This document shows, in pieces, positions 1 through 64,000 of a DNA stretch of 64,000 nt; the first letter of the stretch is position 1, and the number at the start of each line of letters is the position of its first letter. The stretch covers positions 1,488,001 to 1,552,000 of the forward strand of contig JAYWIR010000026.1 in assembly GCA_036172245.1 (NCBI GenBank), read 5' to 3'. The translations under genes and the position numbers were made by a program. This stretch comes from Raillietiella orientalis (Eukaryota). The notes under the pieces were generated by a model. It made no database searches. It saw nothing but the letters and a program-made list of their open reading frames with translations, and was not told the DNA's origin.

Positions 1-57
1 TGGCACAAGGTGACTTTGCGTCCTCTTTGGCAAGCCGTCGAAAAGAGGAGGGAAACT

Positions 58-1078
58 TCAAAGGACGCAAGAGGTTTCACTCTCCAAGAAAGGAATGGGA
101 TGCTCTAGCGGCACCACTGACGAACGTTCCTCTTCTGTGACTGCGGAAATTCCCGGATGTGAGAAGAGGCGGACACAGGCACGTGGCGGAAGTGGTAAAG
201 CAAGTCGACTACCGCTACATCGTGGTTCCCTGCGAAGAGTTTTTTCCTTGTCTGTTCCCTCAAGAGCGATTACGAGGGGGAAGCAGGAAGTGGAAAGATC
301 TGTTTGGGTGCAGGAAAGAGTTTCAGAGAGGGAGGACCCAATGCTCTTTTTTTGCACTGTCACACGGTATGCAACGTGTCCATTGAGCAGTGGCACAAGG
401 AGAAAGGAGTGGATCAAGCCGGAAGACTTGCCCAGGGTCTTGAGATTCTCAGAAAGAGACGATTGCAGCTTTCGAACACGGTTCAGGTTGGAAGCAAGGT
501 TTCCAACGTGATGCCAGTAGCAGTTCCACGTGTCAAAGGGCCGCAGTTGATCTTCCGAAACTCGAGAATCTTGAGCTAAGCAATAAGCACTGTCATCGTT
601 AGTGGACTCTGACCTCTGGAACGTTTCCACGGCAGTTGGGCTACGTCCCCGAATGAGAAATCGATACAGATCTCAGCCTGTTCTACTCAGGGAATGCAGG
701 TAGAGCTTCTTCCTTCCAGGAGTCTTGAAAAATGGCACAGAATTCGAGGGAATGGCTCAAATCGTTTGCTCTGCCACGACAGTCCTGGATGACAATCATT
801 AACAAAGAGTACCGCAGTCATCTGCTTATTGTCCTCTGCGTCCCAGCACATACCTTTTTTTGGAAGAAGGAATTCAGAAACATGGTATGGAATGGAAGAA
901 AACAAGAACCGGGTTGCCCCAGGAACCCAAATATTCCAGCCAAGACCGGAAATTCTATGGAAAGAGTGTATACGAACGCGCTTGCGGAGGTTCCGGAAAG
1001 CTCCGATTCCATGGATCCCTCACAGATGGCAGCGTCGGGATCTGCACTCCCGGGACATCTCTTAGGAATGAAAGGCAT
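58..1078 (-). pseudogene. Possible Mutator-like (MULE) transposase remnant
   Basis: Minus-strand pieces in MULE-like order: YTLSIEFPVLAGIFG (818..1078), then FVNDCHPGL..PFPRILCHF (687..905; cf. hhsD.h.Gl....FP....C.fH). CYWHHVGN (58..630) is a second C..H-like motif, which makes the call ambiguous. Frameshifted; no TIRs seen. Confidence 0.3.
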
Positions 1079-1409
1079 TTCGGCGTTTCAGTCTGCGTGC
1101 AGTCGTTGCGATATCTTTGCCAGGCAGTTTCCGAATTCGGTGTGGGGACCACCCAGAGACCTTCCGAGCGCATCAGAAGATGGCGGGTTCCGTAGTTTTC
1201 GCGTAGAGATGTGAGAGCGTCACCCATGCATGCGTGCCTGGCCGTTCCCTTTAGCGTTTCTGACTCTCGGTGGACTCCTATGATTTAAGATTCGATCGTA
1301 AGGCGCGCGCGCATTCTCGCCAATGGGCGATGTCCCTGCATGCGCTCCTACACGCATAAATCGAGGCAGAAAAGTTGAGTAGCATGAATCCAAGAAGCAT
1401 AAATCGTGT

Positions 1410-1447
1410 AGAGAGAAAGAGAGAGAGAGAGAGAGAGAACGAGAGGA
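1410..1447. repeat. (GA)n microsatellite, imperfect
   Basis: agagagaaagagagagagagagagagagaacgagagga read directly. Confidence 0.9.
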
Positions 1448-4149
1448 GGGGAGGGGGGGATGAACCACGAAAAAAATGACGAAATTATGTGATTCCGGTG
1501 CACAGCAACATTTCCACTTATCTGAGAGAAAACATCTCCGTGGATTTTCACGGATTTCTCAGAGGTGATTCGCTAGAGAGCCGCGCTTCGCCATTCCATC
1601 TCCCCGAACCATCACAAGCGCAGCGCAGAATCTCCTCGCTTCCTCTAAAACAGCACTTGCATTTTCGCCTGCGGCTCCACCTACTCCGATCCAAGCTCAG
1701 GAAACTGACCCATCCTTCAGCAGCTTCAGCAAGGTCAGCAAACCGTCCCTGGTTAAATGGATCCGGCTCTGCCCCGGACGCGCCGAGGATGGGCGGTCGG
1801 TGGGGCCGCAGAGCTTCAGGCCTGCCAGCGACTTGCCTGAAATCCAGGAACTCTCCACTCAAGGCCAGAAGTCGAAGCGACGCCTGAACTGGAGAGTGGG
1901 TGGGAGCAGGGCGCAGCCCACGTCGTATCGGAATGACACATCACTTGCAGCCAGCGAGAAAGCACCTGTGGACCGGGTTCCGTTTCAGCCTCATCACGAT
2001 CAGAGAGAGCTAAATACTGGCTCGGAAAGACAACAAGAAATCTTTCAATGGGAGAAGTGAGATTTATGGTTCCGGGCCTGTGCCTCACAGCTGGCTCCAC
2101 TGATCACGGGCATCATCCTCCACCACCGTCAGGAAGCACTAGATAGATGCTGCTCATGATGACCGGAGGCTGCGCGCACGATCGAACTGCGGAAAAGAGG
2201 TCGACGGAACAACTTGGCTTCGCACGTCGGAGCTTCCCCCCATCCATTTCTTTTTCCCGGAAGTTTCACAAGCCGGATGCTGGAATCGATTTGGGAAAAA
2301 AGAAAAAGTCTCTCACGGAAGAAACACAGGGACTTCTTCCAAAGGTCGGATGGGAATCGGTTCGAAGTTTCGCCGAGAGATGCCGGAAGCGAACAGCTGT
2401 TCCGAGAACTCCCGCCAGAGAGCGAGCGTGCTCCGTGCTCTGCCCATGTCCAGAAAAAGGATACCTTGTTGCAAGCACCACCCGTTCCCCCGTCCGTCCA
2501 CCGATCCGAATCGGAGGTCCCCCCCCCCTTCCAGTTCGATGGGAAAGCGTCACACGACCCGACCTTCGAGCCTTCCGAGGATCGTTCGACGGCTCCGCAG
2601 GGAATCTCCTGTTGCTGACCAATGTGCTTATCCTCGAGGTAAGAAACCACCACCTACTGGCACGAGAACGGCACGATTTCCCTATCAGCCGGCTCTCTAA
2701 GGACTGGCGCCAGCGACGGCGCTCGACTTTCGTCGCAGCAAGTTCGCTCTCACCCAGAAGTCCCTTCAGACGCAGCGATGTGTCTCCGATGGGGGGAGAG
2801 ACGTTTCGAGGCGACCCGTCTGGGCTGTCTCCTGCGCGTTTCCCCATCCCGCGCGAAAAGAGGGTTCGGCGACTCCCCCTTCTCATGGCAACATTGCAGG
2901 GATCCTCCCGGTTTAACCCGGTGTCACCCCGGGACGTTTACTTTAAACAAAAAGCAATAGCGGTGAAACTATGCGCGAGCACAGTTCCCGAAGGACGAGA
3001 AGGAAAAAAGAAAAAGTTCAGCGGGAACGACCACCGGCGCGCGTTTCCGCCCGGGGGGAGAGGGGAAAAGGAGAGGAAAAATAGGGCCAGGGAGGGAAAG
3101 CATTCCTCGCCTCCGCGCTAGTACGAAGGCATCTCCATCCAGGAGCACCTGCTCTGCTGTGCTCCTGGATGGCGGCTCTGGCAGGTTTCTGCCATCCCGC
3201 GGCGAGGAGGAAAGTCTCGGAGGCGGAAGGAATGGACTCGGCCTCCGCGCAGCCGCCCTGCGTTTCTCGACTTCCCGATGCTTTCCCATTCGCCGCTTGG
3301 ATGAGGACGGGATGGACCGGCGGCCTCCGTATGGATTGGGACCATCGCACGAGAGCGCGCGATAGTGAACTCGCGCCGGGTAACAGGGAGCGCCGCAGAA
3401 CGAACGGGATGCATATTCATAAGGATGCAGGCGTCTTGCACCATGCAGTGGACGGGTGGGGAGCGAGGAGGTTCCAGGATGCCGGTCGGCGACTCCCCCC
3501 TTGGGTCACACCTTGGGGCGACGTGAGCTCACGCCTAGCGTCTCCGGGGTCCCGTGCGCGGAGGCTGCATCGTGAGTCCGGCAGCTCCTCAATTGCCGGA
3601 GGGCACGTGTGAACCTCCGAATGCCGCTTCGAAGAAGCGTCACCCCTCGACCTGCGGTGGCAAGACGTCCATAAGGCGAAGGTGGTAGGAGACTGGAATC
3701 CTGGTTCATCTTGGCTGCTCTCCCTACGTCCTTCCGGCTCTTTCGTTCCTCTTTTTGCTGTTGCTTCCTCTGGTATCGAAGAAACCTTTGCTTCGCTCCC
3801 CCTGGGGGGCGTCGTAGCGGCTCGGCCATGCCCCCACGTGGGGTGCTGCCGATCCCGTTCCACTGCCGCGCACCCGGGGTGTACGCGCGAAGCGGACAGG
3901 GGTGAAGCCGAAGGGTGCTCCCGCTCTCGGCGGCTGCGATGCAGCCGCGGGAGCGGGTGCGCGCGCTGCGCACCCACTCCGCGGAAGGAAGCGGCGTAGC
4001 CATCTCAGAGTCATCTCCCGGGGGGAATCGGAACCTTCGCATCGCCCAGTCACTGCCTTCCGGCCGCTCATTCGAACCCACGACGCCAGTTGGCGCACGC
4101 GCGCGCGGGGACGCCGCGGCCAGCATCCATAAGGAAAGGTGCCGAAGAT

Positions 4150-4900
4150 GCGTGGAAGGAGATGAGAATGTGCTGCGGCACAGTCTCAATTCCTGTGTGA
4201 GACATGCAGGTCACTCCATCAGGAGGCACGGCAATGTTCAGGGAGATCAAGTCCGAGGGGCGATGCAGAAGTGGCGGAAACGAATGGTCTGCAGCGGCTG
4301 ACCAGCGTCGGCATCGGGATCGGAGCCTCTGCCAGCTTTGCTTTCTCACTGGAATCGTCCCCAGCGCCTTCTTCGAAAGATCGGCGGCAGAGCTGGAGGA
4401 GCCTGGACAAACAAAGTGAAGCGAACACCGCGAACGCGCTCGGATGCTGTGCTCCCTCCGCAGGAGCACAGCATCCGAGCGTTGGCAGTGGGTTCCTCAC
4501 AGGATCCCGAGATGTCGAGATGTTTCATACGTATGCAGACCGTTGGAGGCGCATGATGGCGTGTTCCAGAAGCCGAGATGTACGTTGCGCACGACTACAG
4601 CGTGCTCTCCAACGAGCGGTTCCTTCTGTCTTAGAAGAACGCAGCGCCGTCCTTCTCCCAGTCCAAAAGACTGAACCGCCATCGTACGCGAGTGTTAGCC
4701 GTGGGAGTTGTGCCAGAAGGAATGCCGGAGGGTGCACGTCCATGAAGATTTTAGAATGAGTACGTCGACAAGAACATGGAATGGTACACGAGCATGCTTG
4801 AGGGTACCTGCACTGTACGAGCAGGCGGCCGTGCGCGGGGTCGGAACCTCATTCCTGAAGAGCAGTTCAACTTTGCCCGTGGGATGCGTGGCCTGGTATT
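4150..4900 (-). pseudogene. Degenerate Argonaute-like N-terminal fragment (N domain, L1 linker, start of PAZ)
   Basis: In order across frames: PTGKVELLFRN (G..i.l..N), PFHVLVDVLI (hYdVdI), LAYDGGSVFWT (aYDG..lyt), HFVCPG...DLSKKALG..RKQSW..LR...AADHSF (L1-like), VTCMSHTG (PAZ vtH). Several frameshifts; no MID/PIWI found. Confidence 0.4.
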
Positions 4901-5662
4901 TAGCCAGAGTCCCGAGTTGCAGCGCGGGCAACTCGAGACCCCTCCAGGAGATGTGCAAGGGATGTCAAATCTTGCATGTCTGCCGAATGCAGTGGAATAT
5001 CACGAGAGTCCAGGCAGTTGTCCAGGGCTTTGCAGTTTCTAAGGTTTCTCATCTGCTCCCCGTAATTCATCATTTCATTCATCTCCCCATACATTGGTGC
5101 TGCAATCTCCTTAGTCCTCGTCCAGTACATTGGAACAATCTTCTGCATGCTAATTATTTGTTTTTCTATTTCTTCTCCTTCTTCTTCTGCTCTATAATTA
5201 CGCGAAATTGTCACTACTAATTGTGCAACTCTTTTGTTCTGCCTTTTCTATTTTTCACGGTGATTTTCGATCCCGAGCGGGCAGTCCTGTCATGCACCAT
5301 AGCTACAAACATGTGCTTCCTCCCCCACCCGCCCTCCAGAAATACGAAATCTCCTGGAAGTCGAGTGATGGACCGAATTCCCCTGAGAAATGACCGAGCT
5401 TGTCGACAAGGGGGGCAGTTAGGGCAACTTGGGGTCAAAGTGCACGTGCGTGAAGCGGACTGGATGCTGCGCGCTCCCGTTTCCCGCTCATCTTCGGAGG
5501 CACTATTGCTGTTGGGGTTCTTCAAGGAAGGCTCCCGATCTCACGCTGTTCAGTAACACTGGTAAGAAGACAAAGCTGCACACCGGGAGCGCCGGTTCGG
5601 AGCAGCCCGGGGACCTGAGCAGGTCTTCGAGCACGGGAGTATCCCGAGACTGGCGGGTGTGG

Positions 5663-6705
5663 CCCGAAAGACCTTAAAAAACAAATAGATGTGCGTGCAT
5701 TAATGTATAGATCCATATACAAATTGGTGCTCAAATTCATTTGAACACACACAATTATTAATATTTATTATATTGCTGAAGTAATGAACATGCTTATTAT
5801 ATGTTAATATACACTATAGAGATTATAAGAAATGTATACATATGGAATTCTTAAAAACAACAAATACTTTTGACAATTGAAAATAATGGAGAAAAGATGA
5901 AAAAAAAGCAAGCAGATGGAAAAAGCCAAAAAGTGTTGGCATTTCCTCTTCCTGTCGCTTCCAACGCTCACCAAATGACACTTTCGCCAGGAAACGGCGA
6001 ATTCCTTTTTCGCGAATTTCGACGTCCCATAAATGTACATATGTTTATGATCGGATAATTATACATTCATTTCATGTGTATTTATTACATGCATGAATGT
6101 GTATTAAGATACATAATAGACGCACACACGTACATATTGATAATCTTCAATGTGAATATTGACAATACATGTTAATACTTACATAATAAATATGTATGTG
6201 TATAAATTATATTGATTATATGAATGAGTACGTTGAAATAAATTTGTATATTAATCTATCTACCAATGTATTTATCGTGTAAGCATCAATATGCATTAAT
6301 CGTACTTGTTTTTTATAATTTATAAAAAATATATTAATCCATGAATAATAAACGTATTAGCATTATATTAACATCTAAAATAAACACACATATAAATTCA
6401 TGAAGTTCTTAATATACATTAATCTGTATACGGATATATGCATATATAGACATTAATATATAATAAACATATTATAAGCCATATTAATACATGTATTGAA
6501 AATTATTTAAACCTGAATATTTGTTAATATTAACAACTATATGATATATAACCGTTATCAGCAAATATATAAGCACTAATAACAAATATATAAGTATATT
6601 TATTAATGTTAACAAATATTAATAAATTTTGCATATTGATCTCTATATAAATATATGTGTTAATATGCATAGTAAACAAATATTTATTCTTTAAGGTCTT
6701 TCGGG
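5663..6705. mobile_element. AT-rich non-coding element bounded by 25-bp inverted repeats (MITE-like / non-autonomous DNA transposon)
   Basis: Left 5663-5687 cccgaaagaccttaaaaaacaaata vs reverse complement of 6681-6705 cccgaaagaccttaaagaataaata (23/25). The repeats coincide with an abrupt switch to very AT-rich DNA. TTAA at 5674-5677 and 6691-6694. Confidence 0.6.
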
Positions 6706-8189
6706 ACTTCGATAGTTCTCGGATGCTGAGGAGCACTGCCAAAGAGCAAACGCATCCGCCTATTCCCCGGGAAAATGACGGACAGCTGCCGTTTCGCCTT
6801 CCGTAGAGACGAGTGCTTGGGTGTTGGGCTGGGGACACCCCATGCAAAGGGAGGGCAGCTGCTGTAGCTGAGCAGGAGAGGGTGGAGGATACGGCCAGCG
6901 GACGTGGTTCTGCTCCCGCGATTTTGGCTCTCCGACGACCTCGGCGCTGAAAGAAGGAAGATGGAAAATGAAAAGATGTGGTGCTCCTCTTCGGGCCGTC
7001 GGGAACTCCCCGATGGAAAGATGGCTGCTCTGGGCCCCAAGGGTTTCTCCTGGCTCACCTTTCGGGGTGCCTTCGTTCGGTGGCCCTCTGTTCCCGGGGA
7101 ATGGCTCAAGGGAGGGCGGGAAGGGAAACTGCACGGCTGATGACTCCGCCTGGATCGAGAAAGAGCAGAAGGAGCATCGCAAAACACCGGGACGAGACGT
7201 GATCTTCGCGTCCACGTCCGCGCATGCGCACAGCAACGGTCGTTCGTGACCTGCGTACCACCTGCCCGCACGAGCGGGCACCCACACTCGCTCAGAGCTT
7301 CACGATTTTCCTCCTCCGCTCCCATTCAAGCCCCGAGTGTTCCCTCGTTTAAGAAGGATTTTAGATCCCCTAGGTTTGCACCTATTGGCCCTACTCCCCT
7401 TTCGGCTTTCCATCGGCATGGCTAAGCGGCAATGGAAGTTTTGTGCCGCCGTGTCTGTCCACTCGAGTGACGACGGGCACCAGGGTTCGTCCACCAGGGT
7501 TCGTCATTTGTAAAGCCGGTGGGGGACGGAGGGGGGTAGGAAGCACTTTCTTCAGCGCATGTTCTCCCACCGGGATGTTTCCCGGGAAACCCTCCCCCAT
7601 TCCTCTCAGAGACAAACTTTGAGAGGACCTTTCTTGCCTTCCGAAGCGCGTCGGAGGGTCGCTTGTCACCGCTTGTCAAAGAGCACGTTCTAGGTCCCCC
7701 AGGTCATTCTAAGCACCGCATGCCGATGGCGGCAAGCGCTTCTCCTAGGGGGCTCTCTCCTCAAGGGGGGAGGGGAAGGGGAGGGAAGTCTCGCACCTCT
7801 CGCCACCAATTCCTGGCTTCCCCATCAAATCCTTCTGGTCCAATGGCTCCCGGACGCGTGCGCGCGCGAATCATCGTCGAGAGCCAGAAACAAAGTGAAG
7901 CAAATGATTCCATCTCATCCGCGCCATCATCCCTCCTTGCTCGCAATTCGCCAGTTGGTGTTTATCTCGTTGCGTAGCCTGGTGGCGGGAGGACATCAGC
8001 ACATCACCATTTCTGCCTGTCCCGTCTCCTCTCTGGCGTCCTCTGCTGGCGATCCGTCGACGGACACCCAAGGTCTGACGTCATTCATCGCAAAGGTTGT
8101 GATACCACTTCTGCCCCCCGCGTGAAGAGGCGCCTCAGCATGTCTTTCGGGTTGTCTGCCGAGAACTGCAAAGGTTGTCCTCGACGGAC

Positions 8190-9285
8190 TCATCTCCAAG
8201 CACTCCGGGGGCAACAAACTTGGGGTAGATGTGGGGAACGGCTTCCCTTCCACCACACCGGGCACAGTTCAGGGCCGCAGTTCCCCTGGTCCGGCGGTGT
8301 CAGCGCGACTTGCAAGCGACAGCCCAATGAGGCAGTTGCTACTTCCGCTACTTCAGGGAGAACACGGAGCTCTTCGACGGAAACGAAACCTACGCCCGTC
8401 CTCCCAGTGACAAACGGCTGCGGAGGAAACCAGCTGACGAGCTCGCAAGGTTGCCATATCGGAGATAGGAATGAAACACATACCATCCTAATGGGCCGTA
8501 GGGTGTCCCCATCTTTGATGTCGACGCGGGCGATGCGTGGTCGGTCGGTTATCCGAAAGGTCCTTCTTTGCTCTCCTCACTCTTGCACGGGCTGCAATCT
8601 CCCCTTGCAGATGCTCTCTGGGTAGCACCACAATCCCTCATCCTCCATCCTTGATTGCGGCCCGAATCAGCCTCGAATCCGTTTCCGGGATAGTCTGGAT
8701 GTTGGCCACCAACTCGCAGCGTTTCCAGAACATCCTGCCTGCCCGGCTCATCGTTCATCTCCGCGTCAGCATGGTGTGGTTGCTGACGCATCTCTCGAGG
8801 AGCGTTCAAGAGATGCTTGCGACCCTCCGCATCTCTCGCACAGGCGTTCCGCGAGCGGCCCCTGAGGAGCGTCGTTCCTGCGGGCAGAAGGTCGAGTCGC
8901 GCCGCAAGAACGAACCTGCAATCCACGGGCGTAAGAGTTCGCTGGCGACTCGAAAACGCCCCGAAGTCCGGGGGTGCTGCCCATCCCACGACGTGGTCCT
9001 CTCCTGACCGACCAGTAGACCCGGGTTACTTGGCGACGAGGGATGCGCCCCCGTTGCCTCCTTGCGCCGAATTGCTGGAAGGTCGGTGATGGTTTCCTTC
9101 CTCATCGAACTCGGAGTCACCACCAAGTATGACCTCGACCACAAACGTCCATTCCAATCCACCCTTCCTGCTCCGGACCTCTGCCTTCCCAGCATGCAGG
9201 TACTTTCAGTGCTGCTACTATTGCTTACTTCCCATCGCTCGCTCGAGGCATGGAGTCCTCCTCGTTCGTTGAAGACCACGGTGTC
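8190..9285 (-). mobile_element. 5'-truncated RLE-type (R2-group: NeSL/Utopia/Hero-like) non-LTR retrotransposon remnant
   Basis: FNERGGL (thumb GGLG-like), then LTPVDCRFVLAARLDLLP...ACARD..RKHLLNA (RF...ARL..LP plus decayed CCHC finger, ORF 8549..8989), then IARVDIK and PFVTGRTG (RLE tail, ORF 8190..8486). Confidence 0.6.
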
Positions 9286-9792
9286 TGTTTTTTTTTTTTC
9301 CTTCGACGCCGAGTGGTGAAACAGCGGCTTTCAAGTTGATGACCAGTCGAAAGGCCATCATTAAGCTCTGATGTACTTCACAGGTACCTGTGATTTGTAA
9401 TGCGATGTAATGCTGTGTTACTATGTGTGAAATCCATAGGCCGATGAGTAGGTATGTAGCAGCTGCATGTGTAGACACGATTCTAGTTAGAAGAATAGAT
9501 TTAGATTTATACAGCTGAATTTAAGCTGCTGTATTTGAATGTGACCTTCTCATCCAGGAAGAGGAAGAGAAAACTGAATGGACATGTGCCAGCTCGGTAC
9601 CCCGATGTGGAAGGGACTGGGGAGGAGTGGATGAAATTAATAAATAAATAGGGAATGCGATGATTATCACCCGGTTATGCTGAGACATTTATTACGTAAA
9701 GCAATAAAAATACATTGGTGGCAGAACCCTTGGTTCTACTACGTGCAATGAATCTGCCGAAGTGGCTCGCAGACCTACGAGGTCCCCTTCGG

Positions 9793-10087
9793 AGGATCGA
9801 CTGAACCAGGCTCAAAGGCTGTTCTCATGGAACTCTTCTCCACATCAGACCTCCAGGATCTCACTGGAGTATTTGCTACTACCACCAAGATCTGCGCCGA
9901 CGGCGGCTCCAGGCGAGCTTGCGCCCAAACCCTTCTGCGCGCACCGTCGCGACCCTCCTACTCGCCGGAACCTGAGGAACCTGCCGTACTCCGGAACGCG
10001 CCCGGAAGGCAGGAACGGCTCTGTCCCGGCGGCTGGTATAGGCTCGACGCTTGAGCGCCATCCATTTTCAGGGCTAGTTGCTTCGGC
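9793..10087 (-). rRNA. 28S rRNA: 28S (LSU) rRNA fragment / pseudogene, from just upstream of D6 to just before the D7a hidden-break region
   Basis: Minus strand reads GCCGAAGCAACTAGCCCTGAAAATGGATGGCGCT...GAGTAGGAGGGTCGCG...GCAGATCTTGGTGGTAGTAGCAAATACTCCAGTGAGATCCTGGAGG..TGTGGAGAAGAGTTCCATGAGAACAGC...TCAGTCGATCCT. These are conserved LSU core motifs. The expansion segment can still pair (GCCGGGAC/GTTCCGGC, CCTGCC/GGCAGG). No other rDNA seen nearby. Confidence 0.95.
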
Positions 10088-10088
10088 G

Positions 10089-11900
10089 TGGGGCAAAGGG
10101 AAACAAAAACGAAAAAAAATAAAAACACAAAAACAGGGGAGGGGAAATTTCACACGGGGGGGAGGGAGGGAACCGAGGGAGGGATCACAGTACGCTGTAT
10201 GGAATCCTCTGCATCCTATCCGGGATGCTGGCAAGTTCTGTTCGTATAGCGTTCAGGTGGGGTCATCTCCAGGCGGTCTTCAGGAAGATCCACGCCCAGT
10301 GGATGGCGTCCCTGCTATTCTGGCCTCTTCTTCCCGTGTTCCAGGCCGCCTTGATACCGCGGAGATAGCAGAGGACTGCGAGGGTCGCGGCTGGCGGCAA
10401 TGCAGCTCACTCACGAAGAGGCGTCTGAAAATGTATCTGGACCGCCCGCAGGAATCCCAAGGGTCGTCTTTAGACCATTCCTAAGAAGATGGAGGGCAGC
10501 ACAGTCCACCAGCAGGTGAGGGAGGGTCTCCTTCTTCCTGCACCTGTCGCACTCTGAGCGTCTATCCTCCTCCCGTGTCCAATGGTGAAGGCGTTCTTTC
10601 CACGGAATACCCCATGCAACACCAGCAGCGCCAACTCCTGCCACCATAATCCCCTATACAACACTCACACCTCGTGCCGCGCGCGTGGAGACCACAGCCA
10701 CATGGTCGCCAACGCGGACTTAGCATTCCGAGGTCCTCCTAAGGTCCTGCGTCGGTCAGGAAAAGGAGGAAGAACCTGTCCACGACAGTCCGGAGGTTCC
10801 CTACGGTTGCAGGCGACGGAGTGGGAGAGTGGTCTTCACGGATGGACGGCGCTGGTTGCCCAGGTATTCCCAGCGAGCGCTTCCTGCGCGTGGCGGAGGA
10901 TCGCCAGCCAGCAGGCACCCGGCAATCTTGGAGGAAGGAGTGTTCCCCCTTCGTGCATGCCCCTCGAGGGGCGGCAGGGGCAAACCACCTCTGCGGTATG
11001 CTTCAACCACTGTCTGCCGCTCTCCCATCCGAGTGTGGCCATCAGGTCAAGGTTTCCGGTGTCCTTTAGCAGCCACTCGGGAAACCCCTGGTGTCCTCTC
11101 GGCAATTCTGCATCGCGCGCCGAAACCCGCACCTGAACGCTCCACTCGCCCGCTGCTGGGCGCTGGGGACGCTTTCCCTTCCCTCCTCTTCCTCCTCGGT
11201 TACCCGCTCGTCTCCCTCTCCGCTCTACCCTGCGTTCTGGATTTTCGACGGTGCCATCATTATGGTCTACTCCTGTATGTAGTTGGGATTTGTAATGGCC
11301 GCTGAACCGGGAAGACCATTCGTCACTCCAGACACTCCTGGTTGGTTGGGATGCCTGCCTCTTCGAGAGACGGGGACGACTTCATTCCCATCTCTCGGAG
11401 GGGTAGATGTGGAGGGACTCCCTGCAATTCGGCTAGGAGGGAAGAAGGGGAGGTGGAAGAGGGAAGGAGAATCTTGGAGCTCGGCGAGAAGATTCCCAGC
11501 TATCACTTTCCGTTGCCCATCGCTAGAGCGTGGGACTCCTCGTCCACGAGCTCTCGTCATCGTCCCTGCGGTCGCGCGCTCAGCGAGTTCCAGGACACAG
11601 CTCGCGATCTTCCTCTTCATCCCGGGATCTTTTCGGCAGCTTCCCTCCACAGGTTCCCTTAGCGATAACGCGTGACTCTTCCTCTCAGGAGAACAGCACA
11701 CGCGGGGAAGACAGTCCACGTAGATCAGGGAACGACGCGACCAGATCTCCAACGTCTTTCTTGGGGGGTGAGTCGGAGAAGGCAAACGAAGGTTTGTCCC
11801 TGATCCTCAGCTGGCCCAAGAGAACTTCGTCCATCCACCTCTGCGTCCTCGAATCCCTGGCCCTCCGAGCTATCTGGAACTGCTCACGCTCTCCCTCAGC
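10089..11900 (-). mobile_element. L1/Tx1-clade LINE, 3' part of ORF2 plus T-rich 3' UTR (copy A), decayed
   Basis: RKVIAGNLLA...FHLPFFPP (post-RT), WQELALLVLHGVF/PWKERLHHW, and zf-RVT CDRCRKKETLPHLLVDC (10411..10647). C-terminus HLNAIRTELASIPDRMQRIPYSVL* with stop at 10185-10187, then a T-rich UTR. The 5' boundary is approximate. Confidence 0.7.
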
Positions 11901-13379
11901 TCCTCATCCATGAAGGAAAGACGAAAGGAGCGGGAAGGAGCTACTCCGTTTCCCGAAAGGACTGCTGTGGCTCCGCCTACGCCGCCACCACCACTGATGC
12001 CACCGTCAGCACGTCGGTGGCATCAGTGCTCATCTCCTCTTTCGCCTCATTCGGCAACCAAGTGGCAGAGTGGCGACGTTTGCTTGCCTCCGGAGCACTT
12101 TCTGTGTGGACAGTAATCATGATGACTTTTCCTTCGGGAGAGAAACGGTAATTTGGTTAGAAACGGTCTTCTTCATAGAGGACTTTGACCAAGTGACTTT
12201 TCTTACTGCCAGCCCAGTATGCCTCCCGAAATTCGGCACGCGCTGCCTCAAACGTTACAATCCTCCGCATTATCCTTATCTTCTCAACTACAGGAACCAG
12301 AATGGTTCCCGGCTGGAAAATCACCCGGAAGTCACCGGCTTCTCCACCGCTGCAGCTTCCACAAAACTTCGCAAAACTTCGATGAAAACCGGTTGAGACT
12401 TCCTGCGCGAAACAAACAAACAAACTTACTGCCTGGAGAATATTCCAGGATACACACATGCGTGCGTTTCACACAACATTCCTGCGAAATAGATCCCAGC
12501 ATCCTCACACAGCGGAGGAGAATCGGCCGATCCTCGGATGTTTTCCGAACCCGGGGGAAGAAGAGGCCGAAAAAGAAAGGAGGGCGAGGGGGAAAGGAGG
12601 AGGGGGGCATCTCATCGTCCTAGTGAACTTCGGCGATTTTCCGGCTCCGGATGGAAGCTGCCTCTTCGTCTGCACGTCGCGTTCTGTGCACCATCCCGAG
12701 ATTGGGATGCGCAGTCACGCCCGAACGCGAGCCGAGCGCGGGAGAGGTCGTCGGAAGATGCGCAGGAAGGCGCGGCGGAGAGGCGTGTCGCAACGGATTG
12801 GGGGCAATGGCCACGTGGACGCGCCCCTTCTCTCTTCCGGGAAGTCTCCACGGCAGCGAGTGGACTGCGAAGCACGTCTTTCAGTGGGATCGTAGAGGCC
12901 TTGGGAGATGGCACAGAGTTCCCTCGTGCTCCTGATGCTCGGAGAGTTCCTTCTGCAGCTGCCGGCGTCGCCCCGGAGATCGGCTCCTGCTCCCAGCGGC
13001 TACATTTTGATCACGAGGTCTCGGAAGCTGGGAAGTACCAAGGTCTTCAGTGGGGGCAGCGCGGACAGTGGCAGTCAACTCAGTCAAAGTTCCCATAACG
13101 TGCCAGACCAGTATGAAGAGCGAAATAGAGACTCCTCCTTTGGAAGTGGTGGAAACCAATCAAACCAGCTGCTGCACTCGGATGACTTCTTGTCAGTACG
13201 CCAGTCAGACTCCGAGGCCGGCGAAGAGAACTACGAAGAAAACATAGAGGATGATTATTCCGAAGCCATCCTTGCAGAGGCAGGAGTGTCCCCGAAATCT
13301 ATTCTGATCGGTAAGGAACCTTTGATATGCGCTGGAAAGATCGCGAGGCCTTCCCCACGCCTCAGGGGTCATCCTGGAG

Positions 13380-14990
13380 ATGCCGGTGTACATCCTACTG
13401 CCGTACATTATGCTGAAGTCGTTCGTGAAAGGAAGGAGCCTTCCTCTGACTTCTGACCTCCGGCACAGGTCTCCCGACGGTAACGAAACCTTCCGCCATG
13501 GGCGGTCTTCGGGGCAGCTGGATCAATTCTTCGATGCTATCGAGGTGAACAAATTGTTTTCTCATGGTTTAATCGATCAACTCGATCCTGCGATGTGTGG
13601 AGCGCCGCCGATCGGCGGAACTCGCGGTGTGGAAGTGACGTCACCCCGCCTTGCACTCGCGCAGAGCGGTCGATGCTTGGGCTGCAGGAGAGTTGCCTAC
13701 GCTGCAACGGATGCCGACGGAAAAAGAGACCGAGAGGCCGCGTATGTGAGCGAAGCCTCGTAGATTTCAAGTGCTTTCGGTGCAGCATCACAGGCGGAAT
13801 GATGGCTCCGGTGCGTTGCGGGCCATCCGGCGGTCAGGGATTGCGGATCGATAACACGGTTAGCTACGTGCCCATGGGGTGCAGACTCCACATCATCTAC
13901 TTTTTTCAACTGAATGTGATCTGCAATCGGTGAAGGGTTTCTTTCGAACCATCTTTGCCAGAGCGACCAGACCTCACTGCCGCTCGCTACTTGACGGTCT
14001 TGAAGCAAGAATCCGAGCTGAGGCCTCTTGGAACACAAAGAAAAATCTTCGGGGAGGAAGTGAAGATCGCGATTGTGAAACTGAAGGCTGGCAACTCACC
14101 TTTCATCCACTCCTTTTCAAGCTGACGACCTCCGATGTTAAGATGGAAAACAGCTAGCATGCAGTCCTGACACGTAGAATCTCATCAGAGCCCGTGGAGC
14201 TCCTGAGTTGGGAACGTTTTCCACCATCCTCCTGAAAACATCACCCAGGTAGAGCATGCACGGAGAGAGCAAAAACGGTGCATTCAAAGCGCCGGATGAT
14301 CAAAAGAACGGTTAGAGCCGCGCTGACGTCTCTGCAAGACTTGGTCTCTTCCCTTATGCTCCTTGGAACGGGTTATTTCTCACCCCACTGATGGTCAAGC
14401 GCTATGGGGCTCTCTTTGATCTGCATGCAGGAAAAGTCCTCTTCTGAAAGATGGCAGTGGCTTCTACACAAGGACAAGAGAAAGGCTCCCAATTGATCCA
14501 AAAAGTTAAAGAAGTTGGTCGACTCAACTTCCTTTGTAAGGTCGTTATCCAGAGAGCAGCGATCGAGTACTTCCATGATGATGTGCGATGACAGGAGGAT
14601 GTGATTCTCTGTCCAGAAAGGCAATGGTGATGAGATGCATTTCCATGGGAGCCACCGCACACTCGTGTCACTGAAGTCTTTATCCTGATCCGCAAGAGCT
14701 GGGGAACAAATCAGTCTGAAACATTGATGGTAGCATCTAAGAGATTTCCTCACCTCTTCAAGACTGTTGTTGTTGCTGTTGTTGCCATTATTATTATTTC
14801 AGCTTCCTTCTGGTTCGTGCCGGTGCAAATTCATTTGCCAGCTGGTGGCGGAGGAAGAAGACTACAGCCCGATCAGCAACCAAGTCATCAGCTTACTGAG
14901 GTGGGTACTCACGTTCCATGTTCTTCGAGATGGTTTTCTCAGTGGTATGTGCATGGTCCAGTGTAACGGAAAATTCTTTCCGGGTTAACG
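13380..14990 (+). mobile_element. hAT (Buster-like) transposase remnant
   Basis: Motifs in order across frames: PLTSDLRHRSPDGNETF, AYAATDADG (second Asp), GCRLHII (C..H), EASWNT (RW-like), TQGQEKGSQLIQKVKE...EYF (LQG segment), and dimerisation-domain-like SWWRRKK / DYSPISNQVISLL...RDGFLS. TIRs and 8-bp TSD not found. Confidence 0.55.
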
Positions 14991-16559
14991 GAAAGGTGCC
15001 CCAAAGGCAGAGCGCTACTTCATCTGGGGCAGCAAAAATTGGCAACTGGAAATCTCTGTGCAGGTCAAGAGCTTACACAGACCTGCCGTGATAGATGGTA
15101 CTTCAGAGACGCGCTACAAGAGGGTTGGGAAGAAAGCCAGAGTTGATTCCCTTCCGACGTTAATCGGATTCCCAGGATGTTTTCATGACACATTTCTCAT
15201 CTTGTCAGGGTTTGTCGTAGAAGAGTGCACTGGACGCGCAGAGCGAGACTGAGTCTTCCCCATCTCCACGGGAACTCGAGAGGATATTGATCGATGCCAT
15301 CGAGCAAAAGAAACATGCTGGAATGTGAGAGCCTCGAGAGAGCAAGTGAAGGTAGTGCCAGCGGAGACAGCTGGCGCAGAAGCCCTGAGACATGCCTTGA
15401 CGGGTTCGGAGCGGAACACAAGCAGAAGAGTGGCTCGCGAATGGAGCACCCTGACTTCGAAGAGCTCCTGATGACGCAGTGATCTCCTTGAATTGGGGAA
15501 CCTGGACCGGAAGTTCGAATATGTGTGTAAGGACGCGAAAGAAAAAAGACGGTGAAGGATCGCGGCGGGAAGAATGCGAGAAAACGGGGATTTGATACGA
15601 AGGACTTCGCAGGTGAAAGAGACGAAGAGACGAGAGGCGAGCAGACTGCAAACATGAGGGTTCCCGTCCGTTTCTCTCCTCTCCCCCATCAGCTCTCCAC
15701 GATCTTTTGGTGTCCCCTGATCCTAGACCAGGAGGCCCTGAGCGGTGCCCGTGGCTGTCAACTTCGGACGAGGCGAAGATGCGAAGCCCGGAACATGGTT
15801 GATGGGGCAGAAGCGAGGATCACGCCTTCTGTAAAGGCAGAACCTCACCTGACGTGGGATCCTCGTAAGATACAAAGTCTTCTTGCAAGATATGGATTTA
15901 AGAAACCTCTAGATTTTCTCTGTCCCTTGGAGAGTGGCTTAGCTGATGGAGCGAGGCTTCTTGAGGAAACAGCGGAGGGAAGCACAAGCACTCCCATGGT
16001 TCCCGAGAAACAGAAAGACGCTTGGTTCTTCCTCAGGAAGAATTGTTCGGAAGCGACTGAAAGGAGGAAGCCTCAAAGTTGGAAGTTTTGAAGTTATGAA
16101 GAAGCTGGAAAAGTTGTGAAGTGGCTGCCGGAGCTGGAGATCAGCCAATCAGCAGTCGAAGAGGTCAACTAGAAACCAAACCTACAGAACAACCTTTGAA
16201 AGGTTCCTCAGGACGAGAAACGTGTTGAAGACGTGCGGCTACTCATCAAGAAGTCCGGATCAAAAATCTGCTGGTTGTCATAGGAACCGAGAGAGAGGCA
16301 AATCTGGGAACATCCTGAAAGTGAATGTCGTAGTATTGCTCGTGTTCTCTGGTTCACGCTCCTTTCATCCGCACTTGGAAGGGTGAAAGATGCTCCCTCC
16401 CCCCACCGAGAAAAAAAAAAAAAGAAAGCCAGCTGAAGCTCTGATTCTCTCATGATCCAAAAATAACGAATACACATAGGAGGGTACAGATCGGATGCTG
16501 TGGAAGTTGTGATGGTTTTCTCTCTCAGAGCGCGAGCTTGAGAACATTCACTCCCCATC

Positions 16560-17390
16560 AATTCTCGTCGGCCTGGACGAAGTGCCCCAATCGGATTGAT
16601 AAAGAAGCCTCGAAGCTGCGGAGTGATAGTCCATAAAAACGGATGCGCAGAACATGGATCTCGAGCGAGGCCATAAACAAGAGACCCTGCTCTCCCATCC
16701 CCATCGATTCCTCAGCGGTCGTTCTTCCCTGTTTTGAGCACGGGCTTGGAACCACCAAGCAAACGAAAAATAGTTGGGGCCGAGCTTACTGCCGCGTGGT
16801 CAGGAAAAACGGAGGACAGAAGATCGGCTCATCTTGCGTTGCCTCAGCCATGACCTTCGGCACATCAGCGATCAGAGGAGCAGCTCCGCAGTGGGGTCAG
16901 TGATGGCGTTCTATTTTCCGGAGGAAGAAACTGCGTGGCTGAAAAAACGGTGCTAAACCTCAGACGCAGGTGAACCCAAGACAGAGCAGGCGAAAGGAAC
17001 GGATTTTTCCTGGGTTCACTTGGGTGGAAATGGGAATGAATGGGCGGTGGGTGGATCACCCATCCACACCAGCAGCGGTCAACCATGAGTGCAAGACGCG
17101 TGGAGAGAGAGCAAGGATGTTTCTCACACTGAGGATCGGGGATGGGGAGGGATTTCCTCCGATGCCGGGATATCCCGCCTGCCTCTGAGGAGAAATAAAT
17201 TCGTTGTGGAGATGGAAGTCGCCTGCAGGCGATGCTGATCTAAAGGGAAGAGTCTGCTTCTTTGTAGCGACCGCATCCGTTTGTTTCACAATGAGTTGCA
17301 TGGGATGGAGGACGCTCAGTCGAGTGGCGCAAGGGGAAGCTGTGGGTATGATCTTTATTTTGTATTCCTCCGGGATCCGAGAACACATGC
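16560..17390 (-). mobile_element. Possible Gypsy-like pol (RT N-terminal) remnant
   Basis: EEYKIKIIPTASPCATRLSVLHPMQLIVKQ (cf. y.I.l.p.a.P....R.vp..l...vk.e) and downstream IRFYGLS (cf. rlpfGl). YxDD and LTRs not seen. Confidence 0.3.
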
Positions 17391-18059
17391 ACTAGGAGGG
17401 AAAGGACCGACGTGAACTCAGGATGCGATCCTCGAGCGGAGCCCTCTCCAGACGGAGGCACCTCGACTCCCAGCATCGCGGTCCTGTTCCCCGAAAGAGG
17501 ACCAAGATGAGCCGAAGATGATGGGAGATTCGGGAGCGAATCCCGGGCGGGTTCTTGCTGCGCATGAGGCGATAGTGACGGAGCGGGACGATTCCGCGAG
17601 TCCAGGTTCCAGTGGGGGACGTTCCCCCCTCTCCTGCTCCCATCTCATTCCTCGAACAGTTTTCCGGAAGGTTCGGGAGGAAGCCAGAAGTAGGGGTCAG
17701 GGCTGTGGGAACAAATCAGGGAAGCGCCACAAACTAGAAGCGGCCCGCAGATGGTGGAAGGACAGACAATGCGAGAGAGGGACGTGCACGAGGACGAGGA
17801 CAGGAGACCCGGATCGCAAAGCCCGGGAAACCTCAGAAGGTCTTCCGCGGGCATCGGGCGAAAGGGGCGTCTTTGAGGGGAAGCTTCCACCCCAACAGCC
17901 GCCTGAACCCGAAGTTTGCTGCTGAGAGCTCATCTTTTCCGCTTAAAAGTTGCTATGCGGTGGGATGCTCGACGGGTGGTCGAATCGACTGGCGACGGAC
18001 TCTCCCCCGTCTGTTCGTTCTGGATGCCGCACTCGTCTTCCAGGAGTCCACTAACGAGG

Positions 18060-18700
18060 ACTAAGATTTTTCGTTCGGCCGGTGACCCATCTTGCGGTCT
18101 CCACCGTGTACCACTGGACTATCAGATACTTGTGCGGGCCATCTACTTTCTTACGTCATCTGCTCGTCTTCTCGGGACCTTCAGTGTTCCCCAGTGCATC
18201 TCCGTCGGCCGGATCCCCTCCATTCCAAGGGTCTTGCGCTGCGGACCACACTTTCCCCCGGGAGAAATGGAGACCCGGAGCTATTTGTTCTCCTGCCTCG
18301 CGTCCGCCGTCGCCTCCGTGACGTGTTCCTGTGGGAACATCATGTCTCGGACGACACACTGAGGAGATGAATCTGGTGAAAGGTCGGAGTTTGCTCTGGG
18401 AAGGACTGGCGTTGGAATACTCCCTCCTGCCACTGCTTGGAGGCGGCGCTCTCGATCTGTTCATCGTGACGTTCGATGGTTGCCTCCGGGTGGATGGTGC
18501 AGCAGTCGCCAGTGTGACGTAGCGATTCCTTCCATGTTCCACGTCTTCTGCGCATTCGATCAGTCGTTGGCAGGCAAAGCCTTGTGCAGGTAAAAAGACC
18601 CTCATCTGCGGTTCGCGGATCCAGCGTTTTTTCCCCGCTCCATAGCGAATTCCCCGAGGAACGATTCTATCTCCGTGTAACTCGTAGCTTCCTCTTGTTC
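18060..18700 (-). mobile_element. Polinton/Maverick-type retroviral-like integrase remnant with C-terminal chromodomain (INT-1)
   Basis: FAMERG.KTL...MRVF (ER motif), STRRQPSNVTMN (cf. HrsI.m.P..Vt..n), KQWQEGVFQ, AGEQIAPGLHF (GE.i.G.F), KVDGPHKYLIVQWYTVETARWV..KNL (chromodomain-like). Confidence 0.5.
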
Positions 18701-21700
18701 TCCCTCGAAGTCTTGATGTCCATTTTTTTTTTTCCCATCACGGGCAGGGAAAGGTGATCTTTGTCGTCGGGTGGACATCAGTGGCCAACTTTCCAAACAG
18801 GAGATTCAGTTGTCTCTTCCGAAACGTTCACAGGGGTGGCCGTCTATCTAAAGTGGGATGCTGAAGAAAGATGGGCGCGTTTCATGCAAAGGTTGGAGGG
18901 GAGGAGGCGTTCTGTGCGTGGGCGCAAGAGTCCCTAGCCACAGAAGTCTGACGGAACCTTGGAGCATCGAGTCGAGTTCCAGAGGCTTCTTTGACTGGAG
19001 GGTCGCCTCCCCTCACTCTCAGAGAACCACCTCTTCCAACAACCAAAAAGGGAAAGCAAGAGAACGCGCGGAACGGAGGATGCCCACGCCGGATATCCAA
19101 GGAGTTGCAACTTTCCGGCTCCGGAGATCGTTCTGAAAGCAAGTCGCGCGTCGAATCTTGCCAAGCGACGTTGGAACGGGAGGGAGCTCTCGGTAGAGCT
19201 TTGCTGGAGGGTGCTCGGACGCCTGGCGCACACGGTCTTCCTTGCGCACTCTCAGAGCCCCTCAACCCGATCTTCTTCGTACTGGAGAAGGACGCTTGCT
19301 TTCGAGGGATGCTCATCGGGAAAAGAAACGGCTCCTCAAGGTCTTTCTTTCCGTTCCTTTTCTGGAGAGATGGAAAAAACGGAATTGAGGAGTAGGGGAA
19401 AAGGGAGGCAGGAACCTCTGTCCGCCTCCTCGTGCCCTGTGTGGCATGCAGTTCATTCCGGCATGTTTTTCTCTTCCCGATTTTCCCGGTTTCTCCGTGA
19501 GAAGAAGCGAGAGAGATCGGGGAGGCTCCAAGGGAAGTCGCGAGGGGGCGGACTCGTTCAGGGATCCACAACCATCCGATGGAGGAATTAATCGCGACCT
19601 TCGCAGAAAGCGCACCTGCTTGCGGAGGCGGGCAAAAGGCAACAGGAGGTGGAGATGCGAGGGGTCGAACCAAAGGGGAAGTGTTCTAGAGGATTCGGTC
19701 CAGAGCAAGTTTTGCCTCGTTTTGAGTTGCCTCGAAGCGTAGCAGTTGCCGGATCCAGGAGAATCGCTGACGGACTGCATCCATCGAAAGCTGGACCACG
19801 GGCTACTCGCTGATCAACTTGGAATGGCAGAAATCCGCAAGTGACCTCGGGCGTTACGCAGTGTCGCGCCTGACTGCGTAGCAGAGAGCTGTCCGTCGTT
19901 GCGGCTTGTTGTCCTGCAGCAGAAACCTCTCTTCAAGACGCTGTTTGCTAGAGGTAGTTGGAGGTTCTTGGTCCAACTGACCCAGAATGCAGGGAGCAGG
20001 AGGTATCCCTCATGCTGGTATGGATGGCACTGCCAAAGTGAGGACGCAATTGAAGGATGAGCCAGAAGTGAACTTCTTTTGACTCCGCCAAATTGCAGCT
20101 CTCTTTCCCTCATCGTGGGAAGGGCGGAGAGATACCTTCTCCTGCGATCCCATTCGTTCCCGAAGGCGGGCGTGTTTCCTACGGGGGCCGGCGATGCTTC
20201 GAGAGCTTCCACGAGCCGTTCCCGGAGAAGAACTCCCAGCGCGAGTCTTGGCCTCACTTCATGGGAACTCGCCTGCGTGCCGGGACGACCCTTACCGCGG
20301 ATAGCCAGCTTTTTCTGCTCGCCTCTCCGTTGATAACAGGCTTGGATCTGATGAGCCCATTGCTCGTCAGGACGCCGAGCTCCTTTGCCCCTAGACAAAC
20401 CGCCCTTAGCGCAGTCTCCTCCTCCCCTGCCTCTCCGGAGGTCGACACTCTGCCCCGATGCCGATGACGACCAGGGACCGACCAGAATCGCTCTCGATCC
20501 CTCTGGAGCCTCCTTTTCCATCGAAACAAAGAAGAGAAAAGAAGGAAGTGGGGCAAATTCTCCCTCATCCTCCAGTCCCCCACCCCCTATTGCATTCTCA
20601 TCTGAATGCCAGGGGGCGAGCCTTTTCCGCGAACGCTGTCCGCCAAATCGGAGTGTCGATGCCGGAGAGCGGGCGCGCGATCCGAGACGGAGATTCGAGC
20701 CACTCCGAAAAAGCGGTCGAGGCGAGCGAGCACGCCGGTGGCACGCTCGCCCGCTCGCCTGTTCGGTGGCTTCGGATCGAAGGTCGCAGCATCCTCTTCC
20801 CTTCCCACTTACAGAGCTGGCTGCTTCGGGGCGAAGAAGTGTCCACGGAAACCTCTGGAATGTTTCCTCAGTGGACGGCGGTGCAACTCACGGCAAGGCG
20901 AGCGGCGGAGCACCCCAGCTTCCAGGAGGAGGACCGCGCGCGGATTTCAGCTCTTTGACAGATATCCGGCGGCCAGCAAGGAGGAGGAGGGGGGGGGAAG
21001 AGCACCGCGCAGCCGCGAAAGCCTGGGCGCAGGTGAGGGCCCGCTGTCTAACTGCTTTATGCATCTGCATCCGTCGTGTTAGGGATGTATCATAACGAGT
21101 TCAAGGCTGCGGGCCTTGAACGGAAAAAAATGCATCTTTCACCATGCCTCTTGGATCGCCCGCCCCTCTGTTTTTTCACCATGGCAACAGACAGACGACT
21201 CTCGCCGCGCTCGTGGATCCGCTGCTCGGGCGGGGAACGCTCTCGCGCGCTCTCCAGCGCAGGTTCGGAAACTGCGGGGGTGGCACCGGGAGCGTCGGGG
21301 CGCCGTCTGCAGAATTCCCGGCCCGCTGGGAACGAGGGCGCCCGCTTAGTCTTCGCTCGACCGTTTCTCGTTCGTTTCGCGGATCGGGGACCTGGGAGTG
21401 CGCGCGTCCCCATGGACTGCCGGGAGGAGAAGAGGACTGCTCTCGTCAGGGTCGGAGGACTCGGTGCGCCCTCTCCTTCCCCACGGGAGGTGGGCTGCGC
21501 CATGGCCTCTCCCGCGATGGTAACCGGATCGCTGCTCATGGCTACGTCCGTCATTCCACTGAGCCCTCTACTTTCAGGGAGAGGGCACCGGAGGACCTCT
21601 GGGGTCGGTTTGGCTCCTACGTCGCCGCCAAGGAAGTTGGACTCCAGGGAGACGCCGCGGGATGCTCCGAAAAGTACGCCTGTCCCTTGGACGCCGCGGG

Positions 21701-24700
21701 CGTGCTGTCCAAGCGAGTCCTCCGCCTGTTCCGCCTTCTCCAGACAGTGGTTTCCATCGAATTGGAGTACTGACCGCGGTCCGCTCGTGGTTTCCTCGCC
21801 CTCGGCCCACGCCCCTGCCCCGCCCGGCCTTCCCTCCGGCGAGAATTCCAGAGCTCGGCCGCCGCTCTATTCCGGAAGCGACCTCGCCCGGACCGCCCTG
21901 CGGCTATCTTCCGGGAGCTTCCCGAAGAACTCTCGTGGCTCCCCAGAGACGGAACGCGACCATCTTGAACCATTCAATCCGAAATGAAAGGCACTGATTG
22001 TCCTCTCGATGTTATCTCTTTCGCCAGCTCTTCCACGTGATCCGTCTCGTTGCGAGGGTTGGTTCCGCGGAGGAGCTCCTAGGAACCGCCGATCCTAGGA
22101 GAGTTTCGGACGGCGTTTCGTTCCCTGCGCCGCCGCCGCCGCACCGTGGAGCGGCGGCGCGAACGTGGCCTTGAATCCCTCGGCGGCTCTTGTCGAGCGC
22201 GCGCGCGCGCCCTCTCCGGCCATCCCGTCTTTGACCGGCTTCTTACACTCGCGCCGCGGGATCGGAAAGCCAGCGCGGAAGCAGCTTCCCGAATGGATCA
22301 TCGTCTCTCCCGCCACGCTTGCCCGTCTCTCCGGGTCGCGGCGCCCCGGAAAACGCGACGCGCCTTCTTTTGTGATTTCTAGAAGCGAGCGCCTCCCGCA
22401 TGACGCTTCGGTCTGGAGGTCGCTGAGCCCACCCTGACGCCGGGAAACCAGTCCGGCGTCGCCGCTGCCCTTTCCCTCCCTTTGTTTTTCTCTCTCTTTT
22501 TTTTTTCCTTTTCCTTTTCGCTTGACCATTGCCGTTCTTTTCCTAAAGCTCGCGGTCAGGGATGGTCCAGGGAAGACGAGCTACCGCGCGCGGCGTTCAC
22601 GGACGGCACCCATCCCGGAAGAGAGCGGTTCCCATCCTCATCCTTCCCACGATCCCCCGGATCCTTGGGAGGACGTCGCGTCCTCCACATCAGGAGGCCG
22701 TTTTTTTCCCGGCGGACGCCCGAAGCGGCGGCGAGACAGCAGCCTGGATGAGACAGCTGGGCGAAGGGGGGCTCCTGCGACCACCTCAGGAAGTGGTCAG
22801 AGCCGGGCTGCTCCGCATAGCTCCCTGCTTGCTGCCTATATGCCCTGGCTCAGCTTCCGGTGGTCAGCGCGGGGAGCCCCGAGGCGAGAGGGAAGGAGGG
22901 AGAGGACGTCTCCGACAGGGGCTGCTCCGCGCAGGCAAGAAGGCGACGTGCCAGCAGGACGGAAGGTCCTGCTTGGGTTCCCGCTGGAGGCTCTCCGGAG
23001 TGACGCGGAGGGCCAGAAGCAAAGCCCTCGGGGCATCCGTGAGCCGGACGAAAGACCAGGAAGGAGGACTCCTAAAAGCGAACCCTTCTTTGTACGCACC
23101 TTCGTAGGGGAGCAGGAAAATTCCTGGTGGAACCAACGCGATTTTCCAGGTGTTCAGGAGAAAAAAGGAAGGGGGAGAGGGCGAGGGTTGACTCTTCCTT
23201 CTTAAGCATTTCTGGAAGGAGAGGTGGCGAGAGTGGCGCAAACGTCGCGAAGAGAGGATTCCTGTGGACTTCATAGAATGACCGGTTTCCCTATCATCGT
23301 TCCCAGAGACTGTTCTTGGGAGCAATTCTGCACGATCCAGGGATAAGACGCCTAGCAGTCCTTGCGGCGGGAGAGGGGGTGGTCGAAAGAGCGTTCCAGA
23401 ATTTCATTCCGTTTTGATTCTCTGGAAAACGCGAGGAAGGGGACAGAGGTGGGGAGGTGTCTCCATCCGAGGACCGAAAGCGCTCCTAAACTGCAGAATT
23501 TGGAAGGGATGCTGGAAGCATTCCCGAAGATTCCTTCCCAGGACCTGCGAGCAGGAACAGAAAGATTCCTGGAATTTTCGGACGCCAGTAGCACCGTCCG
23601 TGCTTCGCATCCTGGGCTCGGACCCGTTCACAGAGACCTCGCCATGCCCTGAAGAAAACAGGAACGACCAGGCTCCCTTTGGTCAGTTGCCAAGGCACGG
23701 TCAGAGCCCACGTGGAGTGCTGCTGCCACAGAGAGAATCGCTTTCCAGACTTGCAGGGAATGGGAGAGCGGCTCGACATGCGCTTCGCCTCCCGGGAGGC
23801 GAAGGAGAAACGAAACACAACGTAGTGGGAAGGGAAGGGGAACGGGGAGAAGGAGGGGGGAAGGACATTTCTGTGTATTCCAGAAGGTGCAAGGCCCCTC
23901 TAGTCGCGAGAGCTCACGGCTGCTCGCCACCCTCTGACGCGATTTCCCAACGCTCTGAGAGCTCCGGGAGAGCCTCTGGCGGCGAGCGGCGCAACCAAGC
24001 GTTCGTCGAGGAGCAGCTCGGTCCGCACACGCGGCCGGCGTCGAGATGACATTCCTCTCCTCCCGTGACAGCTTCCCAGACAGTGTGTCTCCCTGGACTC
24101 AACGCCTCGTCGTCCGGGAGTGCTGCTGCTGCCCGCCCGCCCGTATCTCCTTTTCCTGAGCGCGCAGCTCGGCGAGGCGCATCCCCTGAAGAGGGCTTTC
24201 AATACGTCCGCCTGCGCTTCGGATGCCGCAGGAGATCTGGGTGCGTGGAGGGAGGGAGCAATTCCCGGGAAGAGAAGTCGGCGACAAGCGCCTCGCGCTC
24301 AAGCCCGAGCCGGGCGTCGAGCGCGGTGCATCGGCAAGGCAACGCGCGGAGTGTCCTAAGAAGCTCGCTGTCGAGTCACGAGTGCCACCGTCCCGCGTTC
24401 CCGAACCAAGAAGCGCGACAGGAACTGAGGGACCCGAGTCTCCCTCTCACCTGTCCCGCAGCTCTCCTCCGGACGCCGTGCACGCACAAGCACGTCCCCA
24501 GCGCTCCGGGCAACTCGAAAGTGGCCCTGAGACCGAAACCATCGAGTGGCTCGAGGCGACCACTGTTGCTTGGGAACGGTTTCACAGGCTAGCGGAACGG
24601 CAGATCCCTCGATCGGGAACGGGGTTGCACCTGCCTATCTGCGTCTTCCCCAGTTCTGGATACGCTCCAGCCCAGGCGCTGCCTTCGTTGTGGCTCCAGG

Positions 24701-26329
24701 AAAGGGTGAGCAGAGAATCATCCCTGGAGCTCTTTCTCGTCGGGGAGAGAACACCGGGAACCCGCTCTTTCTCGCCGGAACACCGGGAACCCCCCGGGTA
24801 GCCTGACGGTCCAGCCTGCTCCTCGCTTGCCAGTTCAGACGCTCTCAGAGGAGTGGGTGGCCCCGGCCTCCGGCAGCAGGGCCTCCTCCAGAGGCCACTG
24901 GGAGTAGCATGCAGGAGGCGGCTCCTGTATCCCGGCCGGAGCACACGCGAATCCCGCCCTCCATCCCACAGCGGGAACTGCGAGGCGCTTCTTTTTCTCC
25001 CTCCCTTTCTTCTGCGTTTCTCCGCGGTGCCGGGCGGTGCTCTCGAAGCTGCGGAAACCGGGAGGCAGAGTCCCTCTCAGCGGATGGGGGCCACGGCGAC
25101 GAGATGGCGCGCGCCGGAGGGGGGGAAGAAGGAAGAAGGCGAACTCCGGGCCCTCCCTCCCTCCAGCAGGTTCCCTCGGTTCTCTGAAGGAGTGTCGAAC
25201 CACCACCATGCAGAGGGGAGGGGGAAGGGGGAGGAGGCGACCGTTTTTCGGAGGGACGAGGGGCTCGGATGGCCCTTTGTGATCTGTGCCGCCTCGTCCA
25301 CACGGAGAACAAAGGTGAGCACCGCACAGGCAGCATCAGCAGCACCAGGCGAGGAGGAAAAGAAAGAAAGCGGCGCGAGGAGGTCCATAAAAAAGGGTTG
25401 GCTTCTTGTTCTTCGAGATGGGAGCTGCCTTCTCCCCTTTGTCTTCCCCCTGTTCTCCCTCTTCCCCCCGCTCGCGCGCGGCGCGAGCGCGAGCGGACGA
25501 CCTGGGAGCATCCTTTACGCCCGGTCCGCACAATCCCTGGTCGCCCCTTCTTCGCGCGCCCAGGCTCCGCAACAATCGAAGAGCCACTCTCACGCTGCAA
25601 AACCTCCGTTCCTCCGCGCCCTCCTCCGTGGGCGCTCCGGCGGCGCTCCCATTGTTCCCCGCCCGTCACTCCTGGCCCATAAAACTGTCCGCTCCTGGGA
25701 ACGGAAGATCCAGGTCGTTTCGCCTCCCCCGCTTTTGTTCCTCCGAGCCGGATGATATCCAGCCTCCTTGTTCTGAGGAAACTGTAAATCTGCTGGAGTG
25801 CTTTGTCCGTGACGTTTCTTGACTTCCCGGTCGGTTCCGAGGTCCTCGAGGTAATCGATAATTGGAGGGTGAGGAATCCTCCGTCGGACTCTCCTTTGGC
25901 CCGTGGAGGGTTCCGCAAGGTCACGCCGTCCCAGTTCCCTTCGCGCCCGGAGACGTCCTCTTTTCTTCTTCTTCCTCCTCCTCCTCCTCTCGCGATGCCG
26001 AGAAGAGCATCTCCGAAAGAGGAGATGATTAATAGGAGAAGGACCCTCCTCCGGAGGAAGCGACCCTCTCAAAAGTCCTAACGTTCCTTACCTTGCCGCG
26101 GATCCGAAATAGTGAGCCTTTTTTGTTCCGTTCCCCCGGCGACCCGAAGGAGGCGCGCCCCCTTGGGATCCCCGGCAACGCCGCTGCTCGCTGCGGATCT
26201 CGCGGAGACAGAGCGCCATGGTGGACCGCTCCGTCGCCTCCCCGGCGGTGGGCAAGAAGTCCTCGGGCATGGCCGACGACACCTCCCAGGCGCTCGATCT
26301 GCTCCACGTTGAGGCGAAACCCACTATCC

Positions 26330-27800
26330 GCTACTTCCAGGCGGCGCGCTGCCGCGCCCCATGGAGAACATGGGCCTGGAATCTCATGTGGCTAGGATGC
26401 TCCTGTGGCAGATGCAGCCCTCCGCGGAGGCAGCGGCCCGGGTCGACTCCATGCACGCCGACGTAGCCCACCCGTCAGCGCCCTCGTCAGCAGGGCACGC
26501 CATCTCCTCACCCGCTTCCTGCTGGTCAGCTGCGACCGGCCGATTACCTTCAGGATCCTCCAGAGAGCAGCTTCCCAGGACATGCTGGACGGCAGCTGGC
26601 TGCCGCTGCTCGTGGTCGTTAGCATCTGTGGTGTACGCGACGGTGCGTGGCCCTTGCCTGCAGCCGTGCTCACGGTGTCCTTCGAGGACCGCAGCTGGAT
26701 CAGGATGATCATCCTCCAGGGAGCTCCTCCTCGATTCGGTGAGGCAGACCCTGTCGGCACTCGTGGAAGGTCTCTCTGCCCTTTCTGTACCCTTGGGGGG
26801 AAATTCACGGGCCTCGCTCACTTCCCTCGGGATAGACGCGAGGTTGCCGGAAAGACTTCCTGCGTTCCTGGAAGAAAGGGAACCCAAGTGGGTGGTGGAT
26901 GGGGGGAAACGGAACACCCGTGATGACGTCACCGATGCGTCCGCTGCGAGATGCAACTCGAGCATCCGGACGCCGTTTCCTTCGGGAATTCCTCCTTCCC
27001 TTCCCCTCCTCCCTACATCCTGCTGTTCTCTGCGTTGCAGCTTGCTGCTTGCGCAGGAAGCGAGAGAGCCCTCCTCCTCAGTCTGCATTCCGGGACGGGC
27101 AGATGAGGGAAAGAAGCTCTCGGGTGATGCTCCTGAAGACTAGATCTCTTCCTGGATGATCGACGAATCCTATGGGAGATGAACATTTCCTTTGATCTCG
27201 TTGGGAGATGGGCAGGAACGGTTCTCGTAGAGTGTTGGGGGTGCGCGCTAAATCTCATGATAGGAGAAGGGGCATAGGGGACCCACTCTCCCGCTTTCGC
27301 TCTCGTCATCGAGCTCTCTTGTGTCACCTGCCTTCCTACCATTGCCGCCCTAATTCGCCGCAGATCATCATTCCCTGGGCAGGAAATCCTCCGTTTCCTC
27401 TCGAAGGGAGCAACGGTGGTGCCACCGCCGCTCACTTCGAGAGCTTTCTTTTCGGGGTGGTGCAACCCCGAAAAGAGCCGTCTTCATTGGGTTCCTTAGG
27501 CTCTTCGGGACAGCGAAGTGCGTGCCCGGTCGTGGCCAGCGCTGGCGGTAGCGAGCGGGAATGGACTCTGGGTGCTAGGGGAGGCACGCACGGGACCAGA
27601 CGCCACAACTGGCATTCCGTCGCGCAAGGCGCTGCGCGTCACCTCATGTGAGATGCTCCGCGTCTGATCAAAGCGTCGACTCCTTTCTTCCCTACGAAGA
27701 TCCAACCGCCCTCTCTCTAGTGTCGTCCTTGGTCCTCGAAGTTCCCTGAAAATTTCCTCGGAAGGTACCTGCAGACAATAGGAAATCTTTTTTCTTCCGT
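26330..27800 (-). mobile_element. DIRS-like (tyrosine-recombinase) retrotransposon remnant A
   Basis: DFLPRE..SAA (RNaseH-like), EWVPYAPSP (cf. YAFPP of the MT-like domain), IILIQLRSSKDT..AGKG (YR SK.D), SQLTSRKRVRRWRALLTRAL, and ESTRAAASA (HS.R..A-like), in DIRS order. Confidence 0.45.
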
Positions 27801-28519
27801 CCTCTGGCGCTTCTTCCGCTGCCGACAACCCGGAAAGACCACTCTCAGCAGCACCGGAGCTGGAGAAGGCTTCTGGACCATGTGCAGCGCTCATCTTGAT
27901 GCCGACGCCACTCTGTGCTTTTTCATGTTCAGTCTGAAGCTGTTCGCTAGGAAGGTTCCTCCAGCGCAGTTCGGTCCCTTCTCTCGACACAAGGAGGGGA
28001 ACCCACGGCCGCGCGCCCGAGTCTCGGAGTGGAGCCGGTCTAAAGGCTGGATGGAGAGGTTTCCGGCGGTTGGACCATGCGCTCTCGGTCGTTCTGGGAG
28101 CGCGCTATCCCCGGTCCTCCGGAGTTGAGCTCATCTCGCCTAGCTGGTCCTCACACGCTCTTGTGGAGAGTAACCCATGACAGTCCCTCGATCCCTTGGA
28201 ATCCAGGATTCCAGAAGTGCGGACCGGAACGGAAGCGGTGGAACTGAGGCTTGGATTGCCAGGGAGAGAAACGGTTCCTTGTACTTGCTCTCTTCCCTTC
28301 CATGCGCCACCTTGAAGGAAGGGTGCTGACGTGCTTCCGAGTGACTTGTGCGGAGCTTTCCTCCTGTCGCTTTCCTCAGGACGAGGATGGATCCTGAAGG
28401 TGCTCGCGGCTCACTTACTGGTCATATCCTGTCGCCCCTGCCTTTGTCTTTGATGAAACCGATCCAGCGGTCGTGCTCTCCTGGGGAAAGAGACGGAAAG
28501 GCAGTAGTTGAAGATGCCT

Positions 28520-29420
28520 GGCAAGGCCTTAGTCCATACCAGGCATCGAAGAGACCTTCACCTATCATTCCGGCTGGCATCCGGATATCCACACGTGCTT
28601 CGTCGTGTAGGAATCTGGCATTCCTTAAAGGACCATCTGCGCTTTATCCAGCTTCTCCTAGGAAGTCCCAGCCGTCGCCTTTTTCCACCAGTTCGCCCTT
28701 TTCACCTAAGCCCAACACTAGAGGCGAGGACTGGTCGCCGCCATGAGAACCACCGCCTTCGGCTGGACGCCAGGGACGCTTCGCCATTGTGACAAGAGCG
28801 ATCGCTGAGTGGACAGGGAGCACTGTGGTGCTCCGGAGGCTGGAACATTGGGTTTTGCCTTCCGTCGTTCGGAGGGCATCTTCTAGCCTGTGCTTCCAAT
28901 CCTGCTGGACACCTGGTACGATTCTCAAGACCCCACCGCTCCTCCTGATACTGCGCAACCTACCATTGGTTCAATTTGAGTTTCCAAAAGACCTCAGGAT
29001 CGGTTGGACATCTTTGCTTCCGTTCCTCTCTGAGAAAACTCGCCACGGAGCCGGGGCGCCAACAATCTCTTCTTCGAAAAGAATCCCTCGGCCCGCTGTT
29101 TTTGGTTCTCATTCACTCTGAAGGCCGGCGGTCCTCTGCACCAAGCGAGAAGCATGGCATTTGTTGCACAATGCTCAGCATCCATCAGTTGGGTCTTTCT
29201 TGGACTGCAGGGGGAAGCCCAACCTTTGCTACTTTGTTGTGCCAAATTAATGGAGGGCAGCTGTCTTGGTGAGATCTGGTCACCCTGTGTGTGGCTGCTA
29301 AAATCTGATCACCGAGTTGACGGACCAATTCCTCCGTTTTGCCAACCAGTCACTCGCCAGCTCCCCTCAACGGTTTTTCGCACTCTTCGGATCCGTGAAG
29401 GAGATGGAGAACCATTTCAC
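28520..29420 (-). mobile_element. Polinton-type integrase remnant (INT-2)
   Basis: FTDPKSA, DWLAKR, SSKGWA/FPLQSKK...AL (cf. SKyAwa.PLksK), LQSE* (LQtD), DWKHRLEDAL, VHSAI, EKG..WDF, in order and frameshifted. Confidence 0.45.
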
Positions 29421-30659
29421 CAACCATTTCAGGAGGCGGAGCAGTGCCATTTCAGCTCCGTCTGGTTCGACCTCTGCTTTGGCAGTTTCCACGAATGAGT
29501 GCCCTCTTCTCGTTGCCAAGAAACGCAGTAGCCACACGGAGTTGGCACCGGGAGGGTAAACTAGTCGGTCATGCCTCAGCCTTGCCCTTGTTCTCTCTTA
29601 CCGCGTCTCAACTGACCGGAAGTGAGCACGGGAAGCAGGAAACGCCCACCGGACGCTTCCTGAGCCCCGTGCTCACTTCCGGTAGGCTGACAGTGGTGAT
29701 GGATCGGCGATCCGAACGAGGGGTGACTCCAGGTTCCGCCTCGTCTCCATACGATCACCAGAAAAAGGAAACGGGACAACAGGAAAGCCCTTGGGAGATC
29801 TCTCGATCGATCAAACAGTCCCGGGGAATCATTTCCACGTCAGGTCAGAAGCCCGGAAGAGGACGCGAGGAAACCATCTCTCGACGGAGAGGAAGGCGTC
29901 GGTCGAGTGCACCGGTGTTGCGAGGCAACAAGCAGCAGTCCTGAATCTTCTAACCAGCGGTCCTCCTTTCCAGATCTCCCTCGAGGGAAGAGGGAGATGT
30001 CCGTGATTCTGGGAAGGGAGGAGCGAGCCGGGGCATAGGTGGAAGGATGAAAGTGGGGTCAGTCGGGTGTTTTAAAAGTAAGGGACCCAGCATAAACAAG
30101 GGCAGCTTGCCATCAGGAGCTGCATCGTTTCCCACAGATTCCGGAACGCGTTGTGACCCCCGTGCTTGGAGACTCGAGTCGATCCACAGAACCAATGACA
30201 AGAGGAGTCCGTCTCGCGGGAGAATCGTTGTCATCGGCAACCGTACAATTTGAATTGCTGCTGGATAGCTGCACTGTTCTTTTTTTTTTTTCATTTTCAT
30301 CTTCCGTATCCTGCGGGAAGAGCTCTTCATTCCAAAGGACACGCCCAATTTTTCGATTCCCGGTGCTGAGGGCGGTAGCCGCACCAGACCCTGCACTCCC
30401 GATTCTCGGTGAGACGAAATCCCTGATTTCCCGGAACTCTCACTTCGGAGGTCGGAGTCTGGAGGGGAAGCTGCGGCAAGCGCCGACATCAACATATTCT
30501 GCCTTCCGGGCAATTCTGCGGGCGTCTGGAGACGCGCAGGGTTCCATAGATGCGATCCGCGGCCTCTCGTGAAGGACCGTCCGCTGGAAACCTTCCGAGC
30601 TGCTGCTTGCTCCACCATCTGCGAAGAAACCGAAGGAGGCGGGATGCGATCGCCAGCTG

Positions 30660-31490
30660 GGAACTTCGAGGACTGCGGTTACTGGGGTCTAAGACACCCC
30701 ACTGGCAGCGCTGGGCACCTCTGCTGCCCGTTCCCGCTGCTCCGAACAAGGAACTTTGGGAAGGGGGCGGAAGATGAGATCGTCGTTTCACACTTTGCGG
30801 GAGGGGGGGGGGTGGTCCCTTTCCACGCAGTCAGCAGGCGGCTTGAGGGTCAAGAAGCAGCCAACTTTTCACTACAGGTGATGCGTGAGCTACTCCATTC
30901 GGAGGCTGCAGCTGTGTTCCAGTCGGATGGGATCCTCCGATCGATTCGCTAATCTACACCCAGACGAGTCGTTCTAGGAATTCTGCGTCCCTGGCAAGCA
31001 CCGACGTCCCAAGAACTGATGGCTGCCTTCGTTTGCCCTGGAGCTCGCAAATCTCCTCCCGTGACTGAGACCGAAGGTACCACGAGCAGCAAAAAAAAAA
31101 AACCCTCCATCCGACCTCCGAGCTGCATCTCCTGCGGCATTGGGTGCTGGGAGAAAGGGCGTGGAAACCGGGAGAACTCGAGGGTCCCCACTAGGATTCC
31201 AGGAAGCGCCTGGGACCTGCCCCCCATTTTCTAAAGGATGACCGACCTTATACTCGTGCGTTTCACCGTAAGGAGCAGATCCGCGGGTCACCGGACATCC
31301 CTTTACTAATGATCTGCTTTTGTTGCGTCTTGAGTCTCCTAAACCAGAGAGGATTGAACAGCTGGCAGCAGCAGCTGCTGCTGTCTTGCAAGACCCACTG
31401 ATTGGATGACAGCTTCTTGCTACAAGGGGTTTTGAAGATCTTTTGTGATCCTTCAGCTCTTTGCCAGTGATGGAGCAACCTTCAGGTCTA
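30660..31490 (+). pseudogene. Weak trypsin-like serine protease similarity
   Basis: FEDCG...SAGHLC (cf. CGg...TAAHC) and HPFTNDLLLLRLESP (cf. NDIaLl.L..P). No GDSGGP seen. Confidence 0.2.
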
Positions 31491-34400
31491 TTCCTGCGCT
31501 GACCACATGCTTATAGAGGAAGGAGAAGGAAAGAAAGTCATTCCCGTCCCGTAGGGGCGGTGGAACAGTCAAAAGGAGTCTGTGAACTCCTGGAACGATG
31601 AGGGCTGAGTAGGAGCAGAGCCGTACCAGAAAGCGGGAGAGACACCCACGAGGCCTTCAGAGCCGTCTCGGGAAGAATGCAGGGAGTGCTGTCCCCCTCT
31701 TTCCATTCTCCCTGGATCTTTATTATTTCCTGAGCGGTGATCGAGGAGGTTGGAATGTGGGGATTCGATGCCATTGCTGACCTTGAAGACCGGGAATCCA
31801 CTGAGCTTTCTGAACCTTCTCCGGTGGGGGGTTCCAGCATTTGGGACGGCTGGAAACAACACGACAGAGTCGCCAGAAGGAGACCGCCAGCGGTTCGATC
31901 CGGCGCAATTCCGGAACAGGCGGGCAGAGGGAAACCCGGCGCGCCAAAGGAAACGCTGCTGAGAGAAAGGTCTCAACCGCAGAGGCAAACCTCTTCTCCC
32001 CCGAGGAAGCCTCAATCTGGACCGTGGCATGCCGCCGTCCTAAAGGCGGCTTCCGAAAGGATGCACTTAGTCCTCTTGCCAGAAAGTGAAATTTCCGCTC
32101 CGAGTCCCGTTCGGCAACTGACCACCGAGAGAAGGGTCACTCCTGAGAGGAAGCGGAGCTGATCCTCTGAAACACGTGCGGTTCGGATCTCATGCCTCCG
32201 CTGCCGCGCGCGTTCCACCGCATCCGCCAGACCTGGCAGCGACGGCTGTGGCGTGCGTGAAGGAGCCCCCGCCGGCGTTCCTTTGCACCTGTTTCAGGTT
32301 AGAGGGGCGGATGCTTGTGCCACGCAGCCGGACCACAGTGCCCCTCTCTCTCCACTTCCCTCTCCCCCCCTTCTTCGAGACGCGGGAGCATTTCCCTGTC
32401 TCTGCTCTCTGGCGGCGCGAGGCGACACTCGCTTGACCCCACCCGCTTTCCGCACCTGAGCGTGCGCGCGTGCGAGAGAGAGGCGCGCGCGTTCCGTTCG
32501 GTTCCTTCCACGCCGGCCTCGACCTCTCCCGGACTACGGGGGTTTCCGCGGCGACGCGCGCAGCGACTCCCACGCAGTTTCGGAGCTGGATCGAGAGACG
32601 CGTGGGGCGCTTGCGAGGTTGCCTGGACATAGCGCCGTCGGAGTGGACGTCGGTTGAACGCGGTCGGCGATATGCACTACCTGGGGGCGCGCGCGCCGAA
32701 GATTTCCTGTGCGCACCGCTTCCCCCGTCCGCGCGATTAGCCCCGGAGCTCGAGTCGTGCGCGCGCGCGCAATCCGGAAATGGAGGGCCGGCGACCTGTG
32801 CTGCCGCCTGCCCGGCCGCATGTGCAACTACCCGCTTTGTGAAGTTGTCCTCCACCGCTTGGATGACCGCGGTGAAATTCCGCGGGTGTCTCGTCCGCGG
32901 GGCTCGGAAAGTTCTCGTTCCCGAACGCACCCACGACCGGGAAAAGCTCCCCCGATCCTGGCCGCGCGATCTGCCTGCACTCTGCTGGTCCTAGATGCGT
33001 GCATCATCCCGTCTTTTAGCAAGGAAAGAGGAAGGACAATTTCTTCCGTCGCTAATGCTTTCTGAAGGGCGATCTCCCTTTGCCACTTCTGCCTATCCCA
33101 GATCATCGGAGGAATAGGACACTGTTCCTTGACCCCTTTCCCCCCCTTCCCCTTACTTGGGGTGAGTCGACGAATTGAGTTCTCCCTCGTTCAAAGTCCT
33201 GTCTTCCCGAGGAAGCTTCTAGATCTTTGTCTTATGCCCCGACTCCCAGCCATCCCCCTGCTATGGCCCCCATGGACGCGAGCGGCGTCTCCGCGCCTCC
33301 GTCAGAGAAACGAGCCCACCCCAGCGCAAGAGCTTCTGGAATGATCCGGAAGCCTCAGCAAGGATGGACGCGGGTCGCAGACCCTCCGCAACGTCCCGAC
33401 GATGACCCACAGCGGGATCGTCCCTTCGGAACATCCGGAAGCCTACCCTCTGGCGATCTTCTGACACTGCGAGCAACTCCGACCGCTCAGAGTGGAGGAA
33501 AAGCGCTGTCGCCAGCGCCCTCGTGCGGGGTAAGGCGGAGGGGCTCAAACTGGGGCGTGGAATGCAAGACAGCCTCGGGACAACTGCGGATGGGCTAGAT
33601 GGTCACCGATGATGGCTCCCCATTCCTCCTTCCCCTGCCCTTGACCCAGGCCCTGAGAAACCTGATGGCATCCCACCTATACCTATTTATTTGTTTATCG
33701 GTTTTCCCGCATTCTCTCCCTGACCGCGTTCCCGGTTTTGGTACCTTTCTTCCTAGAAAGAGAAATGTGGGATCTGATGCGAGAATTTTACTCTTTCAAA
33801 ATAAATAAAAATTTCATGTATTCGAAACGAATAAATAAAATTTTGGGATCCTTTTTCAAGTGAAATGCGTGGCCCGGCCGGCAGGGATGGGGAGGTCACA
33901 ATCCGGTCGATTCCGGAACGATGACGACATCGAAAATGGCGTCCGCCACCGTTCAATGGCGGCTAGAAAGAAGGGTTGGAGGCAGGGTATTGGTGGGAGA
34001 GTCACTCGATTCTCGTGCAACACTGCGCGCTTCTCTTGGAGGGATCGAACGGTGCAGAAAAGATGGGGCGTTTCCTCTACGGACTTGGCCCGAAATTCCG
34101 TGGTTCGCGCAGATCGCTCAGCGGCGCTGCCTTCCCGAGGGACCGATGCCTGCAGTTTTCTGCCGTGAGGGAGAAAGGAAAGGAGGGGTGGGGATGAAGA
34201 TCGAAAACCGCAGCAAGCAACTTCGCTCCCCGCCAACCCCCGTTTTCTGTCACGGACTTCCATGGACTCGCGTTTCCTGGCGCCTCACGTCTCCTCTTCT
34301 CCTCACCTCCATCTTTGTCCTTGTTTGCGGATCACCATGGGAAGGGCCACCCCAAAGCTTTGGAAGAGGAGGGGAGGGAGGTACCCTTGTTCCTCTTCCT

Positions 34401-36517
34401 CTCTGCGTTGCCCGGCAGCCCGCGGCAACGCAGTGAGGCGTTGCCATTGGCGCCCTCTCTTGACTTCCCCATCCTCGACCCTACGTCTCTCTGGAGGCTG
34501 TCGGAGTCCGAGGGGACGAACGGCACCGGACTGTGAGGCCGCCTATGGGGTGCGTCTACGAGGGCGAACGTCCCTGGGAAGAAGCGTGCGCGGCGCTCTG
34601 AAGCAAGTGTGCCCCTCCGCGGGCTCATCCCGGAGATGCGAGGCCGGGAGTGGGCGTGGAAGGAGGGGAGAGTACGGCATTCCGCCCGTCGTCGAGCGGC
34701 ATTGGCGCGCTAGGAGTTTCGAGTTCGTTCAGCTGACGTCACCAAACCCGAAGGCGCCGTCTGCGCCTCCCGCGCTGCCCTCCCCTCTCTCGTTCGCAGA
34801 CTTAGAGACGTGGCCGGGCCGACACGTTCGTGCGCGACCCCTTCGGAAGAGAGCGAAGTACCGGGGAGCACGACCAGCGACGGGTTCCAGAAGAGGAAGG
34901 GAGGGAACAACGGCCGAAAAGAGGGGGGGCAAAGTAAGGAGCCCCCAGGCCCCTAGGGAGGATCATGCTTGCTCATCCTGGAAGCGCGGCAGCTTGGGAG
35001 TTCCTGTCCCTCCCCCTTCTTTCCCTGGCGTCCGTCCCCGCAGTGTTGGGAAGCTCAGGGACTTCTCGCCTCGCGCCTGCCTGGATCCGTAAGCTTTATG
35101 GCCTCATTTAGACCCTGGGGAGATCAACGCTCCACCTCTCTTGCTCCCTCAAAAACGGGAAGCAGCCTCCCTCTCGGATGCTGGATGTCTCCGGATCAAA
35201 GTTTCCCGCGGAGGTATCCGAGATGTGCAGCCCCCGGGTCTGTGTGCGTGGCAGGGGAGGGGCAGGTCGCGACCTCTAGGCGGTCCCGCAGTGCAAGGGC
35301 AAGGGTCAAAGAGGGGAGCGGAGCTCCTCTCGCCGCGCGCCCGCCTGCCATCGCCGGTGGAGGTGACCACAGGAGTTCTCCCTGCCTCCCAAGTGGTGAT
35401 CGCTCCCTGGGAAGAAGTCCGGCAAGGAGAGACTTCCGTGATGGGCGACTGACCAGGTTGCCACGGGAAACGCCCCGCGCGCTCTCCCTCTAATGCCTTG
35501 CGTTCCTCAGAGAGACGGCGTTCTTCTTCCTGGATTGCTTGTTCCGGAGGGGTGAAGAGACTGAGGGGGAGGGAGGAAAAGGGGGGGGAAGCAGCACTAC
35601 GGAGTCACACGGAGTTTGCCTGAAGACTTTCGTTTCCGTGGAGATCGCTCCGTTCTCGTGCACGAGCGAAGTCCTTAGGACTAGCTGGGATCCTCTGGCG
35701 GGGAAATGGGGGAAGGGATGCTGCTGACCCCGCGGGATGACTCGAGAGGAAGGCTGCTCTCCCCAAGGACTCTTCCGGCAGCCGGCAACTCGCCGTTTCC
35801 GGTTCCTGCTGCGACTCCTAGTATCATCCCTGTTCCCATGGCAGTGGAAACAGTAGCAGCATCCTCTGTCCGCTTGTTCCTTCCCTCTCCCGGTCGCAAA
35901 GGGTCGCTACTGCCCGAGTGGGAGGAGACGACTAATTTCCTGCGGCAGGGAGGAGAGAGCCAGGAGAGAAGAGAGGAAGAAGATGCTCGTGGCGTAGGGC
36001 TGCAGGCGCACAGCCCCCACCTTTGGTCAGCCTCGCGCCTCGGAGGACCTGGCGGAAGGGAAGACGAAAGGAGGAGGAAGAGAGAACGTCCGGCTGGAAG
36101 TCTCGGCCCCACGCCCTGCTCAACCTCCTCCCTCCCTCATCCTGCCCCTTTGACTCCAGAGCAGCATCCTTCCGGAGTCGCGAGCGCGACCTGTTCCCGG
36201 TCGCCCCGCAGGTGAGGAGGTGGACAACGGAGAGGACCGCACGCGCGGTCGCTGCCCATGGGGGGCTGTGCAGGCGGCGACAGGGGAGCGAACCGTTTCC
36301 TGGTCGGGAGCGGCGGATTCTCTGGAAGAGTCCGGGAGGCGCTGCTCGCGAGCGAGCTCTCTAGGAAGGGGGACAGGTGGAGCCCAGCGAGCCGTCTTGA
36401 TCCTTCGTTCCCTTCTGCCCCTCTCCCTACCCTGACGCGCGCGCGCGAGAAAGGCACGGAGGGAACCCAGGGCAGCGCGCCCGCACGCGTGTGCGAGTTC
36501 CGACTTCCCCGGAACGG

Positions 36518-36571
36518 AAAAAAAGAAAAAAAAAAAAAAAAAAAAGAAGAAAAAAAAAAAGAAGAAAAAAA
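36518..36571. repeat. Poly(A)-rich tract interrupted by G
   Basis: 54 nt of A with a few G, read directly. Confidence 0.9.
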
Positions 36572-37703
36572 CATTCCTCTTTTCCGTCTGCTGCCAAAAA
36601 ATCTCTTCCGCGTTGGTTCCACCGCACGGTCAAAAAAGCGAAAGGTCAACGTTCGGCTCCGAACTACGGAGCTGATCGCCTGCCGACTTTGCGACGGATC
36701 CCTCCTTATCGCGGGCGGGCGGGCGAGCGGGCGGATGTACCTTTTGGGCGAGGTGCGCGCAGGCGCTCTACAGGAGCCTGACCTGAGACCGGTCGGCTGA
36801 CCGCCGCCGAGCTCTTGCGGCTCGAGCGAGGCGGCGGCTGCCGGCGAGCGCTTCCCTCTCCCCACTCGGGGCTCCCCCCGCAGAACCCCCGGGCTCGCCG
36901 GACCATCCTTGCAAACCTGCCAAGCGCGCGAGCCGTCCGCGGGCGACGTGACGCCAGCCGCGCGCGCCTTCTCCAGGCAAGCGGCGCGAGCGCGAACTGC
37001 GGCCGCGGCGAGTGAGCACGCTGCGCGCGCGCGCGCACCGGGCGGCCGGGAGCGACTGCGCGGGCGCCGGTCGGCGCCAACCAGGAGAGACCCGGCGAAG
37101 AATGCATCCAGCGCCCGGAGGCGTTGGCCCTGGCGTGGCTCGCAGAAACTCCGGGGCAAGCTCCTCGGAAGGACCCTATGTGACCCGCGGGTCCCGCCCC
37201 GCGTCTCGCCGCCGCTTCCTCCCCCCCCCCCCCCTCCTCGCAGCGCCCCACCGCTTTTCGTCGGCACGAAGGACGGAAAAGGGACGAAAAAAACAGGATG
37301 AAACAAAGCGCTATATTTTAATCCCGTTGTCAGGAAACGGGAGGGATAAAGGAAAGGAGGAGGGGGAGGGGGGGGGGAGAAGAAAAAAAGGGAGAAGGAG
37401 AGAACGGATTCTCGTTGCCTAGGATCCGGCGGACGAGGAGACGAACCGTAAACAGAGATAATGGAGGAGCCGACGAGGGTGACCCGGAATTTATGCGTGA
37501 CTTCCGAGGTGTCCACGGAGGCGGTCGCCTGCTCCCCGCCTTTGTTGTGCGGGCGCGCACGCGCGCGGCGCCTTCACCTCGGAGAGGCGAGGGCCGCTCC
37601 GAACGCGCGCGCTCACCAGCGCGGACGCACCGGGGACCCCTGCAGAGGTCGGGGAGGAGGGGGAAGGGCGCGGGTTTCGGCGCATCTCCCCGTCGCAACA
37701 GGT

Positions 37704-37729
37704 GCCGCCGCCGCCGCCGCCGCCGCCGC
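37704..37729. repeat. (GCC)8 microsatellite
   Basis: gccgccgccgccgccgccgccgccgc read directly. Confidence 0.9.
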
Positions 37730-40700
37730 TCGCTGCAGCTTCCCCGGCTCGCAGGGGGAGCGGAGCCGCGCAGCAGCTTCTCGCAGGAAGAGGGAGGCTG
37801 CGGCGAGGGGAAAGGGCGGGAGGCAGGGAACAGGGAGCCCGCCCAGCGGGTATCGCTGAGGAAGGATGGAGGGGAGATCCGAAAGATGCGGATGGGCATG
37901 CTGCCGGCAGGATGGCTGCAGGGGTGGGAGAGGGGAGCGGCTGGCGGTCCTGTGGTCGCGCACAGGAGACGCATCCGGAAGGAGTGGTTTCTAACCCGAT
38001 CGGTGACGCTCGTTCCCTCTAGTGGTCCAAAGGTGGTGAGGGTGCGCAGAAGAGCACGAAAGTGAGAGGAAGGAAAGAAAGGGAGAATGGTAAGGAGAAG
38101 GGGGTCCTTTCAAAGAATCTCTGGACCTCGGGAATGGGTCCTTGCTATTTCCCCGGCGCCAAAGGAGGGGCGCAGCGTGGACGTGGACAGACGGCCTACT
38201 GCAGAGAGAGAATAACGGAGGAAGCATCGGCAGCGCCCTCGCTGGGAAGGGGGCGCACCAGAGGACCACTGCTCCTCGCGTCGGGAGCGCTAGCGGGACG
38301 ATAGGACATTGGCAGCGAGAGTGAGGCGGCTCCGGCGGCATTCATCAGTAGCAACCGTGCTGCTGAGCGCCCAGTCTTGGCCTTCCGGGGCCCCGGGAGG
38401 CGCCGAGAGCAAAGAGGAAGGAGGGGGGTGGGAGAAAGGGAAGAGGAAGAGCAGATGGTGTTGTCGGTGGTGGTGGTGGAGGAGGGAAAGAAGAGGTGGT
38501 GGCGGAAGAGGAGGAGGATGGGAGGAGGAGCATGCCATCCATCCAGCTGGAGGCATGCCAGCCTCAAGTCCTGCTCCCTCTGCTTCATCTCCTCTTCTCT
38601 TCCTCCTCCTTTTCCTCTCTTCTTTCCTCCTTCCTTCCTTCCTCCACCTACATCCCTTCGGCGCACGACAGCTCCGGGAGGCTTCTGACGCTGCGGCCGT
38701 TTCACAATTCCAGGAATGTCGAAATCGCGGATCGTTCGCAGGGATCCGCCCGTTCCGCGGCCGGGGCAAAGCTTTGTCGTGATACAACGGTCGGGGAGGC
38801 CGAAGGGAAGCGGCGGCCCCCTCCCGAGGTTCCCGGGACTCTGCGGCTTCCTTTCTTGACGCGTAAGCATCCGAGAGACGGGACGGTGGCCAACGACCCC
38901 CAGAGGCCATCCTCCTGGAACCTCTCGGCCCAGTGTCCGTCGTCGAGGGCGCCACTGAGCCTGCCCACGCCTCCCGGGCCAAACCGATGGCGGCGGCGGC
39001 TCCGGGATCGCACTCCCCCTCCCACATCACGCGCTCCGCCGGATCGAGCGCGCGCGCGCCCCGCCCGCGACTCCTTCCCTTTGGACGGACGCCCGCGGCT
39101 GCTCTTCGGAGGGCGAAGGGGCTCTCGAGAGATGGTGGACCCCCTGGAGCGCGCGCTCCGAGGATCCCCCCAGAGCTCTGCGCGAACCAAAAGCGCGCCG
39201 CCGCCGCCATGGCGAGCGCTGCCCGCTCCGGCGCCGCGGAGATTGCGCCAGCGCCCCGGGGGGAAGGAGGGAGACATAGCACACTGCCCCTCCGCCCTAG
39301 CGGCCGACGGGCGCGGCTGCTTTGCGCCCCCTCTTTCCCCCCAGGATAGAGGTGGTCTCCGGGCACCGGCTGGCTGGAGCGAGCAGCCGCCGCCTCTGCC
39401 CTGTGCGAGTTGGCCTCGGGGCCTTCCGCGCGCTTCGCGCAGCAACAGCCGGGGCGATTTCGTCAAGCCCGCGTGAGAGCGCGCAACCTTCACCAGGAGG
39501 GTCCAGGGCGAGGACAGCCTCGGGGAGCGGAAGGATTCCATTTCTCCGTTTCCCGGGAAACTCGGTTCGCCCTGGCTTCCCGGGAAGCAGAGAAAAGGTC
39601 AGGAAGGACGGTTCCTCCAACTCGGGGAGGGTCCCTGGCGGCGGGTTACAAGTTTCGGCGCAAGCAGCAGACACTGCCACGTCGTTTCCTCCTCCATGTT
39701 CCTCTCGACCCGCCATTGCGCGGCAGCGAGGGACGAGGAGCCGGGATTTCCCGTTCCTTCCCCTCCGGAGCGGAAACGAAGGAGGAGAGGAGTGGGGTGG
39801 ATGGGAGGCTGCTCCGATTCTTTTTCCTCATACGCTCCTTCTCGACGCACTCATACGGGGCTGCTGCGGCTGCTGCTGTTCTCTGTCCGGCACGGCTCTG
39901 CCACGAATCAGAACCCGGGAGAGTTTCTCGAGGGCTGCCCCTGCCTGCTCTCCAGTTTTCGCGACTCGGGAACGGAAATCGACGGCCCCAGGGACTGCGT
40001 GGGCGTATGGGAGCACTCATCTCTTGCAGGTCGTGAGCGCAAGAAGCAGGAAAATCTTGCGCCCGGAGGAAACGTGACCACGTCGGGCGTCCTTGAAGGA
40101 CGACTCTTATGATCACCGCTGCAACCGATTTCCTCAGGAGGGGTGGAAAGAACATGGCAGGTCTCGAAGGAACGTCGGCAAAGTTCTGGAACGTTCCTCG
40201 AAGCAAGTGGGGGTCGAGTTTGGACCCCGCCGGTGTTGTAGAGGGGGAAATTGTGCGGATCCCACGGGATGCCGGAAGGGGCTTGCAGTTTCCGGAGGTG
40301 GATGGTAAAGAGAGAGAATGGACATGGCTGTACAGAGGTGGCGGGTTGGAGGAGGAGGAGGAAAAGAAGCAGTGGTGGTGGAGGAGGTGGAAGGGATGTT
40401 CGGCAGGTTCGGGAGGCTGACCGAATCTTCCACCTTCCATCGTGTTGAAGGAAAGATCACTGCTTGAGGTCCCGCCGATGGGGGCAACGGGGATTCGCGG
40501 CGCATGATCACGGGTTCCCCCAGCGTGTCGAAGAGACCGCTAAACCGTAAGGATCTGCGGACCGCGGGGATAGATACACTAGTGCGCGCGTATAGTCCAG
40601 TGCATGGTGGCGCATGTACAGGCCCGAGGCGAGCTGCCCTCTGTGCTCGCTCTACGTATCTAGTGGATGTAGGGTCGGATTCTCCTTGCTCTGCGCATGC

Positions 40701-40749
40701 TCCCCGTCCTACTCGCAGGATTCCACGCGCTCTAAAGAGGTTCCCGCTG

Positions 40750-42350
40750 TACACCCTACGACATAACACCCGAGTCCAAACGCCCTGGAGCTCATCTTCT
40801 CAGGACACGAAAGGAGAGCTCTGGTCTCTGAGTGACCCAACCCTCCCTCCCTCCCTCCCGCAATATGATGAAGATAGCTGGAATTTATTCCAGGATGCAC
40901 CCTGGTACGGGGCACGGATGCTGTGGAAGGACAAGTCGACGGGTGGAAGTAGACCTTCCCGCCTGCATTCGGCTATAAGCCTTTTCGAGGACTTGGGAAG
41001 CGCTCTCTTCGCCGCGCAAGCCGTGCAGCAGGTCTCCAGGCGTATTTTTATTGAGACCAAGTGGCGACTGTGAGCAAGGATCCCAATTGCCCTACTCTCA
41101 GGACCTCAGGTACGCCTTTCCCCAGTTGGTTCCCCATCCTGACCGTCAGTGAGAGGATCGCTCTCATCCCTAAGACCAAGGCCCCAGGATGGTCGGCCTT
41201 AGATCCGTGACGCACTGACCTCAGTGTCGGCATTTCGCCGATGGCGGAAAGAAAAGCACAGTTCCATGAAGCGGCGAGGGAGAGAGAGCCCCGCTGGATT
41301 TCGTCACGGGAAGACGTCACCTTCGCCAAAGGGAGAAACCTACTAAGAGTGTGGTCCAGCTGGCAAACCTTCCCGTCGGAGCACACTACGCGAGCGGAAA
41401 TTGTCCTGGAAAAAGGGTGTTGGGGAGTCGGCAGTGATCCCGGGAGGGAACGAACCCACACGCAGCGCACGCAGGATCAGTCTGCGCCGCTCCGTCGGGA
41501 AGAACGGACTTGACTGGTCCAAATCCTCCGGTGATGCCACTTGGTGGCGTTGATGACGGTGATGCGAAATGCTCAGGAGATCCGCTTGCAAGAACGAGTC
41601 CTCCCCCCGAATGCAGTAGGGTGACGATTCTTACCAGGAGGAAAGTGCTGGGGAGTAGACTTCCCGCGACGCCTTCTGGGACCTACGCCTGGCATCTCTG
41701 TCTCCGCTTCCCAGTCCGTGGGCGTTCGAAGTGGACGCTTTAGATGTCTTGGATCGTGCAGAATCCGAAGAATCTCCCGCTTGATCGCTTCCTTGTCTCT
41801 CCCTTATTCCAGCCCGCTCGCGGCGTACCGCAAGACATCCCCAGCTTCTTTTGAGTATCTCCGTCAAAAAAGGACTGCGCTTCGGTTTCCAGATATCCTC
41901 CCAGGAATGAAACAGCCCCCTGCTTGACCGATACTCCTTCTGCGCGCGGTCTTTGGCTCTCCTGGTGTGCTCGTACCGTCCGAGAACCGTCCTCCAGCTG
42001 AGCGATTGACGACACGCTTCGGATTCTTGCTGAGAAGCCTCTGTCCGTTGTCACGGGGACTGGGCAGGCGTTTCCGCAGATCGTGCTGTGATTGAATGGT
42101 TGTTCCAAGCGACTGGGGACGCGATTCCATGGCATCCATGTTCATCCTGGTTTCCGTGAGATTCTGTGAAAGAGGTACCTCTCATTCCCTTCCTCCCTAT
42201 CGACTCTTCCGATCACCTGGTTTATCCAGATGCGTTCTTATGAAGATAGCGCTGCTAAGGTCAACTGCACGGCAGTAATCTTTGAATTCCTCCCTTGAAA
42301 GCCTGATGCTCTTAGCCTGAGATCAAGCAGGAGAGTGCTAGGTCCGGGCT
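40750..42350 (-). mobile_element. DIRS/Ngaro-like retrotransposon remnant B (RT to tyrosine recombinase)
   Basis: LLLDLRL (cf. rliLDLr.lN), YCRAVDLSSAIF (DL..Af), ERYLFHRI..MPW (Y.f..lPfG), QGAVSFLGGYLET (FLG..ld), RHGSKADHPG (YR SK.D), DLSFHSIRA (YR HxxR, ORF 40800..41060). Confidence 0.55.
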
Positions 42351-43119
42351 ATCTCTACTTTCCACCTTGCATGCCAACTTGGTTGCGTGAGGCCAAAAGA
42401 CTCGCGCAGTCAAGGGAGAAAGCTGCTGTCTACGCTCAGGAGCTTCATGGGCAGCAGCATAGGGAGTCACTCCAACGCTTACGAGTTTCCTTTTTTCTTT
42501 CTCTTTCTGGAATCGAAGCTGGAATGTTCTTTTCCTGGAATCCATTCGCCCTGCTTCTGCTCGAATCGGTTGAAATTTCAGCGCCGCACTGATCAAATCT
42601 CTTCCCGGACGCTTCTATTAGAAAGCGATAGAACGATAGAGTGTGCTGATAGCTACTCTTCCTCTACTTGAGTTGCAGCTTGTTCCAAGATTGTGCTCAA
42701 GAAATTCAGTTGTTACTGAGCAGAAGTTTATCAATCTTGACTTCGTCTAGTGGATGCTTCGGTTACATTGCCTTGGTGAGATTCATCATGTCGCCACGGG
42801 AGTCAGTGCCCTAGGAGGCCTCCCATTTTAATGATGCCTTCCCAGTTTTCATTCTTCTATAATCAAAGTGCTCCTCTGGGAGTTGCCACCGAAGGCAGAG
42901 TAGCGTTTCAGAGGGCGTCTGGACATAGATGAGGATCAGCAAAATTCTCTTCCAAATGCTAGAAGCTATTATGTCACAGAATATCCACGAGCTTCCTCCT
43001 CTGCCCTTCGCCTGGACTCATCATTCTAGGAAAAAGTGCCTGCTGCTACTCTGTTTAAGAGAAGAGGCGATTCATGTCTTTCAAACACAGAAGCGACGTT
43101 TCGAGCATCCTTTTCTGAT

Positions 43120-43880
43120 CACTCTGATCCAGAAAACTGCGAGTCTGCCGTCCTTTTCCTGTCAGGGTAAGTCGGGAGCTACAGGATGATCTTTACTCGG
43201 TTTTAAGGTGTCCGGGATGTGCTCCAGACCGCAGAGCAGGTGCAGGAGCAAACGCAGAAGAGGCTAGCCGAGGGAGTTCCATCTTTCCAAAGCTTTCATG
43301 GTACGAAATGAGAAAACTCGAGGGCGGTGCAAGGAAAGAAGAGTTGGTTTAGGTAGAGGACGCTGGTCGCAGTGGTGGCGGCGCTCTTCATGCCTCCCAA
43401 ATGAGGAAGATCTACATCCAGCAAGAACAAAATCATGGGTGCAAAGGAGATGCCAGTTACAAGTTTTTAGGCACCAACCACAATGTGGATTCGCCAACCA
43501 AGTGTGCTCGTTGCCTTCACTCATACGAAAGACGCACCAAACGTATGAGTCGACTGACCGGGGAAAGAGTTCAGCGGTGTTTCCTTATGATGTCACTGCT
43601 GACCAAAGCCAGTCTGATCCTCCCCACGCACAGTACGCTACGCATGTGACAGGATGAATGAATGGTAACTTGTCAACAAGAATGTTGGTTCCTCACGAAA
43701 GGGACCCCATCTAAGCTGAGATGGGATCCACACATGCACCCTCAGTGACTTTGGTGGGCGGGGAATTGCGAGGAGACGGGTTTTCCGATTCGATTCCATG
43801 GTGGGAAGCAGCAGATCTGTGAGAAAAGGTGAACCTCGAGGAGCGTTAGAATCAGATCACAGCGCAATCCGGTCCGGAAA
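43120..43880 (+). mobile_element. Polinton-type integrase remnant (INT-3)
   Basis: RRVGLGRGRWSQW (cf. Rr..v.g.d.qWqaD), YKFLGTNHNVDSPTKCA (Yky.l..iD..sK.a), STDRG-KEF after one frameshift near 43560 (TD.GkEF), CDRMN (ER.N), HSAI. Confidence 0.45.
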
Positions 43881-44914
43881 GCACGCAGCTGCTTGTCCGA
43901 CGCTGAAGCAAAGTCATGGCGAAATTGCAACTCATCTCCGCTGCCGAAGTGAACGTTGCTCTGATGGCAGGCTGATACCAGAAGAGAAGCGAGCTTTCTT
44001 GGTGCTGCGGAACAACACGGAATTGAGCAACCTCAGAATTAAGTGAAAGGAGTGCGGGAAATCCCGCGGAAATCTTCCCAAGAGACCCCTTGTTGAGCCT
44101 CTCGTCGCAAAAATCGTCTGCAGTCTTGCTGACTGCCAGGAGGGACTCGGAGCTGGTTTCCGGCCGACTTTCGAGCGCTGCCTTCGGAGGTGAAAGCGCT
44201 CTCACGTGTTTCGAGCGTCGCTGCAGAGGAAAGAAGCCCGAATGCCAGCCGCGTGAACGCATGGACCGAGGTTTGGTCAGCAGCATTCGAATTCAACCGA
44301 ATTTTCTCTCACCGCCAACCAGGGAGCGAAGCTAGCTGGGAGGCAGCTGCGGTTCGGGAAGCCTTCGGCTCATCATGTATCATCCTCTCAAAGGCGATAT
44401 CACATTTGCAGCAGCGAGCGGTCCCGAGTAAGAATTTCGGTGAGAGGACGGCGACTTCTCCTCTTCTCCTCTTGCTTGGATCCAGGAGTACCTTCATCTT
44501 GAACGCATTCCAGCACTCGGCCTACAAGAAGCTCTCAGACCGTGTCCTCCAAGAAAGTGCTGGATTTTTCTGGAGACGAAAAGGGAAAAGTTGCGGGAGC
44601 TGGAACGAACGGGCTCATGAAGAAGCCTTCACCAGGAGGGGGGAAAGAACAAAGAACCCGTTTCGTTTCGAGAGCTGAGCTTCATCCAGCGAGTGTTCTC
44701 ATTGATCCGTCCTTCCTGCCCGCCTCTGATTCCCCCAAAGTTCAGAAAAAGTGAGGAAATCCAGGAGGTGCTCAAAAGAAGACAAGAAAGAGTCCAGAGG
44801 AATGGTCTTTTTCGGCGACCGAACTGATGGCTCAAGACTCCTTCGGAAATACTCCGTTTCCAGTGTTCTTACAGGTGAAACGGATCTCCTCTGGTTCGCT
44901 TCTTTGTTGGGGAT

Positions 44915-45150
44915 CTCAATGCTTTGTCTCTGGAGTCATTGGGGTGCACAAGGGTGCCACAAGGACGCAAGGATGCTGCACGAGCACAAAGCACAGTTTG
45001 CTTTAGGCATCAAGAAGAGTCGAATGAAGGCGCACCTCTTTCCATGCATGCGCTTCCCTTCCTCGAAGGAGCAAGAATGGACCAACAGGATGTTCTTCGT
45101 CCGTTGCTCCAGCCGATCTTCTGTATACCCAAAACTCTGTCTAATAAGGA
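44915..45150 (+). pseudogene. Possible THAP zinc-finger remnant
   Basis: CLWSHWGAQGC...RFPSSKEQEW...PKLC resembles THAP C..GC...FP......W...lC spacing. The final HF is missing. Confidence 0.25.
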
Positions 45151-46499
45151 AGCTGCAAACAAGTTCCCTGCAAAAACCGCAGTGAAGGGGAAATGTGAGG
45201 GCAGGATTTGTACCCGGTCGCTCCAGGACGTTAATTTAAAGAATGAATTACAAGTCAGAGGGGAACAGCGTTGCCTGAATACAAGGGTACCAAAAAAAAA
45301 AAGTTCGTTGGGGATGACCACTGGAACGCAGGTCGGCTTCTAAAACAAGCAGGAGAGATAGGTAGGGGATCATAAATGAAAAAAGACGGAAGAGTAGGGA
45401 CAAGGGTACTTGGTTTTATTCGTTCCTTTCTTCCTAGAAGCGGTTGTGTATGGTGGCGACCTGGCAACCTCTCTGACGCTCCTTCTGGCAGATGAGGCCA
45501 CGTCACAGTCGTCCTCATGAAGGCGGAGGATCGCATGCCATGCTGGTGGCTCCCCTTTGCAGAGTACGAAAATCCACCACGTAGTGGACCGTCACCATAG
45601 TGCAGAGGCAGAGCATCGTTGCGATGAAGCTCCTGCCATGCAGTCCGTCTTGAGTGAAAAAGCGTCGCCGCAGCAACCGCAGTATCCCGAAGCGGAGGAG
45701 TCCTCCAGGTGGCGGGCCGCCGAGGCTGGTCTCCGCCACATGTCCTCAAGGGCGCTGCTGTTCGACAGGAGGTTCGGGAACGATTCGATCGCCCCACACC
45801 TCAAACAGATAGTCGAGTTGCCTGCCTCGGGGGCCTGGTGCCAGCGCTGGTTGCACCGGAATCCCCAGCGCAGAAGCAGCAGGACGTCCCGTGGTCTCCA
45901 GCGGAACGGGAACCCGGAAGTGTCCGCACGCACAGGGGAGGAGCTGCGAGTTCTTCGAGGGGGATGCATAGAGCAGGTTGCTCCACCGATGGAGTCTCTC
46001 CCTCGCCCGGGAACGAGTGGGAGCCGTCTGCCATCCAACCCACTCGTCTCTCAGCCATCCAGTTTCTCGACTCCTGCAGGAAAACTCCCACCTCGCCAAT
46101 TGACTCCTGATGTGAGGACACTTGTGCCACTGTTCTTCCAGTTTTGCGCTGCGTCTACAATTTGCCAGCTAGCGCAAGTTCACTTGGTCATCTCTCCGTT
46201 CCTGCGAGGCGCTGGCTTCATGACAGAGGACAACGGAAATCTTTTGTTCGTGTTGCAGGACGCACCTATTCTGCAAGTGTACGTTGTCCAAGAGCAGGAT
46301 CAGCCACTCGACTAACGCCTTCTTTTGCTGGCCTCTAGGGAGGCGGATGCTGGAGGTCTGATTTTTCTGAGAGCTGGAGAGCTCCGTGAGCGCTCGTATT
46401 TTCCAGTTACAACCGACGGCGCACTCAAGAAGGAACTCTGGATTTACGATATATACGTGCACTGGACTTGAGAAGCTGGTGCGACCCCTTCTGAGGTCA

Positions 46500-47650
46500 A
46501 TCGCTTTTTCATTGTCGGTTTGCAACGAGCCTCCGGAAAGCAAACAGCATCACATCCACTGATTCTCGGCTGAACGCGTTCGGGCTGGCAGATGCGGAGG
46601 GAAGAGCGCCTCTCACGTTCCGAGCGACGCACCTGGTCTGGAGAAATGCTGGAGGAGACCATGGCAACGTCCAGAGAGCATGCGATAGCCGGAGAGAAGG
46701 GCAAGTAGACGGGCTGGAAGGGGGCAGATCTGTCTCACCCATCCTGCTGCCAATGCAAGAGGACTTCCCTTCAGGACTGAAGACTGGTGTGGAACTTCTC
46801 GAGCGGGGATACTGATTCGATGTGGACACCATGTCAAGATAGACGACTCCGAAGGAGTCTTCTTGCAGCGCGGAAATCACGGAGTCATCCCCTTGCTCCA
46901 GAGGGTCAACGCTGCTGTCCAAGGAGCCACGAACCTGTGAACCCGGTCCACTTCCTCTCGGAGCGTAGAGTAAAGCAGTCTGACTCCAATAGGAGGTCTC
47001 GGGCTTAAAGCCTTCCAGCTCTCTCAACATCAAACGAATCCTCTGGTTTTGGGGGTTCCGAGATGCCACGCGCCGGTCGAAAGGCCTGCTGGCTTCTTCG
47101 AGCCCATAGCCACTCTGTAACAATTTGGCGAATCCCAGCTTCCGGAAACACGCCTCCTCCGCATCACTCCGGGCCGGAGCGGCTCGTTCCAATCCTCTTG
47201 TGCTTCATCTGGGGAGGCAAGAAGAACACGTCACGTTTCCCGCAAATACCCAGAACCCCCCCAAAAACAGTAAGAACAGGAACCTACTGAATTCGTCTCA
47301 TTCCTTCTTTCTATTCCTTGCAGTACATTCTCCATTCTGAGCATGGAGGATGGACTGGTCCCTTGGGATGCGGATGGATTCGAGCAGCACAACGAGAGAA
47401 GCTGCAGGGGCGGTGAGAGGCACAGACCTCGGAAGGACCTCCGTGTTCTTTCTGCTCTTTCCGTCTGTCTCGATGGCAGCGAAGCGCTCCACCTTCTCCT
47501 CAGGCTCAGGATACTCCAGGAAACAGAAGTGCCTTCTGAGGCAGGGGTTCGGGTAGGAAGGGGAAGAATGAGCAAGCAAACAAAGTTGGCAGTGTGCAAA
47601 ATTGCACCCGGATGCTGGAGAAGCATCTGCCATCGCCATCGGCAGCTGAA
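46500..47650 (-). mobile_element. Protein-primed family-B DNA polymerase (Polinton-like pPolB) remnant
   Basis: SSPSYPNPCLRRHF..EYP (motif A, SLYP), FRKLGFAKLLQSGYG (motif B, R..aKL..NS.YG), RLML, and LEQGDDSVI (motif C, Y.DTDSvi), in correct order (ORFs 47298..47681 and 46509..47192). Catalytic residues are altered. Confidence 0.45.
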
Positions 47651-50177
47651 GTGGGAAAGAGGGAAGAGGGGAGAACCTCATTTCTGTATCGCTTCCGCCT
47701 CGTCTTCCCTTCCCTCTCCCTTCTCGCGGGGCTGAGACCCGAGGGACCCTTCCTTGACCTCACCAGATCAAAGCGAGGGCGGTGCCTGAGGGGTACGTCC
47801 CCTCGCGTTTCAGCCGGGTCGAAGCCGCCGCTGGGGAGCTTCCCCGTCGGGATCTGAGTACTCGCTGGCCCTTCCCTATCCTTCGCCGCCTGCCTCCACC
47901 TTGCCCCGCTGAGAGCAGGCCGCATGCGCCCTTGGGTGACGCGGAAGAAAGCTCTGCAGACCACGCCCCGCGACACCTTCCTTCGACTCTGCGCCCGCAG
48001 GACATTTCTCGGGTCAGAAACGGTCGAGGATACATGAAGAAGGGGGGGCCGAAGAAGAATGCTCGGCCTGACCTCATCAGCCCTATCAAAGCCCTGGCAC
48101 GTGCTCCACTGCTTGCATGTTACCAGAGAGCCACAGGGCTTCGTAACCAACTAAAGATGCAGCAACTTATCAGCTTTTAAGCAACTGATACAGCTGATAT
48201 CCATGTCCCTCGAAGAAGAGTTGCAAAAATGATTGTAGATAAGAAGATAGGATGTCCACCAAACCACCGATGCCCTTAAGTAGTCCTCCAGTAAGTTACG
48301 TTCGTTGGTCCAGAGGTCAATTCGAGTGATTTTGTGCGGGGGGCTTTCTGGAGGGACAAAGAAGGGGGAAGGGAAAAACGAAAAAGAAAAAAAAAATACA
48401 CACTGAAGGATGCGATGCAGATGAGATGCAGGAAAGTGACGAAAAATTCCGAAGCGAGGGAGGTCGTTTCGCTTTTCCGGCGGTTGCCCTGTGCGACGGA
48501 GTGCGAGCGGAAGCAGCAGCAGCGTCTCGTCTCCACTTTTGATGCGACCGACTCTTCTCGTCTCTCTTCGGCTCTCTCTCCCTCCCCCCCCCCCCGCCCT
48601 CCGCATCTGCTCGCGCGCTCTTCCGAGCGCTCGGTGCGGGCACCGCGGAGCTTCATGGAGCCCATCATCGAGCACTGTGCCCTCCCCTGAGCTGGAGGAA
48701 CCCTGGATTTCCCAGAGTTCCGGATTCCTCCTGCGCTCAGCGCCAGCCAAGTGTGCGGCGGCTCTGCCACAATTCCTCCAGAACTTCTCTTCTTCCTCAG
48801 GTGACCACCTTTCCCTCCTCCTCCCTCTCCCTCGCGAAGATCGCACCCTGAGTCTCCTGGAGAGAACCGCCGGAGCGTCTACCCCGTCGAGAGATCGGCG
48901 CGCGCGCGGGGGCGGTCGGACTCGACTTCCGCAGCGCGCGCCGCAGCCTCGCTCTGTCTTTCTTTCGGGTGCCGTGGCTCATCCACACGTGGGCAGGGGG
49001 TGGCGGGGCTTCCTCCCTTCCCGTTCGCCCACCTTGCTTGTCCCTCCGGGACTCGCGGGAGAACTCCGTCCGTCTCCGAGAAACAGATGCAGCTGCGCGC
49101 TGACGTCAGCGGCGCATCAGCAGGACAGGGCGACACGCCCCCTCCTCCTCCTCCCAGATACTCATTTGCATCGAATGAATTAGCTCACGTTCTTTTATTC
49201 ATCGCGTTCAGTCGACTGCCTCTGGCGCTGCTCGTCCACTGCGAGGTCGCGGAGGGGAACAGAGTTTCGACAGACCTTGCGATACGCCCCAAATAAAGAT
49301 TTCCGGATCCCCGTCGGGGCCATTCTCGACCCTTTCGCGAGTGGTCGCGGACCTACCCTGGGCTAAGGGAGCACTCTCATCCAGCTTCTCAAGTTCCTCT
49401 TCCCCTCCAGCAGACGATCCGTCCCTGATCCCCTTCAGGGTTTCGCCACCTGGTTTTTCGGACGAGAGGGACGAGGTGGCCCCTACCCGGGATGCAGCGG
49501 CGAGCCTGAAGCTCCGTGCTTGTCTTCCTGGATAAGAAACGGCCGGTCCAGACTAGCGCGCCCTGGAACGGCGAGGCGAGAGAGGGCGATCTTCTTCTCT
49601 TTTCAGCGGCTCCGGAGGGGTCACTCGCTGAAGCGAACGCATCCTGCTGGCGCGCGCTTCGTCTTCCTCGCTCCTGAGCGAAATGCGCTTTCGATGACTG
49701 ACGGGATGTCGCCTCTGCAGCACTCAGTGATGGTGGCGCTCCGGCGACGCGAATCTTCGCGCAGGGCCCCTCGCGGAAGATCCACGGCGGCGACCAAGCA
49801 GGACGCTCTTCACCCACGATTTCTACGAAGAGCAGCCTCCGTCGCCACTCCGGCAATTGCCGGCAAAGTTCCCGCGTTGGCGGCCTCCGCGTGCGCGGTG
49901 CCAAGAGACGAGGGTTCGAATCCCGCCCGAGGACCGAGAAATAAAGGCAGCGGGTCGTGGGTTTCGAGTCCCCTCCCTCCCTCCGCTGAATGACGCTGGT
50001 TGACCTATCCGGATGCAACGGCACTGGTTAGCACCCGGTCGCGCCGGGGAGTTTATTTATAGAATAAACATCCACGTCTGTGGCAGGAGGTTCGATCCTG
50101 CCATGCTACTTACAACTATGAGAAGGAACCAGCCGGGAACTGGCAGGCATGCCAGCAGGGTTCGCCTTAGCAGCACA

Positions 50178-52450
50178 GGGCAGGGGAAGACGAAATGAGA
50201 CGAAAAAAAAGAAGAAAAATGAAACAAAAAAACGTACAGTCAAAAATATAGGGGACTTTGGGAAGGGATCACTGTGTGCTGGAGGGCATTCTCTACATCC
50301 TTGTAAGGAAGCCGGCAAGTTCCTGCTTCAAGACTCCCAGATGGATCTATTTTGACTCTGTCCTCATGGAGAGAGCAGCAAAATAGATGGCATCGCTATC
50401 GTTATGGAGGCACTGGTGGAAGCCGGATGTCCCCTGTTGACTAGCTGGGATTCCAAGTTGATCCTCCGGCGTCCTTCCAGGAATCAACAAGGGCTTCAGG
50501 GCTCCCCTTTGGTCTTGAAAATGGAGCCCCTCCCTTCCCCCCTCAGAAGGACCCTCTACTGCTTATTCTGAGGCTAGTTGGCACCTCTCTCGTGGGGATG
50601 CTTCTCCAGAGCGTAAGAAGCGCGCTGCTCCCTTCGGGATCCTCTTCAGAGGAGGGAAGAGGGAACGGTTCCCTCTCGGGTTCCCTCCGGAGAAGAATTT
50701 ACATGAACGGATCCTTTCCGGGTTATCTTAGGAAGGAGAAGAGGGAGGGAAAACGAGGAAAATGGAAGGAGGTGAAACGAGGAGCGGCCTCCACTAATCG
50801 GGAGGTTCCTCCGGAGAGGACGAACAAGGAGGTTCCTTCCAGGGTCCCCTTTGGAGACAACCAGGGCGAGGGATCCCATCGGAGTTCCTCTCCCAAACGT
50901 GGGAGGAACGAATCTTTCCCTCCGGAGCCTTCCTGGATCCATAAGGTGATCCCCACTTGGGTTAACCCCTACAACTTGAAGAGTGGACGCACCATCGGGC
51001 GGCGTGGGCAGCGGTCAAGAAGTGCTTCGTGACCCTCTCCCCCTTCCGTCGAGGCGAGCAATTCTTCAGCACTTGGCAAACCAAAAAAAAAGCTGGAAGG
51101 AAAGCAAGGAGAGCGGAAGAACCCGGAAGGATCTTCAGAATCCAACAACCAAACAGCTCCGCTTGGAACACTCTTGGTTTCTTGTCTTCGGCATGAGCTG
51201 CAGTCGCTTCAGCCATGCACGAGCCAACAACGCGTACCGACATGAACCCGAGCTGCGTTCTGCAAGCTGCGTCCCAAATTCCTTCTTCTTCAGACTTACC
51301 GGGGGTGAACTTGGGAGGTGTTTGGGGGTGATCCCCAGAATTCAGTTGTCCGTTCTTTTAACTGGAGGAGCAGTTTGGCATTCCCGACTACCTAGTGGGA
51401 GCTACCGACTCAGACTGATGACCCAAACGGTGTCGTACCGAAGAGGTCTTGTCTGCACGGCATTCTGGAAAGCACCATCCTGAGCTTCTCGAAGTCTGCA
51501 TGAGTGTCAAGGATCCCGGGTTCCCGTAGGGATTTCGACCGCGGCTCATCCATGCGGAAGACTTCCTTACTTGTTCCTCCTGCGCTCGAGGGAGACGGAA
51601 CTTTTTCTGATACCGCAGTCCCTAGGAGACCACTTCTGACCCTTGGACCGATGCCTGTGTCTCCTCTAGGGGAGAAGTAGAAAGCAGTCACGTAGGGACG
51701 TTTGTTTTCCCTCCTGGACATGCTTCCAGAGAGCTGCCCCTCCCCTTTATTCGAAAAGGATATAAAGCTTCGATGGATGCTGGTGACTTCGTTCTTCATT
51801 CTTCTGGAATACCAGGCATCGCGGAATTTTCTGGTCCACTCCCGCAGTCGGCCGATTACAGGCTTCCGTTCTCTCTTGAGCCGTCTCGTCCACCCCTCCC
51901 CAAAGTGGTACTTCCCGAATAACTCATACTTGGGATCTTGGCAGAGATGAGTTCATCCCTGGTGCAATGTGGGTCATGCCTCACTCTGACACGGAATGGA
52001 CATCTTCACCGACCTTCCTGGAAGCCAGCTAGGTGCAGGATGCTCCTCAAAGTCTTCTACTGGTTTACTGTCTTCGAAATCCTGGACCTCGCAAGGAGAG
52101 GTCGCGCAAGCCGTGGGCAATCGGTGCCTCCTTCAGCCTGGTTCCCCAGGAGGATTCCATGGCTGTGATTCTGGGTCTGGGAAAGTAGCATCCTTGGCTT
52201 TGGTGTGCAGGCTCCAGTGACCGACAGTATGGTGGGTAAACATCACGCCTTCCTCTGGGATGAGGCAAAATGCTTCTGGACAATTCCTGCTTGGGAACTG
52301 CCCACACGAAAGATGCGATCGAGCTGACCGAGGCTGGGAGTGAGTCAGGCAAAATACGCTGCGGGAAAAAAGATGCCCAGACAACTGGAAGGCAGGATGA
52401 GTGGGAGGAGTGATGCAGCGTGTTTGGCAGCTTCCCAAGGCATTTCTTCC
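50178..52450 (-). mobile_element. L1/Tx1-clade LINE, RT to 3' end (copy B, same family as copy A), decayed
   Basis: 50265-50322 aligns ungapped to 10181-10238 at 43/58 nt, with an equivalent stop (50269-50271) and T-rich UTR. Upstream: PYCRSLEP, KYELFGKYHFGEGW..RLK..V..RLREW, SPRGDTGIG (GGLG-like). Confidence 0.6.
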
Positions 52451-52619
52451 GAATTCGGATCTTTGGATGCGTTCCTTACACTATTTCAGTGGCTTCTCGG
52501 AGTGAGTATTGCTCCAGTAAGGCCTTGCTTTGGTCTCTGAAGCACCTCTTTTGAATCAGTTTTTTGAATCTATTTATTTTTATTTCATTTATTTATTTAG
52601 TCAGGTTTTTTTCCTGACT

Positions 52620-53260
52620 GCATTGAGCATGATCTGGTCTCTGTGCCGTAAGGAGGATAAATCTCCTTTTGTAGGCCTTCTTCAATTCTCCTCATGGGCG
52701 AGGTCAGAGGGGACGTCTCGAGGAGTTCAAGCACACCCAGATGCCGCTTGGTATCACTGAAAAATGCTTAGAAAGAAACCTCCACCGTTTCGTGTCCGCC
52801 TTTCCAGGCTTAAGATTGCCTGTTGGGAAAATACGCAGGAAGGATTAACCATCTCACACAGCATCATCATTTCAAAGCAGTTTCAGCTTTTTGAATTCTC
52901 AAAAATAGGGAACAATAACGCGGTGGTGAAAAGAGATCAGAGAACCAAGAAACACAGGAGGCTGTGGATCAATCAAACACCCCAGAAATCAAGAGGATGC
53001 GAGCCAACGGACGCTGCCGGGAGTCACTTCGAGGGCTCTTCAGGCATCTGGAATACCATAAAATCTCGCGGACGGACGCTCAGGATCCGCACTATTCGGA
53101 AAGAGCGAGAGAAAAACGGAAAGCAGGGAAGTCATTTGGGATTTCAGGTGCAGCTGCTGTTTTTGTTGAGAGGGGGTCGAGAGGAGAGAAAACGGCAGGG
53201 GATTTCGGTCTCCTCGTTCAACAAGGGAAAGACCGTCCCCTGAAAGAGAGGGGGCTCCTC
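52620..53260 (-). mobile_element. Penelope-like RT remnant
   Basis: GDGLSLVERGD, ARFYGIP (cf. fYGlPK.HK), QRPLA (lRPi), FLVL*SLFTT (cf. lvSfDv.SLFT), in order. A-rich minus-strand tract at about 52570-52600. Confidence 0.45.
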
Positions 53261-53576
53261 CCGGAACGAAACGGAGATGGCGGCAGACTGTTCGACGGGG
53301 AGAGCTTTGGGCGGCGTCGCACGTCACTCGCGATCTCGAGGGGGCCGTTCCCGAATCTTTGCCTGCTCCATCCCGGCTTGCAGGCAAGCATGCTCAAGCC
53401 GTGCGACGGACCACATCCGTGGTTGTTTCGTCTCTCGCCAGCCGAACAGCTCCTTCCTCCTCTACATCATCTCCGGGTGTTCTCGGCGAGGGAGGATCCT
53501 CATCTTCCGGGAGAGCTGAGGGAGGGCGCCCCCGTCTCTGCCCAAAATTTCCTGTGCGAAATCCTTGCAGATGAGT

Positions 53577-53650
53577 GCGTCGGTGGCCGTGTGGCTGCGG
53601 TCTCCACGCGCGGCACCTCAGCGCTGCGGGTTCGAATCCCTCCCGGGGAA
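53577..53650 (+). other. tRNA-like Pol III head (SINE head or tRNA pseudogene)
   Basis: A-box-like TGGCCGTGTGG (53584-53594) and B-box GGTTCGAATCC (53629-53639) at tRNA spacing. Cloverleaf stems are poor. Confidence 0.45.
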
Positions 53651-56600
53651 GCACCAGCTCCTCGAAATGGGTGTCGAGTTTCCCCCCTCTTTCCTCCCAG
53701 AATGATGCAGGAAACGCTGCGCCGAGGACGAATTGACACGTTTCCCACGCGAATCCCTCCCGAAGAAACGGGGACACTCCTGAGGATGTGGAATCGCCCT
53801 CGGCTTCAAAGGGCTCTTTGAGCTAGAGTCCGGAGGTCATCGCCGAAGGATGGAGCACCCACTTTCTTTCATCCTCCGGATGCAAGCGGAATCCCAGGTT
53901 CTCGACTGTATCACGGACTTTAGTTCCAGAAGAGCAGCTTGGACTCGGTCGTCGGAACTTCCTCCCTGCTCTTAAAGACTCGATGGCAAGGATGAATCGG
54001 AGCTTGCGCGCTCCTGGGTCTTCTTGCAGCGTTCTCCGGTTCCCTACTCGCGACCAGCATGGCATTGTCTTCTCCTGAGTCCGCGATGTTTACTGACGGC
54101 GTCTCCGCTATTTTTAATAGAACAGGGAGGAAGATGTTTCTCGAGAGTACAGCGGGATGATTTTTCCTTGATTGTTTGAGCGGCTCCGTCCTTGGTCGGA
54201 GTGGAGTGGCGCGCTCGTTCCTGCCGGACTTGTGTCCGCCGTTTTGCGGTCGACGGAGAGCCTCTTTCGCCTATTGGACTTTCGATTCTTCTTCTTGTAC
54301 CTTTTTGCACCACATCCTCAGGATCCGCACTCGGTTGCTGCTCCGTCAGCCGCCCTGTGTTCGCTTTCTGGTAGAACAGCGCGCCGCAACGTCGACTCAA
54401 ATCAGACCATCAGACGTCGCTGCTGCTGGCGCTCCCTGCAATGTCATGGGCAGGATGCACGTTCCTTGGAGGTAAACACACCGGTACGTTGCCAGCGGCC
54501 GGTCCGTGGTGCGATCTGGAAAGCGAGGCGAGTCCCGGATGTCAGGAACGCCAACCTGAGAGCAAAGGGAATTCGGTACCCCCGAGCGTAGGAGCTGCCT
54601 CCAGCAATCTTCGGCATCCGCGCCGCATCGCGCAGCTGCCCTCGCCTCCGACCGCCCCTAGAAGGACCGGGAACGGAGCTCTCTTCCTTCCCGGTGCCCA
54701 AGTCGGAACGTAGGCGCCCGCCGGAGGATTTCAGATCCCTTTCTGCGGAGGGTCTCGGCGGCGAGAACCCTCTCGTTCTCACGGTCGCTCTCATGCAAAT
54801 GGTGTCCCGGACACGACGGGAGCGAGAGGAAATTTATCTTCCAGCGCGGAATCATCTCCCGAGACAGTCGAATTTCCGTGTTGCAAGGAAGGCGCTGTTT
54901 GGACCGCTGAGAGGCCCACTGGTGTCGGCCCGGCCCTTCTTGGCTGTTACTCACTGTCGGCGCGTATCCCCGTGGAAACCAGCGGACAATAACTCTTCCT
55001 CGCATTCATGCTCTATGAATGCCGTGGTTCCCTTGACGAGGAGGCAAAAACACACACACATACACACGCGCGCGCTCACGCATGCACACCACCACCACAC
55101 CACGAGGGTGAGCGGGGAAAAATAAAATGAAAGGGTTGCCTGCTCACCTCGCACCGCGACAGCTTTCTTAGAATTCCTCGGGTTTCTTCGGCTTGATTAA
55201 CAGCTGCGTTGTTTCGACTTTCTCGGACTCCAACGAATTTCTTATTCAGCCGAAAGAGCTCTCTCTCATCCGGTGGTGGGATGAATTCCTTATTAAGCCA
55301 AGCAAATTCAAGGTCGCGTTGTTGCATCCTTTGTTTAGCAGGTTGTGTGGCAAGAACCCGCAAGCTCCGGCTGGATGAGGTGACCTGTGGGGCGCGGCAG
55401 AAAGTTCATTTCATCGGATGAAAGGAGATTCCCTCCAAGAAAAGGGGGGGGGAGGGAAGAGAAGGGAGGGGGGATTTTTACTCGGGATTGCTCGCGCGGG
55501 AACGCGCAGCTAGCCTCCTTCGGAATGTCGTCATGACTTCGTTGATGACCGTACGGGATGAAGGCCTCACCGGGAACCGGTCTCGGTCCCTTCGTGGAGC
55601 ACCAGGTTCGTGAGGCGCCGGGTCTCTAAAAGAGAGGGTTGGACACCGAAAGGGGCTCGTGCAAGAAGCGTGCGCAAGCAGGTAGGCAAGGAGCTCTTCC
55701 GAGAATCGGGAGAGATGCAACAGCAAGCCGGAGAGCAACGTCTGGACCACCAGAGGACAGGAGGGAGCGACAGCAGCCTCATCTTTGGGGTTCGGTCCGG
55801 CAGTCGCCGTTTCCGCTCTCACTTCTGCCATGGGGACAACGAGGCGCCACCTGCTTCCAAGAGTGCGAAGCGAGCAAGCGGTTCCTGGATTCTCAGTCTT
55901 GCATGCCACGGGGAGGAGAAAAAACTACACCCGGGATAGCGGCAGGAAAGCACGAACGGGGATAGGAAAGCAAAAGGGCATTCCTGCACGAGACTGGGAG
56001 AAGAACTGGAACGGCGCAAGGAGCACAAGGGGAGAACCTCCTCCCGGTGCCGCTCTCTGTCGGCCCAATCTGAGAAGATGCAAGCACAGACGTTTCGTAA
56101 CTGAGAGAATGAGCATCTTCTTCTTCTTCTTCCACATTCGGAAATCTATGAGAAGTCGACGGAGTAGTCCTTGCGGGATAACCACAGCGACGGATCTACC
56201 CGCGCGGGAAAACGATGTTTTCGCTCATTTTACATCTGGAAAGATGGATCTGCGCACCGACAAGCTCTCCTTCTCCGTTAAGGAAAAGAAGACAGGAAAC
56301 CAATGCCGAGGAAGCCGGTAGAAGCTGGTGGACATTCTCCAGGAGCTCCGGAGGCGTATCCAGGAAACGATCGGTGCTTCGGCCCGAAGCAACCCAATGA
56401 GCATCGAACCCGAGGCAAACCCGGAGGAAGATCCGATTCGATAACCCAGGCATACCTGGGATACCGTCCCTATGATGGAAAATGCACCCTCGAGGAGGAA
56501 CCTCTAAATGGACCCAGCATCAGTTTTGTTCTGCTTGCAAAGTGTCCTCTCCGTGTTCCCCATTTCCACCACCGCCGCTCTGCACCACGGGATGCAAAGG

Positions 56601-56699
56601 CTGGTGGTGAAAACCGTGCTCATCCCTTAGACACGAAACAGGACACAAAAAAGACAGAAGTGACAATTCAGTTACGGAGTTCCGGTCTTGTGATGGGTG

Positions 56700-57520
56700 C
56701 CAGCTCTATGTCTTGATTGCTCTTCCCAGGAAATCCAGATTAGGAAGCTTGGGAAGACTGGATGCCTATTGGATGGCTCTCGTGAAAACCAGGAGATCGG
56801 CTGCAGATATTGCTCCCATCCAAAGACGCTGGCGAGGCACGCGCCACCATCCGAGTCTTATCTGCCTCAATAAAGAACTTAAAAGCGCCTCCGTGGGCAG
56901 AAGGGGGCCGCGACGTAGAGTTCGTGGTTGAACCTCCCGTGGAGCACAACCTGCCATTACGTGATCACCGACCAATGATGATTTCTTCACGGTCCTCTGA
57001 GGGTCCCGCACATTTTCCTCTTTTCCCTCAAATTCCAGTGATAACCAGGAAGATGCAGCTCTTCAGCACGCAAGCTTTCCGGGACTGATCTCTTGTCTTC
57101 CACTTCATCTTCCTCATAGATGCGCTCAAAGAGAAAGCAGTGCCCCAGGTGTCATTGGCACGGCGGCTCTTTGATCGCTGATGAGTGAGCATCCGTCAGC
57201 TTTCTTCTTCCGACGGTAATTTGAAGAGTTCGATGGTGCGGATCGGCATCCATTGCGAGATGCAAAGGCGGGAGATCCATCGGAATGTTTGTGGCGTCTT
57301 CCATCTGTCAGACAGGACCAGACACGCTCATCTAGCGCGGTCCAACACCTCAGAATTTCCTTCTCTTTCTGCCTTCTGGAATCGAACGTTCAAAGATCAC
57401 TTCGGTAGAGGAGAGGAAAGTGGACACTCACGGCGTGAATTCTCCCAGTGGATGACGCGGAGCGTAGCAACGGCCCCTCGTCAGATCATCTTGACCGGAT
57501 GAAATCCGAAATCTGGGAAG
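56700..57520 (+). mobile_element. Polinton-type integrase remnant (INT-4)
   Basis: LGRLDAYWMALV (g.d..W.aDLv), LICLNKELKSA, GGRDV, QLFSTQ, ALKEK, KDHFGRGEESGHSRREF (K..F.KG...ws.E.F), in order. Confidence 0.4.
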
Positions 57521-58289
57521 CACCCAAGGGCAGAACCTGAGATCAGCCTCCTTGGCTCCCGAGCCTTGTGAGGGACTTGGAACGCGCCTCCCACAGCCTT
57601 ACGGACTCAGAAGGTGATCCACATCCTCTCTGCGATCAGAACCACCTACAGCTGCTGAGCGCTCCGAGGAGAAGGAAGCATCCGTCGTTCCGAGAGCGTT
57701 CTCCTTTCCTCACGTGACAGGAGCCACCGCACTAGTCTTGTAGAGCCGTTCACGATCCGCTCTTCAGCATTCGAACTTCATGTCCTACCTTTAGAAGTGG
57801 TGATGCAGAATACGGCAAAGAGGTCGACCCTGGATCCCATACCCCTTGTCTCAGCGCAGTCTGCCCTCATGGCAAGCGACGACAGCTGCCAACTGACCTG
57901 GTGACAGTTTTCGTCCTGCGCCATTGCAGGAAAAACCAAAGAAAAGACCTTTGGCGGTTGGAAGACGCGCGAGCTGGTGGATGCTGCCACTCCGCGTACC
58001 CTGGCCATGAGACTCTTCCGGTAGAGTCAACTCATGAGCGTTGCCCCCCGAAGAACCCGCGGTACCTCCCTGATGTCTGGACGCTTCTGCGTTGCCGACC
58101 TCCTGGAAGCAGGCTGTGCTGGTCTTGCTCCACTGGGGATTTTAGCGCACCCTCGTTTCCGCAAGGGTTGCATCCCCGAGCTGCTGTTCCTGGTGCAGGT
58201 CGGTGGAATCACCGCCGAACCTGCCTTTGGACTACGGTGTCCTTCGGTAACGGTTGCAGGGGATCGGGTCAGCACGCCTGCACCAGAGA

Positions 58290-58545
58290 ACACCCAGCTC
58301 ACGACCTGCTGCGACGGCTCTTCGCGGCGGGAGCACCTTCGAGGACTTTCATCGTCACGTGATGGAGACGACGGCGCAGCGAAGGGAGGTAGCCGGGAAG
58401 GCAGCCATCCTCATGTGGGCGGCTGCCAGGTGGCCTCACCTGCAAGAGAAAGTGAAGGAGGAGATCGACGGCACCTGGCGCTGGTTCTGGAGTGAAGGAA
58501 CGGCGGACACCGATTACCCTTATCTCCAGCCTCCCTTGAGACATC
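58290..58545 (+). pseudogene. Cytochrome P450 fragment (I-J helix region)
   Basis: DLLRRLFAAG, then after a frameshift METTAQ...AILMWAAARWPHLQEKVKEEIDG...DTDYPYLQ (cf. lF.AG.eTT...P..Q.k..eEid......lpYl). ExxR and the heme motif are absent. Confidence 0.55.
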
Positions 58546-59169
58546 TTTTTTTGATCTATTTGTTGTCCCTTCCCTCCCGCTTCGAATTTTTCAGCAACCG
58601 ATCTGTGTGCTGATGAATTCTCCCCACGAACTTTTTGTTTCCCTTCAGGAACTGTGCTCCCGGTATGCTTTCCAATAAACGTCCCGGAGTGGCCTTCTTT
58701 TTTTCATCTTCCACTCCCGTTCTCTCCATACCTTTCCCGGTTTTTGTATATTCATCCCGGTGTCTACGGATCGAAACCGAAGACCCTTGTCCCATCCTCC
58801 AGGATTTCCTCATTTTTTTTTTTGTCATCTTCCTCCCCCTCCTTCCCGCTCCGGAGTTTCGGATGTCCCGATCTGCGTGCCAGTCGATCCTCCCCTTGAA
58901 GTTCTTTTGTCTTCGGGCGAGAATCAGCGCGCTCTCGACTGGTTCATGTTTTTTTACGAAATGAACCCCCCCCGGGCGTGACCGGGTGGAAGACTTCCTG
59001 TGCTTGTTGCCAGCTCACCTGCAATGCACCTGCTTCCTCGAAGAGTTCGCCCTGGATGCCTTCATCCGGCATCTCTCCTCCAGCTTCTCTGACTTCCGCT
59101 GCGCTGGATGCGGCTCGTGCGTGTTCCTCCTCCGCAGTGCGGATCCGCGTAGTTCCGCATTTGGAGTCC

Positions 59170-61100
59170 TCGTGATGCACGTGGCTTCTGGTGCCTCTCC
59201 TCTGAAAACTCTTTTGAAAACACGCGGTCCAGACAGTTTCTCCAGCGCTGTCGAAATTTGCCCGGGGCCAGGAACATTTTAGCGTGTGGCACAATGATCT
59301 TTGGCATCACTGGAAAATAATTCCCGAGGGATTTCCTCTTCGTCTCGCTTCCGACCCCTCCTCGAACCGTCGTAAACAGCATCGCCTTTGCGCCGGTTCA
59401 GTTTGAAGATGCAGCAGGCAGCATCCGGATCAGGCAGGCTCGTCCGTAGGACGCACACGGTTACTCTCCGGGTCTTTCATCTTCCAGCCTGCCAAAAAGC
59501 TTTCGAAGAAGGTCTGAGACCCACTCGCCGTGGAGCCTGGAGTGACCAGGGAGAGGAGAGCTACTCTCATTTGTGACCTGAATGCTCCAGAGCGCGCAGC
59601 TTGCTGGAAGCCACCGGATGGATGGTGCAAACTGCACAGAGTCGCTCGATGCACAGTGTAAGAACCAGTGGTGGGCGAATTGCGGCAGCCCACGGAACAC
59701 GTGCGAACGGAAGAGTCTGTGTGTGTGACCTGCGAGACTTTTGGGAATTGGAATTGACCCCTGGCTGTGAGACACTCAGATTTTCCAGTGCATCACTGTG
59801 CAAATCCAAAAAGTAAACAATCAAAAATTAGTTGCCAGTAACTTCCGGTGATTGACGGGGTGTGCGGTTGCACTGAATGTTGTCTTCTGGGGGCTCTATA
59901 AGCATAAAAGCATGAACAAGAAATGCACAGAAATCCGTGTACTCTGGTGAGTTGGTGCGTTTTGGTGTCGTTTCGGGGTTCCTAATGCCACGCTTGTGAA
60001 TCCGTGCAGCTGGCGCCTAATTTGCCATGGCAACTCTGTTGCCAGCGACTTCAAAGTGTGACGTCGAGGGGCATTTCACGGCGAGGCGCGAGGATTCCAT
60101 TTCGAGCTCTGATCTCCCTCAATGACTGTTCTGTTTCAAAATTGTTGCATAGCGAAGGAAGGTCATTTCTTTTATTTATTTCCCTCTGAGCCCACCGCCA
60201 TCACTGACAGCTCCAGCAGGATGACCTGGCAGTTGAAATCCAAGATGGCTCCATTTCTTGGTCCAGTGTAGTGTCCGGTGGGTTTCAGAACTGGACGGCG
60301 GAAATGTCCAAGATGGGGCTTGCAGCTCATGCGATGGGGAGACCTAACTTCACATGCCCATCCACAAGCGGAGAGAGGTGCGGCAGGTGGGTGAGTGTGT
60401 CTGCAAGGCAAGACCCAAGACGGGCTCTTCGGAGGAAAAGGGATCGCTCGGGTGTCGCGCAGCACCGCGGCCTGGGAGACCCTCGCATTCTTCATCACGA
60501 GCATCGTGACGAGAAGATGGGAAGCTCTGCCAAAATAAGGATGCGGCAGCCTCTGGAAGCCTCAAAGAACTGCTGAAGAAAGCCCCGCGGCTGCAGGAGT
60601 GTACCCGCCCGGACACTCGAGCGCATCCTGCGGGAAGTTTCAGGTGGCGCGCGCCGCGTGCAAAGCGACCCCAACACCCCCTGCACGAGGCGATACTGCA
60701 GCGGTGAATGCATGGACTGTGATGCGGATTGCGAGACCTCTGTGCGACACTGAGCAGGCCCTGTGTTTTTCCTTTTGCACGTGGTTTTTGGGAACCTTGC
60801 CTTGCTGGAGATCAGCTCTTCTCACCGCTAATCGCACCCGGAAGAAAGAACCTGACTGCTGCACTGGCGAAGTTCGAGAGGGCGCTCATATAAGCGGGGG
60901 GAAGGGATCGAAAGACCGGCTCTTCCAGAGAATCCGGAACTCGGGACTCCGGCATTCGTTGTGCGCAAAGTCGCGACCCGCAGTGCACTTCTTGAAACTC
61001 ACCGCGGCCGCCGCGCATTCCCGGAACGAGCACGCGGCTGGTTGCGACAAGAAGTATTTGCCCACGCTGTGGTATAAGCAGGTCGTCGTCGTGCAGGGTT
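59170..61100 (-). pseudogene. Degenerate C2H2 zinc-finger array-like region
   Basis: Scattered finger/linker-like pieces in different frames: PAACSFRECAAA, HVQKEKHRACSVSHRG, RSHTQTLPFA, HSRLHGE...RKLF, CFQKSFQRRG..SH. Confidence 0.3.
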
Positions 61101-64000
61101 CACTCAACGCGCCACGAATCCCGGAGGCGCGCGCGCGCGCGTTCTGCCGGACCTATTATTCGATCCTGCTCTCCTGCAAACTCTGCCAACTTCCCTTTCC
61201 CTGGGATGGAATCCACTTCTGACCTCTGTCCAAACCAAACTTCTAACGTCCGTCTTGCGTGATCATTGAGAAGATTGGAAACTCGCGGGCTCATTGAAAA
61301 ATGAACGTACTGGTGTACATTCGCGCCTCCCTACTCGGTGCTGGAGTTCACTCAGGATTCGCGCTTTTGCTGCCGCCAGATCTGCTCGGTCTCTGCGCTT
61401 GCGCTCGGAGCCTGCACTTGGAGCTTTCCGTTCAGACTCTCTTTGTTTCATCTGGCAGCCCAGGGCAATGCTGCTCGAATTCCGCGAATTCGAGTGACTC
61501 CTCTGCTTACAACTGCCGTAATCCAGCAACACCTCGATCTTGCGAGGACTGCAAACTCGGAGGCTGCTCGCTGGAAGCGAGTTTTCTCGTGATGCACGAG
61601 CTCAGCCATCAGCGCACGTGGCGGGGATTCGCGTGTGGTGGACGCAGAACGTCGCCTCCGAGTGCTGCGAGAGACTTTCGCCGCACGGCGCCTCCGTAGC
61701 GAGAGATGCAGATTTCTCAATTCACGAAAAACGAGAGTAGTGGGTGCTTCTTAACGGATGATCCTTTGCTTGATTTTCAGTGAGCCTCTGGACCAGAGTT
61801 CTTACCGCCTGCGGTCTGAGGCTCCCACCAGAAGATACCCACGTCCACGTGTCGTCCGCAGATGATCGCGCCACGACCTTCCGAGTTTCGATTGCATGAT
61901 TGTCAGCTCATTGCAAGGAGAGTCACTCCGTGAAAGACTGGATCTGCTGCTTTCCAGAAGAGCAGGAAGCAAGATGAGAATCAAAAGGTAATTTCCTTCC
62001 CTCAGACCCTTCCTCTTCCCTAGAAGCGGCAGCTGAGAAACTTGTCATAGCGTGTCACTTATCGTTGCATAGTTGTTGCATCACATTTGCTCCTTTCTGG
62101 GGTCATCTGATCCAAAGACCAATAGTCTTGGATTTTCTCTGGAGCTCTAGAGAGTTCGGCGCTCTCCTCTTCCTACGCTATCACAGGAAGAAGGAAGTCA
62201 GGGGAACAGATTCTCAGCTGCACGATGCTCTCTTCCTCTTGAAAGAGCCTCTTCTTTTGGAAGCCATGCAGCTTGTGAAAGCAGCTGGATTACTGCCTTT
62301 TGGAAAGAAAAGAGTGGTTTTCAGAGTGCCAATAACGACTGATTACACGGGGAAGAAGTCCTATCAAAGGCTCTGCGTTAAATTCTTGCTCAGTCACTTG
62401 GTTGAGTGTCTTCTACATGAGCTGTGCAGTGCCCTGGATTCTTCCTTCGCGTTGGGAACTACTCGATGAAAAGGTAGTTCGTGTCGTAAGAAACTCCTGA
62501 TGGAGCGTCTCTCCAAGTTTTCTAATAGTTACGCTCGCCTGTAGCGATCCAGTTTGTGGACGTGTAGTCTGAAGGGGTCGTTTCCAAGATAACCTATCGT
62601 CGGGATATACGAATGATCTTCAGCTTGGATGGAGGATGGACTGAGATAATGATTTCCACTGCCAATTACTTGTGCCTCTTCGACCGCACCTTGAACGTAT
62701 CGTTTCCACGTGGACCACGAATCGAATCTTGGCAGCCGCGAAGTCTGTCGCTTCTCGGCATCAGCAGCAAACCTGACCTTCCTCTCTGGGAGCTTTTCAC
62801 AACTCGTGACTTTGAATGGAGAAAAACCAAGACAGAGGTGCACAGGATATCTCCGGAGGCACTGACCCACTCCAGAGGACGAATCTCGAGAGAACCCTCG
62901 AGAATTGTGATCTTCCTCTTTCAATGATCGCGCTTTTGCCGTATCTTGCCACTCGAGTCTCGAAGTAAAGCACGGTGTTCTCCTTCAGCAGGTTCTGGTC
63001 CGTTCCAGCCTGTCGCCTCCTTCGATGGAAGCAGGGATAAGCCGAGCAAAAGGAAGTCAGCGGTTTCGCCCCAGGACAGCGTTTTCAATAAGCTGAATGG
63101 GACCAGGGATGCTGCCCACCTTCCTCACAAAAGCTGATCAGCTTCGCCGCCCTACGCTTCGAATGCTCACCTAAGAGACGAACGAAATAAAAAAGCGGTT
63201 TGGTTTCTCAAGTGAAGAGAACGAGAGTGAAGAAACTGCGCTCATCAGAGAAGGAGTCGGTTTTCTGCGAGGAAGAATCCACGGCATCCAAGATGAGTGC
63301 ATTGATCTGCTCAGTCTCCCCACCCTCTGCGCAGTTTGAGACCTAGAAAACCAATTCCTCAACCGGATATAAGGTCGAACTCTTAGAGTGAGGACTGCAA
63401 AATGACGAAGAAGGTGAGCTCTTGCGCTATTCTCAGAGTTCGACTGCAGGTCTGGTTTGATGGGGAGGCTGCTCGGGCAAAGTTGCCTGAGGAGCAGGTT
63501 TGCTGGTGCTCCTGCAGCAGCAGAAGAACACCTTGTGGCCGCTAGATCGATTAGCGTCCTTGGGTCTAGGTGGTGAACAGCAGAACGACAAACACGCTTT
63601 TTCTGTGGCTGCCACAAGAACTCTCAAGGCATTCCATCCTGGAACGAAGGTCTTCTTGAGTCGCCGCTCGTTCCGGCCATCCACTCTTCCGATCACAGAT
63701 CTCTGCCGCGGGAGCAACAGCGCTTCCCTTCCTTTCCGAGCAGAAGATGAGTTCCCTTTGAGAGAGCATTGCCGAACAGACAGAGGAGCGTCCGTCCCCC
63801 CCCTCGGAGGAAGAGCGAGCATGCCAGTGCAACCGGAAAGGGGAAGAAGCGTGTGGGGTCAGGGTGCAAGGAAGGCAGGTGCATTTTGGTTCCTAAATAG
63901 ATGTCTGCTGTGTCCATCCGGTCTCTCTCCAGAAACGATGGGTGAACGGCGCCTGCCTCCAAAGTGGGGCCTCTCCGGCGTACCCAAGGATACGGCATTC

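Follow-up and report, generated by a model that had tools for sequence, protein, structure and literature searches.

Introduction

LINEs that are specific for ribosomal DNA (rDNA) target conserved stretches of the 28S gene, and R1 inserts much further 3' in 28S than the position considered here, where the 28S sequence starts at Rfam position ~1290. During target-primed reverse transcription, a stretch in the 3' part of the RNA base-pairs with the nicked DNA end, and this stretch falls at the start of the downstream duplicate. During L1 3' transduction, transcription reads through a weak LINE terminator and the parent's downstream flank is copied at the 3' end of the new insertion, inside one target-site duplication (TSD). 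L1 copies made in this way terminate in poly(A) and are found at T-rich nick sites.

Three described systems join 28S sequence to a LINE. In Drosophila, some R1 copies outside the 28S gene have downstream 28S sequence attached, at most 14 nt of it, and many of the ectopic targets have bases in common with 28S (Stage and Eickbush 2009, PMC2718515). The portion of that study dealing with these copies gives the authors' view that the R1 template RNA carries flanking 28S sequence, which anneals to the nicked target (PMC2718515). In primates, 28S/LINE-1 chimeras have been described at 18 loci, with 28S fragments of a median length of 269 nt, mostly in sense orientation and formed in one event, according to the summary data of a preprint (bioRxiv 10.1101/2025.02.02.635956). 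Finally, some R2 families of fish have 28S-derived segments in their 3' UTRs, as outlined by Kojima et al. (2016, PMC5035012).

Here, we analysed a locus on the minus strand of a 64-kb stretch of DNA (the window, in its full length), at which a LINE tail runs into a piece of 28S rRNA sequence. This locus proved to be a genuine chimeric retrocopy of LINE and 28S with clean boundaries, and a fresh example of an event type that is already known. As in the ectopic Drosophila R1 copies described in PMC2718515, a LINE is followed by downstream 28S sequence outside rDNA, at a target sharing bases with 28S. However, the 28S tail measures 295 nt compared to at most 14 nt in the R1 copies of that report (PMC2718515), and the residence of R1 in rDNA is shown by many copies, whereas here it would be deduced from one. 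As in L1 3' transduction, a downstream flank lies at the LINE 3' end within the same TSD, in our case a candidate one. Unlike in L1 3' transduction, there is no poly(A), and the putative nick site is GGATCG/CCAGCC on the bottom strand. The primate chimeras likewise contain a sense 28S fragment of similar size fused to the 3' part of a LINE, but in those summarised in the preprint the 28S sequence is 5' of the LINE and poly(A) follows, which is the reverse of the order found here (bioRxiv 10.1101/2025.02.02.635956). Fish R2 elements also have 28S-derived sequence at the LINE 3' end; unlike our locus, the families covered in PMC5035012 encode a restriction-like endonuclease, reside inside rDNA and carry diverged, family-wide 28S-like segments. 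The copy described here is a LINE with a CCHC tail outside rDNA, and its 28S piece is nearly unchanged.

Results

A LINE tail directly abuts co-oriented 28S sequence

On the minus strand, an ORF2-like remnant is followed by a stop codon and then by pyrimidine-rich sequence that lacks poly(A) and leads, without any gap, into 28S sequence. Read from the sequence, the UTR end ...TTTGCCCCAC directly abuts GCCGAAGCAACTAGCCCTGAAAATGG.... The initial annotation had proposed that a LINE stop codon and T-rich UTR run without poly(A) into co-oriented 28S, and this arrangement was confirmed by the sequence itself, by the Rfam match and by the loose ends of 28S contigs described below. As neither another LINE tail nor another 28S piece was detected, a chance adjacency of the two parts is unlikely, and the LINE tail and the 28S piece probably landed together as one copied RNA. 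In the surrounding window, no Pfam domain was found in 260 of the 269 ORFs of at least 110 aa, and 8 of the remaining 9 had none at an E of 0.1 or less, the ORF at 15200-15688 (minus) being left out of the scan. Codon-position GC revealed no strong third-position bias in the 25 top-ranked ORFs of at least 150 aa.

The 28S piece is sharply delimited and moderately aged

The 28S rRNA fragment (9793..10087, minus strand) is 295 bp long (10087-9793), starts with GCCGAAGC..., ends with ...GTCGATCCT and has one variable segment within it. In a search of 2 kb, the Rfam model LSU_rRNA_eukarya (RF02543) matched the minus strand with 79.9 bits (gathering score, 50; E=1.4e-18) and a well-aligned core at model positions ~1290-1545; Rfam runs over the whole window miss the piece owing to their speed filters. 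Together with its likeness to real 28S sequences, this match identifies the fragment as eukaryotic 28S (LSU) rRNA. No further rRNA matches were found with Rfam within 2.5 kb on either side, so that the piece stands isolated from other rDNA, and window searches revealed no 28S sequence upstream of the LINE tail.

To delimit the piece, contigs from four public runs that share conserved 28S words were placed on 9600-10300 at 80% likeness. The 28S contigs of close relatives (n=2) were ~97% like the piece over 284-287 nt, covering 9793-10079 with the variable segment included. Compared to the window, record 1 of X1 showed 8 differing letters and 13 gap letters, of which 12 belong to a single insertion, and record 3 of X2 showed 9 differing letters and 1 gap. 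The loose ends of the contigs depart from the window sequence at 9793 and at 10087; because real 28S leaves the window at both positions, the piece spans 10087 to 9793. At the 5' junction, ...TTTGCCCCAC is joined to GCCGAAGC in the window, compared to ...ACTCACCT joined to GCCGAAGC in real 28S, as given by the loose ends at 10087. The joint between LINE and 28S that had been drawn in the initial annotation is thus genuine, but its exact position is not, since the loose ends place the true joint one base further to the right. The 3' end reads ...TCAGTCGATCCT, exactly where the end of 28S homology had been written before, with loose ends at 9793. Past ...GATCCT, the real 28S of the relatives continues with AAGTCCCC... 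(AAG...) and the window with CCGAAGGGG.

The window differs from both close relatives at 6 of the 295 places, and at 9834 and 9920 nearly all placed contigs agree against it. Because of these changes, including 9834 and 9920, we regard the fragment as a genomic pseudogene piece of moderate age that has aged slightly in place, rather than as live rDNA. The placed contigs from the four runs did not cover 9600-9792 or 10152-10300. A small depth at 10104-10151 in X6 and X7 probably reflects A-rich low-complexity matching. Among 7 sequencing runs, none contained half of the locus words, and the shares of 0.05-0.07 that were obtained correspond to conserved 28S words. A 28-base lineage-specific 28S word gave 0 matches in metagenome_contigs and 0 in genome_contigs, and a 21-base junction word gave 0 matches in metagenome_contigs.

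The minus-strand remnant is likely a LINE tail

The part upstream of the joint appears to be a 5'-truncated, decayed LINE tail consisting of the C-terminal remnant of ORF2 and a 3' UTR (10088..10893, minus strand), with a putative 5' limit taken from the candidate duplication described below; recognisable LINE-like coding starts only from about 10700. An ORF at 10411-10653(-) holds the pattern C-x2-C-x7-H-x4-C with ET..HLL, and a probable CCHC zinc knuckle of the kind found at the C-terminus of LINE ORF2 (CDRCRKKETLPHLLVDC; 10501..10551, minus strand) is indicated by Pfam, Atlas and a pattern scan. In Pfam, zf-RVT matched one of the 23 ORFs scanned with E=0.0057 and 17.7 bits, which is under the cut-off of 27.5. 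In Atlas, which is based on a protein language model, a zf-RVT cluster ranked second with a score of 0.93 and 164 shared features, and 17 of the 30 matches belonged to that set. Across the six frames of the 64-kb window, the relaxed CCHC pattern had only 2 occurrences. Taken together, the sub-threshold Pfam match, the motif and the language-model match indicate that the minus-strand ORF remnant is likely a LINE tail.

Read in three frames, the coding text runs from ...LLVLHGV through PWKERLHHW..CDRCRKKETLPHLLVDC.. to ..IKAAWNTGRR..TAWR and a stop, with HLLVDC in the middle part; over about 150 codons it shifts frame at least 2 times and is interrupted by 1 stop. The likely ORF2 stop codon is a TGA at 10263..10265 (minus strand), in a frame that differs from that of the CCHC ORF. 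It is followed by a pyrimidine-rich 3' UTR of ~176 nt (10088..10262, minus strand), which was read from the sequence, lacks poly(A) and ends in ...TTTGCCCCAC. A pyrimidine-rich UTR without an A-tail is unusual for L1-like elements. No 28S contig matched the UTR, and the 28S loose ends begin at 10087.

Pfam detected no reverse transcriptase (RT) or endonuclease domain in 23 minus-strand ORFs of at least 60 aa up to 15.8 kb; the copy is 5'-truncated and therefore silent on its family. Likewise, no [YF]xDD motif was present in 81 minus-strand ORFs of at least 25 aa overlapping 10260-16500. Since the tail has neither an RT nor an endonuclease, assignment to the L1/Tx1 clade is not established. blastn and tblastn revealed no second copy of the LINE tail in the window. 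A phmmer search with the 80-aa CCHC ORF against 1.84 billion representatives returned 3 matches only, all of them tandem-repeat proteins without LINE domains, and a word-indexed search of longer proteins with the same ORF gave 105 candidates, none with an E of 1 or less. A full-length relative of the tail was thus found neither in the protein searches nor in the window.

A candidate target-site duplication encloses both parts

Comparison of the two flanks, one preceding the LINE tail and the other following the 28S piece, revealed an exact 10-mer, CGATCCTCCG, with a candidate 5' TSD copy at 10894..10903 and a candidate 3' copy at 9790..9799 (both minus strand; 9799-9790 in reading direction). 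The first 7 bases of the 3' copy (9799-9793) are at the same time the last 7 bases of the 28S piece. The two CGATCCTCCG repeats would bracket the LINE tail (10893-10088) and the 28S piece (10087-9800/9793) as one insert of ~1.1 kb, and the insertion context would have been ...GCTGGCTGG CGATCCTCCG AAGGGGACC.... Junction-straddling 10-mers had 5 copies on the whole minus strand, one of them in reach and the other four at 34.8-60.4 kb. When 12,470 positions were sampled, the empirical chance that a straddling 10-mer has a copy 300-1500 nt upstream was 0.021. Judged by sequence, a TSD is therefore a suggestive reading of the 10-bp repeat, and the repeat together with its overlap with the 28S end has the geometry expected for target-primed reverse transcription. 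The earlier proposal that one chimeric RNA was retroposed out of its source fits this candidate 10-bp TSD around both parts (empirical p about 0.02). With respect to L1-type 3' transduction, in which the LINE 3' end and its downstream flank share one TSD, an exact 10-bp repeat was found at the right places, at the same empirical chance of 0.021.

A plus-strand reading, in which the A-rich tract would be the poly(A) of an antisense-28S retrocopy, was rejected; its flanking repeat is at most an A-rich 8-mer. Separately, a 9-mer in the 3' flank at 9757-9765 (plus) is an exact inverted match to the 28S sequence that spans the 5' boundary (CTGCCGAAG). We took it as a chance match and not as real homology, the flanking bases being ~65% alike by eye to the loose-end letters of X6/X7.

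The 28S piece ends at the start of D7a

The expansion segment D7a is opened by CCTAAG and closed by CGAAAGGG, and the hidden break lies inside its AU-rich part, as far as the mapping presented in PMC12880105 goes; the account in PMC6925239 that bears on this region places the break between conserved markers and D7a exposed at the ribosome surface. The 28S piece stops after the CCT of CCTAAG, that is, at the start of D7a and upstream of the mapped hidden breaks. The idea in the initial annotation that the 28S fragment ends at the hidden break was therefore not supported, given that the breaks covered in these sources map inside D7a (PMC12880105, PMC6925239). In addition, the piece ends in ...GATCCT, where relatives continue with AAG..., and does not have the end within AU-rich D7a of a 28S alpha fragment. 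Because the last 7 bases are common to the candidate TSD, microhomology priming accounts for the end point better than the RNA's own end does; beyond that, the end point hints at most that the RNA 3' terminus lay in D7a or close to it. A precise deletion of D7a, with CGAAGGGG after the 28S end resembling CGAAAGGG, was considered and rejected: the contig of X1 extends for about 700 nt beyond 9793, and among the joints listed there was none that places a second piece of it downstream.

Origin of the chimera

We favour, with a rough probability of 0.45, that a LINE read-through transcript from a parent inside a 28S gene was retroposed ectopically and left a 5'-truncated copy, i.e. a 3' transduction. 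In this scenario, the parent LINE would reside in sense orientation in a 28S gene, with its 3' end at the point between ...CACCT and GCCGAAGC (Rfam LSU position ~1290). Having no poly(A) or terminator of its own, it would have allowed transcription to continue into 28S. A LINE reverse transcriptase would then have nicked an unrelated chromosomal site, where 7 bases in the RNA (CGAUCCU, at the start of D7a) would have annealed to the nicked DNA end; reverse transcription would have proceeded through 295 nt of 28S and then through about 0.8 kb of LINE tail before it ceased. Staggered cutting would finally have generated the 10-bp duplication. In line with this, the LINE tail and the 28S piece have the same orientation, with neither poly(A) nor filler at their joint, the candidate CGATCCTCCG duplication encloses both and has 7 nt matching the 28S end, and the 28S piece is isolated from other rRNA matches (2.5 kb on each side). 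The 28S start position falls in a highly conserved stretch, as expected of a homing site. The ectopic R1 copies of Drosophila, as described in PMC2718515, provide a precedent.

Read-through nevertheless has to account for several observations. Only a single locus is at hand, the duplication is only 10 bp and would occur about 1 in 50 times by chance, and 295 nt is about 20 times the length of the 28S tails reported for R1. The identity of the LINE depends on a sub-threshold Pfam match together with the motif and the language-model match, with two large sequence searches yielding no LINE relative, and the pyrimidine-rich UTR without A-tail would be unusual if the element were L1-like. Moreover, the joint could be an internal switch point and not the true 3' end of the LINE family.

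A template-switch chimera, the alternative given in the initial annotation, is in our view somewhat unlikely. Here, the reverse transcriptase would have primed on 28S rRNA through the 7-nt microhomology, copied 295 nt, left the rRNA between U and GCCGAAG and continued on a LINE RNA from its 3' end; a host with a hidden break could have supplied the 5' half of a broken 28S as the template. Such a switch predicts the same insert geometry and the same duplication, and rRNA vastly outnumbers any co-transcript. That LINE reverse transcriptases can jump end to end between templates, which counts for a switch, is established in work cited in PMC4494074, and the preprint on primates documents 28S/LINE-1 chimeras formed in one event (bioRxiv 10.1101/2025.02.02.635956). 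However, the chimeras documented there have the foreign RNA 5' of a tailed LINE 3' end, as is characteristic of template-switch chimeric retrogenes, whereas here the 28S sequence is 3' of the LINE without poly(A), which would require priming on rRNA. The order of the parts instead matches what read-through yields and is one reason why we prefer it. A switch would also have to leave 28S at an internal conserved position without visible microhomology to the LINE end (C versus T at the joint), and because a flush joint at a conserved 28S position needs no arbitrary internal switch under read-through, the latter is again preferred. As a third, weak point, the LINE text is more decayed, with at least 2 frameshifts and 1 stop in ~150 codons, than the 28S piece, with 6 changes in 295; a dead, passive LINE within a co-transcript fits this slightly better than a switch.

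A juxtaposition at the DNA level appears improbable. The locus could in this case be the remnant of a dispersed LINE-bearing rDNA unit, filler from break repair, or the product of two independent insertions. Microhomology at the joint is also typical of end-joining repair, and tandem or displaced R-elements with rDNA pieces outside rDNA are among the Drosophila cases presented in PMC2718515. Nevertheless, there is no other rDNA within 2.5 kb, the candidate duplication encloses both parts together, and a flush, co-oriented joint is not expected of two independent events. We regard it as quite improbable that the 28S piece is a fixed part of the 3' UTR of the LINE family, acquired by an earlier capture, in which position it may help annealing to rDNA. 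While the lack of poly(A) between UTR and 28S would suit such a tail, the ~97% likeness to the relatives' 28S, even in the variable segment, means that any capture must have been recent, and in the fish families treated in PMC5035012 the 28S-like part resembles 28S less closely than the true flank does. An assembly artefact fusing an rDNA read to a LINE is highly improbable, as the piece measures just 295 bp, is flanked by unique sequence on either side and carries changes at 9834 and 9920, where nearly all 28S contigs keep the other letter, that are unexpected of live rDNA reads, even though the 28S contigs compared come from other organisms.

Discussion

The LINE-28S locus amounts to a single well-defined chimeric retrocopy and does not so far demonstrate a new system. 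Under the preferred read-through reading, it hints, without proof, at a parent element inside a ribosomal RNA gene, and this parent may be site-specific or may itself have been a single accidental insertion. A new 28S homing site is possible, which one copy cannot prove. It is a doubtful, more far-reaching idea that the tail derives from an undescribed LINE lineage with a CCHC-type ORF2 end, whose members would escape from rDNA with 28S tails of a length set by the processing or exposure of D7a, the region in which hidden breaks occur. As a query against the source genome, the chimeric retrocopy is already useful. If the parent truly resides in 28S at this position, it would define a new homing site, and probably a new lineage, among the few rDNA-specific LINEs. 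Such elements could then move hundreds of rRNA bases to new loci, beyond a dozen, and, if the escapee reading is true, their 28S tails would be usable as fossil markers of rRNA processing.

Sequences flanking the 28S piece of the insert

In the 3' flank of the insert, the candidate minus-strand retrocopy in which a LINE tail (10893-10088) is joined to a 28S piece (10087-9793), positions 9757-9765 of the plus strand read CTGCCGAAG in inverted orientation. This word corresponds to 28S sequence that straddles the point at which the piece starts on its 5' side, where in the insert it is joined to the LINE UTR (10088/10087). Compared by eye, the bases beside the inverted word were ~65% alike to the loose-end letters of X6 and X7, the bases at which contigs from these two public sequencing runs depart from the window sequence. 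The inverted word is probably a chance occurrence, but a snap-back or twin-priming event could also have left it behind. Beyond the 28S boundary at 10087, contigs from X6 and X7, both metatranscriptomes, gave a small depth at 10104-10151, where the LINE UTR is rich in A and T. This extension of the contig depth past the boundary and into the UTR probably reflects low-complexity matching.

Low-complexity features and gene content of the window

An A-rich short tandem array (36517-36571; period 12-15, ~4 copies) is located where the GC content of the window is highest. At 38434-38648, a purine-rich arm of GGA/GAA type lies opposite a pyrimidine-rich arm, forming a hairpin with seven inverted-repeat pairs of 75-93% complementarity. 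This low-complexity structure attracts weak Rfam matches on either strand, and the microRNA-precursor models matched are several and unrelated to one another. Across the whole window (1-64000), GC content ranged from 46 to 67% and long open frames were present on both strands. Even so, 260 of the 269 stop-to-stop ORFs with a length of at least 110 aa had no Pfam domain. ARAGORN detected no tRNA in the same interval, which looks either gene-poor or filled with lineage-specific sequence.
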